Source: an uncultured Nitrososphaerales archaeon (lineage in GTDB: Archaea > Thermoproteota > Nitrososphaeria > Nitrososphaerales > Nitrososphaeraceae). Taken from it: a DNA stretch of 64,000 nucleotides. The notes beneath the pieces are model-generated. The model was not told the DNA's origin. It saw only the letters and a list, made by a program, of their open reading frames with translations, and searched no databases. Where the stretch lies: the NCBI GenBank assembly GCA_963695855.1, contig CAVOHZ010000010.1, positions 1,568,001 to 1,632,000 on the forward strand. Direction: 5' to 3'. The position numbers and the translations under genes are program-made. This document shows positions 1 to 64,000 of this stretch, one piece after another (position 1 is the stretch's first letter; the number at the start of each line of letters is the position of its first letter).

Positions 1-164
1 GAAATATTCTATTTAACTTTAGAATATTAAATTTAGTTATTTCGTGTACTTTATCAATTTTTGTATATACTAAAATTTATCATCATGGAAAAAGTCATTT
101 TCAATGCTTTATAAAAAAAAATAAGAAAGATAAATATTTTGTTAAATAAGTATATTCAAAATCA

Positions 165-650
165 TTGAAACCATTACTATTAGATCCAAAAAGAAAATTA
201 ACTGGTCATATAAAGCTCATTTTTGATACAGAGGTAAGGAATGAGCTTCCAGAAATTCAGTGTGAATTCTCTAAAAAAACAGGTAGAATAAAGAATTTTA
301 GTATTGATTCTAAATTATTTGCCACATTGCGCAAAGATGGTCATTTAGCCTTAACAATATTTGGTGCTGAGAAGATGATGGAATATAAAGAATTTAAACA
401 AAATTGTGTGATACCCAAAGAAGAAGCAATACCGTTCATCATTAAAGGAAAATCGTTATTTTGTAAACATGTAGAGTGGTGTGGAAACAATATCAATATT
501 GGTTCTGAGGTCGTAGTGATTGATAGAGATAAAAAAGTATTAGCAGTTGGAAAGTCAATATGCTCACATTTATTTATGAACAAACTTCAGCACGGTGTAG
601 CGATAAAGATTAGAGAAGGAATAAAAAGCAGAAATTCCCCAGATAAATGA
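165..650 (+). CDS. PUA-domain RNA-binding protein (resembles the archaeosine tRNA-guanine transglycosylase C-terminal domain)
   Basis: SKKTGRIK, LFATLR, GKSLFCKHV, GSEVVVID...LAVGKS, GVAIKIREG match pre-PUA/PUA motifs. Confidence 0.8.
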   Translation: MKPLLLDPKRKLTGHIKLIFDTEVRNELPEIQCEFSKKTGRIKNFSIDSKLFATLRKDGHLALTIFGAEKMMEYKEFKQNCVIPKEEAIPFIIKGKSLFCKHVEWCGNNINIGSEVVVIDRDKKVLAVGKSICSHLFMNKLQHGVAIKIREGIKSRNSPDK

Positions 651-661
651 GGTAATAAGAA

Positions 662-1000
662 ATGATGCGTGGTGGAAATAGGGAAATGCGTAGAATGCTG
701 GGAAAAATGGGTCTAGAAATGAATGAAATGGACGGAATAGAAGAAGTAATAATTAAAACTGAAACAAAGGAATTATTTTTAATAAAACCACAGGTAATTG
801 AAATGAAAGGAAAGGATAGTACAATTTTCCAAATAATAGCAACGGATATCGAAGAAAAACAGAGAGAGATACCATCATTTAAAGATGAAGATATAGTCTT
901 AGTAATGCAGCAGGCAAATGTATCAAAGGAAAAGGCAATTCAAGCACTAACCGATTCAAAAGGAGATCTAGCACAAGCTATCTTAACCTTAACTACATAA
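662..1000 (+). CDS. nac: Nascent polypeptide-associated complex protein
   Basis: MRRMLGKMG N-terminus; C-terminal UBA-like EDIVLVMQQANVSKEKAIQAL...GDLAQAIL. Confidence 0.92.
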   Translation: MMRGGNREMRRMLGKMGLEMNEMDGIEEVIIKTETKELFLIKPQVIEMKGKDSTIFQIIATDIEEKQREIPSFKDEDIVLVMQQANVSKEKAIQALTDSKGDLAQAILTLTT

Positions 1001-1409
1001 ACGATAAGATTAATTAAAGAGTAAGATTAGTTATGAAATGTTATAGGTTATTTTGGTCTTAATACAGATCCTATTTGAAGTCTATTTTAGATTGAACTTT
1101 TGAAAACAATAGCCTATCAAAAAAAGTTCAATTCTAAAAATTCTTCATAGTTGTTATAATTTGGTACGTTAGATTAAATTCTCTTGCTATAAGTAGTAAA
1201 CATGGCATAAAAATATCCTAGTTTTTTAGAACAAAAAGAATCTACATGAATATGAGAAATTATGTAACGGCAGTAAACGCTTTTATCTTAATTGATATAC
1301 TTTCAAAATTCTTGAATATCATCATAATAAATCCTATTAGAACGCCTAAAAGGATAGAAATGCTGAACACTAAATTTGTTCATCGAATGTTACCTAAGTT
1401 TACAAAGAA

Positions 1410-1979
1410 TCATCTTTGATTGTTATTTATTCTTCTTATTCTTTTATTAAATAATTCGATATATTCTTTATAAAGGAATAATGCAGCAACTGTCTTGCAA
1501 TCAACTATTTCACCTGTTACACATTTTTTAATGGCAGTTTGAAATGAATATTTTTTTAATTTAATATTTTCATCATCGTCCAAATATTGTTTATTATAGC
1601 TCTTTTTTAAATCAGTTACCAAGAAAATATACATCAATTCTGTGTCATATCCCGGTGCTAAATACCATTGAGTTAAAAAAGTAAATTTTCCTGAGTATCC
1701 TATTTCTTCTAATAATTCTCGTTTTGCAGCTTGTTCTTTGTTTTCTCTATTTTCAATTTTTCCCGCTGGAATTTCTAAGAGAACCTTTCCTGCAGCACGT
1801 CTATATTGAGTGATCAAGAAAATATCATTATTTGGGAGAATTGGAATAATACCAACAGAAGGAGAATGTTCAACAACTTCTTTTTGAATTCTTTTTCCTT
1901 CCAGCACAAATTCATCCATTCGAACAGATATTTTTCCTGAATAAACTTTCTTACTGCTTAATAATTTGATGTCTTTCAT
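1410..1979 (-). CDS. NUDIX hydrolase (ADP-ribose pyrophosphatase-like)
   Basis: Nudix box LEIPAGKIE...AAKRELLEEIGY; QYR; APG. Confidence 0.9.
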   Translation of the reverse strand: MKDIKLLSSKKVYSGKISVRMDEFVLEGKRIQKEVVEHSPSVGIIPILPNNDIFLITQYRRAAGKVLLEIPAGKIENRENKEQAAKRELLEEIGYSGKFTFLTQWYLAPGYDTELMYIFLVTDLKKSYNKQYLDDDENIKLKKYSFQTAIKKCVTGEIVDCKTVAALFLYKEYIELFNKRIRRINNNQR

Positions 1980-2103
1980 ATATTTTTCATCTCTACACGT
2001 AAAATATTCTTTCCTAGAATAATATTAATTCTCAATACTGAAGGCAATATTCATTATAGCTAAAAATAAGTTATTTATATGACATTTATGAAAAAGTATA
2101 TGG

Positions 2104-2538
2104 ATGAATTTCATTGACGGCGATAGGAATATTTTAGTTCCTAAATCTGTCAGGCCAATAATGGATTATGATAAAACAATTTTAGGTAGTAGAAAAAATG
2201 CAAAAAAACAATATAGATATGGAAATTTACATATCAGAGAATATAATGACTATTATAGTCTACACATGGATAGTGTAGATCCTAGAGAGGATCCTATCGG
2301 ACATTTAATAAAAGATGCTCCAGAAGAAATAATATGCTTAATTTTAGCATCATCTTTTGGTAGCAAAATAGGAAGATCGTATTATAATAAGAAAAAAAAT
2401 GGAAATGACAAAACCTCATCTGCAATCTCAAAGGCAGCAATAATGGGTACTTTGACAGGAATTACAACGTATTTTGTATCTAAATATATTTCTAACATCA
2501 TCAAAAAAAATAGCCGAATAAATATTGAAGACGAGTAG
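2104..2538 (+). CDS. Hypothetical protein
   Basis: 144-aa ORF with HIREY...HMDSVDP...GHL motif, directly upstream of the ABC1 kinase. Confidence 0.7.
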   Translation: MNFIDGDRNILVPKSVRPIMDYDKTILGSRKNAKKQYRYGNLHIREYNDYYSLHMDSVDPREDPIGHLIKDAPEEIICLILASSFGSKIGRSYYNKKKNGNDKTSSAISKAAIMGTLTGITTYFVSKYISNIIKKNSRINIEDE

Positions 2539-4093
2539 CATGGGTAAAAAAAGTTCTAAAATACAGATCATAAGAATCATTATTAAATTATTTCCTATAA
2601 TAATCAATTTTAGAAGAGACAGAAGAGAATGGGTAAAAAAAGAAGGAAAAGATATTGATGAAAGAAAATATATATGCCATGCAAAAATGGCATTAAAAGT
2701 ATTCATTGAATTGGGACCTTCATATATAAAATTAGGCCAATGGTTATCTTCCCGTTCAGATATATTACCACAACCATATCTAGAAGTTCTTTCGACATTA
2801 CAAGACGACGTACCAGTTGAACCTTTTGAGAAAGTCAAAAAAACTATTGAAGAAGAATTGGGACAAATCGACTTAATTTTTGAATCATTTAATATCGAGG
2901 CTTTTTCTGGAGCAAGTCTTGGACAAGTATATCATGCAAAATACAGAGGAAAAGATGTTGTTGTAAAAGTGGCAAGACCGAATATAGAACAAATTGTTGG
3001 AAATGATATTTCAATTATGAAAAGACTTATTCCTATTGGAACAAGATTTATTGATCCTAACTTGCGCTTCTCGGTAGAGGGTATGTTTTCACAATTTATT
3101 GAGACAGTCTATGAGGAAATGGATTATTTAAAGGAAGCAAAAAATTTGTTAACTATTAAAAAAAATTTAAAAAATGAAAAAAATATTGTGATTCCTAATC
3201 TATTACCTGAAATGACTTCAAAACATATCATCACTACAGAATATGTACCGGGTATAAAAATTACAGATATAAAATCATTAGATAAAATGGGTATAGATAG
3301 ACAAAAATTAGTTATACTTCTACATCATATTTTTTTTAAAATGTTATTAAGAAATAGTATTTTTCATTCCGATCCTCATCCAGGAAATATAGCAGTCAAA
3401 GATGACGGATCTATTATTCTGTATGATTTTGGAATGGTTGGAAGACTGGATAATGAAACGAGACTTCTGTTAATAAGACTATATCTTGGTCTAATAGATA
3501 AGGACCCTATCAGAACTGTTGATGTACTTATCCAATTGGGAACTCTAGAACACACGGTAAATCGCAGTGTGGTAGAAAAAGCATTAGAATTGAGCATTAG
3601 ATCTTTGCATGGAAAAAAAGTTGACAGGATGGAAGTTAAATCATTGATGGATCTATCTAACAAGACATTAAGTAAATTTCCATTTAGATTACCCAAAAAC
3701 CTAGCTTTATACATGAGAATGACTTCAATTTTGGAAGGAATTTATAATCAACATAGAATTAAATTTCAATTTGCCAAGGTTTTATCAAATTTATTAGAAC
3801 AAGAAGGGCTTTTAAAAGAGGCGTATATTGAAGAACTAAAATTTTCGTTTCAAAAATTCTTAAAAAATATAGAAATCTCATCTAATTTGTCAGAAATGCT
3901 AAAAACATATTTAGAGAATCAAGATTCTAGAACTAAAACCGTTAACAAACATCATAGAATTATTGCAGTAAGCATCTTTTCTTCAGCTTTGTTTATAGGA
4001 TCAGCTATTTTATTTTCATACAACCAAATATTTTCTTATATGGGGTTAGTTGGCTCTGGTATTGTATTTTTATTAAATTTTGTTAAAAAGTAA
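2525..4093 (+). CDS. AarF/ABC1/UbiB-family atypical kinase (likely ATG start at 2540)
   Basis: LGPSYIKLGQ, ASLGQVY, VVVKV, FHSDPHPGN, YDFGMVG; C-terminal TM helices. Confidence 0.92.
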   Translation: MKTSSMGKKSSKIQIIRIIIKLFPIIINFRRDRREWVKKEGKDIDERKYICHAKMALKVFIELGPSYIKLGQWLSSRSDILPQPYLEVLSTLQDDVPVEPFEKVKKTIEEELGQIDLIFESFNIEAFSGASLGQVYHAKYRGKDVVVKVARPNIEQIVGNDISIMKRLIPIGTRFIDPNLRFSVEGMFSQFIETVYEEMDYLKEAKNLLTIKKNLKNEKNIVIPNLLPEMTSKHIITTEYVPGIKITDIKSLDKMGIDRQKLVILLHHIFFKMLLRNSIFHSDPHPGNIAVKDDGSIILYDFGMVGRLDNETRLLLIRLYLGLIDKDPIRTVDVLIQLGTLEHTVNRSVVEKALELSIRSLHGKKVDRMEVKSLMDLSNKTLSKFPFRLPKNLALYMRMTSILEGIYNQHRIKFQFAKVLSNLLEQEGLLKEAYIEELKFSFQKFLKNIEISSNLSEMLKTYLENQDSRTKTVNKHHRIIAVSIFSSALFIGSAILFSYNQIFSYMGLVGSGIVFLLNFVKK

Positions 4094-4190
4094 GTTAAAG
4101 GTAACAATTAGAAATTATTAATACTAAAATTATTATCTAGGAATTTATCCTCTTAATTTTTATTTTAGATGTTTATATTTAATTTGGATC

Positions 4191-5462
4191 ATGGATATTT
4201 TTTTGCCCAGTGTTGTTTTTAATGCATTATCATTTACTAATTTAGGATCATCTGAATTCATCGTACAAGATTTTGCAGTTATTATGGTAATGGCAGCTGT
4301 TATGCTTTTCATAACACATAAATTAAAACAGTCAATGGTTGTCGGATATTTATTAGCTGGAATGATTATTGGTCCATATACACCCCCTTTTTCACTTATC
4401 CGAAATGTAGAAACGATAAATGTATTCGCAGAACTTGGAATAATCGTGCTTTTATTTGTTATAGGAATTGAATTCCCAATAGCTAAACTGAGACAAATAG
4501 GAAGAATTTCTATGGTAGTTGGATTGACTGAATCGATAGGAACAATGTTGATTACTTTTTTTGTTGCTCAAAATTTAGGTTTTACAGTTTTTGATTCAAT
4601 GTTTTTGGCCTTGGCCATGTCAATAACAAGTACAGTTGTTACAATAAAGATACTGGAAGAAATGGGAAAAATAAAGGAGCGATCATCAATATTGATTCTT
4701 GGTGTTTTGATCGTTGAAGACATTATAGCGGTTACAACTTTGGCCATACTTCAATCCATAGCAGCAGCCTCAGGTACAGACGATATTTCCATTATATCGA
4801 TCTCAATTTCGATCGCTATTGCAATAGTATTCATCGGTACTATTCTTATTCTCGGTTCAAGATTTTTACCAAACTTGATAGATAAAATTGGAAAAACTAA
4901 TGATTATGCTCTGCTTCTAATTGTAATCTTGGGACTTGCATTTGGATTATCTTTTATTGCAAATATTTTAGGTTTATCAGTAGTAATTGGGGCATTCTTA
5001 GCCGGAGTTCTAGTTGCCGAATCAAAAAGTGCTACAGTTGCAAAAGTTATTACTATACCTTTAAGAGATATATTTTCTGCTTTATTCTTTATATCCATAG
5101 GAGCTTTGGTCAATATTTCTGTTATACCGATGTTCATAATTCCAGCAATGATATTGATATTAACAGCATTTGCATCGAAACTGCTGCTGGTTTTAGCAGT
5201 ATTAGCAAAATCTAAATTTGACAACATAGATCGACTCAAGGCAGGATTAGGATTAGCCAGTGCAAAAGGAGAGATGTCTCTTGTCATTGCAAAAGGAGGA
5301 CAGGATGTTGGTGCTATTACCTCGTCAGTTCTTCCAATATTAAGCGTAGTAACAATCATAACGGCTTTTGCATCTCCATATATAATCAGATTTGCACATA
5401 ACATAAAATCCACAAAAACAGAATATAAAGGGGATGATGAAGTAAAAACGAATATAGATTAA
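4191..5462 (+). CDS. CPA2/Kef-type cation:proton antiporter
   Basis: Multi-TM protein; GYLLAGMIIGP, AELGIIVLLFVIGIEF, TSTVV, LIVEDII, GAFLAG. Confidence 0.9.
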   Translation: MDIFLPSVVFNALSFTNLGSSEFIVQDFAVIMVMAAVMLFITHKLKQSMVVGYLLAGMIIGPYTPPFSLIRNVETINVFAELGIIVLLFVIGIEFPIAKLRQIGRISMVVGLTESIGTMLITFFVAQNLGFTVFDSMFLALAMSITSTVVTIKILEEMGKIKERSSILILGVLIVEDIIAVTTLAILQSIAAASGTDDISIISISISIAIAIVFIGTILILGSRFLPNLIDKIGKTNDYALLLIVILGLAFGLSFIANILGLSVVIGAFLAGVLVAESKSATVAKVITIPLRDIFSALFFISIGALVNISVIPMFIIPAMILILTAFASKLLLVLAVLAKSKFDNIDRLKAGLGLASAKGEMSLVIAKGGQDVGAITSSVLPILSVVTIITAFASPYIIRFAHNIKSTKTEYKGDDEVKTNID

Positions 5463-5542
5463 TACTCAAATAGAGATTTAAACGTTATTCAATTACAAGT
5501 AAAAAAAGGATTTAAATTACTATTTATCCAATATTAAATAGA

Positions 5543-6106
5543 GTGTCTTCTGGAATTAAAACTAATGAAAGTCCTCGCCATTTCATGGTTTTGGATGCAT
5601 TAGCTAGAGGAATTAAGGATCTCAATAAGATTTCAAAAATAACAAAACTGACTAGAGAGGAAGTTGAATTGATATCAAATGATTTAATATCCCAAAAACT
5701 GGTAATAAAAAAAGAGAAAAGGAGTTTTTTCGGTAACAAAAAAATAGAAATTTCAATAACAGAAACTGGCATTAGACTTTTAAATGCAAAGAAAGAAGAG
5801 TTGGAACAAAAATGGCGTAAAGCTCAACAGATTTACAACAATGGTCAAGGCAATAAAGCACAATTACAAACGTTTATGGAAGATAATAGATCGTGGATGC
5901 CATTAATGTTGTTTATGGGTATAACAGATATTCTATTTTTTATGACAATGATGTCATTTGTAGGTATGGCATTGACTCCTATGGAACATTCTATGGCTGG
6001 CGACTCTGGAACAGAAGCTGCAGGAGGAGATACAGGCTCTGAGATGGATAGTGGAGATACCGGAGATTTTGGGGGTTTCGATGGTGGTGGATTCGGAGAC
6101 TTTTAA
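5543..6106 (+). CDS. Winged-helix-like protein with hydrophobic segment and acidic Gly-rich tail
   Basis: ISITETGIRLL wing motif; ends GDFGGFDGGGFGDF. Confidence 0.65.
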   Translation: MSSGIKTNESPRHFMVLDALARGIKDLNKISKITKLTREEVELISNDLISQKLVIKKEKRSFFGNKKIEISITETGIRLLNAKKEELEQKWRKAQQIYNNGQGNKAQLQTFMEDNRSWMPLMLFMGITDILFFMTMMSFVGMALTPMEHSMAGDSGTEAAGGDTGSEMDSGDTGDFGGFDGGGFGDF

Positions 6107-6247
6107 AAATAATGCTAGCAAAAGATAATAAAATATAATAATAAATTCTATCCGCCTATTGAACAAAGATTATAAAAATTGATTCTATAGACATAAAAAA
6201 ATGATATAATTTACAACAAATTATATTGCATACAATCATCAGGAAAA

Positions 6248-6760
6248 TTAATTTTTAAGATCGTGAATGGTCTTATTGTCAATATTATACAAATTGTTAT
6301 AATGGGTTGTAGAGGAAAAACAATTTTGACTGTTATTACAAGATAAATCTTTTGAAGATGATATTGGAAGAGAATATACATATTCTCTAAGTCTTTTTGT
6401 TCTGAGTAATTTTCCTTTTGTACAATATCTCGATAAATATGTAGAAATTACACTCAACTTAATCGGCTCTTCATATCTTTCTTCGTACAATTGAGCAATA
6501 TCTGAAGAAGTAAAAGATATTCTACTAAATGATTGCTCTATTACAGTCCATATCTTTGAATCCACAGATAATATTTCTTTATCATTATCTGTAATAAAGC
6601 TCGTAATATTATTAGATGGTTTTCTACCAGATTGAACTATATCCATTAATTCCATTATATGTGCAATCTTCTCTTTTGAAAAATTTCCCTCTAACGAAAG
6701 GTTATATTTATCTCCTTCGCTATCTTCTAATTCTATCTTTATCCGTTTTTTCGAGCTCAA
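6248..6760 (-). CDS. Hypothetical protein, probable winged-helix DNA-binding domain
   Basis: FTSSDIAQLYEERY...ISTYLSRY...GKLLR HTH pattern. Confidence 0.65.
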   Translation of the reverse strand: MSSKKRIKIELEDSEGDKYNLSLEGNFSKEKIAHIMELMDIVQSGRKPSNNITSFITDNDKEILSVDSKIWTVIEQSFSRISFTSSDIAQLYEERYEEPIKLSVISTYLSRYCTKGKLLRTKRLREYVYSLPISSSKDLSCNNSQNCFSSTTHYNNLYNIDNKTIHDLKN

Positions 6761-7430
6761 AATGAAAGATCTTTAATAACTTTAGAATTACCGGTTTTTA
6801 ACATCAATAGTAAAAAAAAATATAATCATAGCTCAGCTTTTTTTAACCACATCAGTATTTTACGTGTTTCAAATCAATTAGTAGTTTTTAGTTGTAGAAA
6901 TATTATCCAAACTTTTTAGCAGAATATCTTATTTTCAATCTAATTAACACCAAATTTGTAATAACACCGACCGCATTTCCCCAAATAATTATCAGATCAT
7001 CTATGATAACTCCATAAATAACATATAAAAATAAGCCAACAGTTAAATAAAAAACTAGCCAAAACGAAACATCATCCATCTTTCTTGTCTTTAGTCCTTT
7101 AATTATTTGTGGAATACTACTGTATCTAGTGAGTATAGTAGCTGAGTCTTATAAGAAAAACTAAAAGAGTCGATTGAGATGAAATAGTAAATTCAATCAT
7201 AAAGAAAGATAAAAAAAAGACGCTTTTATACTATATATTTTTCAGTTTCTATGTTTATTATTTTTCAATTATAATTTGGAATAAATTAGAATTTTGAACT
7301 AATAACATATAGGATATGATTTTAAGAAATGATCCCTTCAATTCAACACATAATTTTAAAGACATAAAAAACTAAATTGAATATGATAAAAAATTGTTTA
7401 AAAATAAAATAACATTTAGCAAGTTTAGAT

Positions 7431-8021
7431 TTATTCGATATTGATCTGGACTCCACTACTAATAATATTTTTCTTTTTAAATGTTATTTCTAATACTCCA
7501 TTCCTATACTGCGATCGTCCTGTTGTCGGTTCTACTGGCTCTGGAAAATCAATTTTTTTATGGTAACGTTGCTTAGATGACGTTGAAGATGAAATTGTTA
7601 GGGTGTTTTCATTAGCATTTAATCGTAAATCTTCTTTTTCAACTCCAGGCAATTCTGCAACAACTTTTATTTCTTCTTTGCCCATTATCACATCAATTAG
7701 AGGTTCCCTTTCATCTTGTATTTCTGTTGAGTCACTTGCAAGAGTATGAGAAAAAGCATCTATGTTTCCAAATTTTCTTATTATTGGTTTTCCATCTTCG
7801 CCAATCTTTACTGAATATCCGTATACTATAGGACCATATTCTTTTATAGTTGAACCATCATCTAATTTACGTTCTTTTATGAATTTTTTTGGAACTGGTT
7901 GTTCAAAATGTTGAAATGCTTCTCCCATCATTTTTTCCATTTCTCGCATCATAGTATCAATATCTGGAAACCAACTTCCAAGTCTTCTTTTTCTGAACCA
8001 TTCGTCAAATGGATATGTCAT
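7431..8021 (-). CDS. hsp20: Archaeal small heat-shock protein Hsp20
   Basis: GPIVYGYS, EREPLIDV, AELPGVEKED, YRNGVLEI alpha-crystallin motifs. Confidence 0.92.
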   Translation of the reverse strand: MTYPFDEWFRKRRLGSWFPDIDTMMREMEKMMGEAFQHFEQPVPKKFIKERKLDDGSTIKEYGPIVYGYSVKIGEDGKPIIRKFGNIDAFSHTLASDSTEIQDEREPLIDVIMGKEEIKVVAELPGVEKEDLRLNANENTLTISSSTSSKQRYHKKIDFPEPVEPTTGRSQYRNGVLEITFKKKNIISSGVQINIE

Positions 8022-8053
8022 AAAAATAAGAAATCTTATCAGATATTAATAAG

Positions 8054-9193
8054 TTATTCCTGTTGAAATTCTTTATCTAATTCCTTCAAAAGCCACTTCT
8101 GTTTATCTGTGAGTATATTTGGAATACGAACATGAATTCTGACCAGTTGATCGCCTTTTCCATAACTTCCATATCTTGGTAATCCCTTTCCTTTAAGTCT
8201 CAAGATGGTATCAACAGATGTTCCAGGTGGAATTTTTAATTTTTCATTTCCTTGTAGAGTCGGAACTTTTACTTCTGTTCCCAAAACTAGACTTGTATAA
8301 TCAAGATTCAAATCATGTAATATGTGTCCATCGTCTAACCTTTCAAATAATCGATGTGGAAGTACATGTACTCGGATCAATAGATCTCCTGGAGAACCAA
8401 CATCAGAGTATTCTCCCTCCCCACTTAATTGTAATGTCATCCCATCTTCGACACCAGAAGGAATACTAATTTTAAGTTTCTTTTTTACCTTAATTTTACC
8501 AGATCCTCTGCACATATTACATGGATTCTCAATAACTTCACCTTTTCCATTACAACTTTGGCATGTTTCCAACGAAATAAATGTTGAAAACCGATTTTGA
8601 TTATATACTCTACGTGTTTGCCCCCGTCCATTACACACACTACAGACTTTAGGTTTGCTTCCTTTTGATGCTCCTGTTCCATTACAATCACTACACTTGT
8701 CAAACTTTGGCACCTCGATTTCATCTTTTCTTCCCTTCAAAACATCTTCTAAAGAGAGTTCAACATCATACAAGATATCACGGCCTCGCCTTCTTTCACT
8801 TCCTCCTATATTAAAGCTAAAGCCAGCAAATGGATCTCCCGATGAAAATCCTCCTCTGCCACCAAACATTTGCTCAAATATCGTTTTTGCAAAGCCCCCA
8901 AAACCCATATCTTTGAATATTTCCTCAAAATTGGCTTCAGAGCCTCTAAACGCTTCATCAGTGCCAACGTGACCATATGTATCATACCGCTTTCTTTTAT
9001 CGTCATCAGATAGGACGGCATATGCTTCTGAAATTTCTTTAAATTTCTCTTCAGCATCTGAAGACTTATTTCTGTCAGGATGAAATTTTAAAGCAAGTTT
9101 GCGATAACTATTTTTAATTTCATCTTTAGTAGCAGTTTTTTGTACTCCTAAAACCTCATAATAATCTTTTTTACTTGTCATTAACCTACTCAC
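8054..9193 (-). CDS. dnaJ: Chaperone DnaJ (likely ATG start at 9181)
   Basis: J-domain DYYEVLGV...HPD; four CxxCxGxG repeats. Confidence 0.97.
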
Positions 9194-9253
9194 TGAAAAA
9201 TAATAAAATTATAGTTGGGCCAAACATATGATATCTTGTTTGTTCTTATTAAA

Positions 9254-11242
9254 TTATGACCCGGCTGGTGATGTTTTTTCATCTGAATTGCCAGTATTTG
9301 ATTCTTGATTGGTTCCTTGACCTGTACTATTTTCTTGAGTTGTATCACTTGTTGTTCCTCCGCCTGTAGGTCCTCCGCCTGTAGGTCCTCCGCCTGTAGG
9401 TCCTCCGCCTGTAGGTCCTCCGCCTGTAGGTCCTCCGCCTGTAGGTCCTCCGCCTGTAGGTCCTCCGCCTGTTGATGCTCCAATATTTTTATAAATTTCT
9501 GTACTTATTTCTGATAACAGAGTTTTTGTATTTTGAATTTTGTTCTTTATATCTTCAAGATTGTTACTAGATAAAGCATCTTTTAAATCGTGTATCGATT
9601 TGTTAATTTTTTCAGTCTGTTCTGGTTTAATTTTATCTTTGAAATCCTCATTAATTAGTTTTTCAGCTGAATAAACAATATTATCTGCCTCATTTCTAAG
9701 TTCGGCCTCTTCTTTCTTTTTCTTGTCAGCTTCCGTATATTGTTCTGATTCTTTCTTTAATCTATCTATTTCTTCTTTAGATAATTTGGTACTTGCGGTA
9801 ATTGTGATTTTTGCTTCTTTGGATGTTCCCAAATCTTTTGCAGTGACATTCAATATACCATTTGCATCGATATCAAAAGTTACCTCAATTTGAGGGACTC
9901 CTCTGGGTGCAGGAGGTATTCCGGCCAAATTGAATGTGCCTAAAGAGACACAATCTGCAGCCATAGGCCTTTCTCCTTGAACCACGTGAATAGTAACGGC
10001 AGATTGATAATCAGCTGCAGTTGTAAAAACTTTGCTTTTCTTCGTTGGTATAGTAGTATTTCTTTCAATTAATGTTTCTTTTATACCTCCAAGTACTTCA
10101 AGACCTAATGTCAGCGGGGTAACATCCACTAGAAGAATATCTGTTGAAACATCTCCAGAAATTATAGCACCTTGTATTGCAGCGCCCATAGCTACTGCCT
10201 CCATAGGATCTACCCCTCTTTCGGGTTCTTTGCCCATTACTGTTTGAACGAATTGTCTTACTATTGGCATCCTTGTTGGTCCTCCTATCATAATAATTTT
10301 GTCTATGTCACTTGGAACATGTTTTGCGTCCTGGATTGCTTGCATCATAGGACCTTTACACTTTTCTACTATTGGTCTTAAAAGTTCCTCAAGTTTAGAT
10401 CTAGTTAAATTGATAATAAGATTTTTTGGACCAGTAGATGGATCATAAGAGAGAAATGGTAAGTTAATTTCTGTAGAAACAAGATTTGATAACTCGATCT
10501 TCGCTTTTTCTGCAGCTTCTCTTATCCTCATCATAGCTGCTTTATCATTTCTAGTATCTAAACCAGATTGCTGTTTAAACTCTTTCAAAATATGTTCTAT
10601 AATGGCGTTATCCATATCAGTTCCTCCAAGTTGTGTATCGCCAGAAGTACTTTTGACCTGAAAAACTCCTCCCCCCATTTCCATTATTGTTACATCTAAT
10701 GTCCCTCCTCCAAAATCAAAGACCATAATCTTTAGATCTTTTTGAATCTTATCCAAACCGTATGCGAGTGAAGCAGCGGTAGGTTCGTTAATAATTCTGA
10801 CGACTTGCAAACCAGCTATTTCACCAGCATCTTTTGTGGCTTGTCTTTGATTATCATTAAAATATGCGGGAACAGTAATAACAACTTTGTCTACAACATC
10901 ACCCAAAAATCCCTCTGAATCTTTTTTAATTTTCTGTAAAATGAAAGATGATATTTGTTGCGGAGAATAATTTTTCGCACCTACGTTAAATCTAAAATCT
11001 GTACCCATCTTTCTTTTTGCAGCCATGACAGTTCCCTCTGGATTCGATACCATCTGTCTTCTAGCGGGCTCTCCAACTAATAGATCACCTGTATTAGTGA
11101 AAGCTACCACAGATGGAAATGCTTTTCCTCCTATTGAAGTTCCTTCTGCGGCCTGAATTATTGTTGGTTTTCCACCAATCATAGCAGCTGCTGCAGAATT
11201 ACTAGTTCCTAAATCTATACCAATAATTTTTCCCATGATCAA
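9254..11242 (-). CDS. dnaK: Chaperone DnaK (Hsp70)
   Basis: [50 protein letters not shown]. Confidence 0.98.
9356..9472. repeat. 15-bp perfect tandem repeat (7+ copies) encoding (TGGGP)n in the DnaK C-terminal tail
   Basis: tcctccgcctgtagg repeated. Confidence 0.95.
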
Positions 11243-11253
11243 TATTCACCTTA

Positions 11254-12132
11254 TTAATTTGAGTTACCTACTTCTTGTTGATTATATTTTTTTTTCGATA
11301 TTATTACTAGACTTGCTCTTAAGACTTTGTCATTCATCATATAACCAGTACGAATTTCGCCAGTTATTATATTTTCAGCTTTATTATCAGTATATGAAAA
11401 ACTCACTATATGATGTTTATTTGGATCGAATATTGTACCAATGGTTTCAATTTTTCTTACGCCTTCTGATAACAAGGCGCTATAAAAATTCTTAATAATT
11501 CCATCCAAGCCATCTATCAAAACTGGATCAATACCTTGATTCTTTTTTATTACATCTAATGCCCTTTCATAATCATCTAGAATATTCAAAAATTTAGCCA
11601 AAATATTTGCTTTGCTTGTCTCTATAGTCGAATTCATCTGTTTTTCGATTTGTTTTCTGTAATTATCGAAATCTGCCATCAAATATTTTAATTTATTAAG
11701 AGTAATTTCTGACTCTTCTTTTGTTTTCTGTAACTCAATTTGGGTTTTGTTTAGTTCTTTGTTTAAAGATTCATAATCATAGGCTTCCACTTGCGGTTCT
11801 TGGGGTTCTTGGGGTTCTTGGGGTTCTTGCGGTTCTTGGGGTTCTTGCGGTTCTTGGGGTTCTTGGGGTTCTTGGGGTTCTTGCGGTTCTTGGGGTTCTT
11901 GGGGTTCTTGGGGTTCTTGGGGTTCTTGGGGTTCTTGGGGTTCTTGGGGTTCTTGGGGTTCTTGGGGTTCTTGGGGTTCTTGGGGTTCTTGGGGTTCTTG
12001 GGGTTCTTGGGGTTCTTGGGGTTCTTGGGGTTCTTGGGGTTCTTGGGGTTCTTGGGGTTCTTGGGGTTCTTGGGGTTCTTGGGGTTCTTGGGGTTCTTGG
12101 GGTTCTATTATATTTTGATTATTATAGAGCAT
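11254..12132 (-). CDS. grpE: Nucleotide exchange factor GrpE with N-terminal (EPQ)35 tract
   Basis: [43 protein letters not shown]; upstream of dnaK. Confidence 0.95.
11791..12105. repeat. 9-bp tandem repeat, 35 copies (ttggggttc/ttgcggttc), encoding EPQ
   Basis: 315 bp of near-perfect repeat; only variant is synonymous. Confidence 0.97.
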
Positions 12133-12247
12133 AATCTCATATTAAGAAAGCAAGCAAAATAATTAGATATCGTTATAAATCTAGATATAACTTACTCGCA
12201 AGATAAAACATAAGACAAATTAAGTCTAAATTAGCAAATAAAATAAT

Positions 12248-12667
12248 ATGGTTTCTTCAGATGATGAGATTGCGGCTATAATGAGGAAAAAAATGAATGA
12301 GTTACAAAAGAGGGCAACAATTATTACAAAATTAAAAAAAATTACTGAACCAATACCTTTAAATGATACAAATTTTGATAATGAAAAAAACAAATATCCG
12401 TTGATGTTAGTAGATTTTTGGGCATCTTGGTGTGGACCGTGCAAGATAATCTCACCCATAATCGAACAATTAGCAAAAGAATACTCAGGTAAAATTGTAT
12501 TTGCAAAAATCAATGTAGATGAAAATCCCCAGATATCTAATAGATTTGGGATTCAAAGTATTCCCACTATGATAATCTTCAAGTGCGGAGAAGTTGTCGA
12601 TAGAATTATTGGTGCATTACCCAAAGTACAAATTGAGAACAAATTGAAAATATATTTAGAAGGATAA
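12248..12667 (+). CDS. trxA: Thioredoxin
   Basis: VDFWASWCGPCK, cis-Pro SIPT. Confidence 0.95.
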   Translation: MVSSDDEIAAIMRKKMNELQKRATIITKLKKITEPIPLNDTNFDNEKNKYPLMLVDFWASWCGPCKIISPIIEQLAKEYSGKIVFAKINVDENPQISNRFGIQSIPTMIIFKCGEVVDRIIGALPKVQIENKLKIYLEG

Positions 12668-12801
12668 TTGTGATTTTTATTATAAATATATAATTTTTTT
12701 CAAAATCCTCTCAAATATAATTGCATTTTTAATATTGGAAATGAAATTTAATAAATTAACATTCTGTATTCTATCTTGATTATAAACGGATTTGAAAATA
12801 A

Positions 12802-13233
12802 TTATGCATAATTACCCTTTATTGAAGATTTGGCTCCGCACGCTTCGCATAACAAAAACCCTAATTTCTTGTTTTTTTCCGTTCTGGTGTCATGACTACC
12901 GCAAACTGGACAGATAACATAATCTTTTACATATCTATCTATTAAAGCACCAAATGAAGAGCGTTCTTTACGACCAAGAAAGATTACTCTATCGCCAATA
13001 ATATATCCAGCAGATGCAAGCTCTTTATTTAGATAAAGTAATATTTTTTCTGGCTCCCGTCGTAATGCTTTTGGAAATTCCATAAAATTTCTAAAAATTG
13101 TTCTTTGGCCAACCCAAATTATCTGTGGTTGCGGTAATTCTAATCTCGAGATTTCTTTTTTTGAAGTTGTACCTAGTTTATTGTAAAGTCTATCTAGTAA
13201 TAATTCGTAATTTGCTTTAGTTTGGATCCCCAC
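12802..13233 (-). CDS. eif2b: Translation initiation factor aIF-2 beta subunit
   Basis: YELLLDRLY, NF...ALRR, YVICPVCGSHDT...CEACGA zinc ribbon. Confidence 0.93.
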   Translation of the reverse strand: MGIQTKANYELLLDRLYNKLGTTSKKEISRLELPQPQIIWVGQRTIFRNFMEFPKALRREPEKILLYLNKELASAGYIIGDRVIFLGRKERSSFGALIDRYVKDYVICPVCGSHDTRTEKNKKLGFLLCEACGAKSSIKGNYA

Positions 13234-13503
13234 ATATTATTAGAGATTTCTTCTGTTTAATGTACGTTATGATATTATAACCATGCAAAATTAAATCATG
13301 ATCAAAAATAATTTGAATAAAATGGTCCTTTCAAAATAATAACTCTTCTACAAAGATCAGACAACATCTATCAAATTTTAATACACTGACAAAATAAAAT
13401 ATCATCCGATCAGAGAATGATAAATTTTTAAATTTAAATTTTAATGCGGATCATATTATATAAACAATGAAATAAATTTAAATTTAAATTTTGTCTATAA
13501 TTT

Positions 13504-14109
13504 TTATAAATCGATCTTTTGCAGCCATTCAAAAAAAGGTTCAAATATATTTGCATATGGTAACTTTTGATGATCTGAGACATTATATCCAACCATCAAC
13601 ATTCTTCCTTCAAGTTTATCCACTAAATTAGATGGTATTACTGATTTTTCTAATGGATGATTGATTAAATGGAAAAAGTAGTCTTGTTTATAATAAACAA
13701 TATGCTGTTCAAAACAGCTTGACAGGATAGTAGGATCTCTTAAAATACGGATATCCATTTTTTGATAATTAAATTCTTTATTTTCGATTGATATCTGCAA
13801 TATTCTCTTTATATATTCTTCCCTAATAAAATCAGAATTAATTTTTGTTTGTTGGAAACTTCTAAAAATTTTAATATTTCTTAATGTTTGTTCCATTGTT
13901 TTTTTTGCAATACTATGAACTGATGATATGTCCAATGGTTCCCTAATTTTTTGATTTTTGCCGAACAAATAGTATGTTCCTATTATTTCGTCTTTTTCTA
14001 TAAATGGAAATTCCCGCTTTTTATTTATAAAATCGAAGAGTCTTGTATTTAAATCACTAGGCAAAAAAATTCCCATATATGAATCAGTAACTACAACCAA
14101 CACTAACAC
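13504..14109 (-). CDS. Hypothetical protein (likely ATG start, MGIFLP, about 14076)
   Basis: Long ORF with normal composition, no recognised motif. Confidence 0.65.
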   Translation of the reverse strand: MLVLVVVTDSYMGIFLPSDLNTRLFDFINKKREFPFIEKDEIIGTYYLFGKNQKIREPLDISSVHSIAKKTMEQTLRNIKIFRSFQQTKINSDFIREEYIKRILQISIENKEFNYQKMDIRILRDPTILSSCFEQHIVYYKQDYFFHLINHPLEKSVIPSNLVDKLEGRMLMVGYNVSDHQKLPYANIFEPFFEWLQKIDL

Positions 14110-14276
14110 CTGAAAGTGATATACTTCTAAAAGAAGAACATATGTCTATTTAATTATTACGAGTTAATAATACTCAGACAATAGGTCACATTTGTTAAAA
14201 ATAAATTGTTCTGTTTATATAACGATAGTTTTAATCTATTCTAATTTATTATCTATGTCAAAATAAAAAAAAGAAT

Positions 14277-14813
14277 TTAGTGAGCGTGTGGTGGTGGAGC
14301 GCTTCCTTTTGAAAGTGATTCGTTGAAGGTTCCAGATGCCTTTTCATGGAATTCTAGAGAGGATTGATCTACTTTAATTGCTTGAGGAGGACATACTGAA
14401 ACACATGCCATACACCATATACAATCATGTTCTCTAATTGGATCTGCTTTATCAGTGTAATCCTTTCTCTCTTCTTTAACAGAAGAACCTGTTCCTTCCC
14501 AGGTTTGTTCATGAGCATCTTTTGCAGGAACATCATGCTCAGTTCTATACCATTGAAATACTTGAACCGGACAGGCCTCGATGCATGCACCATCTGCAAC
14601 ACATGAATCCCAATCAACGGCTACCATTGTACCACTTACACCCAATGGAACTTGTTCCTCTCCATGTGCAGTATACGCTGTCTTTACTTCTTCATTTTCT
14701 GCTGCTTCTGCCTGTTTACCTGGTCCCCATCTGAAGTGGAATTGTTCACCATCACCTAATTTGATCTTACCAATTACTTGGTAATTGTTTGGAAATTCTG
14801 GATCTATTGGCAT
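14277..14813 (-). CDS. Ferredoxin (3Fe-4S/4Fe-4S, zinc-ferredoxin-like)
   Basis: CVADGACIEACP and CIWCMACVSVCP; N-terminal MPIDPEF extension. Confidence 0.9.
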   Translation of the reverse strand: MPIDPEFPNNYQVIGKIKLGDGEQFHFRWGPGKQAEAAENEEVKTAYTAHGEEQVPLGVSGTMVAVDWDSCVADGACIEACPVQVFQWYRTEHDVPAKDAHEQTWEGTGSSVKEERKDYTDKADPIREHDCIWCMACVSVCPPQAIKVDQSSLEFHEKASGTFNESLSKGSAPPPHAH

Positions 14814-14986
14814 TTATATCTGAATTTATCCATGATAGTATATTATATAAATCATATGTGAAAAAAATTTTGATATGAGTTAAAGAACCTAGAAATATAA
14901 ATAGTTCAAAATGAATCGAGAATAATTTTAGATTAAAAAATTAAATTATTGCAATATTATTTTTATAATGAAATAAAAAAAGAGGA

Positions 14987-16231
14987 TTAGTCGTTGAACG
15001 ACTTCTCTGCATGTTGTGTTATATCTAGGCCTGCTTCTTCTTCATCATCTGATACTCTTAGTGGGGTTATCTTATCTATTATCTTGAATATTGCAAACGT
15101 TACTCCGAATGCAAATGCTCCTACCACGAGGATACCAAATGCTTGTATACCCAGTTGAGCTGGATTTCCATATAGCCAGCCTATAGGTCCACCAGGATAT
15201 ATAGCTTGGGTACCAGCTATACCGATTGCTAGTGCTCCGAGTATACCTGTTACACCGTGAACTGAACTTACATCCAATGCATCATCTATCTTTAGTCTCT
15301 CTTTGAATAATACTATACCATAGTAAGATCCAAGACCAAGAACTATTCCTAGTACAAATGCTGCTTCTCCTGTTATGTATCCTGCCGCTGGAGTAATTCC
15401 AGCAAGTCCCGAGATTGCACCGTTGATAACAGCAGCTACAGATGGTTTTCCGGACCGCTTCCATGACAAGAACAGCCAAACTATCGTACACGTTGAAGCA
15501 CCAATTTGAGAGTTTAGAAGAGCTTGAGCTGCCACACCATTTGCCGCTAATGCGCTACCTCCATTAAATCCGAACCAACCAAGCCATAGCATTGTTGCTC
15601 CTATTACAGCTAAAGGCAGATTATGTGGTATCATTATTTGTGGACCAAAGTTCTTCCTTCTTCCAAGTACAAGTCCCGCCGCAAGACAAGCCATACCTGC
15701 AGTAGTATGTATAACTATACCCCCTGCAAAGTCCCATACTCCTAGTTGGAAAAGCCATCCTCCTCCCCAGATCCAGTGCGCCACTGGGAAGTAGACAAAC
15801 AAACTCCAAGCCACTGTAAAGATGAAAAATGCACTGTATCTCATTCTCTCTGCATATCCACCGGATATTAAAAGCGGAGTAATTACCGCGAACATCATCT
15901 GATAGGTAGCAAAGGTTACTCCTGGAATTGTTGGAGCAGCGCCAAATGCTTCATGAGTCCCGACGCCATGATAGAAGACATGATCTATACCTCCTATTAT
16001 GCCTCCTTGATCGGGTCCAAAGGTTAGCGTGAATCCAACGATAAACCAGAGAGTTGAGACAATTGCTAATCCAGAAAATGTGTGCATAATTGCCGAAAGA
16101 CCGTTTTTGAATCTTATTAAACCAGCTTCAAAGAATCCGAGCCCCGGTGTCATCATCATTACAAGACCTGTTGCAACAATCATCCATGCAGTATCACCAG
16201 TATCTAATGCCATTCCTGTTGCATAATCCAC
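14987..16231 (-). CDS. amt: Ammonium transporter, Amt family
   Basis: DTAW, DFAGGIVIH, WLGWFGFNGGS, DDALDVSSVHG (twin His), EEEAGLD. Confidence 0.97.
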   Translation of the reverse strand: MDYATGMALDTGDTAWMIVATGLVMMMTPGLGFFEAGLIRFKNGLSAIMHTFSGLAIVSTLWFIVGFTLTFGPDQGGIIGGIDHVFYHGVGTHEAFGAAPTIPGVTFATYQMMFAVITPLLISGGYAERMRYSAFFIFTVAWSLFVYFPVAHWIWGGGWLFQLGVWDFAGGIVIHTTAGMACLAAGLVLGRRKNFGPQIMIPHNLPLAVIGATMLWLGWFGFNGGSALAANGVAAQALLNSQIGASTCTIVWLFLSWKRSGKPSVAAVINGAISGLAGITPAAGYITGEAAFVLGIVLGLGSYYGIVLFKERLKIDDALDVSSVHGVTGILGALAIGIAGTQAIYPGGPIGWLYGNPAQLGIQAFGILVVGAFAFGVTFAIFKIIDKITPLRVSDDEEEAGLDITQHAEKSFND

Positions 16232-16318
16232 ATAGTATTATAAAAAAGTTTGTTCTTTCAAAATAAAGAATAATTTTTGGTTCTATATCAATTAGTAATT
16301 ATAAATTATTAAAAAAAA

Positions 16319-17452
16319 TTAAATAAAAATTGATAATTCTTCCTTTAATATATTTACCATATTTTCAACATCAGTTTCTGTAACATATGGATGTACAGGA
16401 AATGATAATACTGTTTTACTGGCTGATTCAGTATTGGGCAGAGTTCCTTGAAAACTAAATTGTTTATAATATGGAGTAAGATGAACTGAAGGATCGTAGT
16501 ATACTGAAACGCCTATTCCACGTTCAATCATCTTTTTCTTTATATGTTCCCTTAATTCAGAACTGTTTTTTCTGATGAAACCCAATGTATAAAGATACCA
16601 ATTAAATTTTTTGATATCATTTTCTTTAGGAATATTTAATACTTGAAAATTTGAAATTGATTTTTCAATGAAATTGGACAATAATTGAGAATTTCTTCTT
16701 CGAATTTCTAATATTTGGTTTATTTTCCTCATTTGTATCTTTGCAAGAGCAGCACTTAGTTCGGGAAGTCGATAGTTAAATCCAGGAATATGTGTATCAT
16801 ATCCTTCAACCATTCCATGATTTCTTATCATCTTTAATGTGTCTGCAATTTTATCATCGTTTGTTACAATTGCTCCTCCTTCTCCGGCTGTCAAGACCTT
16901 ACTAGCATAAAAACTGAAACATCCTAACTTACCAAAGGTTCCAGTTTGTTTATTTTTATAAGTAGAACCTAAAGATTGACAAGCATCTTCTATAATATCG
17001 AAAGAATTTTGTTTTGAAATTTCTGCCAGTTCATCTAAATCAGCTGGATGACCATATAAATGAACAGGAATCATGGCCTTTGTCTTCTTAGTAATTTTTT
17101 TCTTTAAGTCTGGAATATCAATTGTATAATCTTTTTTATTAATATCCACAAAAACTGGTTTTGCGCCTGCTGCAATAACAGAATTTGCGGTAGCTACAAA
17201 TGTAAATGATGGAAGTAACACTTCATCTCCAGAGTTAATACCTATAGCAAGTAAAGAGGCATGTAAAGCAGCTGTACCAGAATTTACAGAAATTACGTGC
17301 TTTACGTTCAAAAAACCTCGCAGAGATAATTCAAATTCTTGTACTCTCTTGCCACCTTCTCTAGATGCACTTGTAAGAATATTTTCATCAAGAACTCGCA
17401 TAACTTCTTGTTTCTCTTCATTATCAATCCACGGTTTATTAATTGGAATCAT
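16319..17452 (-). CDS. DegT/DnrJ/EryC1/StrS PLP-dependent aminotransferase
   Basis: NSGTAALH, TFVAT, PVHLYG, IIEDACQS, FSFYASK, GEGG. Confidence 0.93.
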   Translation of the reverse strand: MIPINKPWIDNEEKQEVMRVLDENILTSASREGGKRVQEFELSLRGFLNVKHVISVNSGTAALHASLLAIGINSGDEVLLPSFTFVATANSVIAAGAKPVFVDINKKDYTIDIPDLKKKITKKTKAMIPVHLYGHPADLDELAEISKQNSFDIIEDACQSLGSTYKNKQTGTFGKLGCFSFYASKVLTAGEGGAIVTNDDKIADTLKMIRNHGMVEGYDTHIPGFNYRLPELSAALAKIQMRKINQILEIRRRNSQLLSNFIEKSISNFQVLNIPKENDIKKFNWYLYTLGFIRKNSSELREHIKKKMIERGIGVSVYYDPSVHLTPYYKQFSFQGTLPNTESASKTVLSFPVHPYVTETDVENMVNILKEELSIFI

Positions 17453-17830
17453 TTTATATTTTAGCTGATTATTTAAAGTAATTAAGTTTTTGTAATGAAC
17501 ATCAATATATGTTTATTTACTTTGTTTCGAGTTGATATACACATTAGTAGATGTTAGTCGATGACCATAAATTAAAATTATAAATGATAGGCCAAAATTT
17601 GATAATCCTATGAATTACTATCTTATAGTTTTTAATTTAGAGACAACAATATACATTTATTTTGATTTTCAACATTTAAATTGAAAATGAAACAGTAGCT
17701 ATCAATAGTATTATTCTACTTTTTTAATATTCACAGTTTTTGAATATATTTGAAAAAAGATAAATATCAATCGACTTTGATAAAGTATATTATTAAAATA
17801 TAATAATAAGTAATTTAGCTTATTTGTTGT

Positions 17831-17954
17831 GCAGATGTGGCAGAGTGGTCTTCCATTAGGAACACAATAATGCGTCGGCCTTGAGTAATCTTCAAGGTTA
17901 AGAGCAAGCCGATTCGCCTTCGGGCGAGCAGGAGTTCAAATCTCCTCATCTGCG
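17831..17954 (+). tRNA. tRNA-Ser(UGA) with two introns (D-loop about 17850-17867; anticodon loop 37/38 about 17886-17906)
   Basis: Acceptor GCAGATG/CATCTGC plus G73; anticodon stem TCGGC/GCCGA with CT-TGA-G; long variable arm; T arm AGGAG-TTCAAAT-CTCCT; T-run downstream. Confidence 0.88.
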
Positions 17955-17997
17955 CTTTTTTTTAAAAAATGATTTGTGGATAGACGAATTATGATTT

Positions 17998-19161
17998 TTG
18001 AAAATGAAATTTATTATGCTTCAGATAACTTCTATATTAATCAGTATAAAAATGGATAAGAGATTATTTATTATAGCGATATTTGTGGCAATGGTTGGTA
18101 TTATAACAATTCTTATGACTCCATCTGACACTACTATTCCTCTGCCAGAACCAGAATCATTACTAAATAAAACTGGCTCCAATAAGGGAATAGAGATCAT
18201 TGCAGATAATCTAGACTCTCCTTGGGCCATTGATATATCTAAAGATAATAGGATTTTTTTTACCGAAAGAGATGGAAAAATAAGAACTATAGATACTAAT
18301 GGAAATATTCTTGACGAGCCAGTTGCATTCATAAGAGTAGAACAAAAGGGAGGTTCGGGGTTATTAGGAATTGTATTGCATCCTAATTTTACTGAGAATC
18401 ATCTAATGTATATTTATCATACTTATACCAATGGAAACGAGTTCTTTAACAAAGTGCTTCTTTTAAAAGAAAAAGATAATAAAATTATAGATTCAAAAAT
18501 AATAATTGATTCTATACCAGGATCTTTATATAATAACGGAGGAAGAATAAAGATTGGACCAGATAATAAATTATATATCCCAACAGGAGATGCTTCGAAG
18601 TCATACCTTGCACAAAATCTTTCTTCACTTGCCGGCAAGATATTACGTGTTAATTTAGACGGAACAATTCCAGAAGATAATCCATTCAGGAATTCGCCTG
18701 TATATTCAATGGGACATAGAAACATTCAAGGAATTGCATGGCATCCAGAAAACAAAAGTATGTATGTATCTGAACATGGTCCATCTGGTTTTGATGAAAT
18801 AAATTTAATAATAGCAGGAAAAAATTACGGATGGCCTAACGTGAAATGTGAAGGAACAAAGGATTTTGAAAAGGCTATTTTCTGCTTTAATCCGGCTATA
18901 GCACCTAGTGGAATAACTTTTGCATCATCCGATAAATTAGGATATAAAAATGATCTTATTATCACTACCTTAAAAGGATCTCATTTAAGACAAATAGACA
19001 TCGAATCACATGAACAGAATAACGTATTGGTAGGTTATGGAAGGCTAAGAGACGTAGTTGAGGGAAATGATGGTTCTTTATACATTTTAACAAGTAACAC
19101 GGATGGAAGAGGCATTCCTCAAGACAACGACGATAAGATTTTAAAAATACTCAAACCTTAG
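17998..19161 (+). CDS. PQQ-dependent glucose/sorbosone dehydrogenase with N-terminal membrane anchor (start likely later, about 18052)
   Basis: LDSPWAI, FTERDG, GLLGIVLHPNF, GGRIKIGPD, GHRNIQG, YGRLRDV. Confidence 0.9.
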   Translation: MKMKFIMLQITSILISIKMDKRLFIIAIFVAMVGIITILMTPSDTTIPLPEPESLLNKTGSNKGIEIIADNLDSPWAIDISKDNRIFFTERDGKIRTIDTNGNILDEPVAFIRVEQKGGSGLLGIVLHPNFTENHLMYIYHTYTNGNEFFNKVLLLKEKDNKIIDSKIIIDSIPGSLYNNGGRIKIGPDNKLYIPTGDASKSYLAQNLSSLAGKILRVNLDGTIPEDNPFRNSPVYSMGHRNIQGIAWHPENKSMYVSEHGPSGFDEINLIIAGKNYGWPNVKCEGTKDFEKAIFCFNPAIAPSGITFASSDKLGYKNDLIITTLKGSHLRQIDIESHEQNNVLVGYGRLRDVVEGNDGSLYILTSNTDGRGIPQDNDDKILKILKP

Positions 19162-19168
19162 TTAATTT

Positions 19169-20494
19169 GTGAAAAAAGGTAAAATGCAGCGAAACGATAA
19201 CTCGTTAAAAAAATTTTATGAATTAGATCTAGATGAGAGACTAGATTATATTCAAAATGAAACTAAAATAAAAAAAAAGGATTTACAATTATTAAAAGAT
19301 TTGCCCAAAAATTTTTCTTTTAACAAAATTAACAATATGGTAGAGAATGCAATAGGAATAATACCTATTCCATTAGGAATTGCTACGAATTTTGTAATTA
19401 ATGGAAAAAAATATTTGATACCAGTTTCGATAGAAGAACCTTCAGTTATTGCAGCGGCAAGTAATGCGGCTAAGATCGCCAAGATGGGAGGAGGTTTCAT
19501 AGCTGAAGCTGATGAATCAATAATGATAGGACAAATTCAGCTAGTAGCAAGAAAGAGGAATCACAAAGATCTATTTGCAAGTAAGAAGGAGAGAGAACGG
19601 GTAAAAAAAATAATTACAGATAATAAAAAGGAACTTTTAAAGATTGCAAATTCGAGGAGTAGAACTGTATTAGCTAAAGATATTCAGGTTCGAGAGATAT
19701 TAGATGAGAGTATTAACAATATGGGTTATATGATAATAATAGAATTAATAGTTGATACAAAAGATGCGATGGGGGCTAATGTTATCAATACTATGTGTGA
19801 ATCTATTGCTCCGAAGATTGAAAAATTATCCAATGGAGAAGTAGTTCTCAAAATATTATCAAATTATTCTGTAAATCGATTGGCAAGATGTAAAGCAACT
19901 TTTCCCAAAGAGATGATAGGTGGATCTGAAGGAGTAAATAGGATTCTCTTAGCTTATGCTTTCGCATATTCTGATACGTTTCGAGCAGTTACTCATAATA
20001 AGGGGATAATGAATGGTATTGATGCTTTAGCAATAGCAACTGGACAAGATTTTCGAGCGCTTGAAGCATCTATACATGCATATGCTGCAAGAGATGGTAA
20101 GTATAGATCATTAACAAAATGGTATAAATCTAAAGATGGAGACTTGATTGGAGAAATAGAGGTACCTATGGCTATTGGAATTATTGGAGGAATAGTATCC
20201 GTACATCCCATAGTAAAAGTTGTATTAAACATTCTAGATATAAAAAATGTCAAGGAACTTGCATCGATTTTTGTTGCAATAGGTTTGGCTCAAAATTTTG
20301 CCGCTATCAGGGCATTGGCTAATGAAGGAATTCAGAAGGGTCATATGAAATTACATGCGAGAAATATAGCTCTTACAGCTGGAGCAGAAGAAAATCAAGT
20401 GTATTTTATAGCTGAAAGACTAATAAAAGAAAAAAATGTTAGTGTAAGTAAGGCTAAGGAGATAATTGAATTATTGAATTCAAATAGAATTTAA
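19169..20494 (+). CDS. mvaA: Hydroxymethylglutaryl-CoA reductase (class II)
   Basis: ENAIG, EEPSVIAAAS, DAMGAN, THNKGIMNG, GQDFRA, GIQKGHMKLH. Confidence 0.93.
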   Translation: MKKGKMQRNDNSLKKFYELDLDERLDYIQNETKIKKKDLQLLKDLPKNFSFNKINNMVENAIGIIPIPLGIATNFVINGKKYLIPVSIEEPSVIAAASNAAKIAKMGGGFIAEADESIMIGQIQLVARKRNHKDLFASKKERERVKKIITDNKKELLKIANSRSRTVLAKDIQVREILDESINNMGYMIIIELIVDTKDAMGANVINTMCESIAPKIEKLSNGEVVLKILSNYSVNRLARCKATFPKEMIGGSEGVNRILLAYAFAYSDTFRAVTHNKGIMNGIDALAIATGQDFRALEASIHAYAARDGKYRSLTKWYKSKDGDLIGEIEVPMAIGIIGGIVSVHPIVKVVLNILDIKNVKELASIFVAIGLAQNFAAIRALANEGIQKGHMKLHARNIALTAGAEENQVYFIAERLIKEKNVSVSKAKEIIELLNSNRI

Positions 20495-20546
20495 TACTCT
20501 TAACAATTAGATATATATCGGATAAACAATTTTTTCTTGTACATTT

Positions 20547-21530
20547 ATGCCTGCTGTAGTTAAATTCGCTGTACCAAAGGGAACTATTGAAGAGGCAACT
20601 TTTAAGATATTAGAAGAGGCTTGGCAAAAAGTCAGTGGAAAAGCAAGAACATATAGAATAAAACTGAGTGATCCTGAAATAGAGGTTAAACTTCTAAGAC
20701 CACAGGAAATTCCCACTTATGTACAAGAAGGACTATATGATATAGGTATCACTGGAAAGGACTGGATAAAGGAAGCAAGAGCGGATGTAAAAATATTGCT
20801 AGATTTAGAGTATGGCAAAGTTAAACAGGTGATTGCAATTCCTGAAAATTTTCAGTTTAACAATTTGGATGATATGATCGCTGAATATGCAAAAAATAAA
20901 AAACCCTTAAGAATATCTTCTGAATACCTTACAACAATAGCAGATCATATAAAATCTAATTCAGCCTATAAAAAATATTTTGGAGATAGTGATCCAATGA
21001 TAATTACACCATGGATAAGAATTGGAGAAAATAAGAATGTAGAAATTTTCCTTTCTTTTGGTGCAACGGAGGCTAAACCGCCTGAGGATGTTGATGCAAT
21101 ATGCGATATTACAGAAACTGGAACAACTTTGATCCAAAATAATCTAAAAATAATAGATAATATAATGGAATCAAGTTCTGTTGTTATAGCGAACAAACAG
21201 TCTATACAAGACGATAAAAAAAGAGAAAAAATTACAGATATGATCGCCTTGTTGAGAGGAGTTGTCGAAGCAAGAAAAAAACTTCATATTTTTGTAAATG
21301 TCAAGAAGGAGAATTTAGATGAGCTACTCGGTAGACTGCCCGCATTGAAACGTCCAACAATCAGTCCTTTGAGTGAGGAAGGGTGGTATGGAGTTAATAC
21401 AATAATCGATAAGAATGAATTCATAAAAATTGTTCCAGTTATGAGAAAAATTGCTCAAGGATTGGTAGTACTACAACCAACGCAGATATTGCCTTTTGAA
21501 GAAATAAAGATAGATAAAGAAGATGGTTAG
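20547..21530 (+). CDS. hisG: ATP phosphoribosyltransferase (long form)
   Basis: AVPKG, RPQEIP, GITGKD, GATE, DITETGTT; C-terminal regulatory domain. Confidence 0.93.
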   Translation: MPAVVKFAVPKGTIEEATFKILEEAWQKVSGKARTYRIKLSDPEIEVKLLRPQEIPTYVQEGLYDIGITGKDWIKEARADVKILLDLEYGKVKQVIAIPENFQFNNLDDMIAEYAKNKKPLRISSEYLTTIADHIKSNSAYKKYFGDSDPMIITPWIRIGENKNVEIFLSFGATEAKPPEDVDAICDITETGTTLIQNNLKIIDNIMESSSVVIANKQSIQDDKKREKITDMIALLRGVVEARKKLHIFVNVKKENLDELLGRLPALKRPTISPLSEEGWYGVNTIIDKNEFIKIVPVMRKIAQGLVVLQPTQILPFEEIKIDKEDG

Positions 21531-22850
21531 TTGATTAAAAAAATAATTATCAAAAATCCTAAAGATGATGTAGAGAATATAAGATATAATACAATCGATA
21601 ATTTTTCTGAAGAGATTATCAAAAAGATAGGAGAAATAATAGGTAATGTAAGGAAGGATGGAGATCATGCTCTTAAAAAATACACAGAAGAATATGACAG
21701 AGTTATGATTGATTCAATAAGAGTAAATAAAGATGAAATAAAAGACGCTTACAAACAAGTCACAGATGAACAAGTTAAAACTATATACAAAATAAGAGAG
21801 ACTTTAATTGAAAACGATATCATTTTTCTAGAACATATTAAAAAAATATCCCATTTATATTCAAACAATAGAAGGATTAAACGATTTGTTCAACCAATTT
21901 CAAGTGTAGGTTGTTATATTCCAGGAGGTCTTGCAAGATATCCCAGTACATTGGTTATGTGTGCAACACCAGCAAAACTGGCTGGTGTAAAAAGACTTGT
22001 GGCTATTTCCCCTCCACAAAAGAACGGAAATGTAGATCCTTTAACATTGGTTGCAGCAGATATTTGTGGCATAAATGAATTTTACAAGGTAGGAGGAGCA
22101 CAAGGTATAGCAGCATTAGCTTTTGGTACACATAGTATCAAGAGTGTTGACAAAATAGTTGGACCAGGAGGAATTTTCGTTACAATGGCAAAATTATTGG
22201 TTTCAAACAAAGTATCGATAGATATGATGGCTGGTCCAACAGAATTGGTTATTTATGCGAGTTCAGAAACGAATCCTAGGTATGTTGCGTTAGATTTAGT
22301 TTCTCAGGCAGAACATAGCAAAGACACACTATGTGGTGTAGTTACGAATTCATTGGAATTTGCTGATAAAGTCCAAAATGAGGTCAATAAAATTCTGAAA
22401 AAAAATATATCACGTAAAGAATTTGTTTCAGAAAGTTTAAATAAAAATGGATTTATTGCCATAGCTGAAAATGATGATTTAGCGATAGATTTTGTTAATG
22501 AGATAGCTCCAGAACATTTACAAATTATGTCTATAAAAGAGTTAGATATATCAAGAAAAATTAACTCTGCAGGTCTAATACTAATTGGCGAAAATACTCC
22601 TTCTTCTGCAAGCGATTATTGTTTAGGTTCCAATCACGTTCTTCCTACCATGGGTTTTGGGAAATCACGTGCATCACTGTCTGTATTAGACTTTATTAGG
22701 TTTTCAACTATTATAAAATCTACCAAAAATGACCTAAAAAAAATAGAACCTTTTATCAAAACAATAACACAAGAAGAAGGACTTGTCAATCATTATGAAG
22801 CAGTTAAGGGAAGACTCATAGATATTTCACAAACAATAAAGAAAAAATGA
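21531..22850 (+). CDS. hisD: Histidinol dehydrogenase
   Basis: GCYIPGG, VGGAQGIAAL, IDMMAGPTE, QAEH, APEHL, GSNHVLPT. Confidence 0.96.
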   Translation: MIKKIIIKNPKDDVENIRYNTIDNFSEEIIKKIGEIIGNVRKDGDHALKKYTEEYDRVMIDSIRVNKDEIKDAYKQVTDEQVKTIYKIRETLIENDIIFLEHIKKISHLYSNNRRIKRFVQPISSVGCYIPGGLARYPSTLVMCATPAKLAGVKRLVAISPPQKNGNVDPLTLVAADICGINEFYKVGGAQGIAALAFGTHSIKSVDKIVGPGGIFVTMAKLLVSNKVSIDMMAGPTELVIYASSETNPRYVALDLVSQAEHSKDTLCGVVTNSLEFADKVQNEVNKILKKNISRKEFVSESLNKNGFIAIAENDDLAIDFVNEIAPEHLQIMSIKELDISRKINSAGLILIGENTPSSASDYCLGSNHVLPTMGFGKSRASLSVLDFIRFSTIIKSTKNDLKKIEPFIKTITQEEGLVNHYEAVKGRLIDISQTIKKK

Positions 22851-22864
22851 GATGAAAATTAGTT

Positions 22865-23947
22865 ATGCAAAATTGGCTTGAAAAAAAAATTAATGAATTA
22901 GTAAAAATTGAAGCATATATCAAACCTAAAAAAAATGATGGAATAAAACTAGACTCTAATGAAAATCTTGTTTTAAAAAGTGACTTCATTAGAGATATTT
23001 CATTAAAAGTATCAAAAGAAGTTGATCTAAGAGAATACCCATTACAGCAGATTGAAGACTTCTACATGCGACTATCACAATACACAAAAATAAGTAAAAA
23101 GTATTTATCGATAGGCAATGGTTCTGATCAGATAATAGATCTGGTATTATCAATTTTTGGAAAAAAGAATCGAGTAACTACTTTCACTCCTACATTTACA
23201 TACTTTGTAGATAGATGTAAGCTTTATTCTGTTGTAGTAGATAAAGTACCCCTTCGAAAGGAAGATAACTCACTGGATAAACCAGAATTCATCAAAAGTG
23301 CAAAAAAATCTCAAATAATATATATTTGTTCACCAAATAATCCTACAGGAAATCAGATAGAAGAAGCACAATTATTAGAAATTATTAATCAGTTAGATGA
23401 TAAGCTAATAATAATAGATGAGGCATATGTAGAATTTGCTGATTATTCGATTGCTACGAAAATAATAAAAAAAGACAATGTTATAGTTTTGAGGACATTA
23501 TCAAAAGCAGTTGGTTTGGCAGGGGCAAGATTGGGTTATTGTATTTCCAATGAGAAATTTACAAATATTTTCAAATCAGTTATACAATCCCCTTATCCTA
23601 TTAATACCTTATCGCTATGTATAGGCACTGAAATTCTGAAAAATTCTGACTATATTAAAGATGTTGTAAAAGTAATTAAAAAGGAAAGAGAACGTATATA
23701 TGACTATTTGAAATCCACAAAAAGTCGAATCCGAGTTTTTAAAAGCGATGCTAATTTTATTTTCATCCAGATCATAGATATCCATAAATATATCACAATT
23801 CTAGAAACACTAGAAAAGGAAAAAATCAGGGTAAAAGCATTAGGAAAAATTGAAGGCAGAGAAGGAAGATATATTAGAGTAACAATTGGAACGAAAGAAA
23901 TGAATGATAGGTTTTTGAAAGTATTACAGAAAGTATATAATGTATAA
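22865..23947 (+). CDS. hisC: Histidinol-phosphate aminotransferase
   Basis: LDSNEN, GNGSD, SPNNPTG, IDEAYVEF, RTLSKAVGLAGARLG. Confidence 0.94.
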   Translation: MQNWLEKKINELVKIEAYIKPKKNDGIKLDSNENLVLKSDFIRDISLKVSKEVDLREYPLQQIEDFYMRLSQYTKISKKYLSIGNGSDQIIDLVLSIFGKKNRVTTFTPTFTYFVDRCKLYSVVVDKVPLRKEDNSLDKPEFIKSAKKSQIIYICSPNNPTGNQIEEAQLLEIINQLDDKLIIIDEAYVEFADYSIATKIIKKDNVIVLRTLSKAVGLAGARLGYCISNEKFTNIFKSVIQSPYPINTLSLCIGTEILKNSDYIKDVVKVIKKERERIYDYLKSTKSRIRVFKSDANFIFIQIIDIHKYITILETLEKEKIRVKALGKIEGREGRYIRVTIGTKEMNDRFLKVLQKVYNV

Positions 23948-24986
23948 AAAAATAACAGAAACAGATTTCATTTCCTCAAATGCAAAATATAACAACATTG
24001 GAGTAACTTCTATTATTGTTGATATTGATGGAGTATTGATAGATGTCAGAAAATCTTATAACGAAGCGATAAAAAAAACAACACAATTTATAACAAATTA
24101 TTTGAAAAAATATCGTTCTAAAAATATTGTTTCAGACAATATAATTTCGAGATTTAGACAGTCAGGAGGATTTAACAACGATACAGATACAAGTTATGCT
24201 ATTACTCTTACTTTGTTATTAAATTGTAATTTTCAAAATGATGATTTGAAAGGAGTTCTTTTTAGAACAGCAGAGAATTTGGATGAAAGTGGAATAATCT
24301 CCGTCGAAAAATTTTTGAAAAAATCATTAAATCACTCTAAAAAAGTGTCAGAGAAAGATGATTTAGATTTTGATAAAATTAGAAAAGACTTGAATTATCC
24401 TGGACCAGTTGGAAAGAGCATAGTTTCTACGGTATTTGATGAATTTTTTTATGGACAAAAATTATTTAGAATGAAGTATGGATTTGATACAAATTATTAT
24501 TTTGGTAAACCATTAATAGAAAATGACAAGATAATAATTACTAACAAAACTATTAGAGCTTTGTCGAAAAAATTCAATGGCAAGATTGCAATGGTTTCTG
24601 GAAGGAGTAAGATAGCTGCTAAGTTTTCATTAGATAGAAAATTCATATTGTTAAATGGTAATAAGAGCATATTTCTTGAAGATGAGAAAAGAAGATATGC
24701 CAAACCAAATCCGCATGGTTTGATAAGAGTAATAAAATGTATGGATTCTAATCATGATATAATATATTGTGGAGATTCGATTGAGGATTCAATAATGGCT
24801 AAAAGAGCCGAAAGAGAGATAAATTTAACAAAGAGGAAAAAAAATGAAAGAACAAAAGTATTTTTTTGTGGAGTATATGGCTGTAGCACTAATCAACGAG
24901 AATTAATTAAAAAATTTAAAGATAAAAATGCAGATTTTATTATTAAAAGCATTAACAATTTACCAAATGTATTAAATAAAGTATGA
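23940..24986 (+). CDS. HAD-superfamily hydrolase, candidate histidinol-phosphate phosphatase
   Basis: DIDGVL motif I, SGR, KPNP, CGDSIED; lies between hisC and hisB. Confidence 0.8.
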   Translation: MYKKITETDFISSNAKYNNIGVTSIIVDIDGVLIDVRKSYNEAIKKTTQFITNYLKKYRSKNIVSDNIISRFRQSGGFNNDTDTSYAITLTLLLNCNFQNDDLKGVLFRTAENLDESGIISVEKFLKKSLNHSKKVSEKDDLDFDKIRKDLNYPGPVGKSIVSTVFDEFFYGQKLFRMKYGFDTNYYFGKPLIENDKIIITNKTIRALSKKFNGKIAMVSGRSKIAAKFSLDRKFILLNGNKSIFLEDEKRRYAKPNPHGLIRVIKCMDSNHDIIYCGDSIEDSIMAKRAEREINLTKRKKNERTKVFFCGVYGCSTNQRELIKKFKDKNADFIIKSINNLPNVLNKV

Positions 24987-25001
24987 TAAAAATATACTTA
25001 G

Positions 25002-25619
25002 TTGAATTCTGATTCTCCTGATACCAATGTATCTTACATGAGGCATATGAAGAAGGAAAGGAATACCAAAGAGACGAATATTAAAGTAGAAGTTAATATC
25101 GATGGAATAGGATTAGTTAACATTAGAACAGGATATCCGTTTATTGATCACCTCGTATCAACATTTGGTAAACATAGTATGACAGATATCAACTTGGAAG
25201 CAAAATCAAACGACAAAATATCTCATCACTTAATAGAAGATGTAGCAATAACTATTGGTCAAGCAATAAATAATGCTCTATCAGATAGGACAAAAATTAG
25301 TAGATTTGGATATGCTACTATTCCTATGGATGAATCATTGGCTGTTTCATCGATTGATCTTGTTAAAAGGCAATATTCTAAATTGAATTTAGGACTTGCA
25401 AGAAAAGAAGTTGAAGGAGTATCTAAGGAAGATTTGGAACATTTCATTAAGAGTTTGTTACAAAATATAAATGGATGTATTCACGTGTATGTTCAATATG
25501 GAGAGAACGATCATCACAAGATTGAAGCTGCTATGAAGGCTTTTGCAGTAGCATTTCGAATGGCTGCTAAGATAGATTCCAAACAAACCGACATCCCAAG
25601 TACAAAAGGTGTAATGTAG
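25002..25619 (+). CDS. hisB: Imidazoleglycerol-phosphate dehydratase
   Basis: RNTKET, HHLIED, PMDES, GENDHHKIEA, PSTKG. Confidence 0.95.
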   Translation: MNSDSPDTNVSYMRHMKKERNTKETNIKVEVNIDGIGLVNIRTGYPFIDHLVSTFGKHSMTDINLEAKSNDKISHHLIEDVAITIGQAINNALSDRTKISRFGYATIPMDESLAVSSIDLVKRQYSKLNLGLARKEVEGVSKEDLEHFIKSLLQNINGCIHVYVQYGENDHHKIEAAMKAFAVAFRMAAKIDSKQTDIPSTKGVM

Positions 25620-25622
25620 ATA

Positions 25623-26243
25623 GTGAGTAAAATAGCAATTTTTGATTATGGTGCTGGCAATCTATATAGTCTGAAATGTGCGTTAGAAAGAAATGGAGCT
25701 AAACAGGTTTCAATTATTAAAACCTTAAAAAATGTTAATAGATATAATGGATTGATTCTTCCTGGAGTTGGAAATTTTGATCCTGCAATAAGATCAATTG
25801 AACCATATAGAGAAAATTTTTGTGATCTCGTAGACAGGAAAATTCCCGTACTTGGAATTTGCCTAGGAATGGAAATGTTATTTAAAAATAGTGAAGAAGG
25901 AGAATTAGAAGGATTGAGAATTTTTGATGGTAATGTGATTATCCTACCTAAAAAGAAAGTTAAAGTTCCACATATGGGTTGGAACAATCTTGATATAACT
26001 AATAAAGATAGCAAAATTTTACGTGGAATAGAAAATGAGGCATGGGTATATTTTGTTCATTCATATTATATCGGTCATGTGAATAAAGATATAATAGTTG
26101 CCAAATCTATTTATGGAAAAGATATACCCGTTGTTATCGAAAAAGACAATATATTTGGAACACAATTTCATCCTGAAAAATCTGGTAGTAACGGTAAAAA
26201 AATAATTAAAAATTTTTTGAATGTGTGTGATAATAAAAAATGA
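25623..26243 (+). CDS. hisH: Imidazole glycerol phosphate synthase glutaminase subunit
   Basis: DYGAGN, LPGVG, GICLG, PHMGWN, YFVHSY, QFHPEKS. Confidence 0.96.
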   Translation: MSKIAIFDYGAGNLYSLKCALERNGAKQVSIIKTLKNVNRYNGLILPGVGNFDPAIRSIEPYRENFCDLVDRKIPVLGICLGMEMLFKNSEEGELEGLRIFDGNVIILPKKKVKVPHMGWNNLDITNKDSKILRGIENEAWVYFVHSYYIGHVNKDIIVAKSIYGKDIPVVIEKDNIFGTQFHPEKSGSNGKKIIKNFLNVCDNKK

Positions 26244-26962
26244 AAATAATACCTGCTATTGATATTCTTGAGGGAAAAGTTGTAAGATTGATTAAGGGAG
26301 ATCCGCAAAACAAAATTGTTTATAGTGATGATCCTATTGAAATTGCAAAAAATTTTGAAAGTTACGAAGTTGACAGAATACATGTTGTAGATCTGGATGC
26401 TACGTTAAGAACAGGATGGAATGACAACAAAAACAACAAAGATATAGTATTGAAAATTATAGAATCAGTAAAAATTCCTGTTCAAGTGGCAGGCGGAATA
26501 AGATCAATTGAAGCTATTAATGAGATGTTGTATGGAAATGCAGAAAAAATTGTGATCGGAACATTGGCATATAAACAGCCAAATGTCTTTCAACAAGTTC
26601 CAAAAGAAAAATTGGAGAAGATAATTGTTTCAATAGATCAAAATAAGGGAATAGTAATGATTGATGGATGGAGACAGCCCTCTGGATTTAAAGTAATTGA
26701 AGCAGTAAAGATCTTTATGGCAAAAGGAATCAAAGAATTTTTGTTAACTACAGTAGAAAGGGATGGTACATTAAATGGACCCGATATAAACATGCTATCT
26801 TACGCATCAAATATTTTCGGTTCAAAAATAATTGCTAGTGGAGGAATTTCAAGTGTTGAAGATATTATAAGAGTAAAAAATATTGGTTGTTCGGCAGTTA
26901 TCCTTGGAAAGTCCATTTATGATAGAAAAATAGATGTAAAAAAAGCAAGAGCGGTTGTCTGA
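26240..26962 (+). CDS. hisA: ProFAR isomerase
   Basis: IIPAIDILEGKVVRL, HVVDLD, GGIRS, DGTLNG, IASGG. Confidence 0.95.
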   Translation: MKIIPAIDILEGKVVRLIKGDPQNKIVYSDDPIEIAKNFESYEVDRIHVVDLDATLRTGWNDNKNNKDIVLKIIESVKIPVQVAGGIRSIEAINEMLYGNAEKIVIGTLAYKQPNVFQQVPKEKLEKIIVSIDQNKGIVMIDGWRQPSGFKVIEAVKIFMAKGIKEFLLTTVERDGTLNGPDINMLSYASNIFGSKIIASGGISSVEDIIRVKNIGCSAVILGKSIYDRKIDVKKARAVV

Positions 26963-26965
26963 ATT

Positions 26966-27793
26966 ATGACATTAGCAAAGAGAATCATACCTTGTTTGGA
27001 TGTAGATAATGGAAGAGTAGTTAAGGGAATAAAGTTTAAAGAAGTAAAGGATGCTGGCGATCCGGTAGAATTTGCGAATAGATATACACAACAAGGAGCA
27101 GATGAACTGGTCTTCTTGGATATTACAGCCTCACAACAGAGACGCGAGATAATAAAGAAAGTAGTACAAAATGTAGCAAGGGTAATAGATATTCCATTTA
27201 CAGTAGGTGGCGGAATCAAGAGACTTGAGGATGCGAGAGATATATTATTAAGCGGAGCAGATAAAGTCTCTATCAATACGTCTGCAGTGAAGAATCCTGA
27301 ATTAATTACAGAGCTGATGTCTATTTTTGGAAGACAATGTATAGTTGTTGCGATCGACGTTAAAAAAAAATATAATGATTTAGATACCAAAAAAAAGAAT
27401 ATAATAAAAGAATATGACAAGAACAATAATCTGATTAAAAAATACTGGTTTGAGGTAAGAATTTACGGTGGAAAAGAGGGTACTGGTATAGATGCTATAG
27501 AATGGGCACGAGAAGTAGAAAAATTAGGTGCCGGTGAACTTCTTTTGACAAGCATTGATGCAGATGGAACAGAAGAAGGGTATGATTTGAAATTGAATGA
27601 TGTAATTTGTAAGACAGTAAGTATTCCGGTCATAGCTTCTGGTGGCTGTGGTAAAGCTATGCATATGTTAGAAGTCTTTAAAAAAACGAATGTAGATGCA
27701 GCATTAGCTGCCTCGATATTCCATTATGAAAAATCAACCATAAATAAAGTAAAAAGATTCTTAAAAAGAAATAATATTCATGTGAGAATATAA
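26966..27793 (+). CDS. hisF: Imidazole glycerol phosphate synthase cyclase subunit
   Basis: [42 protein letters not shown]. Confidence 0.97.
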
Positions 27794-27871
27794 AAGACAA
27801 AGCGTTATTGGTTAAAGATCAAATTGCAATAAATTTGGAGAAGCAATCGATAAAAATAGTTACAATAATAT

Positions 27872-28165
27872 CTATTTATTCAACCCTTGTAGATGACCCT
27901 CTTGTTCTAATTTGTCAGCGTGGGCGGCAATATACCTCCAGACAATATCAGCTTTATCTGATTGAAAATCCCATGGAGCAAGAAGAACTAGATCATTTTC
28001 TCTGATCCACATTCGTCTTTTAATTTTTCCACGAATACGACATGTACGAATTTTTCCATCAGTACACTTTACAATAACGTTATCTCCTCCTACTAGTTTG
28101 ATAACTCGTCCAAACATTTCTCCTTCATGCGGCATCACAAGCTCCTTAAGCTCAGCCTCATTCAA
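27872..28165 (-). CDS. eif1a: Translation initiation factor aIF-1A (N-terminus may extend to 28183)
   Basis: GRVIKLVGG, CTDGKIRTCRIRGKIKRRMWI, PWDFQSDKADIVWRY. Confidence 0.95.
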   Translation of the reverse strand: MNEAELKELVMPHEGEMFGRVIKLVGGDNVIVKCTDGKIRTCRIRGKIKRRMWIRENDLVLLAPWDFQSDKADIVWRYIAAHADKLEQEGHLQGLNK

Positions 28166-28906
28166 AACTTTTCTTTTACCTAAATCTGATCATTCCTTAA
28201 TTAATTTAGATATAGAGTAATTTAAAAATGTATTGGCAGCTGAGAAAGCGCAGTAATATACAAAAATATTAGTTACACCCAATTAAAATTTTGTTGAAGG
28301 ATATCGTTTATACGTGACTGTTCAATCATAATGATGCATGGGATGTATACATATATTTTTTGCAATTATATTAAAAAGGATGTAAAATAATATTTATTAC
28401 AAATCGAATTTATATAAATTCTGATATTATATTTTTTATCTTTTTAATTATGTCCAAATTTAAAGATATTATAAAGTTCTTATTTATAATATCAAGAGAT
28501 TTCTTTAATGAAAAAATGGATAATATACTACTAAATGATTTCGTTAACTTAATTGATAAAAATATGATGTTTCAAAGTTCTATAATGAATTTTATATAAA
28601 TCTATAACTAAATTGATACAACACTTTATTGTATGACAAAGTAGATTTATTTAAGTTGATTGGTACAAAACTGGCAAGAAAGTATCTATTATTTGATGCT
28701 TTCCTTTATAAAGGTACTCTGGATTACAGATATTTTTGGATTTTATTGTAGACTGCTAAAAGAACATAAACTGGAAAGAGTAGTATCAACATCCGTTGTA
28801 GTAAACAAGATAACATATATTGGTTTTTGGGGTATTCTTGTAATATTTATCTATAAATATATTTAATTTCGAATTCCTTTGGTTCTTATACTCTTTATTT
28901 TATAAT

Positions 28907-30130
28907 TTGTTTATAATGGTTGTTGGTATTGAGGTCGGACAGTTCATCCAAGATTTTTCAGTTATTATGATTATTGCATCTGTCATGGCGTTCATCTCAT
29001 TTAAATTTAAACAACCGCTAGTTATTGGTTATATCCTTGCAGGAATGATCATCGGTCCACATACTCCACCATTTAGTTTAATATTAAATCCAGATATTTT
29101 GAATTTGTTTGCAGAAATGGGTATAATTCTTTTGTTATTTGTTGTTGGTATGGAATTTCCTATAGACAAACTACGCAAAATTGGAAAGAAAGCATTAATG
29201 ATAGCAACATCAGAAGCATTTGGAACATTTGTGATAGGTTTTTCTGTAAGTTTCTTTCTACTAAATTTTTCATTTTTCGATTCAGCATTTGTTGCACTTG
29301 CAATTTCAGTTACTAGTACCATCATCATTATGAAGGTATTAGAAGAGCTAGATATAATCAAGGAAGAGGCATCCTATATAGTTCTGGGAGTAGCGGTAAT
29401 GGAAGACATCTTAATTATCTCAATGTTGGCAGTATTACAATCTGTTAGTTCGTCATCAGGGGATCTGTCAATTGTTGATATTTTAATATCTATTAGTATA
29501 ACAATTGCATTTATTTTTGGAGTCTTGTTTTTAGGATCAAAAACTATACCAAAATTTATCAATTTTATTGGCAAATTCAATCAACATGAGGTTCTGATAC
29601 TAGTGGTTCTAGGAGTGGCATTTGGGTTATCCTATATATCTTATCAAATAGGAATCTCAGTAGCAACAGGTGCATTCTTTGCTGGTGTACTGATAGCAGA
29701 ATCAAAAGTTCATGCAGTTACAAGAATTTTAGCAACTCCAATTAGAGATATGTTTGGAGCAATATTTTTTGTATCTGTTGGTGCACTAATGGACATGTCG
29801 TTATTAGTGGTATTTATTATTCCAGCTTCAATCTTGGTGATAGTTTCAATTTCTGCCAAATTTCTTACGGTATTTCTCTCATCAAAATCGCAACGATTTA
29901 GTTCAGCAACTTCTATGAAGGCAGCTTTTGGTCTATCTTCATCAGGAGGAGAACTAGCACTTGTTGTAGCAAAAGGTGGAGCAGATACAGGTCTTACAAG
30001 TGCATTTCTTCTTCCAATGATAGGAGCAATGACCATAATTACAACATTTATCTCGCCTTATATGATTAAACTAGGTTGGAAACTACCAGATAAGATACTA
30101 TCATCTAAAAATGAAGAAAAAGATAGATAA
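28907..30130 (+). CDS. CPA2/Kef-type cation:proton antiporter (paralog of 4191-5462)
   Basis: QDFSVIM, GYILAGMIIGPHTPPFSLI, TSTII, VMEDIL, GAFFAG. Confidence 0.9.
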   Translation: MFIMVVGIEVGQFIQDFSVIMIIASVMAFISFKFKQPLVIGYILAGMIIGPHTPPFSLILNPDILNLFAEMGIILLLFVVGMEFPIDKLRKIGKKALMIATSEAFGTFVIGFSVSFFLLNFSFFDSAFVALAISVTSTIIIMKVLEELDIIKEEASYIVLGVAVMEDILIISMLAVLQSVSSSSGDLSIVDILISISITIAFIFGVLFLGSKTIPKFINFIGKFNQHEVLILVVLGVAFGLSYISYQIGISVATGAFFAGVLIAESKVHAVTRILATPIRDMFGAIFFVSVGALMDMSLLVVFIIPASILVIVSISAKFLTVFLSSKSQRFSSATSMKAAFGLSSSGGELALVVAKGGADTGLTSAFLLPMIGAMTIITTFISPYMIKLGWKLPDKILSSKNEEKDR

Positions 30131-30171
30131 ATAAAAAATTAATATTAAATCATATGTCAGTATTAATTATC

Positions 30172-30543
30172 TTAGTCCTTTAGTAAATCTAGAATACTTT
30201 CATGTTCACCTATCAGAATTCCTTTTCTTTCAAATAATTGCACTACACATACTGTAAATCCTACATGTGCACAACTATCGTCTTTACAATATGTACAGAA
30301 TGGAACACCATCATTGATGGATATTATCACGTCAGAATGTAGAGTATTATCATTTATAATAGATTCTTTATCTTTTTCATATCTTTTAAGTATCATATGA
30401 TTAACAGGAGAGTTTTTATTTTCTGAATTTAACCATTCCACAAAAGCAAATTCTCCATAATCCAAATTAGAAATATGAATTTTGTTTGCTTGCTTCTCTG
30501 ATGTTATTGCGTTTTTCAAATTTTTATCGATATCTTCGAACAT
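30172..30543 (-). CDS. Hypothetical protein with C-terminal CxxC...CxH putative Zn site
   Basis: PFCTYCKDDSCAHVGF. Confidence 0.6.
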   Translation of the reverse strand: MFEDIDKNLKNAITSEKQANKIHISNLDYGEFAFVEWLNSENKNSPVNHMILKRYEKDKESIINDNTLHSDVIISINDGVPFCTYCKDDSCAHVGFTVCVVQLFERKGILIGEHESILDLLKD

Positions 30544-30718
30544 TTTATGATCTTTTTTTATTACTCCTACTGCTTTGAATAGGCCTCATTTATAGTAATT
30601 CTCACTATCAACTAAATAAAATATAAAGATTTGGGATATATTCTATACGGCTCTGTAGGTGAAATGTTCGACAGAGCTAACATTCAAGAAGAAAGCCACT
30701 ACCAATACTCTTGCAAAT

Positions 30719-31747
30719 ATGTATGCGGCATTAGATTTAGGACAGAAAAACATTCAGGCAGTATTGAAAAATAAAGATGGTAAGATTATAAAGGAAAATA
30801 AAATACAGCGTAATACCAAAACAATACTAGAATTTCTTGATAATAGTAACAAGAATCATAATAATATTGATATTGTAATGGAGTCTGGTTACAACTATCA
30901 ATATCTATATGATCTTTTACAAGATGAAGGTTATAATGTAAAAGTAGCACATCCACTAATGGTCAAGGCAATAGCATATGCTAAAGTCAAGACAGATAAA
31001 GTAGATGCTAGAATATTAGCAGATCTACTAAGAATGGATATGATACCAGAATGTTATATACCTAATAAAGATATAAGAAATTTACGAGATCTAGTTAGAC
31101 GCAGATACTATTTTGTCAGTATTCGAACAATGTTCAAAAACAAAGCACATGTTGAGATGAGTAAAAGATGGTTAGATGCTAATGTGACTAATAATATAAC
31201 AACAACAATGATTAAAAATGATCCATTTTCTAAAAAAGGAAAATGTCATTTACGTTCACTGGGAATACATGCATTAGATGATTGCCTTGATACCATAGAT
31301 TTTCTAGATAGAAAAATAAAAGAGTTGGATACAGAAATAAAGAAATTGGCAATAGAAGATAAATACTCTAAACATCTTATGACAATTCCAGGTATATCTT
31401 ACTATGCAGCTCTTCTAATATCAAGCGAGATAGCAGATATTAACAGGTTTCCAGACTATGAACATCTGTGTTCTTATGCTAGATTAGTACCTGGTACATA
31501 TCAATCTGGAAATACATCATTCTCAAAAACAGACAAAAAACAAGGGAGCAAAATGCTAAACTGGATTATGGTACAGTGTACTCATACACATGTACGTTAT
31601 TGCCAATCATCGATAACAGTACATTACAACAAGATAAAGAATAGAAAGAGAAATAACAAAATTGCTATAATTGCAGCAGCAAGAAAATTAATGCGTGTGA
31701 TATATGTTATGCTAAAGGAAGATCGTCCCTTTAGACTGGATGAATAA
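30719..31747 (+). CDS. IS110-family DEDD recombinase/transposase
   Basis: ALDLG, VMESG, KTDKVDA (DEDD); TIPGI and SYARLVPGTYQSG with catalytic Ser; ATG at 30719. Confidence 0.95.
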   Translation: MYAALDLGQKNIQAVLKNKDGKIIKENKIQRNTKTILEFLDNSNKNHNNIDIVMESGYNYQYLYDLLQDEGYNVKVAHPLMVKAIAYAKVKTDKVDARILADLLRMDMIPECYIPNKDIRNLRDLVRRRYYFVSIRTMFKNKAHVEMSKRWLDANVTNNITTTMIKNDPFSKKGKCHLRSLGIHALDDCLDTIDFLDRKIKELDTEIKKLAIEDKYSKHLMTIPGISYYAALLISSEIADINRFPDYEHLCSYARLVPGTYQSGNTSFSKTDKKQGSKMLNWIMVQCTHTHVRYCQSSITVHYNKIKNRKRNNKIAIIAAARKLMRVIYVMLKEDRPFRLDE

Positions 31748-31759
31748 TAATATAGTATA

Positions 31760-31893
31760 GGACCTCTTGGTTTCTTGCATCGTCATATTGTTATTATTAT
31801 ATGATAAGTATGATGGATGCCATCTGTAGGTTAGGTCTGGCTACTACTAGCGCAAAGCCACGGTGCACTATTGGTGCGTATGGGAGAATGCTA
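31760..31893 (+). ncRNA. Predicted bridge/seek RNA of the IS110 element
   Basis: Two stem-loops with internal loops carrying TGGTTTCT and TCTGTAG (target matches) and ATGGGAG (match to the element's right end); ends approximate. Confidence 0.8.
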
Positions 31894-31979
31894 TTATTCA
31901 TCAGTTAATCATATTAGGAACGAGTATTATATGAACATGGGAGAAACCATCATAGCTAGCATCATTCTACCATTAATTA

Positions 31980-32888
31980 TTGAATAAACAACAATCAAAA
32001 TATGTTAGATTAGCAGATCAACTATTACGTATTCTCAAACATTGCAGAATTCCATTATATATGCATAGAAAGAGCAATCACATTTACACAGTATGGCAAC
32101 ACATAGTACTTGTTACAATAAGAAGACAGTATGAAGGTAAGAGTTATCGAATGTTTACAGACTGGCTTGTTGAAGCATACTATTTGAGGTTGTTTCTCCA
32201 GTTGTCCAAGATACCACATTATACAACATTACAGAAATTCACTGATAGAATCAATATAGTGTTATTAGAAAGGATAATCTCATCTTTTATTCTTTTTACA
32301 GGTACAAGATACATATTTGCTGGAATAGATTCAACTGGATTCAAGGTAACACATGCATCAGAATACTATACAGATAGAGCCAAATTGAGAAAGAAATATG
32401 CTAAATTATCTATTGGCGCAGATGTTCTAAAGCAAATAATCTGTAACATCAAGGTAAGACGAGCTCCAACACGACATGATAACATAGACTTCAAGCCGAT
32501 TGTGACAAGAATATCAAAAATAAAATCATTATCTGTAGTTGTTGCAGATAAAGCATATGACAGCGAAGATAACCATGTACTTGTAATAGAGAAATTACAT
32601 GGCTTGAGTATCATGCCTCCAAGATATGAAGGTGTACCAGTATGGAAGACTCATGGCAGATACAGAAAGGGAATGAAACGTGGATACAACAAGATTCTGT
32701 ACAACCAGCGTAACAAAGATGAAACTATTGTATCAGTCATAAAGAGGTTATTTGGGGAACATATTACATCCAGGCTGATAAGAATGCAGAACAGGGAACT
32801 GACTTTGAGATGTATAGCATACAATGTTCACAGAATGGTGAAGTTGGTTGTTATGGTGATGGTTTCTACACAGCCATTCTATACATAA
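31980..32888 (+). CDS. IS5-family DDE transposase
   Basis: PHYTTLQKF, GIDSTG, VADKAYDS, YNQRNKDET...IKRLFGE. Confidence 0.9.
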   Translation: MNKQQSKYVRLADQLLRILKHCRIPLYMHRKSNHIYTVWQHIVLVTIRRQYEGKSYRMFTDWLVEAYYLRLFLQLSKIPHYTTLQKFTDRINIVLLERIISSFILFTGTRYIFAGIDSTGFKVTHASEYYTDRAKLRKKYAKLSIGADVLKQIICNIKVRRAPTRHDNIDFKPIVTRISKIKSLSVVVADKAYDSEDNHVLVIEKLHGLSIMPPRYEGVPVWKTHGRYRKGMKRGYNKILYNQRNKDETIVSVIKRLFGEHITSRLIRMQNRELTLRCIAYNVHRMVKLVVMVMVSTQPFYT

Positions 32889-33149
32889 TCTTTTTATACT
32901 TCCGTTTTTAAACACCTTCACTTTTTAAATTATCTAATATTTTTAATGTTAACATATTAGAGGATGATACTTTATTTATAGAATTTAAGAAATACTCATA
33001 TTTTTTGGTATCTAATGATTGTTTTATTAATATTGTGTAATAAGATGGGACATATTTAAAATTATGAGAAACTATTTAATAGCAATATAATTGTCTCAAC
33101 TTTCCAAATAATATTGGTTTTGATAATAGTAATAGAAGATCTCCTATTG

Positions 33150-33690
33150 TCGTTACTGATGATGATGCAATGTATTTTCCATAAATATACTGGCTGTTGT
33201 TGTAGTACATATTTTTACCTCACAAAAAATATGTCGGTATCTTTCTAACCTTCATTCTTTTGTTGTTTAATATTGTCCTTACCACGGCACCTATCCTTTT
33301 CTGCTCCCTATTTCTAACGTTTTTTTAAATGTATCTATTGCTATTGTCTGTTCATCAATGATCTTCTTTAGTGGCTCAATCTATTTTCTCATTCTTGTTT
33401 ATCGTATTATCTTCACTCGAACCTGAAAGTACCATCCTGCCTTATTATGAATTCTTGCTTCGAGCTGTATAGCACCTTTGGATTCAGATTGTAGTTTCAT
33501 GGTAGTTCTGCCACTGTGATATTTTGTAGTCAATAGTTTCATTACAATCCTTGTCTTGTTTTCGGTGTCCATTTTCTAGTACTATTCTCTTTAACACCTT
33601 GTATATGTATGACCTCCTTCTATACATCTAATGATAGAAGTAAAAAAGTCTCCATTGCAGGATATTCTCATTTTCAATGGGTCCAGACTA
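33150..33690 (-). pseudogene. Degraded IS3-like transposase OrfA remnant (boundaries approximate)
   Basis: Minus-strand fragments RKWTPKT...IVMKLLT and LKKIIDEQTIAIDTFKKTLE resemble IS3 OrfA; many stops. Confidence 0.45.
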
Positions 33691-34264
33691 TAATACATTA
33701 ACTGATGAAACTGCATACGGTGGAGGTCAAGTACTTTGATATTGATAGCAAGAAAATGAAGCTGTTTTTGTTGCGACTATAGGATTTGCTCATGATGACT
33801 GGACCGTTATTATATGGACCAACTAATGTTTCAATCAAAAAAATTGCAGACAAGTTAGGAAAAATATTTGTAAAAAACAGACTTATCATCAGATCTCTAT
33901 ATATTTACAAATGTAATAAATCGAACTGGTTCAATTGCATTTCAGGTAAGTATTGGATCTACTAAAGCAGCTGAGAATGCATTTTCCTCTTTGGAGAATA
34001 TTAAATGCAACATGAAAAGATATCATGTAAGCGCAATTTCTCACAACACGAAGAAATAATAGAACATGCAAAAGAAGATAATATAATAACCTGAATTGCT
34101 GGTATAGTAATCAATTGTCCATTTGAGTCATAATGTTATTACCAATTTTTTAAAATTTTATTTAGCACGATTCAACTTTAATTTATTAATTTAATCTATT
34201 TGTAGTAATATTTCATAGTTTTATTACTTTTTATTTTATTAACAAAATCTGATTATTTATAAGA

Positions 34265-34972
34265 ATGTTGATGCTTATAGAGTATATGAAATATCTAAAT
34301 TTAATAATCATAGTAACGGTTATTCCAATTCTAGCAGGAATACTAAATGTTAATACTAGCGAAGTATTTGCTCTAAATTTAACTACAAATTCTTCATCTG
34401 CAATGACTCATTCCGTTAATAATGAAACATATATATCATCAAACAATAATTCTTCGCTAAATAATTATCAAGAATCACAAACTTTTACGCATGGATTAGT
34501 GGTTAAAATTGATAATGTAGGGTATTATTTTGATGGTCCTTCAGACGGTGCAAATGGTACAAAAGATGCGCCTGGTCATTATTGGTGGCAGGATACACCA
34601 TATCATCTATATGGACTTCATTACAATATCGGTCCGTTTGGAGAGCAAAATTGGTGGTCTTCTGATACTAAAGGTAATGAATTGCTATATTTAGTAGATG
34701 TTATAATCGCACCCTGGACAAATACAACTGCTTATGAATTCGCTAAACAAGGATATGTTCACTATCATGAATTAGTAAAAACGGACAGTGGAGAAAAACA
34801 TCCTGAATTAGTGGCTTGGTTTAAACATGTAGCAGTACCTGCATCATTTATACTAGATAAAGGTCCTATGCAAGAAGATAAACACATAGTTTCTGCAGGA
34901 ATTGATTATAGGTTCTTAAACAATTACTTTATACCATATGATCCAAAAACAGACCATGGTCATGACGAATGA
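34265..34972 (+). CDS. Secreted hypothetical protein, His/Trp-rich
   Basis: Signal peptide ending VFA, S/N-rich linker, PGHYW, GLHYN, YVHYHELV, WFKH. Confidence 0.75.
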   Translation: MLMLIEYMKYLNLIIIVTVIPILAGILNVNTSEVFALNLTTNSSSAMTHSVNNETYISSNNNSSLNNYQESQTFTHGLVVKIDNVGYYFDGPSDGANGTKDAPGHYWWQDTPYHLYGLHYNIGPFGEQNWWSSDTKGNELLYLVDVIIAPWTNTTAYEFAKQGYVHYHELVKTDSGEKHPELVAWFKHVAVPASFILDKGPMQEDKHIVSAGIDYRFLNNYFIPYDPKTDHGHDE

Positions 34973-35192
34973 AGTGATATAAATAAGAAATTCTTTTATT
35001 TTATTTTCTCAGTTTTAAATAATTAAATATCTGATGAAGGTTAAATATAACTTATTTGTATCAACTATCATTAATAAAATATTTTTTTTATACATAAAAT
35101 ACGAATAAATGATTATACTAAGGATATAGACATAAACATATCTAAACTACTTTATACTATTAAATATATTTAAAAAATTTATAGTTTTGAAT

Positions 35193-35868
35193 GGTGCTGT
35201 TAGTTTAACGATATTTATTGAGCTAGAATGTACTATTTCTTTCTAACAATCCTTGATCATTAGAATAGAAACAGAACATACGATTGATGATGATGATGAT
35301 GTATTCTTCTCTGTATTTATTTACTTTCTTGTTCTCTGTCAGTCTCAAAAAAATAAAGACATTGAAATCTTCTAAAGATGAAAACAAAAGAAGTTACATC
35401 TCAAATTCAATCAAGTTAGATCTTTTCAAATCTATATGGCAAGAGTTTCCGTTTTTACAGTAGATAAAAGAATAATCAAATATTACTTAATATCGATAGA
35501 CTTCTTGTACTGTATTGAACTTGAAAAATCGGTGCTCGTAGCAAAGAATTTTAGTCATTCTTTGATTAAAAAGTATGGAAAACATATTGTTTACATTGAT
35601 GGTGTTACTAGGTATCCACAAGCATGCAACTTTTTACACCTAAAACACAGAATGCATTCTCCTTTAGAAGACACTGATAGAACGAGTAAGCAGTATTTCA
35701 AATAGAACCTCCTTCATGATTACTATTCATGTATAGCAACAAAAACAGAAAATATGATCTAGGACATGTATAGAATTGCAAAGTTATTTATCTATAAATA
35801 TAATACAATAATTACAAATAAAATTCCATTTCTTGATGGAGGTAATTTATATTAATTTAAGGAAGACT
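35193..35868 (+). mobile_element. Degenerate IS6-family element, copy A1
   Basis: End ggtgctgttagtttaa; fragment [26 protein letters not shown]; near-identical inverted copy at 46647-47311. Confidence 0.8.
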
Positions 35869-36182
35869 ATACAATTTATTTGTTCAACAACATTTGAAAT
35901 TTAACAGGTTTTATATTATTTATTTAAAACGTCAAATCTTTAAAAAACTATTTTAAAAACATGAATTATTGTCGCTGTTTTTTAACACATCTTCCCATCT
36001 GATTTTTTTCATGGTTTTTCAGATGGTTAATACAACCAATAAATTTATGTTCAGTACATCCACAAATAATACATCTATTGATTTTCTGACTGTTTTCCAA
36101 TTCAAAAATATAATACTATTGACAATATTAGTTTGTTTTCTTATTCTAACATTGTTAATAATTTATTGAAATTAAAAATTTT

Positions 36183-37238
36183 TTAAATGTTAACATCTGA
36201 TTTCCCTTCAATGCCCACTAAAAATTTTTCTTGAATGGGTGTAATACTATATTTACATCCAACCATCTTACTAACTATGTATAAATTTGTTTTTAAATGT
36301 TCTGTGACTTTCCCAATAACAAATCTAGAATTTCCTCTAGCCAAGCTAGCTGGTATGACTAACATATCTGCCAAGTTATGATCTACAGACACATTTTTAA
36401 TATAATTTTCCAGAAATTTAGTTACTGCTTCTTTTCCAACATCCTCAGCACTTTTATTTTTTTGTCCAACCGCATCTCCACCTATAAATTCACCAAAATC
36501 AGATTTTGTGTAAACTAAAATTGACGATCCTGGAGAAATTGCATTTTCAACCGATGCTATATAGTTATTACATCTTATACCATTTTTTTCTAGATGTAAT
36601 AGTACAGTAGAAATTTGACGATCCAAAACATGTCTAGGAAGCCTAGAACAAACACCTATAACTATAGGTTTACTTCTTTGACCGCTAATGAAATCGATCA
36701 GACCTAAGTTCTTACAAGGTAGTATTTTAGTTTGAACTATTCCGCCTCCTTTGGGATAATATCCTCTTCTTATAACATCTATTTTAAAAATTATTCCAAT
36801 ATTTTTATATGCTTCAGAGACAACATATTTCATATAATCAATCGTAGGACTTGCAATCACATCGGTTCCTCCAATAATTTTGATACTGATATTTTTTTTA
36901 GATAATGATATTGCTGGAACTATTGTCTGTAGTATCAACGAAATGCTTCCAGCTGTGCCAATATCAATTTCCAATTCAGCAATTCCTTTATCCGTGTGCA
37001 AACTATTGGGATAAAATTTTATACTTTGGTTTCCCACACATAGGTTTTCCACAGTAGCATTGAAAATTGTACTCAAAGCTTTGACCGCATGGACATGTTG
37101 AGGTCTCAAACCGGGATTTGGTCTTTTGGATCGTATATTGAATATCTCTACAGGTTTTTCCAGAAGTACAGAAAGGCATATAGTAGAACGAAGTATTTGT
37201 CCTCCTCCTTCTCCAAATGAACCATCAATCTTTAACAA
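36183..37238 (-). CDS. rtcA: RNA 3'-terminal phosphate cyclase
   Basis: IDGSFGEGGGQILR, RPNPGLRPQH, GTAGS, GGTDV, GYYPKGGG, TEHLKTN. Confidence 0.95.
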   Translation of the reverse strand: MLKIDGSFGEGGGQILRSTICLSVLLEKPVEIFNIRSKRPNPGLRPQHVHAVKALSTIFNATVENLCVGNQSIKFYPNSLHTDKGIAELEIDIGTAGSISLILQTIVPAISLSKKNISIKIIGGTDVIASPTIDYMKYVVSEAYKNIGIIFKIDVIRRGYYPKGGGIVQTKILPCKNLGLIDFISGQRSKPIVIGVCSRLPRHVLDRQISTVLLHLEKNGIRCNNYIASVENAISPGSSILVYTKSDFGEFIGGDAVGQKNKSAEDVGKEAVTKFLENYIKNVSVDHNLADMLVIPASLARGNSRFVIGKVTEHLKTNLYIVSKMVGCKYSITPIQEKFLVGIEGKSDVNI

Positions 37239-37295
37239 TAATCATATTTTTGTTATTAATAAAATAATAATTTTGCCTTAGAAAATATGAAAATA

Positions 37296-39056
37296 TGTGT
37301 TATTACATCTCAATGTTCCAACACAATTAGTAGACTTATTATGGTCATAATACATGATTAACTTGAAATACAAAGATTCTCTCATAAAGACAGGAGAAAT
37401 ATTACTTGATTTTGATATTATTGATAATTGGATTATGTAATTAGAAAAGACGAATTATGGTAAAGAAGAAGGTAGAAAGTTCGTATATCAGATTCATTTA
37501 CGAAATTATTGTAGTACAGAGAGTATACATATTTTCACTTACCGTACATAGAAGAAGACAAGAAGGTTTATTACTAGCTCACACTATCAATACAATTCAG
37601 TTCCATCAATTCCAAATCATAGTAACATTAGCGGAAGAAGATACAGACTGAATATTAAAAAATAAGCAAGGACAAATCTATTTACATGATGGTTATTTTG
37701 TAATAGCAATTGATTGTACTTGTGTAAAGATATCCAACCAAATAGAATGAATACGTCAAATGGAATGTGAATAGAGGATATCTAGAGACATATGTAGCAG
37801 TTGATAATCAAGAGAAAGAGAGTCTTATCATTAAAAGTAACTTTCAAACAAGTACATGATAGAAAAGTATTGCCAGAGCTGATAAATGACGTGACGATAA
37901 AGAATAATAAGATAATAATAGATACTATTATTATGGATTGCTCCTATGACGATAACAAGAATTTTCAATTTCTATCATTTAAAGAAATGCCACCAGCAAT
38001 AATAAATGTAAGAAATAATTGCAGATGTAAAAATACCAATCATCGCGTCAGAAACAAGGTTGTAAAAAGTACAGAAAAATAACTTACAGTAATGCTGGAA
38101 AGAAGTGTACTATATTGTCAGAGATGGATGACAGAAGAAACTGTCTTCTTTTGTATCAAAAGAATGTTTGGACAATATGTTTCCGCTATTTGATTTGAGA
38201 ATACCTAAAGGAGATAATACTCAAAGTATCATTGTATAAGTTGTTTATTAGAAGTATAGGTGCTGTTAACTTAAGGAAAGAGCTATAGCTGTGAACGCTC
38301 TATTCTAACAATATAGATGTTGTTAAGATTTGTCAGAAACATCCACATGTATAGTAATGTATTCTCTTTATTTGTACTTTCTTGGTCTGAGTCTACGAAA
38401 TACATCCAAAGCATTGGAACCTTTTAAGGACCAAAAAAGAAGTTATGTTACTGTTTGGAAATGGATTCAACTATTTGGTTCATTGTAGATCTATAACAAG
38501 CATAGAAGAATTTCCGCATTCATAATCGATGAGACAATGATTCAGATTGGTAATCAACACTTTTGGTTATGGATTTGTATTGAACCTGTTCATAAATCTA
38601 TACCTGGAATCTATATTTCAGAAGAGAGAAACATGCTTGTAGCAGAAAATTTTATCAGATCCCTTGTATCAAGGTATGAAAAACATACAGTATACACAGA
38701 TGATGGTGGTACGTGGTATCCACAAGCATGCAACTTTTTAAATCTAAAACACGTATCGCATTCACCATTTGAGAAAAGTCTGATTGAAAGAGTGATGCAG
38801 TATTTCAAGGATAGGACGGAAAGTTTTGATGATTACTATCCTTGTAATAATATTATACAAAATTGTCATCTACAACATGTATACAATTGGATAAGATTAT
38901 TCGTTTATCTATATAATGCAAAAATCAGAAACAAAATTCTATTCAAAATTGGAGGTAAAATAGTCTTAAGTTAACACAGCCGAAGTATAAGTGTTACATG
39001 ATAACTGATTATTGATAGAAAGTGATGATTATCTAGATGAGTTGTACAACAGAGCA
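37296..39056 (+). pseudogene. Degraded IS5-family element (related to 50919-51931), interrupted by IS6; boundaries approximate
   Basis: Fragments GEILLDFDIIDNW, KRVLSLKVT..QVHDRKVLPEL, IMDCSYD; right end agttgtacaacagagc. Confidence 0.78.
38259..38981 (+). mobile_element. IS6-family element, copy B1, transposase disrupted (C-terminal ORF 38537-38974)
   Basis: TIRs ggtgctgttaacttaag / cttaagttaacacagcc; 8-bp TSD gaagtata; [31 protein letters not shown]. Confidence 0.9.
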
Positions 39057-39180
39057 GTAAAAATATATTGTCATCAAAATTATTAATTTTCAAAAAATAT
39101 TTCTTTTAGGAGTACTCATTCTACATCTCTTGAATTTAAAGACTAAAAAGATTAATAGATGAATATAATAATATTTTGTA

Positions 39181-39435
39181 ATGCCAACAGCATATGTTTT
39201 AATAAATTGTGATTTAGGATCTGAAGCAGATATTATCAAAGAACTAAAAAAATTGCCGGAAGTTGTAGAGGTCAGTGGAGTATTTGGAGTTTACGACATA
39301 ATAGTCCGAATCCGCTCTGATTCAATGGATAAACTACGTGAGGTAGTTACATGGAATGTAAGAAGGATAGATAAAGTTAGATCCACCTTGACCATGATGG
39401 TAATAGAGGGCCAGGGAGAAAAAGATATAAATTAA
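39181..39435 (+). CDS. Stand-alone Lrp/AsnC ligand-binding (RAM) domain protein
   Basis: AYVLINC..G, VFGVYDIIV, VRSTLTM. Confidence 0.9.
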   Translation: MPTAYVLINCDLGSEADIIKELKKLPEVVEVSGVFGVYDIIVRIRSDSMDKLREVVTWNVRRIDKVRSTLTMMVIEGQGEKDIN

Positions 39436-39545
39436 AAAGGAGATAAATCAAAAATCAATTATTTACTATCTTTTTATATTTTCTTGTTTTTCCAATTTTC
39501 GCATTGACATTATCATTTTATATTATTAATTATTTTAATTAGTAG

Positions 39546-40178
39546 TTGGACAATGTTTTTGATAATTTCTTGACTGATAATAAATTGAATACTCTATTAT
39601 TCTATAATCCATACCCCAAGCTTTGTTTTACATCCATGATGACCTCCTTCTTCAAAAAAACAATTTACCTAGATCTTGATACAACTTTTACTGCCTATGT
39701 CAATTCGGGCTTCATACTAAATTATTCACCAAAAACAATCTTACTGGTTACCCCAGACGAAGGAGATTTGGAATTTCTTTTAGATCAAATAGTATCTAAT
39801 AGTACAACGTCTTCATTAATTATTATTGATTCATTAAATAGCTTTTATAACTTGTATTATAAAAAAATTGATTGGAATTATTTTAAGGGAATTTCTAATG
39901 TTCAACATATTCTATCAAACTTTCTAATGCTACTTTTGAAACATTGTAATTCTATAAAAATTCCTATTCTTGTTACAAGCATGATGAGATACAAAAAGAA
40001 AGAAAACTGGGTTAAATTGCCTGCAAACAGAAGGTTTTTACAAAAAAAGAGCGGCGTAGTTTTTTATGTGGATATGTTTAATGAAAATGATCTTTCTGTT
40101 GATATACTTGTCCATCCTTTTCTATCTACTAAAAAATTAGTTCTGAAAAACCACGAAATTTCTATCACATATATCTAA
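39546..40178 (+). CDS. Hypothetical protein, degenerate RecA/RadB-like fold
   Basis: YLDLD and LIIIDSLNSFY (Walker B-like), IPILVTS; no intact Walker A. Confidence 0.6.
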   Translation: MDNVFDNFLTDNKLNTLLFYNPYPKLCFTSMMTSFFKKTIYLDLDTTFTAYVNSGFILNYSPKTILLVTPDEGDLEFLLDQIVSNSTTSSLIIIDSLNSFYNLYYKKIDWNYFKGISNVQHILSNFLMLLLKHCNSIKIPILVTSMMRYKKKENWVKLPANRRFLQKKSGVVFYVDMFNENDLSVDILVHPFLSTKKLVLKNHEISITYI

Positions 40179-40273
40179 TTTTGATAAAATATCAGTCTAA
40201 TTTCTTGTCAAATTAATTTGACAAATCAGTATTTTTATGTTAAGATTTATAGGATTCTTTAATTCTACTAGGT

Positions 40274-40729
40274 TTGTCTTTGGTTAATCCTTATATCTTG
40301 AATCAATTATTACTTGTTATAATAATACTATCAGTATTATTAGTATTATTTGATCTATACATCTCATCTTCTCAAGAGTATAAAATTAATGATTTACTGT
40401 CACTAGATGTTCAGATATTAAAAAATCCTATCAATTTAGGAGAAGAACAAATAATTCGATTTTTATTAAATGATACAACTCTAAATAATAAAATTAATCA
40501 AACTGCTCTTATAGAAGGAAATATAATTTATTTGTCAGGAATCGCTCAGCCATTTTCATTAAATATTACACCCTCAAAATGGTATAATTATTCATGGACA
40601 GTAAATCCTGATATTCAAAAATTTGGGACAGTTTTAGTAGAAATAAATTTATTATATAATGAATCAAAAATTAATATGCAAAATATTACATTCAATATAA
40701 GTAACGAAAAAAATATAAATAATTCATAA
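40274..40729 (+). CDS. Hypothetical membrane-anchored protein
   Basis: N-terminal hydrophobic helix, beta-rich body (YSWTV), several NxS/T sequons. Confidence 0.6.
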   Translation: MSLVNPYILNQLLLVIIILSVLLVLFDLYISSSQEYKINDLLSLDVQILKNPINLGEEQIIRFLLNDTTLNNKINQTALIEGNIIYLSGIAQPFSLNITPSKWYNYSWTVNPDIQKFGTVLVEINLLYNESKINMQNITFNISNEKNINNS

Positions 40730-40754
40730 ATATTTTCAAAATGATTATCATTTA

Positions 40755-41675
40755 GAGCCTATCCCAAAAATAGATAGGAATATAGCTCCTTTGTTTCTTA
40801 TCATATCTGATAATGTTTAAGAGTGAAAAATATATTAGAACTATTACATGTATTCCAGATGATCTATGGAATGAAATTAAAAATATTTTACCTGATGCCA
40901 AACCAAATATACAATAGGTCGTCCAATTGTTCCATACAGAAAAGTATTTGATGGTATCATGTTTATCCTGAGAACTGGATGTCAATGGAAAATGTTACCC
41001 AAAGAATATGGTTCTGGTTCTACATGTCATAGAAGATTTCAAGAATGGAGAGAATCAGATATATTTGATAAATTATGGAGCAGATTATTAAAATTATATG
41101 ATTTAAAGAATAGAATAAAATGGAACTAGCAGTCACTTGATAACATCTCTATAAAATCACCTTTAGGGGGGCGATGACAGGTCATAATCCTACTGCAAAT
41201 AGAAGTAAATTAGGTAGTAAAAGACATATTTTAACAGATAAAGATGGCATTCCCCTTTCAACTGTTATAATATCTGCAAATACTCACGATGTTACTGTTG
41301 CAACAAATACAATTGATAATATTGTTATCAAAAGACCACCACCTTCTTCGTCAATAGCAAAATATAGAAACAAGAAGAAGAATAAGAAAAAGCAGAATCT
41401 ATGTCTTGATAAAGCATATCATTCCAAGGAAATAGAACAAGAAGTTATCAAAAGAGGATATATTCCACATATACGACACAGAAGAGAAGAAAAGAAATGC
41501 AGCAATAGACATCCTGCAGTAAGAAGATGGGTGGTAGAGAGAACAAATTCTTGGCATAACAGATTCAGAAAATTATTTACAATGTATGAAAAGAAGGAGG
41601 ACGAGAACTATCTTGGTCTTGTACAGTTAGCAAGTAGCATTATTGTTTACAGAAGGCTAATTTTGGGATAGGCTC
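40755..41675 (+). mobile_element. IS5-family element (two-ORF type), orfA disrupted
   Basis: TIRs gagcctatcccaaaa / ttttgggataggctc; 3-bp TSD tta; ILRTGCQWKMLPKEYGSGSTCHRRF; orfB 41174-41671 with LDKAY and RWVVERT. Confidence 0.9.
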
Positions 41676-41900
41676 TTATTTCCAGAAGAATGAGTTTTTT
41701 AACATATTAATTTGTCTTTGATTAAGAATAATAACCTCTTTAATTGAATTTAATATAAAATATTATAATATTATACTTAAGTATCTTGAATAGCTTTGAA
41801 GAGTCATAGATAAAATACTTGGAGAATTTAAAAAACCTCTATTCTATCTATTTTTTTAAATTAAATCTTTCTTAAAGTTAACATATTATTATAAATATTA

Positions 41901-42179
41901 ATGAACATGAAAAATAGAAGCAGAAATGAGATCATAGCTTTTATTCTAGAATCTGTTTCTAACAGTAAAAGCAATGATGGTATTACAGCTACTAAAATCA
42001 TGTACAGTGCATTCTTATCTTATTCGCAACTGAAAGAATATCTTGCATTACTATTAGAAAAGGATCTATTAGAATATAAGTCTAACACACAAACATATAA
42101 AGTAACCTTTAAAGGTACACATTATATATCTATTCATAAACGATTGACGGAGATGATAATAACAACTCCACAATATTGA
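41901..42179 (+). CDS. Winged helix-turn-helix transcriptional regulator
   Basis: RSRNEIIAFILE...TKIMYSAFLSYSQLKEYL..L..KDLL...YKVTFKG. Confidence 0.88.
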   Translation: MNMKNRSRNEIIAFILESVSNSKSNDGITATKIMYSAFLSYSQLKEYLALLLEKDLLEYKSNTQTYKVTFKGTHYISIHKRLTEMIITTPQY

Positions 42180-42436
42180 TTTGTTACAAAAACGTATTTT
42201 CATCATATATTTTTCGAAGATGGCTTGTTATGTTTTAAAAATATGTTTATTTGTGTATGATCAAGCAAAATTTAACAACAAATCAGCAATATCGAATTTA
42301 AAAAATGAAATTAATTGCGGAAATGTGTGATAATTTGTACAGGCTATTTCAAAATATATGAAAAACGTAATCATTATTTCTATTAAATAAATAATTAAAC
42401 CTATAAATTTTTGTTAATAATAATTATAAATATCAA

Positions 42437-43012
42437 TTGGAATCTCATGTACAGTTTCGTTATCATGATCTTTCTATTCGAGAAATAGAACTAATATATA
42501 TTTATTTAACAAAATCATTCTATGTTACAGAAGAACAATTATCATTAGATGAAATAGAAAAAGAATATGCTCATTTGGCTGAAAATGACTATTCACTAAC
42601 GTTAATAGAACTAGCTTTTTCTGGTAAATTTGATGATTCCTTCTTTAAGATTCTCAGACCTGAACGATGGCATTCTATTAAAAATATTATCAAAGAAATT
42701 AAACATAGAAGGGGAAAAAGATCAGTGTTAGTTTTATTGAAATTTGCTGGGGTCACTAATATAAATTCAGATATTGTATTTTGTATTATAAATAAATTTG
42801 ATAAACCATTCGAGATAGCCATTGAAAAAATTGAATATCTAGTTGATATTGTACCAACACAACTTGCAAATCTACCTAATGATATAACCGAAGTTGTATA
42901 CCATTTTGATGATTTGTCAGCAAAATGGACTCCATTTCGTGCGAGAAGAAATGATAAAAATTATTCCAGCACATTTGTATTAAAAGATAGCAAATGGGAA
43001 ATAATAAATTAA
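42437..43012 (+). CDS. Hypothetical protein
   Basis: 191-aa ORF, no recognised motif. Confidence 0.65.
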   Translation: MESHVQFRYHDLSIREIELIYIYLTKSFYVTEEQLSLDEIEKEYAHLAENDYSLTLIELAFSGKFDDSFFKILRPERWHSIKNIIKEIKHRRGKRSVLVLLKFAGVTNINSDIVFCIINKFDKPFEIAIEKIEYLVDIVPTQLANLPNDITEVVYHFDDLSAKWTPFRARRNDKNYSSTFVLKDSKWEIIN

Positions 43013-43066
43013 TATAACTTTCATTTTAAATAGTTAATACCATCGATAAATGAAATATTTTATAGA

Positions 43067-43150
43067 GCGGGGGTCGCCTAGCCTGGTAGGGCGTGGGATT
43101 GCTAATCCCATGTTCGTAAGAACACGTGGGTTCGAATCCCACTCCCCGCG
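43067..43150 (+). tRNA. tRNA-Ser(GCU)
   Basis: Acceptor GCGGGGG/TCCCCGC plus G73; anticodon arm TGGGA-TTGCTAA-TCCCA; long variable arm; GTGGG-TTCGAAT-CCCAC. Confidence 0.95.
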
Positions 43151-44251
43151 TGTTACAACGGGGTTTGTACATAAACTCCTTTATCCTTGTCATAATATAG
43201 AATTTCTTTAGTTTCCTCAATCGTCAAAAAAGTATGTCGGGACCTGAGAAATCTTGTACCTTCCTCTATTAGTTCCTGTCTTTTTTTCTTCCATCAGTAA
43301 AATCAGTCATTTGTGTACCAAAGACATCTTAAAATGATTTTTTTTTTGTATATTCAGGATCTGGTGCTGTTGCAGACATTTTGAGTTAAACTCCTTGCAT
43401 GTGTGTAGGTTTTTCGTATAGTTTTTGGTCCGCACATTCAGTTAAAAATGAGCAAACCCAGCAGTTACATTTATTGGACATTTCCAACTTATTGGTTAAA
43501 GGTAACCCCGTTTACGGATAGTTTCTTCTCTGAGTATGTTACTTATTTCGTCTCCTACTATGTATCTTATCTCTGTTCTTAATCGGGACAGAGACTGTTG
43601 AACAACATTTATTTTGTCTTCGATTAGTGCTAAGGATAATCTTTTATTGTTCTTATGCGTATTATTTATTGGCTCTACTACGACTGTGCTCGTGCTGGTG
43701 TCCTTTTGGGTGGGGACACCTTTTTTGCCTTCAAGTTTTTATGTCCTCCCCTTTAATCGCTACAAGCGGACTCCCGAGCAAAGAACCCGATGCAAGAAGG
43801 GAAGAGTTGGAAGCATTAATTTCCTTATTTTGTGTGCGGCATTTACACACCCAAATTATTTCATGATCAAGGTATCTATGTTGCCAGATTCTAGGACACT
43901 CTTCGTGAGGTCCATAGCATTCAAACATCTTAAGGTACCAGTGATTGATTCATTTCGAGTTTTGCCCTCCTGGCAAATGTAGTTTCTTTATAAAAATCGT
44001 CCCGTCATTATTTTGAATAGTCACATATGTGGCGTCTTCCAGGTGGCATTCTCTGGCTATCTTCATAGGAATAGACAAAACAACCGATCAGTTCTTGTTA
44101 CCTCTCCAAGTTTTAGATATCTGAATCTCAGACATTGTCCAAAATAAAGATTATTTACTAGGAGAGAACTATGAAGTGTACCTATTAGAGACAGGGATAA
44201 AGAAAGAAAACAACAAGGAACAACATGAATGTCAGGACATAAAAAAAAGCC

Positions 44252-44581
44252 TTGCCAAGACCATGCCCGCAGTGTGATCTAGAAAATGGCGGTATGCAGT
44301 GGGTTATTTTCAACCCTAGATACAACAATAGTTATGAATACAATAAAAGACCGTATTCCATTCTTAGAATCAGCCATTACACTAAAGGACAGTATAGTTT
44401 ATCTTCAAAGAACAATAAAAAAAATAGGAGCAAGATATGGCATAACTTTACAATACATTTGCGTGCAATAGTAGTACAAACAGAAACAGGAGAGTCAAAA
44501 CGTATTTGGCTGGAAGATATTTCTAATGATCATAATTATTATTTTGGAGAAAGTATAATACTACAGTTAGGTATAAAATGA
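44252..44581 (+). CDS. Hypothetical Zn-finger-like protein, possibly from an integrated element
   Basis: RPCPQC...RISHY...WHNF; downstream of a tRNA. Confidence 0.45.
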
Positions 44582-44611
44582 CACTCATACATAAAAAAAT
44601 ACAGGTTGGCC

Positions 44612-45328
44612 GGCTTGTTAAGACTATTTTACCTCCTATTTTGAATAGAATTTTGTTTCTGATTTTTGCATTATATAGATAAACGAATAATCTTATCCAA
44701 TTGTATACATGTTGTAGATGACAATTTTGTATAATATTATTACAAGGATAGTAATCATCAAAACTTTCCGTCCTATCCTTGAAATACTGCATCACTCTTT
44801 CTATCAGACTTTTCTCAAATGGTAAATGCGATACGTGTTTTAGATTTAAAAAGTTGCATGCTTGTGGATACCACGTACCACCATCATCTGTGTATACTGT
44901 ATGTTTTTCATACGTTGATACAAGGGATCTGATAAAATTTTCTGCTACAAGCATGTTTCTCTCTTCTGAAATATAGATTCCAGGTATAGATTTATGAACA
45001 GGTTCAATACAAATCCATAACCAAAAGTGTTGATTACCAATCTGAATCATTGTCTCATCGATTATGAATGCGGAAATTCTTCTATGCTTGTTATAGATCT
45101 ACAATGAACCAAATAGTTGAATCCATTTCCAAACAGTAACATAACTTCTTTTTTGGTCCTTAAAAGGTTCCAATGCTTTGGATGTATTTCGTAGACTCAG
45201 ACCAAGAAAGTACAAATAAAGAGAATACATTACTATACATGTGGATGTTTCTGACAAATCTTAACAACATCTATATTGTTAGAATAGAGCGTTCACAGCT
45301 ATAGCTCTTTCCTTAAGTTAACAGCACC
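44612..45328 (-). mobile_element. IS6-family element, copy B2 (inverted near-identical copy of 38259-38981, one TIR eroded)
   Basis: Reverse-complement identity; end cttaagttaacagcacc at 45328. Confidence 0.9.
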
Positions 45329-45647
45329 TAGAACGCCCAAGTATACCTAATGGATTTGAAGATCCTTCCCAGTGGTTATCTTGGAAGTTTATACAATAAT
45401 AATATAATAAAAATAAGGAATGCATAGAATATTCAACAAAAACCAGATTGTCATTTCACGAGTATATAATAAATAAAAAGAAAACAAATAAACCAAAACA
45501 GAAGTACATGGTACTTTAAGAGAAAGTAGATTCGATAAGAGAGACTTAGACAAAATTATATTTTAACAATATTTTCAGAAGACTTTCACCAGAAGATCTC
45601 GAAAATGCAAACATAATATCTGATTATATCATTTGATCTAAATCAAC

Positions 45648-46594
45648 TTAATTAATTATATCATTATACCTATCTCTTATTACTACTGCAGATATTCCTG
45701 CAGATTTTGCTATTTCTACCTGAGTTTTATCTTCATTTTCTAGACCTTTACATACTGCATATATTGTTGATGCAGCAATTGCTAATGGATTCTTTCCAAC
45801 ATGGATTTCTTGTTTCATTATTTCTTTCATTAATTTTATGGCTTTATGTTTTGTTTTTTCTTCTAAACTAAGATTATTGGAATTTTCACAATACATTTTA
45901 TTGGATTTATGACTGGAATGGTTTTTAAATTAAGTTCAAAAATAAGAATCCTAGAGTATTTGAAATACTTTTAAATTTCACATTAGTTATGTCTGAAATA
46001 TCTTTCATCGTTTTTGGGGTTTCGAGTTCTTTACAGGCCAAGTATATCGAGGCGCATAATATTCCTTCTGTTGTTCTTCCGAGTAGTAATCCTAATGATA
46101 ATGCTTTTTTATAAAATAAAAAGATTTTTCTACTATAGCACTGTATAAACCCAATTTATGCTTTATATTATTTAATTCGTCAAAAGCATATTTTAAGTTC
46201 CTATCTTTTGAGTTAATGTGCCTAGTTCTATGATCCCATATCCTTAATCTATCTATTTTATTATGTATACTATCGCTAATTTTCTTCCCTGCAGCATCTA
46301 CGTTAGATCTTCCAATGATTGTACGATATTCAATATTGAAAAAGATACTGTTTCTATCATAATGTTGTAAATCTGTATTTATTGTTGTATTAGCATGATT
46401 AGTAGCAATCATCTCTTGATAGATCCTTGGATGTAAAGGGAATTTCTTTTCTTCAGATAATACTATACCACAGATATTACAAATAATTTCACCTAATTCA
46501 GGGTCTATGGTTATTTTAAAATTATTATTACAATTTGGGCATAATGAAGTATTGTTATTAATTTCATAATCTAGTATATTACTTATACAGTCCA
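45648..46594 (-). pseudogene. tfb: Frameshifted transcription factor B (TFB) paralog
   Basis: Zn ribbon CPNC...CNICGIV, RLRIWD, DRNLKYAF; other frames give GRTTEGILCASIYLACK and GKNPLAIAASTIY...TQVEIAKSAGIS. Confidence 0.85.
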
Positions 46595-46646
46595 TAGTAT
46601 AATTAGCACTAACAATATAATATTCGTTTATTACCATGATTAGATA

Positions 46647-47311
46647 GTTTGTTTTATTAACTTGATAAATTACCTCCATCAAGAAATGGAATTTTATTTG
46701 TAATTATTGTATTATATTTATAGATAAATAACTTTGCAATTCTATACATGTCCTAGATCATATTTTCTGTTTTTGTTGCTATACATGAATAGTAATCATG
46801 AAGGAGGTTCTATTTGAAATACTGCTTACTCGTTCTATCAGTGTCTTGTAAAGGAGAATGCATTCTGTGTTTTAGGTGTAAAAAGTTGCATGCTTGTGGA
46901 TACCTAGTAACACCATCAATGTAAACAATATGTTTTCCATACTTTTTAATCAAAGAATGACTAAAATTCTTTGCTACGAGCACCGATTTTTCAAGTTCAA
47001 TACAGTACAAGAAGTATATCGATATTAAGTAATATTTGATTATTCTTTTATCTACTGTAAAAACGGAAACTCTTGCCATATAGATTTGAAAAGATCTAAC
47101 TTGATTGAATTTGAGATGTAACTTCTTTTGTTTTCATCTTTAGAAGATTTCAATGTCTTTTTTTTGAGACTGACAGAGAACAAGAAAGTAAATAAATACA
47201 GAGAAGAATACATCATCATCATCAATCGTATGTTCTGTTTCTATTCTAATGATCAAGGATTGTTAGAAAGAAATAGTACATTCTAGCTCAATAAATATCG
47301 TTAAACTAACA
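46647..47311 (-). mobile_element. Degenerate IS6-family element, copy A2 (inverted copy of A1)
   Basis: ORF 46810-47079 differs from 35436-35705 at two residues. Confidence 0.82.
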
Positions 47312-47662
47312 CAATCATGAAACTGCTAGAAAAAATTTAGATCAAAAAAAATTGATATTATTATAGATAAGCATTTTTTATTCGATTTAAGAACATATTG
47401 GTTAATCAGATGTAATAGTATCTAAATCTAATAAAAACTTTATATACATTTGAAAATATTATTTATATTCCTCATAAATTTAAATCGTTTTATCGATTTG
47501 GTATTTTAAAATTTAATCTACCTTCTATTCTATCAATTTTCAGTTATTTTTTATTTGGGTTAATTCATTCTTTAATAAAATATTGTTAAAATAATCAAAT
47601 AACAATCATTCAAAATTGTTCTGTTTCCGATCAATATAAGAATAAGTGTTTTAAATATATAC

Positions 47663-48058
47663 ATGTCTATGGATAAAAAAACAAAATCTAGTAGTAAAGA
47701 TACAAAATCTACTCAATCAAAAGCAATTCAGAAAGCAACAACACCTGCAAAAAAAGCCAGTACAAAGAAAGCAACAACACCTGCAAAAAAAGCCAGTACA
47801 AAGAAAGCAACAACACCTGCAAAAAAAGCCAGTACAAAGAAAGCAACAACACCTGCAAAAAAAGCCAGTACAAAGAAAGCAACAACACCTGCAAAAAAAG
47901 CCAGTACAAAGAAAGCAACAACACCTGCAAAAAAAGCCAGTACAAAGAAAGCAACAACACCTGCAAAAAAAGCCAGTACAAAGGAAAGTGATAAAGTGAA
48001 CATATCACCTGAAAATGTTACTTCGCAACAAATCCAATCTGAAACTACTGAACCTTAA
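47663..48058 (+). CDS. Lys/Ala/Thr-rich histone-H1-like repeat protein
   Basis: Seven KATTPAKKAST units; ATG start, AT-rich upstream, T-rich downstream. Confidence 0.75.
   Translation: MSMDKKTKSSSKDTKSTQSKAIQKATTPAKKASTKKATTPAKKASTKKATTPAKKASTKKATTPAKKASTKKATTPAKKASTKKATTPAKKASTKKATTPAKKASTKESDKVNISPENVTSQQIQSETTEP
47730..47981. repeat. 36-bp perfect tandem repeat, 7 copies
   Basis: agaaagcaacaacacctgcaaaaaaagccagtacaa repeated. Confidence 0.95.
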
Positions 48059-48251
48059 GTGATTGACTGTAATTTGATCATAACTGAAAATCAATAATAT
48101 TCGCCTTATTCAACTATATTATTTTATTTTTATTTTTTGAAAAAATGATTCGGATTCATTTTTCTCGATTTTTTGAGATAAATGTTAAAATGAATTAAAT
48201 AAATTCTATGCTAATTATATATAACGTGTTACTTTGTAGCAGATATATCTT

Positions 48252-48842
48252 ATGATGAACTTACGTATACATGAATCTACAAAATTACTTTTTATGAAAT
48301 TACTCAAGATTTTTGAAGAATCAATTGATAGTGTAGTTATATTAACCAGAGCATTTAGTGCTTCAAATGTCATTCATATGGGAAAATTCTATAATGGAAT
48401 TAAATCAGAACCATACGTTAATCATCCACTTCGAGTAGCATTAATAATGGCAGGAGAATTAAATATAAAAGATAAACATGTAATTGCTGCAGCTATACTT
48501 CATGATATATTTGATAAAACATATGCAAATCAATTCCAAGACAATCTTAATGATGTAATAGGAGAGCAATCACTAAATCTTGTTTTATCAGTGAAGAAAT
48601 ATGATGTAAAAGATATGAAAATCGATCAATATCATAAATTACTTTTAAAAAGTTCAAAAATTCTCAGATATCTTATTCTCTCTGATAGACTAGATAATAT
48701 TAGAACCCTCAAACAAAGTTCTCATAGAGATAGGATTAGTCGATATAAAGAAGAAACTCAAAACTATTTTTTACCTGTTGCCAATTTAACTGATGATAGA
48801 TTGGTCTTTAAACTATCTGTTGCTCTATATGAACTCAAATAA
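48252..48842 (+). CDS. HD-domain protein, SpoT/Mesh1-like hydrolase fold
   Basis: EPYVNHPLRVA, AAILHD, SDRLDNIR, EET...FLP. Confidence 0.8.
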   Translation: MMNLRIHESTKLLFMKLLKIFEESIDSVVILTRAFSASNVIHMGKFYNGIKSEPYVNHPLRVALIMAGELNIKDKHVIAAAILHDIFDKTYANQFQDNLNDVIGEQSLNLVLSVKKYDVKDMKIDQYHKLLLKSSKILRYLILSDRLDNIRTLKQSSHRDRISRYKEETQNYFLPVANLTDDRLVFKLSVALYELK

Positions 48843-49716
48843 ATAGATAATACCTAACTAACATCAGCTAACTAATATCTATTTTTGTGTTATTTTTGGT
48901 TCTTAAATTCAGTCAAATTGAATTTGAGAATAGTTTAACGAAAAGTATTTCTTTTTTTGTCACATGCTTTTAGAATGGCAGAAGATATATCCAAAGTATT
49001 TTTGCATAAAGAGATCTGACTATTTAATTGTGTCATGAACATAGATTGTGGTTTAATAATATTAGATATTAGTGATATTCATTTGGATACGTTTACAATA
49101 TTTAGATATGAATTTACGATTATTTATTAGATCGAATACAAACCCCAACTATTTTGATTAACAAAATTTTATTTACAAATTCTTTATAAAAAATAATTAT
49201 TATGCTTGAAATGATATTTTCAATGTTTATATCTATAGAATATACAAAATTTAGTTAGCCTGTATATTTAGAGAAATAGAAATTGATGTTTCATTGTTTG
49301 ATGGTCAACTCAGAGGAAGTAAATCTGTGTGAATTTGGATTTAATAAAGATCTGATATGTCGTATTTATAAAAGAAGGAATGGAATTGTAATCACATATA
49401 TTGTTTCACAGAAAAGATGAAACACCAGAAAACATCAACATGTAAATCATAATATTAGTAATGTATCATTAGAACTTATTGTCATGTCAAACACGGTTTC
49501 ATTTTTTCAGAGTGGAATTTACTTTCAACTTAAAAATACATAGATTTCATACAATTTTTTAATAACCTATAGAATAAAGTTGTATCATTTATTTTATCTA
49601 AATTGATTAATTGAGCTTTGAATCACTGAACCTAGCACATATATTTTTAGTTAATAGTTATCAATACATGTATAATAAATGAGAACATCTAAACTATACT
49701 GACTAACATAATTCTA

Positions 49717-50895
49717 TACTGACTAACATAATTTCGCTAATCTATTATTCTCATCAGATATTTCACAATATCCAGATTAAATCTTCTAGTCCTATAATAA
49801 TATGAAATTGTATCTTTTAGAAAATCAAATGTAGAATAATATGATACTTACCCTCCTGTCTCCAACATTCTTCTACTGCATCAAATTCTGGAGATCCAAC
49901 AGGAAAATATTCTAATCTGGTAGTATCTTTATTCGCATCAAGAAACTCTTGTAATCTTTGAACAGTATGGTGTTGCTCTATCAACAAAAATTACAATTTT
50001 ACCAAATCTTTCTTTCTTTCTGTACCTGTTTTATTTAGATAATCAACAAACGTCTTGCTGTTAAATTTATCATATTGTTTGAAAAGTTGTTTACCGTCTA
50101 AAGAATAGACAGCCAAATACAATTATTCTTTTTCTGGAACCTGTTACCGTTATTTTGGGAGGTTTGTATTTAGAAATCCATTTCTTTCTTCTGATTACAT
50201 AATCATATACAAACAAATATGGATTCGTCCTGTACAAGTACAGTCCACCAGTCTGATTTTAAATTCTCAATAATATGTTTTACTCTTTTTTGAATTTCAT
50301 TTTGTCCTTTGCTGAGGCAGTATTCACTAATTTTTTCTGTGGTACTTTAGATTTGAAACCCCGTTTGTGTAATAGACGGTAAATATGTACTTCATGATTT
50401 CTTACTCCTGTCTAAAATCCCATCCCGTATTACTTACTTTCAACCAATTCCTGTTTTATTTTTATCATTACACCTTTTGGTACATCTGGAGGTCTACCAC
50501 GTCTTGGTTGGTCTTTTAATCCATCCAGTCCATCTTTATCAAATCTATGTGACCACATGTAAGCCCACCACCATCTTGATCTGTTTAATTCATGTTCTGC
50601 TACAGATGCCGCTTCTTGTTTGTGTATCTTGACACGTTTTACAAGTAGTATTCTTTCCTTTACATTACTGTCTTTTTCTTTCTTGTATGCATTATTTAGA
50701 ACAGCGTTAATCGATACGAGCAATTAGTAAAACTGACTATATATTAGGAAGCTAAATTGGTTATGATAAAAATAATTAGATAATATACTGGCTAACTTAA
50801 TTGCGTGTATTCTGTGATATTGGAAAATATCAATTTCAAGTGTAATAAACATTTTTTATCCAAAGAATTTGTAAATGAATTTTTGTTAGTCAGTA
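49717..50895 (-). mobile_element. IS630-family element, transposase frameshifted (N-terminal HTH ORF 50430-50723)
   Basis: TIRs tactgactaaca / tgttagtcagta, TA duplication in a CTAG site; GLDGLKDQPRRGRPP; fragments VQDES and FPVGSPEFDA. Confidence 0.85.
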
Positions 50896-50918
50896 TAGTA
50901 TGAATTTATGTTAGTCAG

Positions 50919-51931
50919 TGGTTTGTTGCATAACTCGTTTAACCAATCGTTCTCATTATTATATAATTGATAATTATGTAACAGTTATACTTTGAAACCA
51001 GTTATACAACGATGCTTTCAACATTATCTCTCTTATCATGTTCTCTAACCTGATAGCAGTAACATATTCACCAAACATTCTCTTCATAGAGGAAAAAACA
51101 GATTCTACCATCCATCTTTGTCCATAGCGTACACTATCTTTCCATTCTTGCAAATCATTCTTCTGCATTTTCACCATCTTGTTTCTAAGGTAATGATTGG
51201 TCTTGTTTCTGCATCTAGAATTCTTTCTTACCTTTATTGCTGGTTGTATGCCTTTAAATGATAGAAACTGAAAGATCTTGTTGCTATCATAGGAACCATC
51301 CATGATAGCAGTATCTATTACCTTATTCTGTTTTATTGCTATATAATCAACCAATTTTGGAAGTACTTTTACATCATGTACTTCTTCACTAGTAACATCT
51401 AATGATAGAATTCTCTTCTTTTTTATATCGACTGCTAAATGTATCTTTAGATATCCTCTTTTTACATTCCACTTGTGTCTAATCCATTCACCCCTCTTAG
51501 ATACCTTTATACCGGTAGAATCAATTGCAATAACAAAATTATCATCATGCAAGTTAGATTTGGTTATATCATCAGAAATCTTGATATCCAGTCTATTTAT
51601 TCTTCTGCTAATGTTACTATAATCTGGAATTGATGGCAAAGTGTTTGAAGCATGTTCTCTTACTACTCCTTCAGTTTGTCTGTAGGGTAAGTGAAAGTAT
51701 GCTCTCATGTATCCCAATAACTTGACAAATGAATCTGGATATACGAATTTCCTACCTTCCTTTTCCTTATTCATCTTCTCTAGTTCAGTATTCCAGTTAT
51801 CTATAACATCAAAATCCAGTAATACCTCACCACGTTTAACAAGAGATTCGTTGTAATTTCTCCAGTTCACATAATATGACTAGAATTGGTTAGCTAAATG
51901 TGTTGAGAAGAACAAGTTGTGCAACAAGGCA
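50919..51931 (-). mobile_element. IS5-family element
   Basis: TIRs tggtttgttgcataact / agttgtgcaacaaggca; 8-bp TSD ttagtcag (50911-18, 51932-39). Confidence 0.9.
50974..51870 (-). CDS. IS5-family DDE transposase, apparently intact
   Basis: NWRNYNESLVKRG, LPYRQTEG, AIDSTG, KIHLAVD, MDGSYD, RWMVESVFS..KRMFGE. Confidence 0.93.
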   Translation of the reverse strand: MNWRNYNESLVKRGEVLLDFDVIDNWNTELEKMNKEKEGRKFVYPDSFVKLLGYMRAYFHLPYRQTEGVVREHASNTLPSIPDYSNISRRINRLDIKISDDITKSNLHDDNFVIAIDSTGIKVSKRGEWIRHKWNVKRGYLKIHLAVDIKKKRILSLDVTSEEVHDVKVLPKLVDYIAIKQNKVIDTAIMDGSYDSNKIFQFLSFKGIQPAIKVRKNSRCRNKTNHYLRNKMVKMQKNDLQEWKDSVRYGQRWMVESVFSSMKRMFGEYVTAIRLENMIREIMLKASLYNWFQSITVT

Positions 51932-51943
51932 TTAGTCAGTATA

Positions 51944-52900
51944 GATAATGCCTACAACAAGGAAACAGAGATTGATACCAGAAGAAGATACTGTTGGTTA
52001 GATTGATAGTCAAATACAAACAACGCATAAAAGATTTAGCACAAGAACTACATGGATGTAGAGCTTGGGCATACAAATGGTACAAAAGGTAGAATAAGTG
52101 ACTGGATGGATTAAAAGATTAGCTAAGTGGTAGACTTTCGGTACCAGAAGATGTAATGATAAAGATAAGACAAGAATTATCAGATAGCAGTACTAGATGG
52201 ATTTTAGACATGTCGTGGATCTGGTATACAGAAAGATTGGAGTACAATATTATCAAGTACATAGTTACAGCTTACTACACAGATACCACTTTAGTTCAAA
52301 AGTACCGAGGAAAAGATTTGTAAATATTGTATCAGTAAAGGAAAAGAAGAGATTTAGAAAGAGTAAACGCATTAAGTATCTAGAGCATGATTAGACTAAA
52401 CTTGTAAAGGGTGAATTCATCCTTGTATAAGATTACGTAATCAGAAAAAGGAAAAAGGAATGAATTTCTGCAATTAAAAAGATCTATTCTAACGGTAACA
52501 GGTTCTCACAAAAGAACAACTTTTTTTCGTTGTCTTTCAATAGACTCGAAACAGTTATTCAAGATATATGAGAAATTTAATAGTATTACATTTGTTGACT
52601 ATCATCTAAAAAAGTACAGAAAAGATTCGGTAAATTTATTGTGTTTGTAGATAGAACAAACCCCCATAGTTCTAACATCACAAGAAAATTTCTTGGTGGA
52701 ATGAATTTACTATAAAAACTAGAATATTTTCCACTGGTATGGCCAGAATTTAAACCAATAGAGGAACGCTGGAGACAGGCAAAATACAACATACTTTCCA
52801 GTTATTATCTTACCTTTGATTTGAACTATCTAATTTGTAGTTATTATATACTATAGATTCAAACTGGATACTATGAAGTATCTATCTGTCAATGTCTATG
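51944..52900 (+). pseudogene. Degraded IS630-family transposase (5' end lies at 49679-49696, split by nested insertions); right boundary approximate
   Basis: DNAYNKE, WAYKW, KIRQELS, LLHRYHFSSKVPRK, YFPLVWPEFKPIEERW. Confidence 0.78.
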
Positions 52901-53065
52901 GACTAATGTTATTAATATGATCTTGTTTTTGAAGATTTTATTTTTCATGAAATAAAAAAAGACATGGTTTGCAATAAAAAGTAACAAATTTGAGTTTGAG
53001 GTTATTAACATAGTCAAAGAAGGTATAAAAATAATTTATTGGTAAGTTATATTATTAATTATCAA

Positions 53066-54976
53066 TTATGATGTTAAAATTTTTTTTATTTTATATTTTA
53101 TCAGATCATTAATCTTTTTACCATCTACTTTCCCACGAAGAATATTCATACTTTTTCCCATCAAAGTACTTATTGAATCCATTTCTTTTTCTTGAATAAT
53201 GTAAAGGTTTTCTTCTATTATTTTATCTAAAATCTTATCAAGTTCTTTATCACTTATTGATTTTATTCCAAGTAGATCTATTGCCGATTGAACAGTAGAT
53301 GTTTCTTTTTTCATTAGTTTTTCAAAAATCAGAAAGACTGATTCTTTTGCGATTTTATTTGAATCTAGTTTCTTAAAGATATTTGTAATAATATGTTTTG
53401 TTAATACAGATGAATCAAATCCTTGTCTTTCTAAATTAATTACGTCTTCTGTAAGTTTTGAAGCTATAAAAGAAGGAGAAATTTGTGTTGATGATGATAT
53501 TTCCTCGAAAACCTCGAAATAATTTGAGTCAAAAATCTTTTCGCTTAATATTTCGTTCATTTGATATTTTTTACTTAATTGCTTTATTATTTCGTTCCAT
53601 GATTTGGGAACTTTCTCAATAAGAGAACCCAAAACCTCGTTGGTTATAGTGTATACGGGCATATCTGTCTCCGGATACATTCTAGCTGATCCAGGTTTTG
53701 GTCTACTATAGATAGTTTTTCCATCTATAGATGCAGATCTGGTCTCTGAGGGAACCCCAAATTTTACAATATCAAGTCTCTTGCATATTGCATCAATAGC
53801 AATAGACATCTTCTCTTTAGGTCCTCCAATTATTATGAAACCGTCTTTTTCGTCAATAATTTCTAATTTTTCTTTTATTTTTTTAACTTCTTGTTCTGTA
53901 ATTCCATAACTTGGCAACTCATCCGAGTGAAATATACCACTAAAACCATAAAAGCGTACCAATTCTCCCAACTCTTTTCCTATTCGTACATCAGGATATG
54001 GTTCAAAACCAAAAAAACCTTTAAAACTTTTGACTCTAATTGCATTAATACTGTTATTCTTATCCCTTAATAGCTTCTTGATCGTTTTTGACTCTGAATC
54101 TTTCAGAATATTGCTTATTTCAAGAATTTTATCTCCTGTTAATGACTCTTCAATTTTTCTTACTTTTTTTAATTTTTCTGCTATTAACATTAAACCGTGT
54201 TGTCGAATTGACTCATACTCTATCACTTTGATCAGTTGGTCTAATCTTTGTACTCCTTTTACTTCAACTATCCCATTCCCATTGTTAATAGATATATTAA
54301 CATCTTGTCTAATACTTCCTATACCTCTTGCCACTCTTTTACTTGCACGTAATAACCTTCCCAAAGTAAGTGCGATCTTCATTATTTCAGATGGTTTTCC
54401 AGTAACTGGCTCTAATGCAATTTCTACCAATGGGATTCCAAGTCTATCTAATCCAAATTCTTTAATGTTTCCATCATCAGATAACAATTTTCCAGAATCT
54501 TCTTCTAGACAAATCGTTTGCACTCCTATCTTTTTATCATCAACCTGTAAGTACCCTCCATATGAAATTAACATTGTTCGTTGAAATCCGCTTGTATTAG
54601 AACCATCTATAACTATTTTTCGCATTACATTGATTTCATCCACTATTTTAGAATACAATGCTAAAGAAATAATTAATGCAGTTTCTAAAGCATCTTTATT
54701 TAATTCATGTGGCGGTTCTTCATCAGCTTCAACTAGACAAGTAGATCCGAAAGAAGAATAATATTTGATCTTTTGCATTTTAGAGAACTCGAACATACTA
54801 GCCTGGTCATATAACCCAAGCTCACTTTGAGTAGGACGTAATTTTCTCAAGAAAGATGAATTATAATCTTGAGTTTCTGTGCAACTGCAGTTACAAAACA
54901 ATTTATTTTTTGTTAACAGTTGTTGATGAATCTCGAAACCAACTTTTACGATAATTTCTTTTGAATTTATAATCAC
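53066..54976 (-). CDS. gatE: Glu-tRNA(Gln) amidotransferase subunit E
   Basis: KVGFEIHQQL..KLFC, ADEEPP, DGSNTSGFQRT, LDRLGIPLVEI, RPKPGSARMYPETD. Confidence 0.96.
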   Translation of the reverse strand: MIINSKEIIVKVGFEIHQQLLTKNKLFCNCSCTETQDYNSSFLRKLRPTQSELGLYDQASMFEFSKMQKIKYYSSFGSTCLVEADEEPPHELNKDALETALIISLALYSKIVDEINVMRKIVIDGSNTSGFQRTMLISYGGYLQVDDKKIGVQTICLEEDSGKLLSDDGNIKEFGLDRLGIPLVEIALEPVTGKPSEIMKIALTLGRLLRASKRVARGIGSIRQDVNISINNGNGIVEVKGVQRLDQLIKVIEYESIRQHGLMLIAEKLKKVRKIEESLTGDKILEISNILKDSESKTIKKLLRDKNNSINAIRVKSFKGFFGFEPYPDVRIGKELGELVRFYGFSGIFHSDELPSYGITEQEVKKIKEKLEIIDEKDGFIIIGGPKEKMSIAIDAICKRLDIVKFGVPSETRSASIDGKTIYSRPKPGSARMYPETDMPVYTITNEVLGSLIEKVPKSWNEIIKQLSKKYQMNEILSEKIFDSNYFEVFEEISSSTQISPSFIASKLTEDVINLERQGFDSSVLTKHIITNIFKKLDSNKIAKESVFLIFEKLMKKETSTVQSAIDLLGIKSISDKELDKILDKIIEENLYIIQEKEMDSISTLMGKSMNILRGKVDGKKINDLIKYKIKKILTS

Positions 54977-55023
54977 AACGATTATGATATAAAATGTATA
55001 TTTTAATCATTGTGAGAATTATA

Positions 55024-56427
55024 TTATGGAATATGAGAAATTGGAATAATTTCATTTGATATAGTCTCCTGCATTATTTTTATAATTGAATCATAATTGC
55101 TTTCATTAGCTAAAAGCCACATTGCTTTTACTACAGCAGTCTCGGAAAGCATATTGGACAATGGAATTACTCCTATCTTGAGTAAATCTCTTCCAGTATC
55201 ATAAACATTCATGTTGGTCCTACCCCAAATACATTGTGATGCCATAAATACTAATACTCCTAAGTCAATTGCTTTCTTTAGGTAAGGAATGCAATTTTTA
55301 TTTATATGTCCTAACCCAGTTCCTTCAATAATGAGAATCTTGTTTCCTTGACTAACAACATATTCTATCGACATTGGATTAAAACCTGGATAATATTTTA
55401 ATAAAAATACTCTATTATCAAATTTAGACCTAGTAATTTGATATTTTACTTTACCTTTTTCATATTCAACAGATCTCTTTTTCAGAATAATATTTGAAAT
55501 CGCTTCATGATTTAAGTAGATTTGATCCTTGTTAATAGTAGCAACAGGCGAGACATCAATTGATTGAAATGCATCTCTTTTGCTTGTGTGATTTTTTCTT
55601 ACTCGTGTTCCAATATGACAAGCAAGAACATCATCAGACAAGCCAGAATGCATGACAATGAATACTCCGGAATAATCTAGTCTACTTGCACAGATAACAG
55701 CTCCTATTAAATTTGAAGATGCATCAGAAGAAGGTCTATCAGATGATCGTTGTGCACCTACTAGTATTACTGGAATTGGAATATTTTGTAATGCAAAACT
55801 CAATGCAGAGGCAGTATAACTCATAGTATCAGTTCCATGTGAAATAATAATCCCATGGTACATACCCAAATTTATTTTCTCTACGATCTTGTTGATAATT
55901 AAGTTCCATTCATTCGGTCCTATATTTTCACTATATTCGTTCATCAAAATTTCAGTATCGATTTTTGCATAGTCTGATATTTGGGGAACAGAACTATAAA
56001 GATCTTGGGCTGAAAGAACAGATGTGACGCCTCCAGTTCGATAATCTATTTTACTTGCAATTGTCCCTCCTGTACTTAATAACAAGATTTTAGGTTGATC
56101 CAAATCCGTTAATCTAATAGTATTAGAAAAATGGTTATTACCGTTAGCATATTTAACATTTTTATATGAAGATGTCTTGTTTTCTAAATTTGTGGATGTA
56201 ATGAAATGGATGGATTTGATCCGTTCTGTTTTTATACCAATATTATAGCCGTTATTTAGTTTTATTACAATATGATCTTTCTTACCATATTCATATCCAG
56301 GCATTAATCTTCCAGTAACTACAGTTTCATCATCAGTTAAAACAACATTAATAACTTCACCAGTTTTGGTATTTTTTAGTATGGACGCAACATTATCATT
56401 TTTTGACATAAGATAAGTCATCATCAT
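55024..56427 (-). CDS. gatD: Glu-tRNA(Gln) amidotransferase subunit D
   Basis: IKLNNGYNIG, STGGTIASKIDYRTG, HGTDT, GAQRSSDRPSSD. Confidence 0.96.
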   Translation of the reverse strand: MMMTYLMSKNDNVASILKNTKTGEVINVVLTDDETVVTGRLMPGYEYGKKDHIVIKLNNGYNIGIKTERIKSIHFITSTNLENKTSSYKNVKYANGNNHFSNTIRLTDLDQPKILLLSTGGTIASKIDYRTGGVTSVLSAQDLYSSVPQISDYAKIDTEILMNEYSENIGPNEWNLIINKIVEKINLGMYHGIIISHGTDTMSYTASALSFALQNIPIPVILVGAQRSSDRPSSDASSNLIGAVICASRLDYSGVFIVMHSGLSDDVLACHIGTRVRKNHTSKRDAFQSIDVSPVATINKDQIYLNHEAISNIILKKRSVEYEKGKVKYQITRSKFDNRVFLLKYYPGFNPMSIEYVVSQGNKILIIEGTGLGHINKNCIPYLKKAIDLGVLVFMASQCIWGRTNMNVYDTGRDLLKIGVIPLSNMLSETAVVKAMWLLANESNYDSIIKIMQETISNEIIPISHIP

Positions 56428-56468
56428 AGATAATTATAACTTAACTTAATCCCATAATAATACTAAAG

Positions 56469-57011
56469 TTAAGTGACATCAAATAATTCTTTATGTTTTT
56501 GCCAGATTTTTTTTAGTCTGTCTATCCCATTTATATCTTGAATTATTTTGGTCGTTTCTGGGTGTACTAATTGTTTCCAATCTTCATCTCTGATCATATA
56601 GTCTCTTATTAATGTTCCAGAAAACTTTTTTCTGTGATGTAGTTCTGGTTGAATTGTCTTTATTCCCCGCTCTTTATATAATACAATTGTAAACGGATCG
56701 TTAGTAAAAACTAGATCATATTTTGGGACCAATAAATCGATATTATATGTCCAAAGCGCATGCACTCTTGTATCTGATACTGGAATGATGAGTATTTTAC
56801 TAATATCAATCTCCTTAACTTTGATTAGAGTATTTCTTATCATTTGAATTCGTTCACCAGCTGTAAATGGATTTCTCAATTCATGACTGTTTTGTGCGCT
56901 TCCAACAATAATAATCAAGAAAGCAACAGTTTTTAGAACGGATTTGATAGTTTCGACATGACCATAATGTAATGGTTGAAAACGACCTATAAATAATCCT
57001 GTGAGCATCAA
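56469..57011 (-). CDS. Nicotinamide-nucleotide adenylyltransferase
   Basis: FIGRFQPLHYGH, GSAQ, NPFTAGERI, SGTLIR. Confidence 0.93.
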   Translation of the reverse strand: MMLTGLFIGRFQPLHYGHVETIKSVLKTVAFLIIIVGSAQNSHELRNPFTAGERIQMIRNTLIKVKEIDISKILIIPVSDTRVHALWTYNIDLLVPKYDLVFTNDPFTIVLYKERGIKTIQPELHHRKKFSGTLIRDYMIRDEDWKQLVHPETTKIIQDINGIDRLKKIWQKHKELFDVT

Positions 57012-57120
57012 TAGTGAAATAATGGTGAAATAAATAAATGTTAATTTAGAAAAACATTTCAGGTTAGTATAAAATAATATTTTTATTTTGATAGTTGCTT
57101 GCTGGTTTGATGTCCAGAAA

Positions 57121-57465
57121 TTAAATTTTGATATTAATCAGAGATAATCCAATAAACATCGATAGTATAATTACAGAAAATCCTCCTGCCAAAAATCCGT
57201 ACTGAGTTTTTGGTGTTGTAGCAAACCCTGATTTGTAGACTAAAAAAGCTCCACTCATTCCAACAAAAAGTATCAATGTAATAATAATTGTTTCGCTTAT
57301 AGTTTGTACTGACCTGGAAGGAATGAAAGTTATTCCTTCAGGTAAACTTGAGCCTTCAAGTATAGCATTTATTAAACCAGAAGATAATGCAAAAAATATA
57401 ATTAGATAAATTATTGATATTATAAGTATTGGTTTTGACTTAAAGTTCAACAAGAAAGCATGCAT
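57121..57465 (-). CDS. Small three-TM membrane protein
   Basis: Three hydrophobic segments, QTISE loop. Confidence 0.65.
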   Translation of the reverse strand: MHAFLLNFKSKPILIISIIYLIIFFALSSGLINAILEGSSLPEGITFIPSRSVQTISETIIITLILFVGMSGAFLVYKSGFATTPKTQYGFLAGGFSVIILSMFIGLSLINIKI

Positions 57466-57563
57466 GTATAAGTATAAATACTTTTATTAATAGATTCTTA
57501 ATTCATGACTTCTATTTGTCAAAGCTTTTAATATCAATATGTATTTAATAGAAGACAAATATA

Positions 57564-57905
57564 TTGAAATGTATTATTTGTTCGGCTGAATGTTTTAATA
57601 AAAAATATTGTTTTAATCATAATCTAGCATTAAAAAGTCTTGAAAAAGGATACATAAAATGGTACGATGCATTTTCAAGCAATATATCTTGGGATGAATA
57701 TTCATCAAGATTATTGAAAATTGAAGATAATGGAATTTGGATAATGGATATTATTAACTATGAATTAGAAAAAAATGAGGATATTACATTTCACCCATAC
57801 CACCAGGAGGCATACCACCAGGAGGCATACCACCAGAAGATTTACTTGATGCAATTACATCATCAATTCGTAGAATCATTGATGCCGCTTCTGTCGCGGA
57901 TTTAA
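57564..57905 (+). CDS. Hypothetical protein with N-terminal CxxC...C..H; 3' end overlaps the thermosome gene
   Basis: MKCIICS...YCFNH...GYIKW...WDEY...GIW. Confidence 0.5.
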   Translation: MKCIICSAECFNKKYCFNHNLALKSLEKGYIKWYDAFSSNISWDEYSSRLLKIEDNGIWIMDIINYELEKNEDITFHPYHQEAYHQEAYHQKIYLMQLHHQFVESLMPLLSRI

Positions 57906-59430
57906 TTATTTGTTCTTTTACACTTAAAGGTTCAAAGATATCCATTTTGGACATATCTGTGATTTTTGCGCTTCTTGCATCAATCCCCATCCATTTTGCT
58001 CCTTTACTTTGTTTTGCTCTTAGATCAGTTGCTGTATCGATTGGATCCATACCTGCATTTTCTGCCAATGTAAGTGGTATTACTTCCAAGGCTTCTGCAA
58101 ATTTCTCAGCTGCTAATTGTTCTCTTCCAATTAATGTACTAGTCCATTCTCTTAACTTGCTAGCAACATAAGCTTCTGGAGCTCCACCCCCTGCAACTAT
58201 CGCTGGTTTTTCTAAAACATCTTTTGTTACCATAAGTGCGTCATGAATAGAACGTTCTGCTTCATCTACTACTCTTTGAGATCCTCCCCGTATCAAGATT
58301 GTTACAGATTTTGCATGTTTACATCCTTCAACGAAAACCCATTTATCAGTCTCTACTTTTCTTTCTTCTACCAAGTCTGCACTTCCCAAGTCATTAGAAG
58401 TAAGATCATCAATATTGTTTACTACACGAGCGTTAGTAGCTCTTGCCAATTTGGTCATATCACTTTCTTTTACTCTACGAACTGTCAATATATCTGATTT
58501 TGACAAATAATGTTGGGCAATGTCGTCAATACCCTTTTGACAAATAACTACATTAGCTCCAGAAGATTTAATCTTTTCCACCATATCTTTTAGCATTCTG
58601 TTTTCTTCCTCAAGAAACATTTTCATTTGATCTGGTGAACTAATGTTTATTTTGGCATCAAATTCGGTTTTTTCTATTTCTAAAGCACAATTTAATAAGG
58701 CAATTTTAGCTTTATCTATTCTTTTTGGCATGCCACCGTGTACTACTTCTTTGTCAAGAACTATTCCTTGAATTAAAGTTGTATCTCTCAACGAGCCTCC
58801 AGCTTTCTTTTCTACTTTTACATCATCTATGTCTACTTTATTTTTAGAATCAACGCTTTCTACAACTTGTAAAATTGCATTAACTACAATATCAGCTAAC
58901 TCATGTGCTTCTTTTGATACTAACTTTGTTTGCATTGATGTTTTTGCTACTTTTCTTAAACTTTCTTTATCATTTGCATCAATTTTTTGTGCAATTTTAT
59001 TAAGAATTTCAATCGCTTTTTGAGCACTCTTTCTATATCCATCTACAATTATTGTTGGATGCACATCTTTTGTAATCAACTCCTCTGCTTTCTCAATTAA
59101 AGCGCCAGCCAAAATAACAACAGAAGTTGTACCGTCTCCAACCTCATTGTCTGTTGCCTTACTGATTTCTACCATCATTTTTGCCGCAGGATGTTGTACA
59201 TCTATTTCTTTCAGAACAGTTGCACCATCATTTGTAATTGTAACATCACCTAGAGAATCCACCAACATCTTGTCCATTCCGCGTGGACCTAGACTTGAGC
59301 GGATGATTTCAGCTATTAGCTTTGCTGCAGTAACGTTGTTCTTTTGAGCATCTCTACCTTTTGTTTGAGTAGATCCTTCCTTTAATATTAACACTGGTAC
59401 ACCACCAGCTGAACCTTGTTGAATTGACAT
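57784..59430 (-). CDS. ths: Thermosome (group II chaperonin) subunit
   Basis: SLGPRGMDKM, TNDGAT, VGDGTTS, AGGGAPE, ILRIDD, GGM tail. Confidence 0.97.
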   Translation of the reverse strand: MSIQQGSAGGVPVLILKEGSTQTKGRDAQKNNVTAAKLIAEIIRSSLGPRGMDKMLVDSLGDVTITNDGATVLKEIDVQHPAAKMMVEISKATDNEVGDGTTSVVILAGALIEKAEELITKDVHPTIIVDGYRKSAQKAIEILNKIAQKIDANDKESLRKVAKTSMQTKLVSKEAHELADIVVNAILQVVESVDSKNKVDIDDVKVEKKAGGSLRDTTLIQGIVLDKEVVHGGMPKRIDKAKIALLNCALEIEKTEFDAKINISSPDQMKMFLEEENRMLKDMVEKIKSSGANVVICQKGIDDIAQHYLSKSDILTVRRVKESDMTKLARATNARVVNNIDDLTSNDLGSADLVEERKVETDKWVFVEGCKHAKSVTILIRGGSQRVVDEAERSIHDALMVTKDVLEKPAIVAGGGAPEAYVASKLREWTSTLIGREQLAAEKFAEALEVIPLTLAENAGMDPIDTATDLRAKQSKGAKWMGIDARSAKITDMSKMDIFEPLSVKEQIIKSATEAASMILRIDDVIASSKSSGGMPPGGMPPGGMGEM

Positions 59431-59560
59431 TTATCATTTTCACCTTAAAATTAATTCTAAAGAAACTGACAGAATTTGTGATATTTTAATTTTATGCAAT
59501 ATATAACATTATACGAAATAGTTTGCAAGTTTTTTAGTATTAAAAAATGGTTAAATTTGT

Positions 59561-60043
59561 TTATTGAAATAAGGAATCGTATTTTCCAGAGTTAATGTCA
59601 GTATACAGATCTTTTGCAGGTTTATCCTCAACCTTTACTCCGCTACTAACACAAGATCCAATAATCTCTTTAGAACAATTCTTTAAATCTAAAGCATAAG
59701 ATACATCAATCTTCATTCTTGCAATTTTGACTATGCCAGACATGGATATATTTCCCACATAATCCTTTCCTGATGTTCCTGAACCCTTTGTAATTCCGGC
59801 TTCTTTTGCAATTAGAGCAGTTGTAGGAGGTATTCCTACTTCAACAGTGAATTTTTTAGTTTCAGGATCGACTTCCACCTTAACGGGAACCTTCATACCA
59901 GGGAAATCTTTGGTCTTTTCATTGATTGTGTTTACAACTTGTAATACGTTAATCCCCAAAGGCCCTAATGCAGGTCCTAAAGGAGGTCCAGCACTGGCTT
60001 CTCCCCCAGTAACTAAAGCAGATACTGATTTTTTATCGCCCAT
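59561..60043 (-). CDS. rpl11: 50S ribosomal protein L11
   Basis: GGEASAGPPLGPALGPLG, VPVKV, GIPPT. Confidence 0.96.
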   Translation of the reverse strand: MGDKKSVSALVTGGEASAGPPLGPALGPLGINVLQVVNTINEKTKDFPGMKVPVKVEVDPETKKFTVEVGIPPTTALIAKEAGITKGSGTSGKDYVGNISMSGIVKIARMKIDVSYALDLKNCSKEIIGSCVSSGVKVEDKPAKDLYTDINSGKYDSLFQ

Positions 60044-60142
60044 ATCGGAAAAAATAACAGTCCGAAATATAAATGGTCATCAAATTTTGTTAAGAGCTAT
60101 AAAAATAACATAACTGAGCAAAAATATATTAAATTATGAATA

Positions 60143-60802
60143 TCAAGTGATTATTTTCTTTAAGTAATTTGCATCAACGGTAACAGGGATTTGATATGGC
60201 GAGTCTAATAGTACAACAGTAGCTTCTTGCTTTTCATAATCGACACGTGTAATTTTTGCTTTCATGGATTTAAATGGACCTGCAACTACTTCGACAGTAT
60301 CATCAACATTCAATTCGGTAACAACTGGTTTTTTGATAAGATATTTTTCAATATCGCTAAAAGGAAGATCACCTCGTATTTGTCCTCTTACGTGCCTAAT
60401 ACCATATAGTGCTTCATACACAACATTAGAGTCGGATGCTTCAACTATCACGTAACCTTTAAAATGTTCGAGGATGAGAATCGAGCGTAAGTTGATCTTT
60501 TTAGAGTTTATCTTATTTTGTAATATATTAGCAACAATATTTTCCTGTCCTCCAGTTATTCTAATTGCAAAAAATTTTGAATCTGAATCTAGTAACTTAT
60601 TTTTAAATTGTGTTTTTTTAGATTCTTCTTGTTTGGATGTGATAGAATTTTTAGGTTCTTTTTGAATATTTTTGTCAGAAACATCTGAATTTATACTTTT
60701 TAATAAGGCGTCTTGATTAAAATTTGACTCTTTATTATTTTTATCATTATTGTCATAATCAATTATATCATCAAGGTCATCCAGATTTTTTTTATTTTTC
60801 AT
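60143..60802 (-). CDS. spt5: Transcription elongation factor Spt5 with N-terminal extension
   Basis: NGN domain FAIRITGGQE...KGYVIVEA; KOW DTVEVVAGPFK. Confidence 0.93.
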   Translation of the reverse strand: MKNKKNLDDLDDIIDYDNNDKNNKESNFNQDALLKSINSDVSDKNIQKEPKNSITSKQEESKKTQFKNKLLDSDSKFFAIRITGGQENIVANILQNKINSKKINLRSILILEHFKGYVIVEASDSNVVYEALYGIRHVRGQIRGDLPFSDIEKYLIKKPVVTELNVDDTVEVVAGPFKSMKAKITRVDYEKQEATVVLLDSPYQIPVTVDANYLKKIIT

Positions 60803-61013
60803 TAATTTTAATTCAATACTTAACGATTTGAAGTATTTTATAAATTTAATTTATGTTAAATGTTATAAAATATTAGTATAAATTTAATAATTATTTAAAA
60901 AAGAGATTAAAAATTATTTATTTGGAATTATCTCTAAATTGGGCAAAAAAAAATCCATATTTGAGGTCAAAATGGATAAGTATTTAATAGATAATAGGTC
61001 TATTCAATAAAAA

Positions 61014-62018
61014 TTGACTGAATCTATACAAGTAAACCAATTGGATTTACTCGATAGAAAAATTTTAAATGAAATTCAATGGCTTTTTCCTCTTACTGAT
61101 AAACCTTTCTTAGAGATTGCCCAGCATCATAATACTACAGAAATTGATATTATGAATAGAATTTCAGCTATGAAAGAAAATGGATTAATAAGACAGATAA
61201 ACGCAATCTTTGATACAAGAAGATTAGGTTACAAAAGTGCCCTAATAGCATTTGCAGTAAAGCCAGAGAAATTAGATTTTGTAGCAAATGAAGTTAACAA
61301 GCATCCTGGTGTAAGTCATAATTATGAAAGAAACCATGAATTCAACATGTGGTTTACTTTAGCGATACCTCCTAATTCAGAAATGAAAGCTACTTTGGAC
61401 AAAATGGCAGCTCTTGATGGGGTAATTAAATATAGATTAATGCCTACACTAAAAATGTACAAGATAGGAGTAAAGTTGGATATGATAAATGATGATTCTA
61501 TAAATCCTAAACCAACTGAAGAAATTAAGGAGTTAAATCCACAAAAAATTCACCTAACAGAACTTGATAAAGATTTTATCAGAGAATTACAAAAGGATTT
61601 GGAAATAATACCAGAACCATTTGTGAAAAGTGCTGAAAAATTATCTATTAGTACTGAAGAACTTTTTGATAAGGCAAGAGAATTTGAAAAAGATGGGATA
61701 ATGAGACGATATGCTGCTATATTACGACACAGGGATGCAGGATTTACTGCAAATGGTATGATAGTATGGAAAGTTCCTGATAATATTATTGACAAGACAG
61801 GATTCAAATTGGCTACTTTTTCCCAAGTGAGTCATTGTTATAGAAGACCAACATATCCGGATTGGGAATTTAATCTTTTTAGTATGATACATGCACGCAG
61901 TTTTGATAGTGCCGAAAAAATCGCAAAAGAAATATCTAATATAATAAGAATCTATAATTACAAGATTCTTTTTAGCTCAAGAGAGTTTAAAAAGGAAAGG
62001 GTAAAATATTTTGAATGA
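61014..62018 (+). CDS. Fused AhbA/AhbB (NirDL/GH-like) siroheme decarboxylase, Lrp/AsnC fold
   Basis: Two HTH+RAM halves; HPGVSHNYER..FNMWFT; SHCYRR...WEFNLFSMIH; EFKK. Confidence 0.88.
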   Translation: MTESIQVNQLDLLDRKILNEIQWLFPLTDKPFLEIAQHHNTTEIDIMNRISAMKENGLIRQINAIFDTRRLGYKSALIAFAVKPEKLDFVANEVNKHPGVSHNYERNHEFNMWFTLAIPPNSEMKATLDKMAALDGVIKYRLMPTLKMYKIGVKLDMINDDSINPKPTEEIKELNPQKIHLTELDKDFIRELQKDLEIIPEPFVKSAEKLSISTEELFDKAREFEKDGIMRRYAAILRHRDAGFTANGMIVWKVPDNIIDKTGFKLATFSQVSHCYRRPTYPDWEFNLFSMIHARSFDSAEKIAKEISNIIRIYNYKILFSSREFKKERVKYFE

Positions 62019-62088
62019 ACCAAAAATTTTTATTTAATTTATCAGAGAATGAATTAAAATTATATAAGATATTAGCGAGATAAGCAAT

Positions 62089-62526
62089 GTGTTGACATCT
62101 GAAATACAACCTCCAGATCCTAAATCTATTAGATCACTAGAAATATCTGATGTGGCAATTATGAATGAACTTTCGTATATCTTGAAAGAGAGAATAATAG
62201 AATCATTTAGTATCGATTCATTTACAACTTCTGATCCATTTAATCACAATAAGAATTTTCGTTATTCGACTATTGTTGATAAAGAAAATCTGAATAGGAT
62301 AATTGCTATTATGTGTATTTTCGAGGATTCAGACAAATACTCTTTGGATTGGAAGAAAATTGATATAAAACGCTTGCAAGAAATAGTAATATCTACAGAT
62401 CAAGCCAAAGAATTAAAATACGAATTAATGCCAAAAGATACTAACAATTTTTATCAATTAAGGGTAAATGGTAAAGTAATTGGATCTATCATGTTTGCTT
62501 TCCAGATATGTGGCCTACATGATTAG
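62089..62526 (+). CDS. Hypothetical protein
   Basis: 145-aa ORF ending AFQICG. Confidence 0.65.
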   Translation: MLTSEIQPPDPKSIRSLEISDVAIMNELSYILKERIIESFSIDSFTTSDPFNHNKNFRYSTIVDKENLNRIIAIMCIFEDSDKYSLDWKKIDIKRLQEIVISTDQAKELKYELMPKDTNNFYQLRVNGKVIGSIMFAFQICGLHD

Positions 62527-62564
62527 AAATATGTATGAATAAGCAAAGAATATTCTTGGTAAAA

Positions 62565-63239
62565 TCACAATATCGGTTCCCTTTGTATATGCAAGATGTT
62601 ATTTGGTAGTATTTCGATGCCCATGATATCTAAAATAGGTATAGCTCTCTCCTTTTCTCTTGCTAGAATACTTGCCGCAATTTTCAATCGATAAGAAGAA
62701 GTCCATTGTTGTCCTATTTTGTATTTTCCTCGTATTTGCATAGGAATAATTTTAATAACTGTCACCTCTTGTACAGAACGCATTTTTGAATCAAGGCTTT
62801 GATACTTTCCTTCTTTTTGATATTTCTTCATCAGAGCATTAAGAGCTAAAGCTTTTTCTTCATAATTTTCAACTATGAACGATTCTCCCTTGATTACTAT
62901 ACTAATATAAAGAGTATCTGCCTGAGACGCATCTGTGGGATGAAAGTAATATGATGGCAGGAAAGCTATATGCTGATCTACTTCAAATCCTACTTTTGAA
63001 TTCCTTTTAATATTATCTATCTTTTCTCCATAAGGATAAGAATGCATGTATATGGAATGTTGGTTTAATAAAGCAGAATGGTTTTTATGGTTATTGGTTT
63101 GGATGTAAACAAAATTCATTGGTATTATCTGTGGATAACCATTGCTATCTATCGTTGCAAGTCTACCAACTAATTGATCATTAAGGAAATTTATTATATT
63201 TTCTATAGATTGAATTTCTAGTTTTTTTATTAACTTCAA
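62565..63239 (-). CDS. Pyridoxamine 5'-phosphate oxidase-like FMN-binding protein
   Basis: VGRLATID..GYP.IIPMNF, YMHS..GEKIDNI..NSKVGFEVD, GKYKIGQ. Confidence 0.88.
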   Translation of the reverse strand: MKLIKKLEIQSIENIINFLNDQLVGRLATIDSNGYPQIIPMNFVYIQTNNHKNHSALLNQHSIYMHSYPYGEKIDNIKRNSKVGFEVDQHIAFLPSYYFHPTDASQADTLYISIVIKGESFIVENYEEKALALNALMKKYQKEGKYQSLDSKMRSVQEVTVIKIIPMQIRGKYKIGQQWTSSYRLKIAASILAREKERAIPILDIMGIEILPNNILHIQREPIL

Positions 63240-63359
63240 CAGGAATCACAATTTTATAATTATCAAATATATTATATTTAGGTATTCGATATATAGCTGA
63301 CATTTCAAAATTTTTCCTTAAATGGATACATATTATTTTAACAAATTGAATGGACATGA

Positions 63360-64000
63360 TTACAATAACTTTTTTTGATATGCTAAATGTTTTTCCTCAT
63401 ATTCGAAATCAAGAATCTTTTTTATTTTTTCTGCCCTGGCAATCCCAAATCCTGGAATCATAGCTAATTCCGCAGTCGAAGCATTAATTGCTTTTAATGG
63501 TGTCTTGAATTTTTCAAGTAATTTTAGGGCAAGTTTATCTCCTATTCCTGGTAATGAAGATAATATAGATAATTGCTGTAGTTGTATATGATTTGCTTTC
63601 TTAATTTTCTTTATCAGAGGACCATTTAAAAATAAATTCGATTGCAAGATCTTATTCGACAATGAAATTAAAAATTTTGATGTATATTTTGCAGATGGTG
63701 AATGAATAATAGGTATTCTGAAAATTATTGCCACTGTTGCTAGGGCATCATAAATTTGGGTAATTTTGTTTAAAGAGATTTTTTCTTTTTCATGGTAATC
63801 AATATCATTTTCAATATCAGTTTTTAATTCAAGTATATTTCCTTCTACTATTAAGAGAGGTTTTGAATAAAATTGCAACATATCTGAACATTGAACAAAA
63901 AGTCTCCCATCATAAATAGAATTAACTAGATCATGTATAGTCTTTCTTTCGATAGCAACTTCAGAAGATACAATATAATCCCCGACCACTAATCGTGCAA
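63360..64000 (-). CDS. xpf: ERCC4/XPF endonuclease with HhH domain (5' end outside the window)
   Basis: VGDYIVS..VAIERKT..D, DGRLF.Q, LIVEG, LPGIG, IPGFG. Confidence 0.9.
   Translation of the reverse strand, partial: ARLVVGDYIVSSEVAIERKTIHDLVNSIYDGRLFVQCSDMLQFYSKPLLIVEGNILELKTDIENDIDYHEKEKISLNKITQIYDALATVAIIFRIPIIHSPSAKYTSKFLISLSNKILQSNLFLNGPLIKKIKKANHIQLQQLSILSSLPGIGDKLALKLLEKFKTPLKAINASTAELAMIPGFGIARAEKIKKILDFEYEEKHLAYQKKLL

Follow-up and report, generated by a model that had tools for sequence, protein, structure and literature searches.

Here, we describe an IS110-family insertion sequence that has entered the left terminal inverted repeat (TIR) of IS5-family elements, at one position and in one orientation, in an uncultured archaeon of the Nitrososphaerales. 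The locus lies in a 64,000-nucleotide stretch of DNA, hereafter the window, whose numbering is used throughout unless a contig is named; all stranded features are on the + strand. Taken as a whole, the evidence is best explained by an element that very probably carries its own guide RNA, which directs its DEDD transposase to the IS5 TIR site. What can be observed directly are the site, the orientation, the pattern of copies, the empty sites, a conserved structured RNA and guide matches that covary with the target. We know of no study of the IS110 family in this archaeal lineage.

The insert (1285 bp, 30659-31943, with boundaries from the comparison with empty sites) separates base 10 from base 11 in the left TIR of an IS5-family element of 942 bp. 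On its left remain the outer 10 bp of that TIR, GGCTCTGTAG (30649-30658), severed from the rest of IS5; in empty IS5 copies, GGCTCTGTAG is followed directly by AAACCATCA. On its right, the remainder of IS5 (31944-32875, defined by sequence, ORFs and family profiles) begins with AAACCATCA in the inner left TIR (31944-31952) and runs through the transposase ORF to the right TIR (32857-32875). The right tip of IS5 ends at 32875 and reads GGCTGTGTAGAAACCATCA in reverse complement, and removal of 30659-31943 in silico yields GGCTCTGTAGAAACCATCA, which is identical to the right TIR at 18 of 19 positions. The whole composite is bordered by two identical copies of the 9-bp sequence ATTCTATAC (30640-30648 and 32876-32884), the target site duplication (TSD) made by IS5. 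The IS5 ORF (31980-32888) reads through the right TIR and has its stop codon in the flank; it matches PF01609 and the NCBIfam profile NF033579 "IS5 family transposase" (154.8 bits, cut-off 140). With a DDE transposase, TIRs matching at 18 of 19 positions and a target duplication, the host belongs to the IS5 family. As the left flank and the insert both close with AG, the position of the cut can be moved leftward by 0 to 2 nt, and we take AG to be the core dinucleotide. Empty sites have a single AG, and the IS110 element adds no duplication of its own.

The inserted element encodes a transposase of 342 aa counted from the ATG (30719-31747), with a DEDD/RuvC-like domain (PF01548, E 4.9e-24) and a PF02371 domain (E 2.8e-18). 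Residues 2-336 align to profile positions 1-342/343 of NCBIfam NF033542 "IS110 family RNA-guided transposase" at 218.3 bits (cut-off 140), and relatives in the PDB are the transposases of IS621 (8wt6) and ISCro4, with E values of ~4e-13. The transposase domains, the site- and orientation-specific insertion, the shared core and a structured non-coding end with guides, the RNA itself being predicted, place the element in the IS110 family. Its architecture is of the IS1111 type, with a short left end, the transposase gene and a long 3' non-coding end: 60 nt precede the ATG versus 196 nt downstream of the stop codon (31748-31943), and the predicted guide for the top strand lies 5' of that for the bottom strand, the order of the IS1111 group. 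The subterminal inverted repeats depart from this group. They comprise just 6 bp, ATGTTC (30664-30669) and GAACAT (31933-31938), each 5 nt from its tip, whereas IS1111 members are described with repeats of 11-13 bp (7-17 bp according to a second source) and terminal extensions of 7 nt and 3 nt.

The 3.55-Mb genome contains three full copies of the IS110 element, 100% identical over 1285 bp, and 3/3 lie at GGCTCTGTAG|AAACCATCA, after base 10 of an IS5 left TIR, with one orientation throughout. Each of the three composites has a flank and a TSD of its own. Besides fragments, the genome has six full-length IS5 copies, which fall into three subfamilies; the IS5 TSD measures 9 bp at the window copy and 7-8 bp, each with its own sequence, at the others. 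The three occupied IS5 copies share 85.9-88.6% pairwise identity, and two of them are closest to an empty copy (97.5% and 98.5% identity). Because the occupied copies have diverged in this way and two are nearest to empty ones, the IS110 element must have entered three separate IS5 lineages; the three insertions are recent and independent, and the IS5 copies old. Two empty copies, at C2:69024 and C3:379967, start with GGCTCTGTAGAAACC and the third with GGCCCTGTAGAAACC. The exact 13-mer covered by the guides, TCTGTAGAAACCA, is intact at only two sites in the genome, both of them empty IS5 left TIRs. Thus, there are five perfect targets, three occupied and two empty, while all seven TIRs with one mismatch (six right and one left) are empty; for 12 sites in all, occupancy of 3/5 versus 0/7 gives a one-sided Fisher p of 0.045, calculated by hand. 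The right TIR of the window IS5 is a mismatched site of this kind, with TGTGTAG where the left TIR has TCTGTAG; the one-mismatch right TIRs also include AATCCA variants. An earlier note on this DNA had proposed a precise insertion into an IS5 TIR, with a guide that fits the occupied left TIR and a right TIR that differs within the guide-matched stretch. The junctions, the restored repeat, the 9-bp TSD and the two TIR sequences bear it out; had it been wrong, other copies were expected at unrelated sites, and uninterrupted IS5 copies were expected not to start in the predicted way, and neither is the case.

The 196-nt 3' end is predicted to encode an RNA of the seekRNA/bridge-RNA type, which is both conserved and structured. 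The putative gene spans 31759-31906 (G000:C10:1599759-1599906, 128 bits with covariance model R1). Target guide T, TGGTTTCT (31768-31775), is complementary to AGAAACCA on the top strand, i.e., the core and the inner TIR. Target guide B, TCTGTAG (31823-31829), has the top-strand sequence of the outer TIR and the core and hence complements the bottom strand. The two guides, 8 nt antisense to the right of the cut and 7 nt sense to the left, overlap on the core AG. In 20,000 rounds of dinucleotide shuffling, the non-coding end gave both matches together once. In an alignment of 20 covariance-model matches that had itself been fitted to the model, which was built on four helices only, 94.5% of cells pair and compensatory changes occur in 8 of 19 pairs; none of 500 shuffles did as well, and slid controls reach 25-43% pairing. 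A third stretch, ATGGGAG (31880-31886), has the same sequence as the right terminus of the element (31937-31943) and is kept in relatives; it is a candidate donor guide, for which no covariation is available. For the left end of the element, no stretch of at least 6 nt in the RNA fits, and trials by hand with wobble pairs were unconvincing. The minimum-free-energy fold of the entire 3' end is as stable as those of shuffled sequences (z = 0.06), and we left unused the pairing of guide stretches in this single-sequence fold; an RNAalifold pairing that took in parts of the guides and ATGGGAG was also set aside. A search of Rfam with window positions 30400-33100 at E values up to 1 gave no family match.

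Relatives in other genomes show guides that differ together with their flanks, and these changes fall in the same alignment columns as the guides of the window element. In G014, the relatives L060/L071 have the guides TTGTTGTCT and AATTAG and lie at GCGTAATTAG|GCAACAA, and L077 has GGTAGGTTCT and ATTGACAG and lies at CGATTGACAG|AACCTA; guide B thereby covaries with the left flank. In G074, a relative inserted at an IS5 relative (L062) has the guide GATTTCT and the flank AAATCA, and this guide change tracks the IS5 TIR variant from AAACCA to AAATCA. That the element is programmed against an IS5 end, as the earlier note had surmised, gains support from this covariation. Not every relative conforms: the guides of two transposase-less, apparently chimeric fragments (G014 L080, L081) do not fit the right flank, and in G051 L061 AGAAAC alone fits. 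At seven further left junctions of the lineage, in this and other genomes, 7-10 of the 10 TIR-tip bases precede the element; BLAST alignments continue from IS110 into IS5 in G026, G044, G065 and G074; and in G051 an IS110 fragment sits at the same position of an IS5 right TIR (L073). One G014 relative (L027/L054) was dropped as a case of insertion into the end of a multicopy element, given that the common 502 bp upstream are found only twice in that genome; the two loci may represent one duplicated event. As a separate observation, the lineage of the window element has stayed with IS5 across several genera. The genome also holds a second, unrelated IS110/IS pair. The two IS110 proteins are ~35% identical to each other and the host elements belong to different IS families, and both IS110 elements lie exactly 10 bp inside a TIR, with TIR bases 9-10 as the core. 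For a third IS110-family type (C10:929318-930828 and relatives), no target could be defined from five copies.

We considered whether the shared position could go back to a single old insertion, after which IS110 and IS5 spread as one composite, through the IS5 transposase or by segmental duplication. Such a unit would be bracketed by a TSD, as the composite is, and in other genomes IS110 is likewise joined to IS5 in relatives with 67-86% DNA identity. However, the IS110 parts are identical while the IS5 parts are not; moreover, by pairwise identity the occupied IS5 copies do not group together, and the composites differ in flanks and TSDs. We regard this explanation as highly improbable. Had homologous recombination or gene conversion, rather than transposition, carried the insert from one IS5 copy to the next, IS5 homology would have been at hand to the right of the insert; to its left, however, only 10 bp of IS5 are available. 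Conversion would also homogenize the adjacent IS5 sequence, yet the three occupied copies differ directly after the junction (AGCAACATTCTACAG, AGCAACATTCTACCA and AGCATCATTCTACCA), which makes this route just as improbable.

The remaining question is what recognizes the site. The transposase protein could itself recognize the TIR, or a complex of the IS5 transposase with the TIR, with the matches in the 3' end being coincidental or idle. The guide RNA is predicted from sequence, its fold is not unusually stable and a donor guide for the left end was not found, all of which would sit well with recognition by protein. Nevertheless, coincidence is hard to reconcile with how rarely shuffled sequences contain both matches, with the same RNA positions varying in step with the target in three further pairs of guide and flank, or with compensatory changes in the RNA structure; moreover, RNAs of this type are experimentally established for the IS110 family. 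Recognition by protein therefore seems unlikely to us, if somewhat less remote than the two routes of spread considered above.

We, therefore, favor guidance by RNA, for which we suggest the following scenario. The RNA would be made and bound by the transposase and would direct it to the 13-bp site within the IS5 TIR. An internal loop would present the two guides, its 5' side pairing with the core AG and AAACCA on the top strand and its 3' side with the bottom strand of TCTGT and AG. Recombination at the core would then insert the element after TIR base 10, always facing the same way, and would create no new duplication. Movement presumably proceeds via an excised circle, whose junction would read ...CATGGGAG joined to GTGAAATG... 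The split TIR would halt transposition of the IS5 copy, and excision, judging by reports on other IS110-family members, would restore it. In the assembled contigs of four public runs, we found neither a joint across 30659-31943 nor the circle junction of the IS110 element. The X6 contigs gave one weak joint, from 30636 to 32924, with a shorter side of 21 letters and likeness set at 90, so that another organism may be its source. Also in X6, loose ends show IS5 left ends that continue as ...GGCTCTGT before 31942; uninterrupted IS5 TIRs are thus present somewhere in this soil sample. The X15 RNA contigs cover part of the IS5 gene only and are uninformative on the guide RNA.

The locus offers a natural example, within a few genomes, of one transposon targeting another under RNA guidance, in which occupied, empty and one-mismatch targets occur along with a guide change that tracks a target variant. 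It brings together a small collection of natural guides and their targets for an IS1111-like bridge/seek RNA whose element has unusually short subterminal repeats, and it allows the disabling of one mobile element by another to be put to the test. Provided that a split TIR stops IS5 and that excision repairs it, elements of this sort would serve as a brake on other transposons that is reversible and programmed by sequence. A broader and rather doubtful extension is that the Nitrososphaeraceae, soil ammonia-oxidizing archaea, harbor a guild of RNA-guided IS110 elements that are specialized parasites of DDE-type insertion sequences.

What is known of the mechanism of the IS110 family is unchanged by the present finding, which is an archaeal addition to a known kind. 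Reports that this family targets the end repeats of insertion sequences and transposons date back to 2001/2003, and those of guidance by RNA to 2024; archaeal members, or members that target TIRs, may already figure in the ISfinder-wide target tables published with the 2024 papers. The closest precedent is IS1383, an IS110-family element of Pseudomonas putida H that integrates into the inverted repeats of IS1384 (Muller, Lauf, Herrmann 2001). The two elements are alike in being specifically aimed at an inverted repeat that belongs to a different insertion sequence; however, IS1383 is bacterial and plasmid-borne, and the present element resides in a soil ammonia-oxidizing archaeon. In the present case, a predicted guide RNA can be read and covaries with its target, the element occurs in more than one genus (several in all), and the same genome holds another, unrelated IS110/IS pair. 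IS4321/IS5075, which target Tn21 repeats and for which nearly 900 insertions are described with one target logo, similarly insert at one position and in one orientation in the TIR of another mobile element and have a long 3' non-coding end after the transposase gene; their host is a bacterial Tn3-family transposon, whereas here it is an IS5-family insertion sequence in archaea. As with IS1383, IS4321 and IS5075, copies occupy one TIR position in one orientation and uninterrupted targets exist. The IS1111-type seekRNA elements ISEc11, ISKpn4, ISPst6 and ISPa11 (Siddiquee et al. 2024) are likewise described with a non-coding region downstream of tnp, in which the complement of the top strand precedes that of the bottom strand and the two overlap in the target, and with natural reprogramming among relatives. 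By contrast, their reported targets are a short linear site, attC sites or REP in bacteria, and the RNA described here is predicted. Finally, the bridge RNA recombinase of IS621, for which scarless and RNA-dependent excision is reported (Durrant et al. 2024; Hiraizumi et al. 2024, 2026), has a homologous transposase (PDB 8wt6, E 4e-13) and internal-loop guides that pair with both strands around a core dinucleotide. In IS621, however, the left end encodes the RNA and the two donor guides have been identified, while the predicted RNA of the archaeal element lies in the right end and has one candidate donor guide.

A 1285-bp IS110-family element lies precisely within the left terminal inverted repeat (TIR) of a 942-bp IS5-family element, and we regard this arrangement as a well-supported, real and new archaeal case of an already known targeting behavior. 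On the forward strand, a target site duplication, ATTCTATAC (30640-30648), is followed by the outer IS5 left TIR, GGCTCTGTAG (30649-30658), the insert, which begins with GTGAAATGTTCG and ends with GAACATGGGAG (30659-31943), the rest of the IS5 element, from AAACCATCATAGC to TGATGGTTTCTACACAGCC (ending at 32875), and the second duplication copy, ATTCTATAC (32876-32884). Removal of the insert restores GGCTCTGTAGAAACCATCA, in which 18 of 19 bases match the reverse complement of the IS5 right end; together with the duplication on both sides, this bears out the claim of the earlier note that the IS110 element is inserted exactly in the IS5 TIR. Because the left flank and the insert both terminate in AG, the cut can be placed 0-2 nt further left, and AG is the shared core. 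Literature searches at the level of main papers listed none on an archaeal IS110 element in an IS5 TIR.

The encoded proteins agree with both family assignments. The IS110 ORF contains the Pfam domains PF01548 and PF02371 and scores 218.3 bits against NCBIfam NF033542 ("IS110 family RNA-guided transposase"), and the IS5 ORF (31980-32888) contains PF01609 (Pfam) and scores 154.8 bits against NF033579 ("IS5 family transposase"), the cut-off being 140 bits for both. If the IS110 protein begins at the ATG at 30719, NF033542 is covered from position 1. The IS621 and ISCro4 transposases are the relatives of this protein with solved structures (E ∼4e-13). The non-coding ends measure 60 nt upstream of the ATG and 196 nt downstream of the stop codon. 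The element shows those features of the IS110 family that could be assessed. The IS5 frame reads through the right TIR to a TAA (32886-32888) in the flanking duplication or flank, and an open frame of 299-301 aa is kept in all three occupied IS5 copies. Within 31922-31943, at a distance of 14-21 nt from the right tip of the IS110 element, there is a candidate TATA-like A+T-rich stretch, TATTATAT, which points outward, i.e., toward the IS5 gene when integrated; in a circular form, it would face the transposase gene.

The genome (3.55 Mb, 11 contigs, ∼31% G+C) contains three full copies of the IS110 element, all on contig C10 (C10:140666, C10:267112 and, in the window, C10:1598659). These copies are 100% identical over 1285 bp, have GGCTCTGTAG on their left and AAACCATCATAGCTAGCA on their right, and are oriented like the IS5 gene, while each composite has different flanks and a separate 8-9-bp duplication. 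The identical IS110 copies reside in IS5 copies that share only 85.9-88.6% identity with one another. Thus, the IS110 element entered three old, separate IS5 lineages, which excludes spread of IS110 and IS5 as a composite unit. Altogether, there are six full-length IS5 copies in three subfamilies, and for two of the three occupied copies the nearest relative is an empty copy (97.5% and 98.5% identity). Two decayed fragments of the same IS110 lineage are also present: a 3' fragment, 94% identical, which ends in GGAG next to AAACCTTCC (C3:39413-39742), and a 5' fragment, 79-81% identical, which follows ATCTCAGTAG (C2:54954).

The empty IS5 copies at C2:69024 and C3:379967 begin with GGCTCTGTAGAAACCATCA and that at C10:1663241 with GGCCCTGTAGAAACCATCA, and the intact 13-mer TCTGTAGAAACCA occurs in the genome only at two empty left TIRs. 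Among the five perfect target sites, three are occupied. The six right TIRs each differ from the 13-mer at one position (TGTGTAG, or AATCCA) and are all unoccupied, and the single mismatched left TIR is likewise empty. This contrast between perfect (3/5) and mismatched sites (0/7) is suggestive only (one-sided Fisher p = 0.045, calculated by hand). In another genome of the family, the 3' RNA-bearing fragment L073 (G051:C347, RNA strand) is joined to AAACCATC of the right end of an IS5 relative at the same TIR position, as assigned by aligning it with the reverse-complemented IS5 right end of the window. Thus, the right TIR is used where its sequence fits the guide, supporting the idea that the left-only pattern here may be a matter of single mismatches.

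A DNA search gave matches at E ≤ 0.001 in 40 of 201 family genomes, many of them weak or from other IS110 types. The main lineage has seven further distinct left junctions (L005, L015, L022, L029, L031, L055 and L056; drawn from this genome, G000, and from G026, G069, G074, G048, G051 and G020, mostly as fragments on short contigs), which have 7-10 of the 10 TIR-tip bases upstream and unrelated sequence beyond. In G026 (C100, L015/L025), a deletion fuses the first ∼780 nt of an 86%-identical IS110 relative to the IS5 interior, and the TIR tip still precedes it. In G044 and G065, from another genus, only the 3' RNA region is left, joined to an IS5 element at ∼69% identity.

The 3' end of the element contains a predicted guide RNA gene (31759-31906). 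Its T guide, TGGTTTCT (31768-31775), is complementary to AGAAACCA, its B guide, TCTGTAG (31823-31829), is identical to the target's left half, and the two matches overlap on AG; ATGGGAG (31880-31886), a candidate donor guide, equals the right end of the element. When the 3' end was shuffled 20,000 times with its dinucleotides preserved, both target matches at these lengths arose once. Seven homologous 3' ends were aligned, and the covariance model derived from this alignment detects the RNA in 11 of 151 family genomes, including this one. In the alignment of 20 hits, which was itself fitted to the model, 94.5% of cells pair and 8 of 19 pairs have changes on both sides; none of 500 shuffles reaches these values, and slid controls give 25-43% pairing. 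In the modeled structure, the target guides flank an inner hairpin within an outer stem, predicting an internal loop. Three results count against the RNA model: the single-sequence fold of the 3' end is no more stable than shuffles, no Rfam family matches the region, and no guide for the left end of the element was found in the 3' end.

Guides compared at identical alignment columns across loci vary with their flanks. In G014, L060/L071 have guides TTGTTGTCT and AATTAG and flanks GCGTAATTAG and GCAACAACCCC, with one G-U pair, and L077 (G014:C1:736690-739815) has guides GGTAGGTTCT and ATTGACAG and flanks CGATTGACAG and AACCTATACC. In G074, the L062 guide, GATTTCT, follows an IS5 TIR variant, its flank AAATCATG running on into an IS5 homologue. 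L077, L080 and L081 are mini-derivatives of ∼0.33 kb without transposase, consisting only of ends and the guide RNA gene. There are misfits: L080 and L081 of G014 join an L077-type guide region to an L071-type 3' tail and flank and are apparently chimeras of two types of element, their guides being unfit for the flank; in L061 of G051, AGAAAC alone fits; and in the decayed remnants of G044 and G065 the guides do not fit. The G014 copies L027/L054 may represent one duplicated event. As judged from sequence, the evidence given so far supports target choice by the RNA.

We suggest that the most likely mechanism is RNA-guided recombination by the DEDD transposase, in which the joined element ends would recombine, at the core AG, with the 13-bp target in the TIR. 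By analogy with the IS110-family literature and DDE transposases in general, the element would move as a circle, the split TIR, its outer 10 bp separated from the remainder by 1285 bp, would disable the IS5 copy, and excision would restore the TIR. For the IS110 family, scarless excision is reported, and excision is described as RNA-dependent but inefficient; the assembled contigs examined gave no evidence of excision of this element.

A second IS110-family element (1464 bp, ∼35% protein identity to the window's) lies outside the window and is inserted in each of the two TIRs of a single copy of a multicopy ∼1-kb IS (C10:287352-291308). Its two copies lie in opposite orientations, one at C10:287362-288825 and the other in a 99.8%-identical 1482-bp inverted repeat (C10:289817-291298), and the whole structure has no surrounding target duplication. 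At both insertion sites, TGCCTTGTTG/CACAACT and TGGTTTGTTG/CATAACT, the distance to the tip is again 10 bp and the core is TG. The subterminal repeats of this element measure 12 bp, and its 5' non-coding end is long. Some 20 or more further copies of the ∼1-kb IS are unoccupied, and an ∼86%-identical relative of the second element adjoins a related IS (C8:370371-372395). This recurrence is the basis of a bolder reading, a Nitrososphaeraceae guild of RNA-guided IS110 elements parasitizing DDE-type insertion sequences, which we consider conceivable but rather doubtful.

In the window, the ∼1-kb IS (TIR TGCCTTGTTGCACAAC) has an unoccupied copy at 50927-51923 (- strand) and a ∼72%-identical relative at 37365-38246. 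A third IS110-family type (∼1.5 kb) has five copies, including C10:929318-930828 and C8:48394-49907, and MITE-like, short end-only matches at at least six places. All copies begin with (G/A)GCTCTG, resembling the IS5 TIR tip. In a reverse case (C10:166371-168918), ∼1 kb matching the multicopy DDE IS interrupts a third-type transposase gene.

That members of the IS110 family target the inverted repeats of other elements is already in print: IS1383 is reported to insert into those of IS1384 (2001) and IS4321/IS5075 into the TIRs of Tn21-family transposons (2003; a target logo is given for IS4321), and RNA guidance was shown in 2024. The main element resembles the IS1111 group in RNA position and guide order and differs in subterminal repeat length, which is 6 bp with 5-nt extensions on both sides. 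According to Siddiquee et al., IS1111-type seekRNAs have the layout seen here: they lie in the non-coding region downstream of the transposase gene, the stretch complementary to the top strand is located 5' of the one complementary to the bottom strand, and the two matches share bases of the target. Similarly, according to Durrant et al., the bridge RNA of IS1111-group elements sits in the right end, as does the predicted RNA of the main element.

Follow-up and report, generated by a model that had tools for sequence, protein, structure and literature searches.

An IS110-family insertion sequence of IS1111-type layout in an archaeon of the Nitrososphaeraceae, with a candidate guide RNA in its 3' non-coding end

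The locus and its features

An intact IS110-family insertion sequence of 1285 bp occupies positions 30659–31943 of the window (i.e., of the whole stretch of 64,000 nucleotides analysed) and is itself inserted into an IS5-family element. The features of the locus are the following.

30640..30648 (left) and 32876–32884 (right), no strand: 9-bp target-site duplication of the IS5-family element, ATTCTATAC, the same 9 bases standing outside both IS5 ends
30649..30658, + strand: outer 10 bp of the IS5 left inverted repeat, GGCTCTGTAG, parted from the rest of IS5 by the insertion
30659..31943, + strand: IS110-family insertion sequence, IS1111-type layout, bounded by means of three copies, identical junctions, and empty sites
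30659..30718, + strand: left end, 60 nt, with the subterminal repeat ATGTTC (30664–69) and the conserved AAAGCCAC (30692–99)
30719..31747, + strand: DEDD recombinase gene, 342 aa (PF01548, PF02371, NF033542; alignment with IS621/ISCro4 chains)
31748..31943, + strand: 3' non-coding end, 196 nt, candidate seekRNA/bridge-RNA gene, directly 3' of the recombinase stop codon
31933..31943, + strand: right terminus GAACATGGGAG, with the subterminal repeat GAACAT (31933–38) and the AG core copy (31942–43)
31944..32875, + strand: rest of the IS5-family element, beginning with the right target half AAACCA (31944–49)

In the window, the left junction is TCTGTAG (30652–58) followed by GTGAAATG (from 30659), and the right junction is ATGGGAG (31937–43) followed by AAACCA (from 31944). 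The genome holds three near-identical copies (99–100% identity), all with the same junctions, GGCTCTGTAG running into GTGAAATG on the left and CATGGGAG into AAACCATCATAGC on the right; and three empty sites, in which GGC(T/C)CTGTAG is followed without interruption by AAACCATCATAGC. As the junctions are common to the three copies and the empty sites are continuous across them, the element is delimited as 30659–31943, and the ends that the initial annotation had inferred are independently borne out. The dinucleotide AG is all that the end of the left flank and the right end of the element have in common, and constitutes the core. The insertion has the same orientation in all three copies; there are no terminal inverted repeats and no long target duplication, while the core is 2 nt long and insertion is both site- and orientation-specific, as in elements of the IS110 family. 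The subterminal repeat ATGTTC/GAACAT comprises 6 bp, each arm starting 5 nt from its tip.

The host is a soil ammonia-oxidising archaeon of the Nitrososphaeraceae: for its rRNA operon, the SSU and LSU models of archaea give the best matches, and the closest relatives of the recombinase in named records come from genomes of Nitrososphaeraceae and Nitrososphaerales. The GC content of the genome is 31%. The initial description of an intact archaeal element is supported. Two further IS110-family elements, present in two copies each, were seen in the same genome (L023–L026; G000:C10:287645-291009, C8:48622-49617, C10:929543-930538), one of them with a 14-bp, ATGTAAAAGTCTCT-like subterminal repeat; at 36–37% identity, both pairs (L023/L024 and L025/L026) are too distant for alignment of the non-coding end, and were set aside.

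The recombinase

The start codon was set at ATG 30719 rather than at GTG 30659; model positions 1–342 of NF033542 align from residue 2 of the resulting protein. The protein matches PF01548 (DEDD_Tnp_IS110, the RuvC-like N-terminal domain) with 85.3 bits (cut-off 29), PF02371 (Transposase_20, the C-terminal domain) with 66.5 bits (cut-off 21.3), and the NCBIfam family NF033542, "IS110 family RNA-guided transposase", with 218.3 bits (cut-off 140); hence, RNA guidance is already in the name of the protein family. In alignments with the IS621 and ISCro4 chains, the motifs LDLG, vmESG, KTDkVDA, and tyqSG fall on their counterparts, and we take the D, E, D, D residues and the serine of the C-terminal SG to be catalytic.

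The target site within an IS5-family element

The insertion target, TCTGT-AG-AAACCA (13 nt), lies inside the left inverted repeat of the IS5-family element, and its initial reading is confirmed. The outer repeat segment GGCTCTGTAG, which includes TCTGT, the left half of the target, and the AG core (30657–58), is kept at all three occupied sites and runs straight into AAACCATCATAGC at the empty ones. Without the insertion the IS5-family element measures 942 bp; its transposase ORF spans 31980–32888 (NCBIfam NF033579, 154.8 bits), and its right inverted repeat ends at 32875.

Throughout the genome, the exact 13-mer TCTGTAGAAACCA is confined to IS5 left repeats, two of which are exact and empty, three split by the element, and one empty with a mismatch. 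Occupancy is thus 3/6 for left repeats and 0/6 for right repeats, each of the latter having one mismatch; elsewhere, none of the one-mismatch sites listed in the genome is occupied. Seen from the side of the victim, three of the six IS5 copies in the genome are split 10 bp inside the left inverted repeat by the IS110-family element, and these copies are probably immobilised; one insertion sequence here splits the inverted repeat of another.

Structure of the 3' non-coding end

The stem-loops and guide segments assigned to the non-coding end are listed below.

31760..31838, + strand: stem-loop 1, basal stem 31761–65/31833–37, upper stem GCATC 31777–81/GATGC 31816–20
31768..31775, + strand: 5' target guide TGGTTTCT, reverse complement of AG+AAACCA; predicted pairing with the top strand
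31823..31829, + strand: 3' target guide TCTGTAG, identical to the left flank with the core; predicted pairing with the bottom strand
31848..31893, + strand: stem-loop 2, outer stem TAGCG 31848–52/TGCTA 31889–93, inner stem TGCAC 31864–68/GTGCG 31874–78
31880..31886, + strand: candidate donor guide ATGGGAG, equal to the right end of the element plus core

The structure was derived comparatively, using RNAalifold (13 sequences) and a count of pairs (17 sequences). Both support four helices, the basal and upper stems of stem-loop 1 and the outer and inner stems of stem-loop 2. The loop between the two stems of stem-loop 1 is the target-binding loop, while the upper stem carries a variable extension; the internal loop of stem-loop 2 is formed by 31853–63 and 31879–88. 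In the comparative structure, loop 1 measures 11 by 12 nt and loop 2, 10 by 10 nt. Pairing is retained in 93.5% of 339 cells (17 sequences), compared to 20–47% with the 3' partner slid, and the upper hairpin of stem-loop 1, which varies from 16 to 47 nt, folds in 16 of the 17 variants despite their differing sequences. Three stem pairs are changed on both sides, and the inner stem of stem-loop 2 shows a double change from A–U to G–C in 2/17 sequences; since the majority of paired positions show no change at all, covariation lends the stems modest support.

The fold of 31748–31943 as a single sequence is no better than that of shuffles (z = 0.05), and the minimum-free-energy structure has a different global fold; the comparative structure was preferred. 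The stems of the two hairpins are, nevertheless, kept in 17 relatives. The inverted repeat I1 (31768–88 with 31929–49, 81% over 21 nt) was rejected as a structural feature: its matches beyond the 5' guide are specific to the hairpin extension of the copy in the window, and do not exceed other chance pairs in strength.

Scanning of 29500–33000 against Rfam 15 (E up to 10) gave no relevant match, and Rfam 15 may hold no IS1111-type model; the scan returned two weak snoRNA-like chance matches, both outside the non-coding end. A weak match to the C/D-box-like RF01516, at 29879–29947 on the minus strand (26 bits, gathering score 75, E 0.032), is antisense within the ORF 28907–30130 and is probably due to chance.

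Guide segments and their match to the target

For IS110/IS1111 elements, guides made of RNA have been known since 2024 (PMC11187229, PMC11208160). In the element considered here, the internal loop between stems 31761–65/31833–37 and 31777–81/31816–20 holds both target guides. As stated by the initial annotation, the two strands of this loop fit opposite strands of the target in matches of 8 and 7 nt that overlap on the AG core, and all motifs lie exactly at the positions it gave: ggacct at 31760–65, TGGTTTCT at 31768–75, TCTGTAG at 31823–29, aggtct at 31833–38, and ATGGGAG at 31880–86. The complement of the top strand precedes the match to the bottom strand; IS1111-type seekRNAs, which are encoded downstream of tnp, have their two matches in this order as well (Siddiquee et al. 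2024, PMC11187229).

To assess chance, anchored matches were counted in dinucleotide shuffles (n = 20000) of the non-coding end, its last 12 nt excluded. A match of equal length arose in 89/20000 shuffles for core plus right flank in reverse complement (8 nt), in 429/20000 for left flank plus core (7 nt), and in 368/20000 for right end plus core (ATGGGAG, 7 nt).

The element sequence is present in RNA libraries of close relatives, where DNA carry-over is possible: contigs assembled from four soil metatranscriptome runs (X1, X8–X10) are 90–99% alike to the element. A contig from X1 covers 30649–31859, i.e., the recombinase gene and stem-loop 1; one from X9 covers 31697–31886; another from X1 bridges the right junction (31832–32014). 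These contigs are compatible with co-transcription of the recombinase gene and stem-loop 1; stretches left uncovered in X8–X10 speak neither for nor against expression.

That the guide acts as RNA we infer from the protein family; by sequence alone, an RNA guide is indistinguishable from a DNA one, and the single-stranded DNA of the element end could be the guide, with no RNA involved, as in IS200/IS605. Such a guide is most unlikely, given that the RNA guides of this enzyme family co-purify with the enzyme and are required, as reported in PMC11187229 and PMC11208160; that a conserved hairpin scaffold holds the segments, 115–175 nt into the element and away from the cleavage sites; and that contigs from the RNA libraries cover the guide region.

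Covariation of guides and flanks among relatives

Relatives were collected by a protein search and by a motif search of 238 genomes of the same family, the latter matching in 9 genomes; a scan of one metagenome added 8 contigs. Together, the searches yielded 26 loci with the conserved second stem-loop, 17 of them with a readable 5' guide and right junction. Here, eight guides are fully complementary to core plus right flank (8/8), as is that of L104 if the junction is placed at the AG two bases to the right of its aberrant CATGGGTG; two pair at 7/8 with one additional G–U, two at 7/8, and, more weakly, one at 6 with one G–U and one at 5 with two G–U. The 3' guide could be compared with left flank plus core at nine loci with a left end, and matches 7/7 at seven and 6/7 at two of them. 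The left flanks of two loci (L078, L108) were not used: both are fragments with no left end found.

The 5' guides of the remaining two loci, L102 and L079, do not fit the right flank (3/8 and 2/8). Both are without left end and recombinase gene, and may be read as chimeras or recombinant fragments, given a distal right end almost the same as in L100. They are located at 713 kb and 742 kb of G073:C1, inside a 40-kb stretch dense in insertion sequences, and in each of them loop 1 belongs to one element type, the distal right end and the right flank to another, as if related elements had recombined.

As many loci are kin or copies of one element, the independent evidence amounts to five or six target types rather than to the locus counts. 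Both flanks are known for five types, TCTGT-AG-AAACCA, TCAGT-AG-AAACCA, GGTTA-AG-TTAACA, TAATT-AG-GCAACA, and TTGAC-AG-AACCTA. Over these, cognate guide–target pairs match at 53/55 variable positions, and the cognate assignment alone reaches this total among all permutations (1/120); non-cognate pairs match at far fewer positions, except where the targets themselves are alike. A sixth variant, in G022, has the right flank AAATCA and a compensating guide, TGATTTCT; its left junction is on another contig, and the pairing of the two junctions is assumed. Covariation of loops with flanks among homologs, suggested initially as a check, is thus observed. Natural retargeting between relatives is also reported for IS1111-type seekRNAs (PMC11187229).

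These data bear on whether the recombinase itself reads the IS5 inverted repeat by protein–DNA contacts, the loop matches being chance similarities or relics of a captured target. Most relatives of the lineage do sit in similar IS5-like ends, so that shared ancestry could mimic specificity, and the single matches are short (7–8 nt). Nevertheless, the matches follow the flanks into the unrelated sites GGTTA-AG-TTAACA, TAATT-AG-GCAACA, and TTGAC-AG-AACCTA; single-base changes are compensated (AAACCA to AAATCA, TCTGT to TCAGT); the cognate score is reached by 1 of 120 permutations; and the two halves are separated, one of them inverted, on two strands of one loop, unlike a captured copy. Target reading by the protein with accidental or relict loop matches is, therefore, very improbable.

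A second subfamily (L046, L047, L049, L050, L051, L065), with about 40% protein identity and a different 3' non-coding end, contains a segment AGCTAAC, AGCCTAAC, or AGTTAAC followed by TGTGG; this segment varies in step with the bases immediately beyond the left subterminal repeat TATGTGAAC, which suggests the same guide principle.

The donor side and the left end

The segment ATGGGAG is on the 3' strand of loop 2, placed as far from the stems as the 3' target guide is in loop 1; by identity and position it is plausible as a donor guide. Both the segment and the right terminus are invariant in all intact relatives, hence the donor pairing is without covariation support; in the degenerate copies L079, L078, L090, L092, and L098, the counterpart of ATGGGAG and the right end have diverged without compensation.

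For the left end, the longest candidate in the non-coding end for a guide complementary to core plus left end is 4 nt (ACCT), as found in 4924/20000 shuffles; since such a match is not above chance, a fourth guide is unsupported, and three of the four segments expected for a bridge RNA are recognisable. Of this expected guide, the reverse complement of AG+GTGAAAT, nothing was seen beyond ACCT at 31762–65; CCTC/ACCT beside the basal stem does not covary with the ends of relatives, and the 5' strand of loop 2 (AAAGCCACGG) pairs with GTG at most. This 5' strand, AAAGCCAC(G/A)G, is invariant in relatives. Recognition of the left end is either left to the protein, acting on the subterminal repeats, or based on a pairing too short or irregular to be seen.

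Two side observations concern short motifs near the ends. The sequence AAAGCCAC occurs twice in the same sense, in the left end (30692–30699, some 34 nt inward of the tip) and within loop 2, on its 5' strand (31854–31861); both copies are conserved, and the left ends of L097, L095, L104, and L112 read AAAGCCACTAC. At 31925–31933, 10 nt from the right tip, stands TATTATAT, not conserved in relatives, that could be an archaeal TATA box reading across the circle junction or outward into the integrated IS5.

The function of stem-loop 2 may, alternatively, be structural: the RNA would be a target-only seekRNA, with loop 1 directing insertion and, via the flanks, excision as well. Stem-loop 2 would then be only a scaffold that binds the protein, and the recombinase would find the ends by their subterminal repeats. 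According to PMC11187229, an 82-nt ISEc11 seekRNA with target matches only sufficed, and the donor flanks had to match. The missing left-end guide, the presence of the 6-bp subterminal repeat, and the invariance of ATGGGAG and of the opposite strand AAAGCCAC, as expected of a protein-binding site, point in the same direction. On the other hand, ATGGGAG is identical over 7 nt to the right end plus core, and its placement relative to the stems, which parallels the 3' target guide, is what one would see in a donor-binding loop. On balance, we consider the target-only seekRNA an appreciable possibility, albeit the less likely one, and prefer ATGGGAG as a donor guide.

A miniature derivative

The locus L104 (G073:C1, about 738.1–738.5 kb, oriented positions 1256–1574) is a 319-bp derivative, single-copy in its genome, that retains the left end and the whole guide-RNA region without the recombinase gene. 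It sits between ATTGACAG and AACCTA, both matching its own loop strands, and has the right terminus CATGGGTGAG in place of CATGGGAG. A candidate for its empty site, L120, was dismissed, as it shares the right flank only. The derivative suggests miniature elements that may carry their own address and borrow the enzyme in trans. The broader idea of an archaeal lineage with a three-guide RNA (two segments for the target and one for the right end), a left end read by the protein via the subterminal repeat, and a portable guide module is doubtful, and is put forward tentatively.

Interpretation and comparison with known systems

The best explanation as a whole, with a probability of roughly 0.85, is an RNA-guided IS110-family element of IS1111-type layout in the Nitrososphaeraceae, 30659–31943 being an active or recently active insertion sequence. 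Under this explanation, the 3' non-coding end would be transcribed, probably jointly with the recombinase gene, into an RNA predicted from the fold conserved in relatives to form two stem-loops, each with an internal loop. The strands of loop 1 would jointly specify TCTGT-AG-AAACCA, as their observed match and covariation with the flanks show, and in this genome the site is present in the IS5-family left inverted repeat only. By analogy to IS621 and ISEc11, the RNA-bound DEDD recombinase would exchange strands at the AG core between the site and a circular junction of the element; AUGGGAG in loop 2, equal to right end plus core, probably holds the donor junction, given its position and identity, while recognition of the left end may rest on the short subterminal repeats.

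The initial interpretation, a guide-bearing archaeal element, is largely supported. As the mechanism is already known from bacteria, the element is a well-supported further example rather than a new mechanism. Our literature search found experimental work on bacterial elements only, and no paper characterising an archaeal guide RNA of the IS110 family or an IS110-family element of Nitrososphaera, although supplementary tables may list such elements. The IS1111 family is stated to be abundant in bacteria and archaea, with enzymes of 330–350 aa (PMC11187229); the preprint of Vaysset et al. gives a count of 662 archaeal IS110 recombinases and proposes that Nop5 and the C/D-box RNPs descend from IS110 recombinases; bridge RNAs are also being mined on a large scale (bioRxiv 10.64898/2026.10.21.760802). 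The present element offers a clean, internally controlled archaeal example of RNA-guided recombination, with occupied and empty sites in one genome and retargeted relatives. It might be of use as a compact recombinase–RNA pair for genetics in ammonia-oxidising archaea, as a test case for end recognition by IS1111-type elements, and as a living archaeal comparator for the descent proposed by Vaysset et al.

Assignment to the IS1111 type, by layout, guide order, and enzyme length, appears largely supported. Similar to the IS1111 seekRNA elements ISEc11, ISPa11, and ISKpn4, the element has a DEDD recombinase of about 340 aa (here, 342 aa); a long non-coding region downstream of tnp (196 nt) and a short left end (60 nt); two segments that match opposite target strands, overlap at the insertion point, and follow in the same order; subterminal inverted repeats; and natural retargeting among relatives. 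Unlike them, it has an archaeal host and a loop 2 with a match to the right end; its subterminal repeat, at 6 bp, is just under the range of 7–17 bp stated for IS1111 elements (PMC11187229).

As in the bridge RNA of IS621, there are two stem-loops, each with an internal loop, whose strands fit opposite DNA strands and include the 2-nt core, and the recombinase aligns with that of IS621 (structure entry 8wt6 and related ones), the D, E, D, D and SG positions being kept. In IS621, however, the RNA is encoded in the left end, and the 5' strand of a loop pairs with the bottom DNA strand and the 3' strand with the top one, whereas the bridge RNAs of the IS1111 group are located in the right end (Durrant et al. 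2024, PMC11208160). Here, the RNA gene is at the 3' rather than the 5' end and the order of guides in the loop is reversed; furthermore, the core is AG on the tnp strand, three of four guide segments are recognisable, and protein similarity is low (E about 4e-13). Finally, site- and orientation-specific insertion is shared with known elements that target the terminal inverted repeat of another mobile element; the victim here is an archaeal IS5-family element, entered at its left repeat only (3/6 vs. 0/6).
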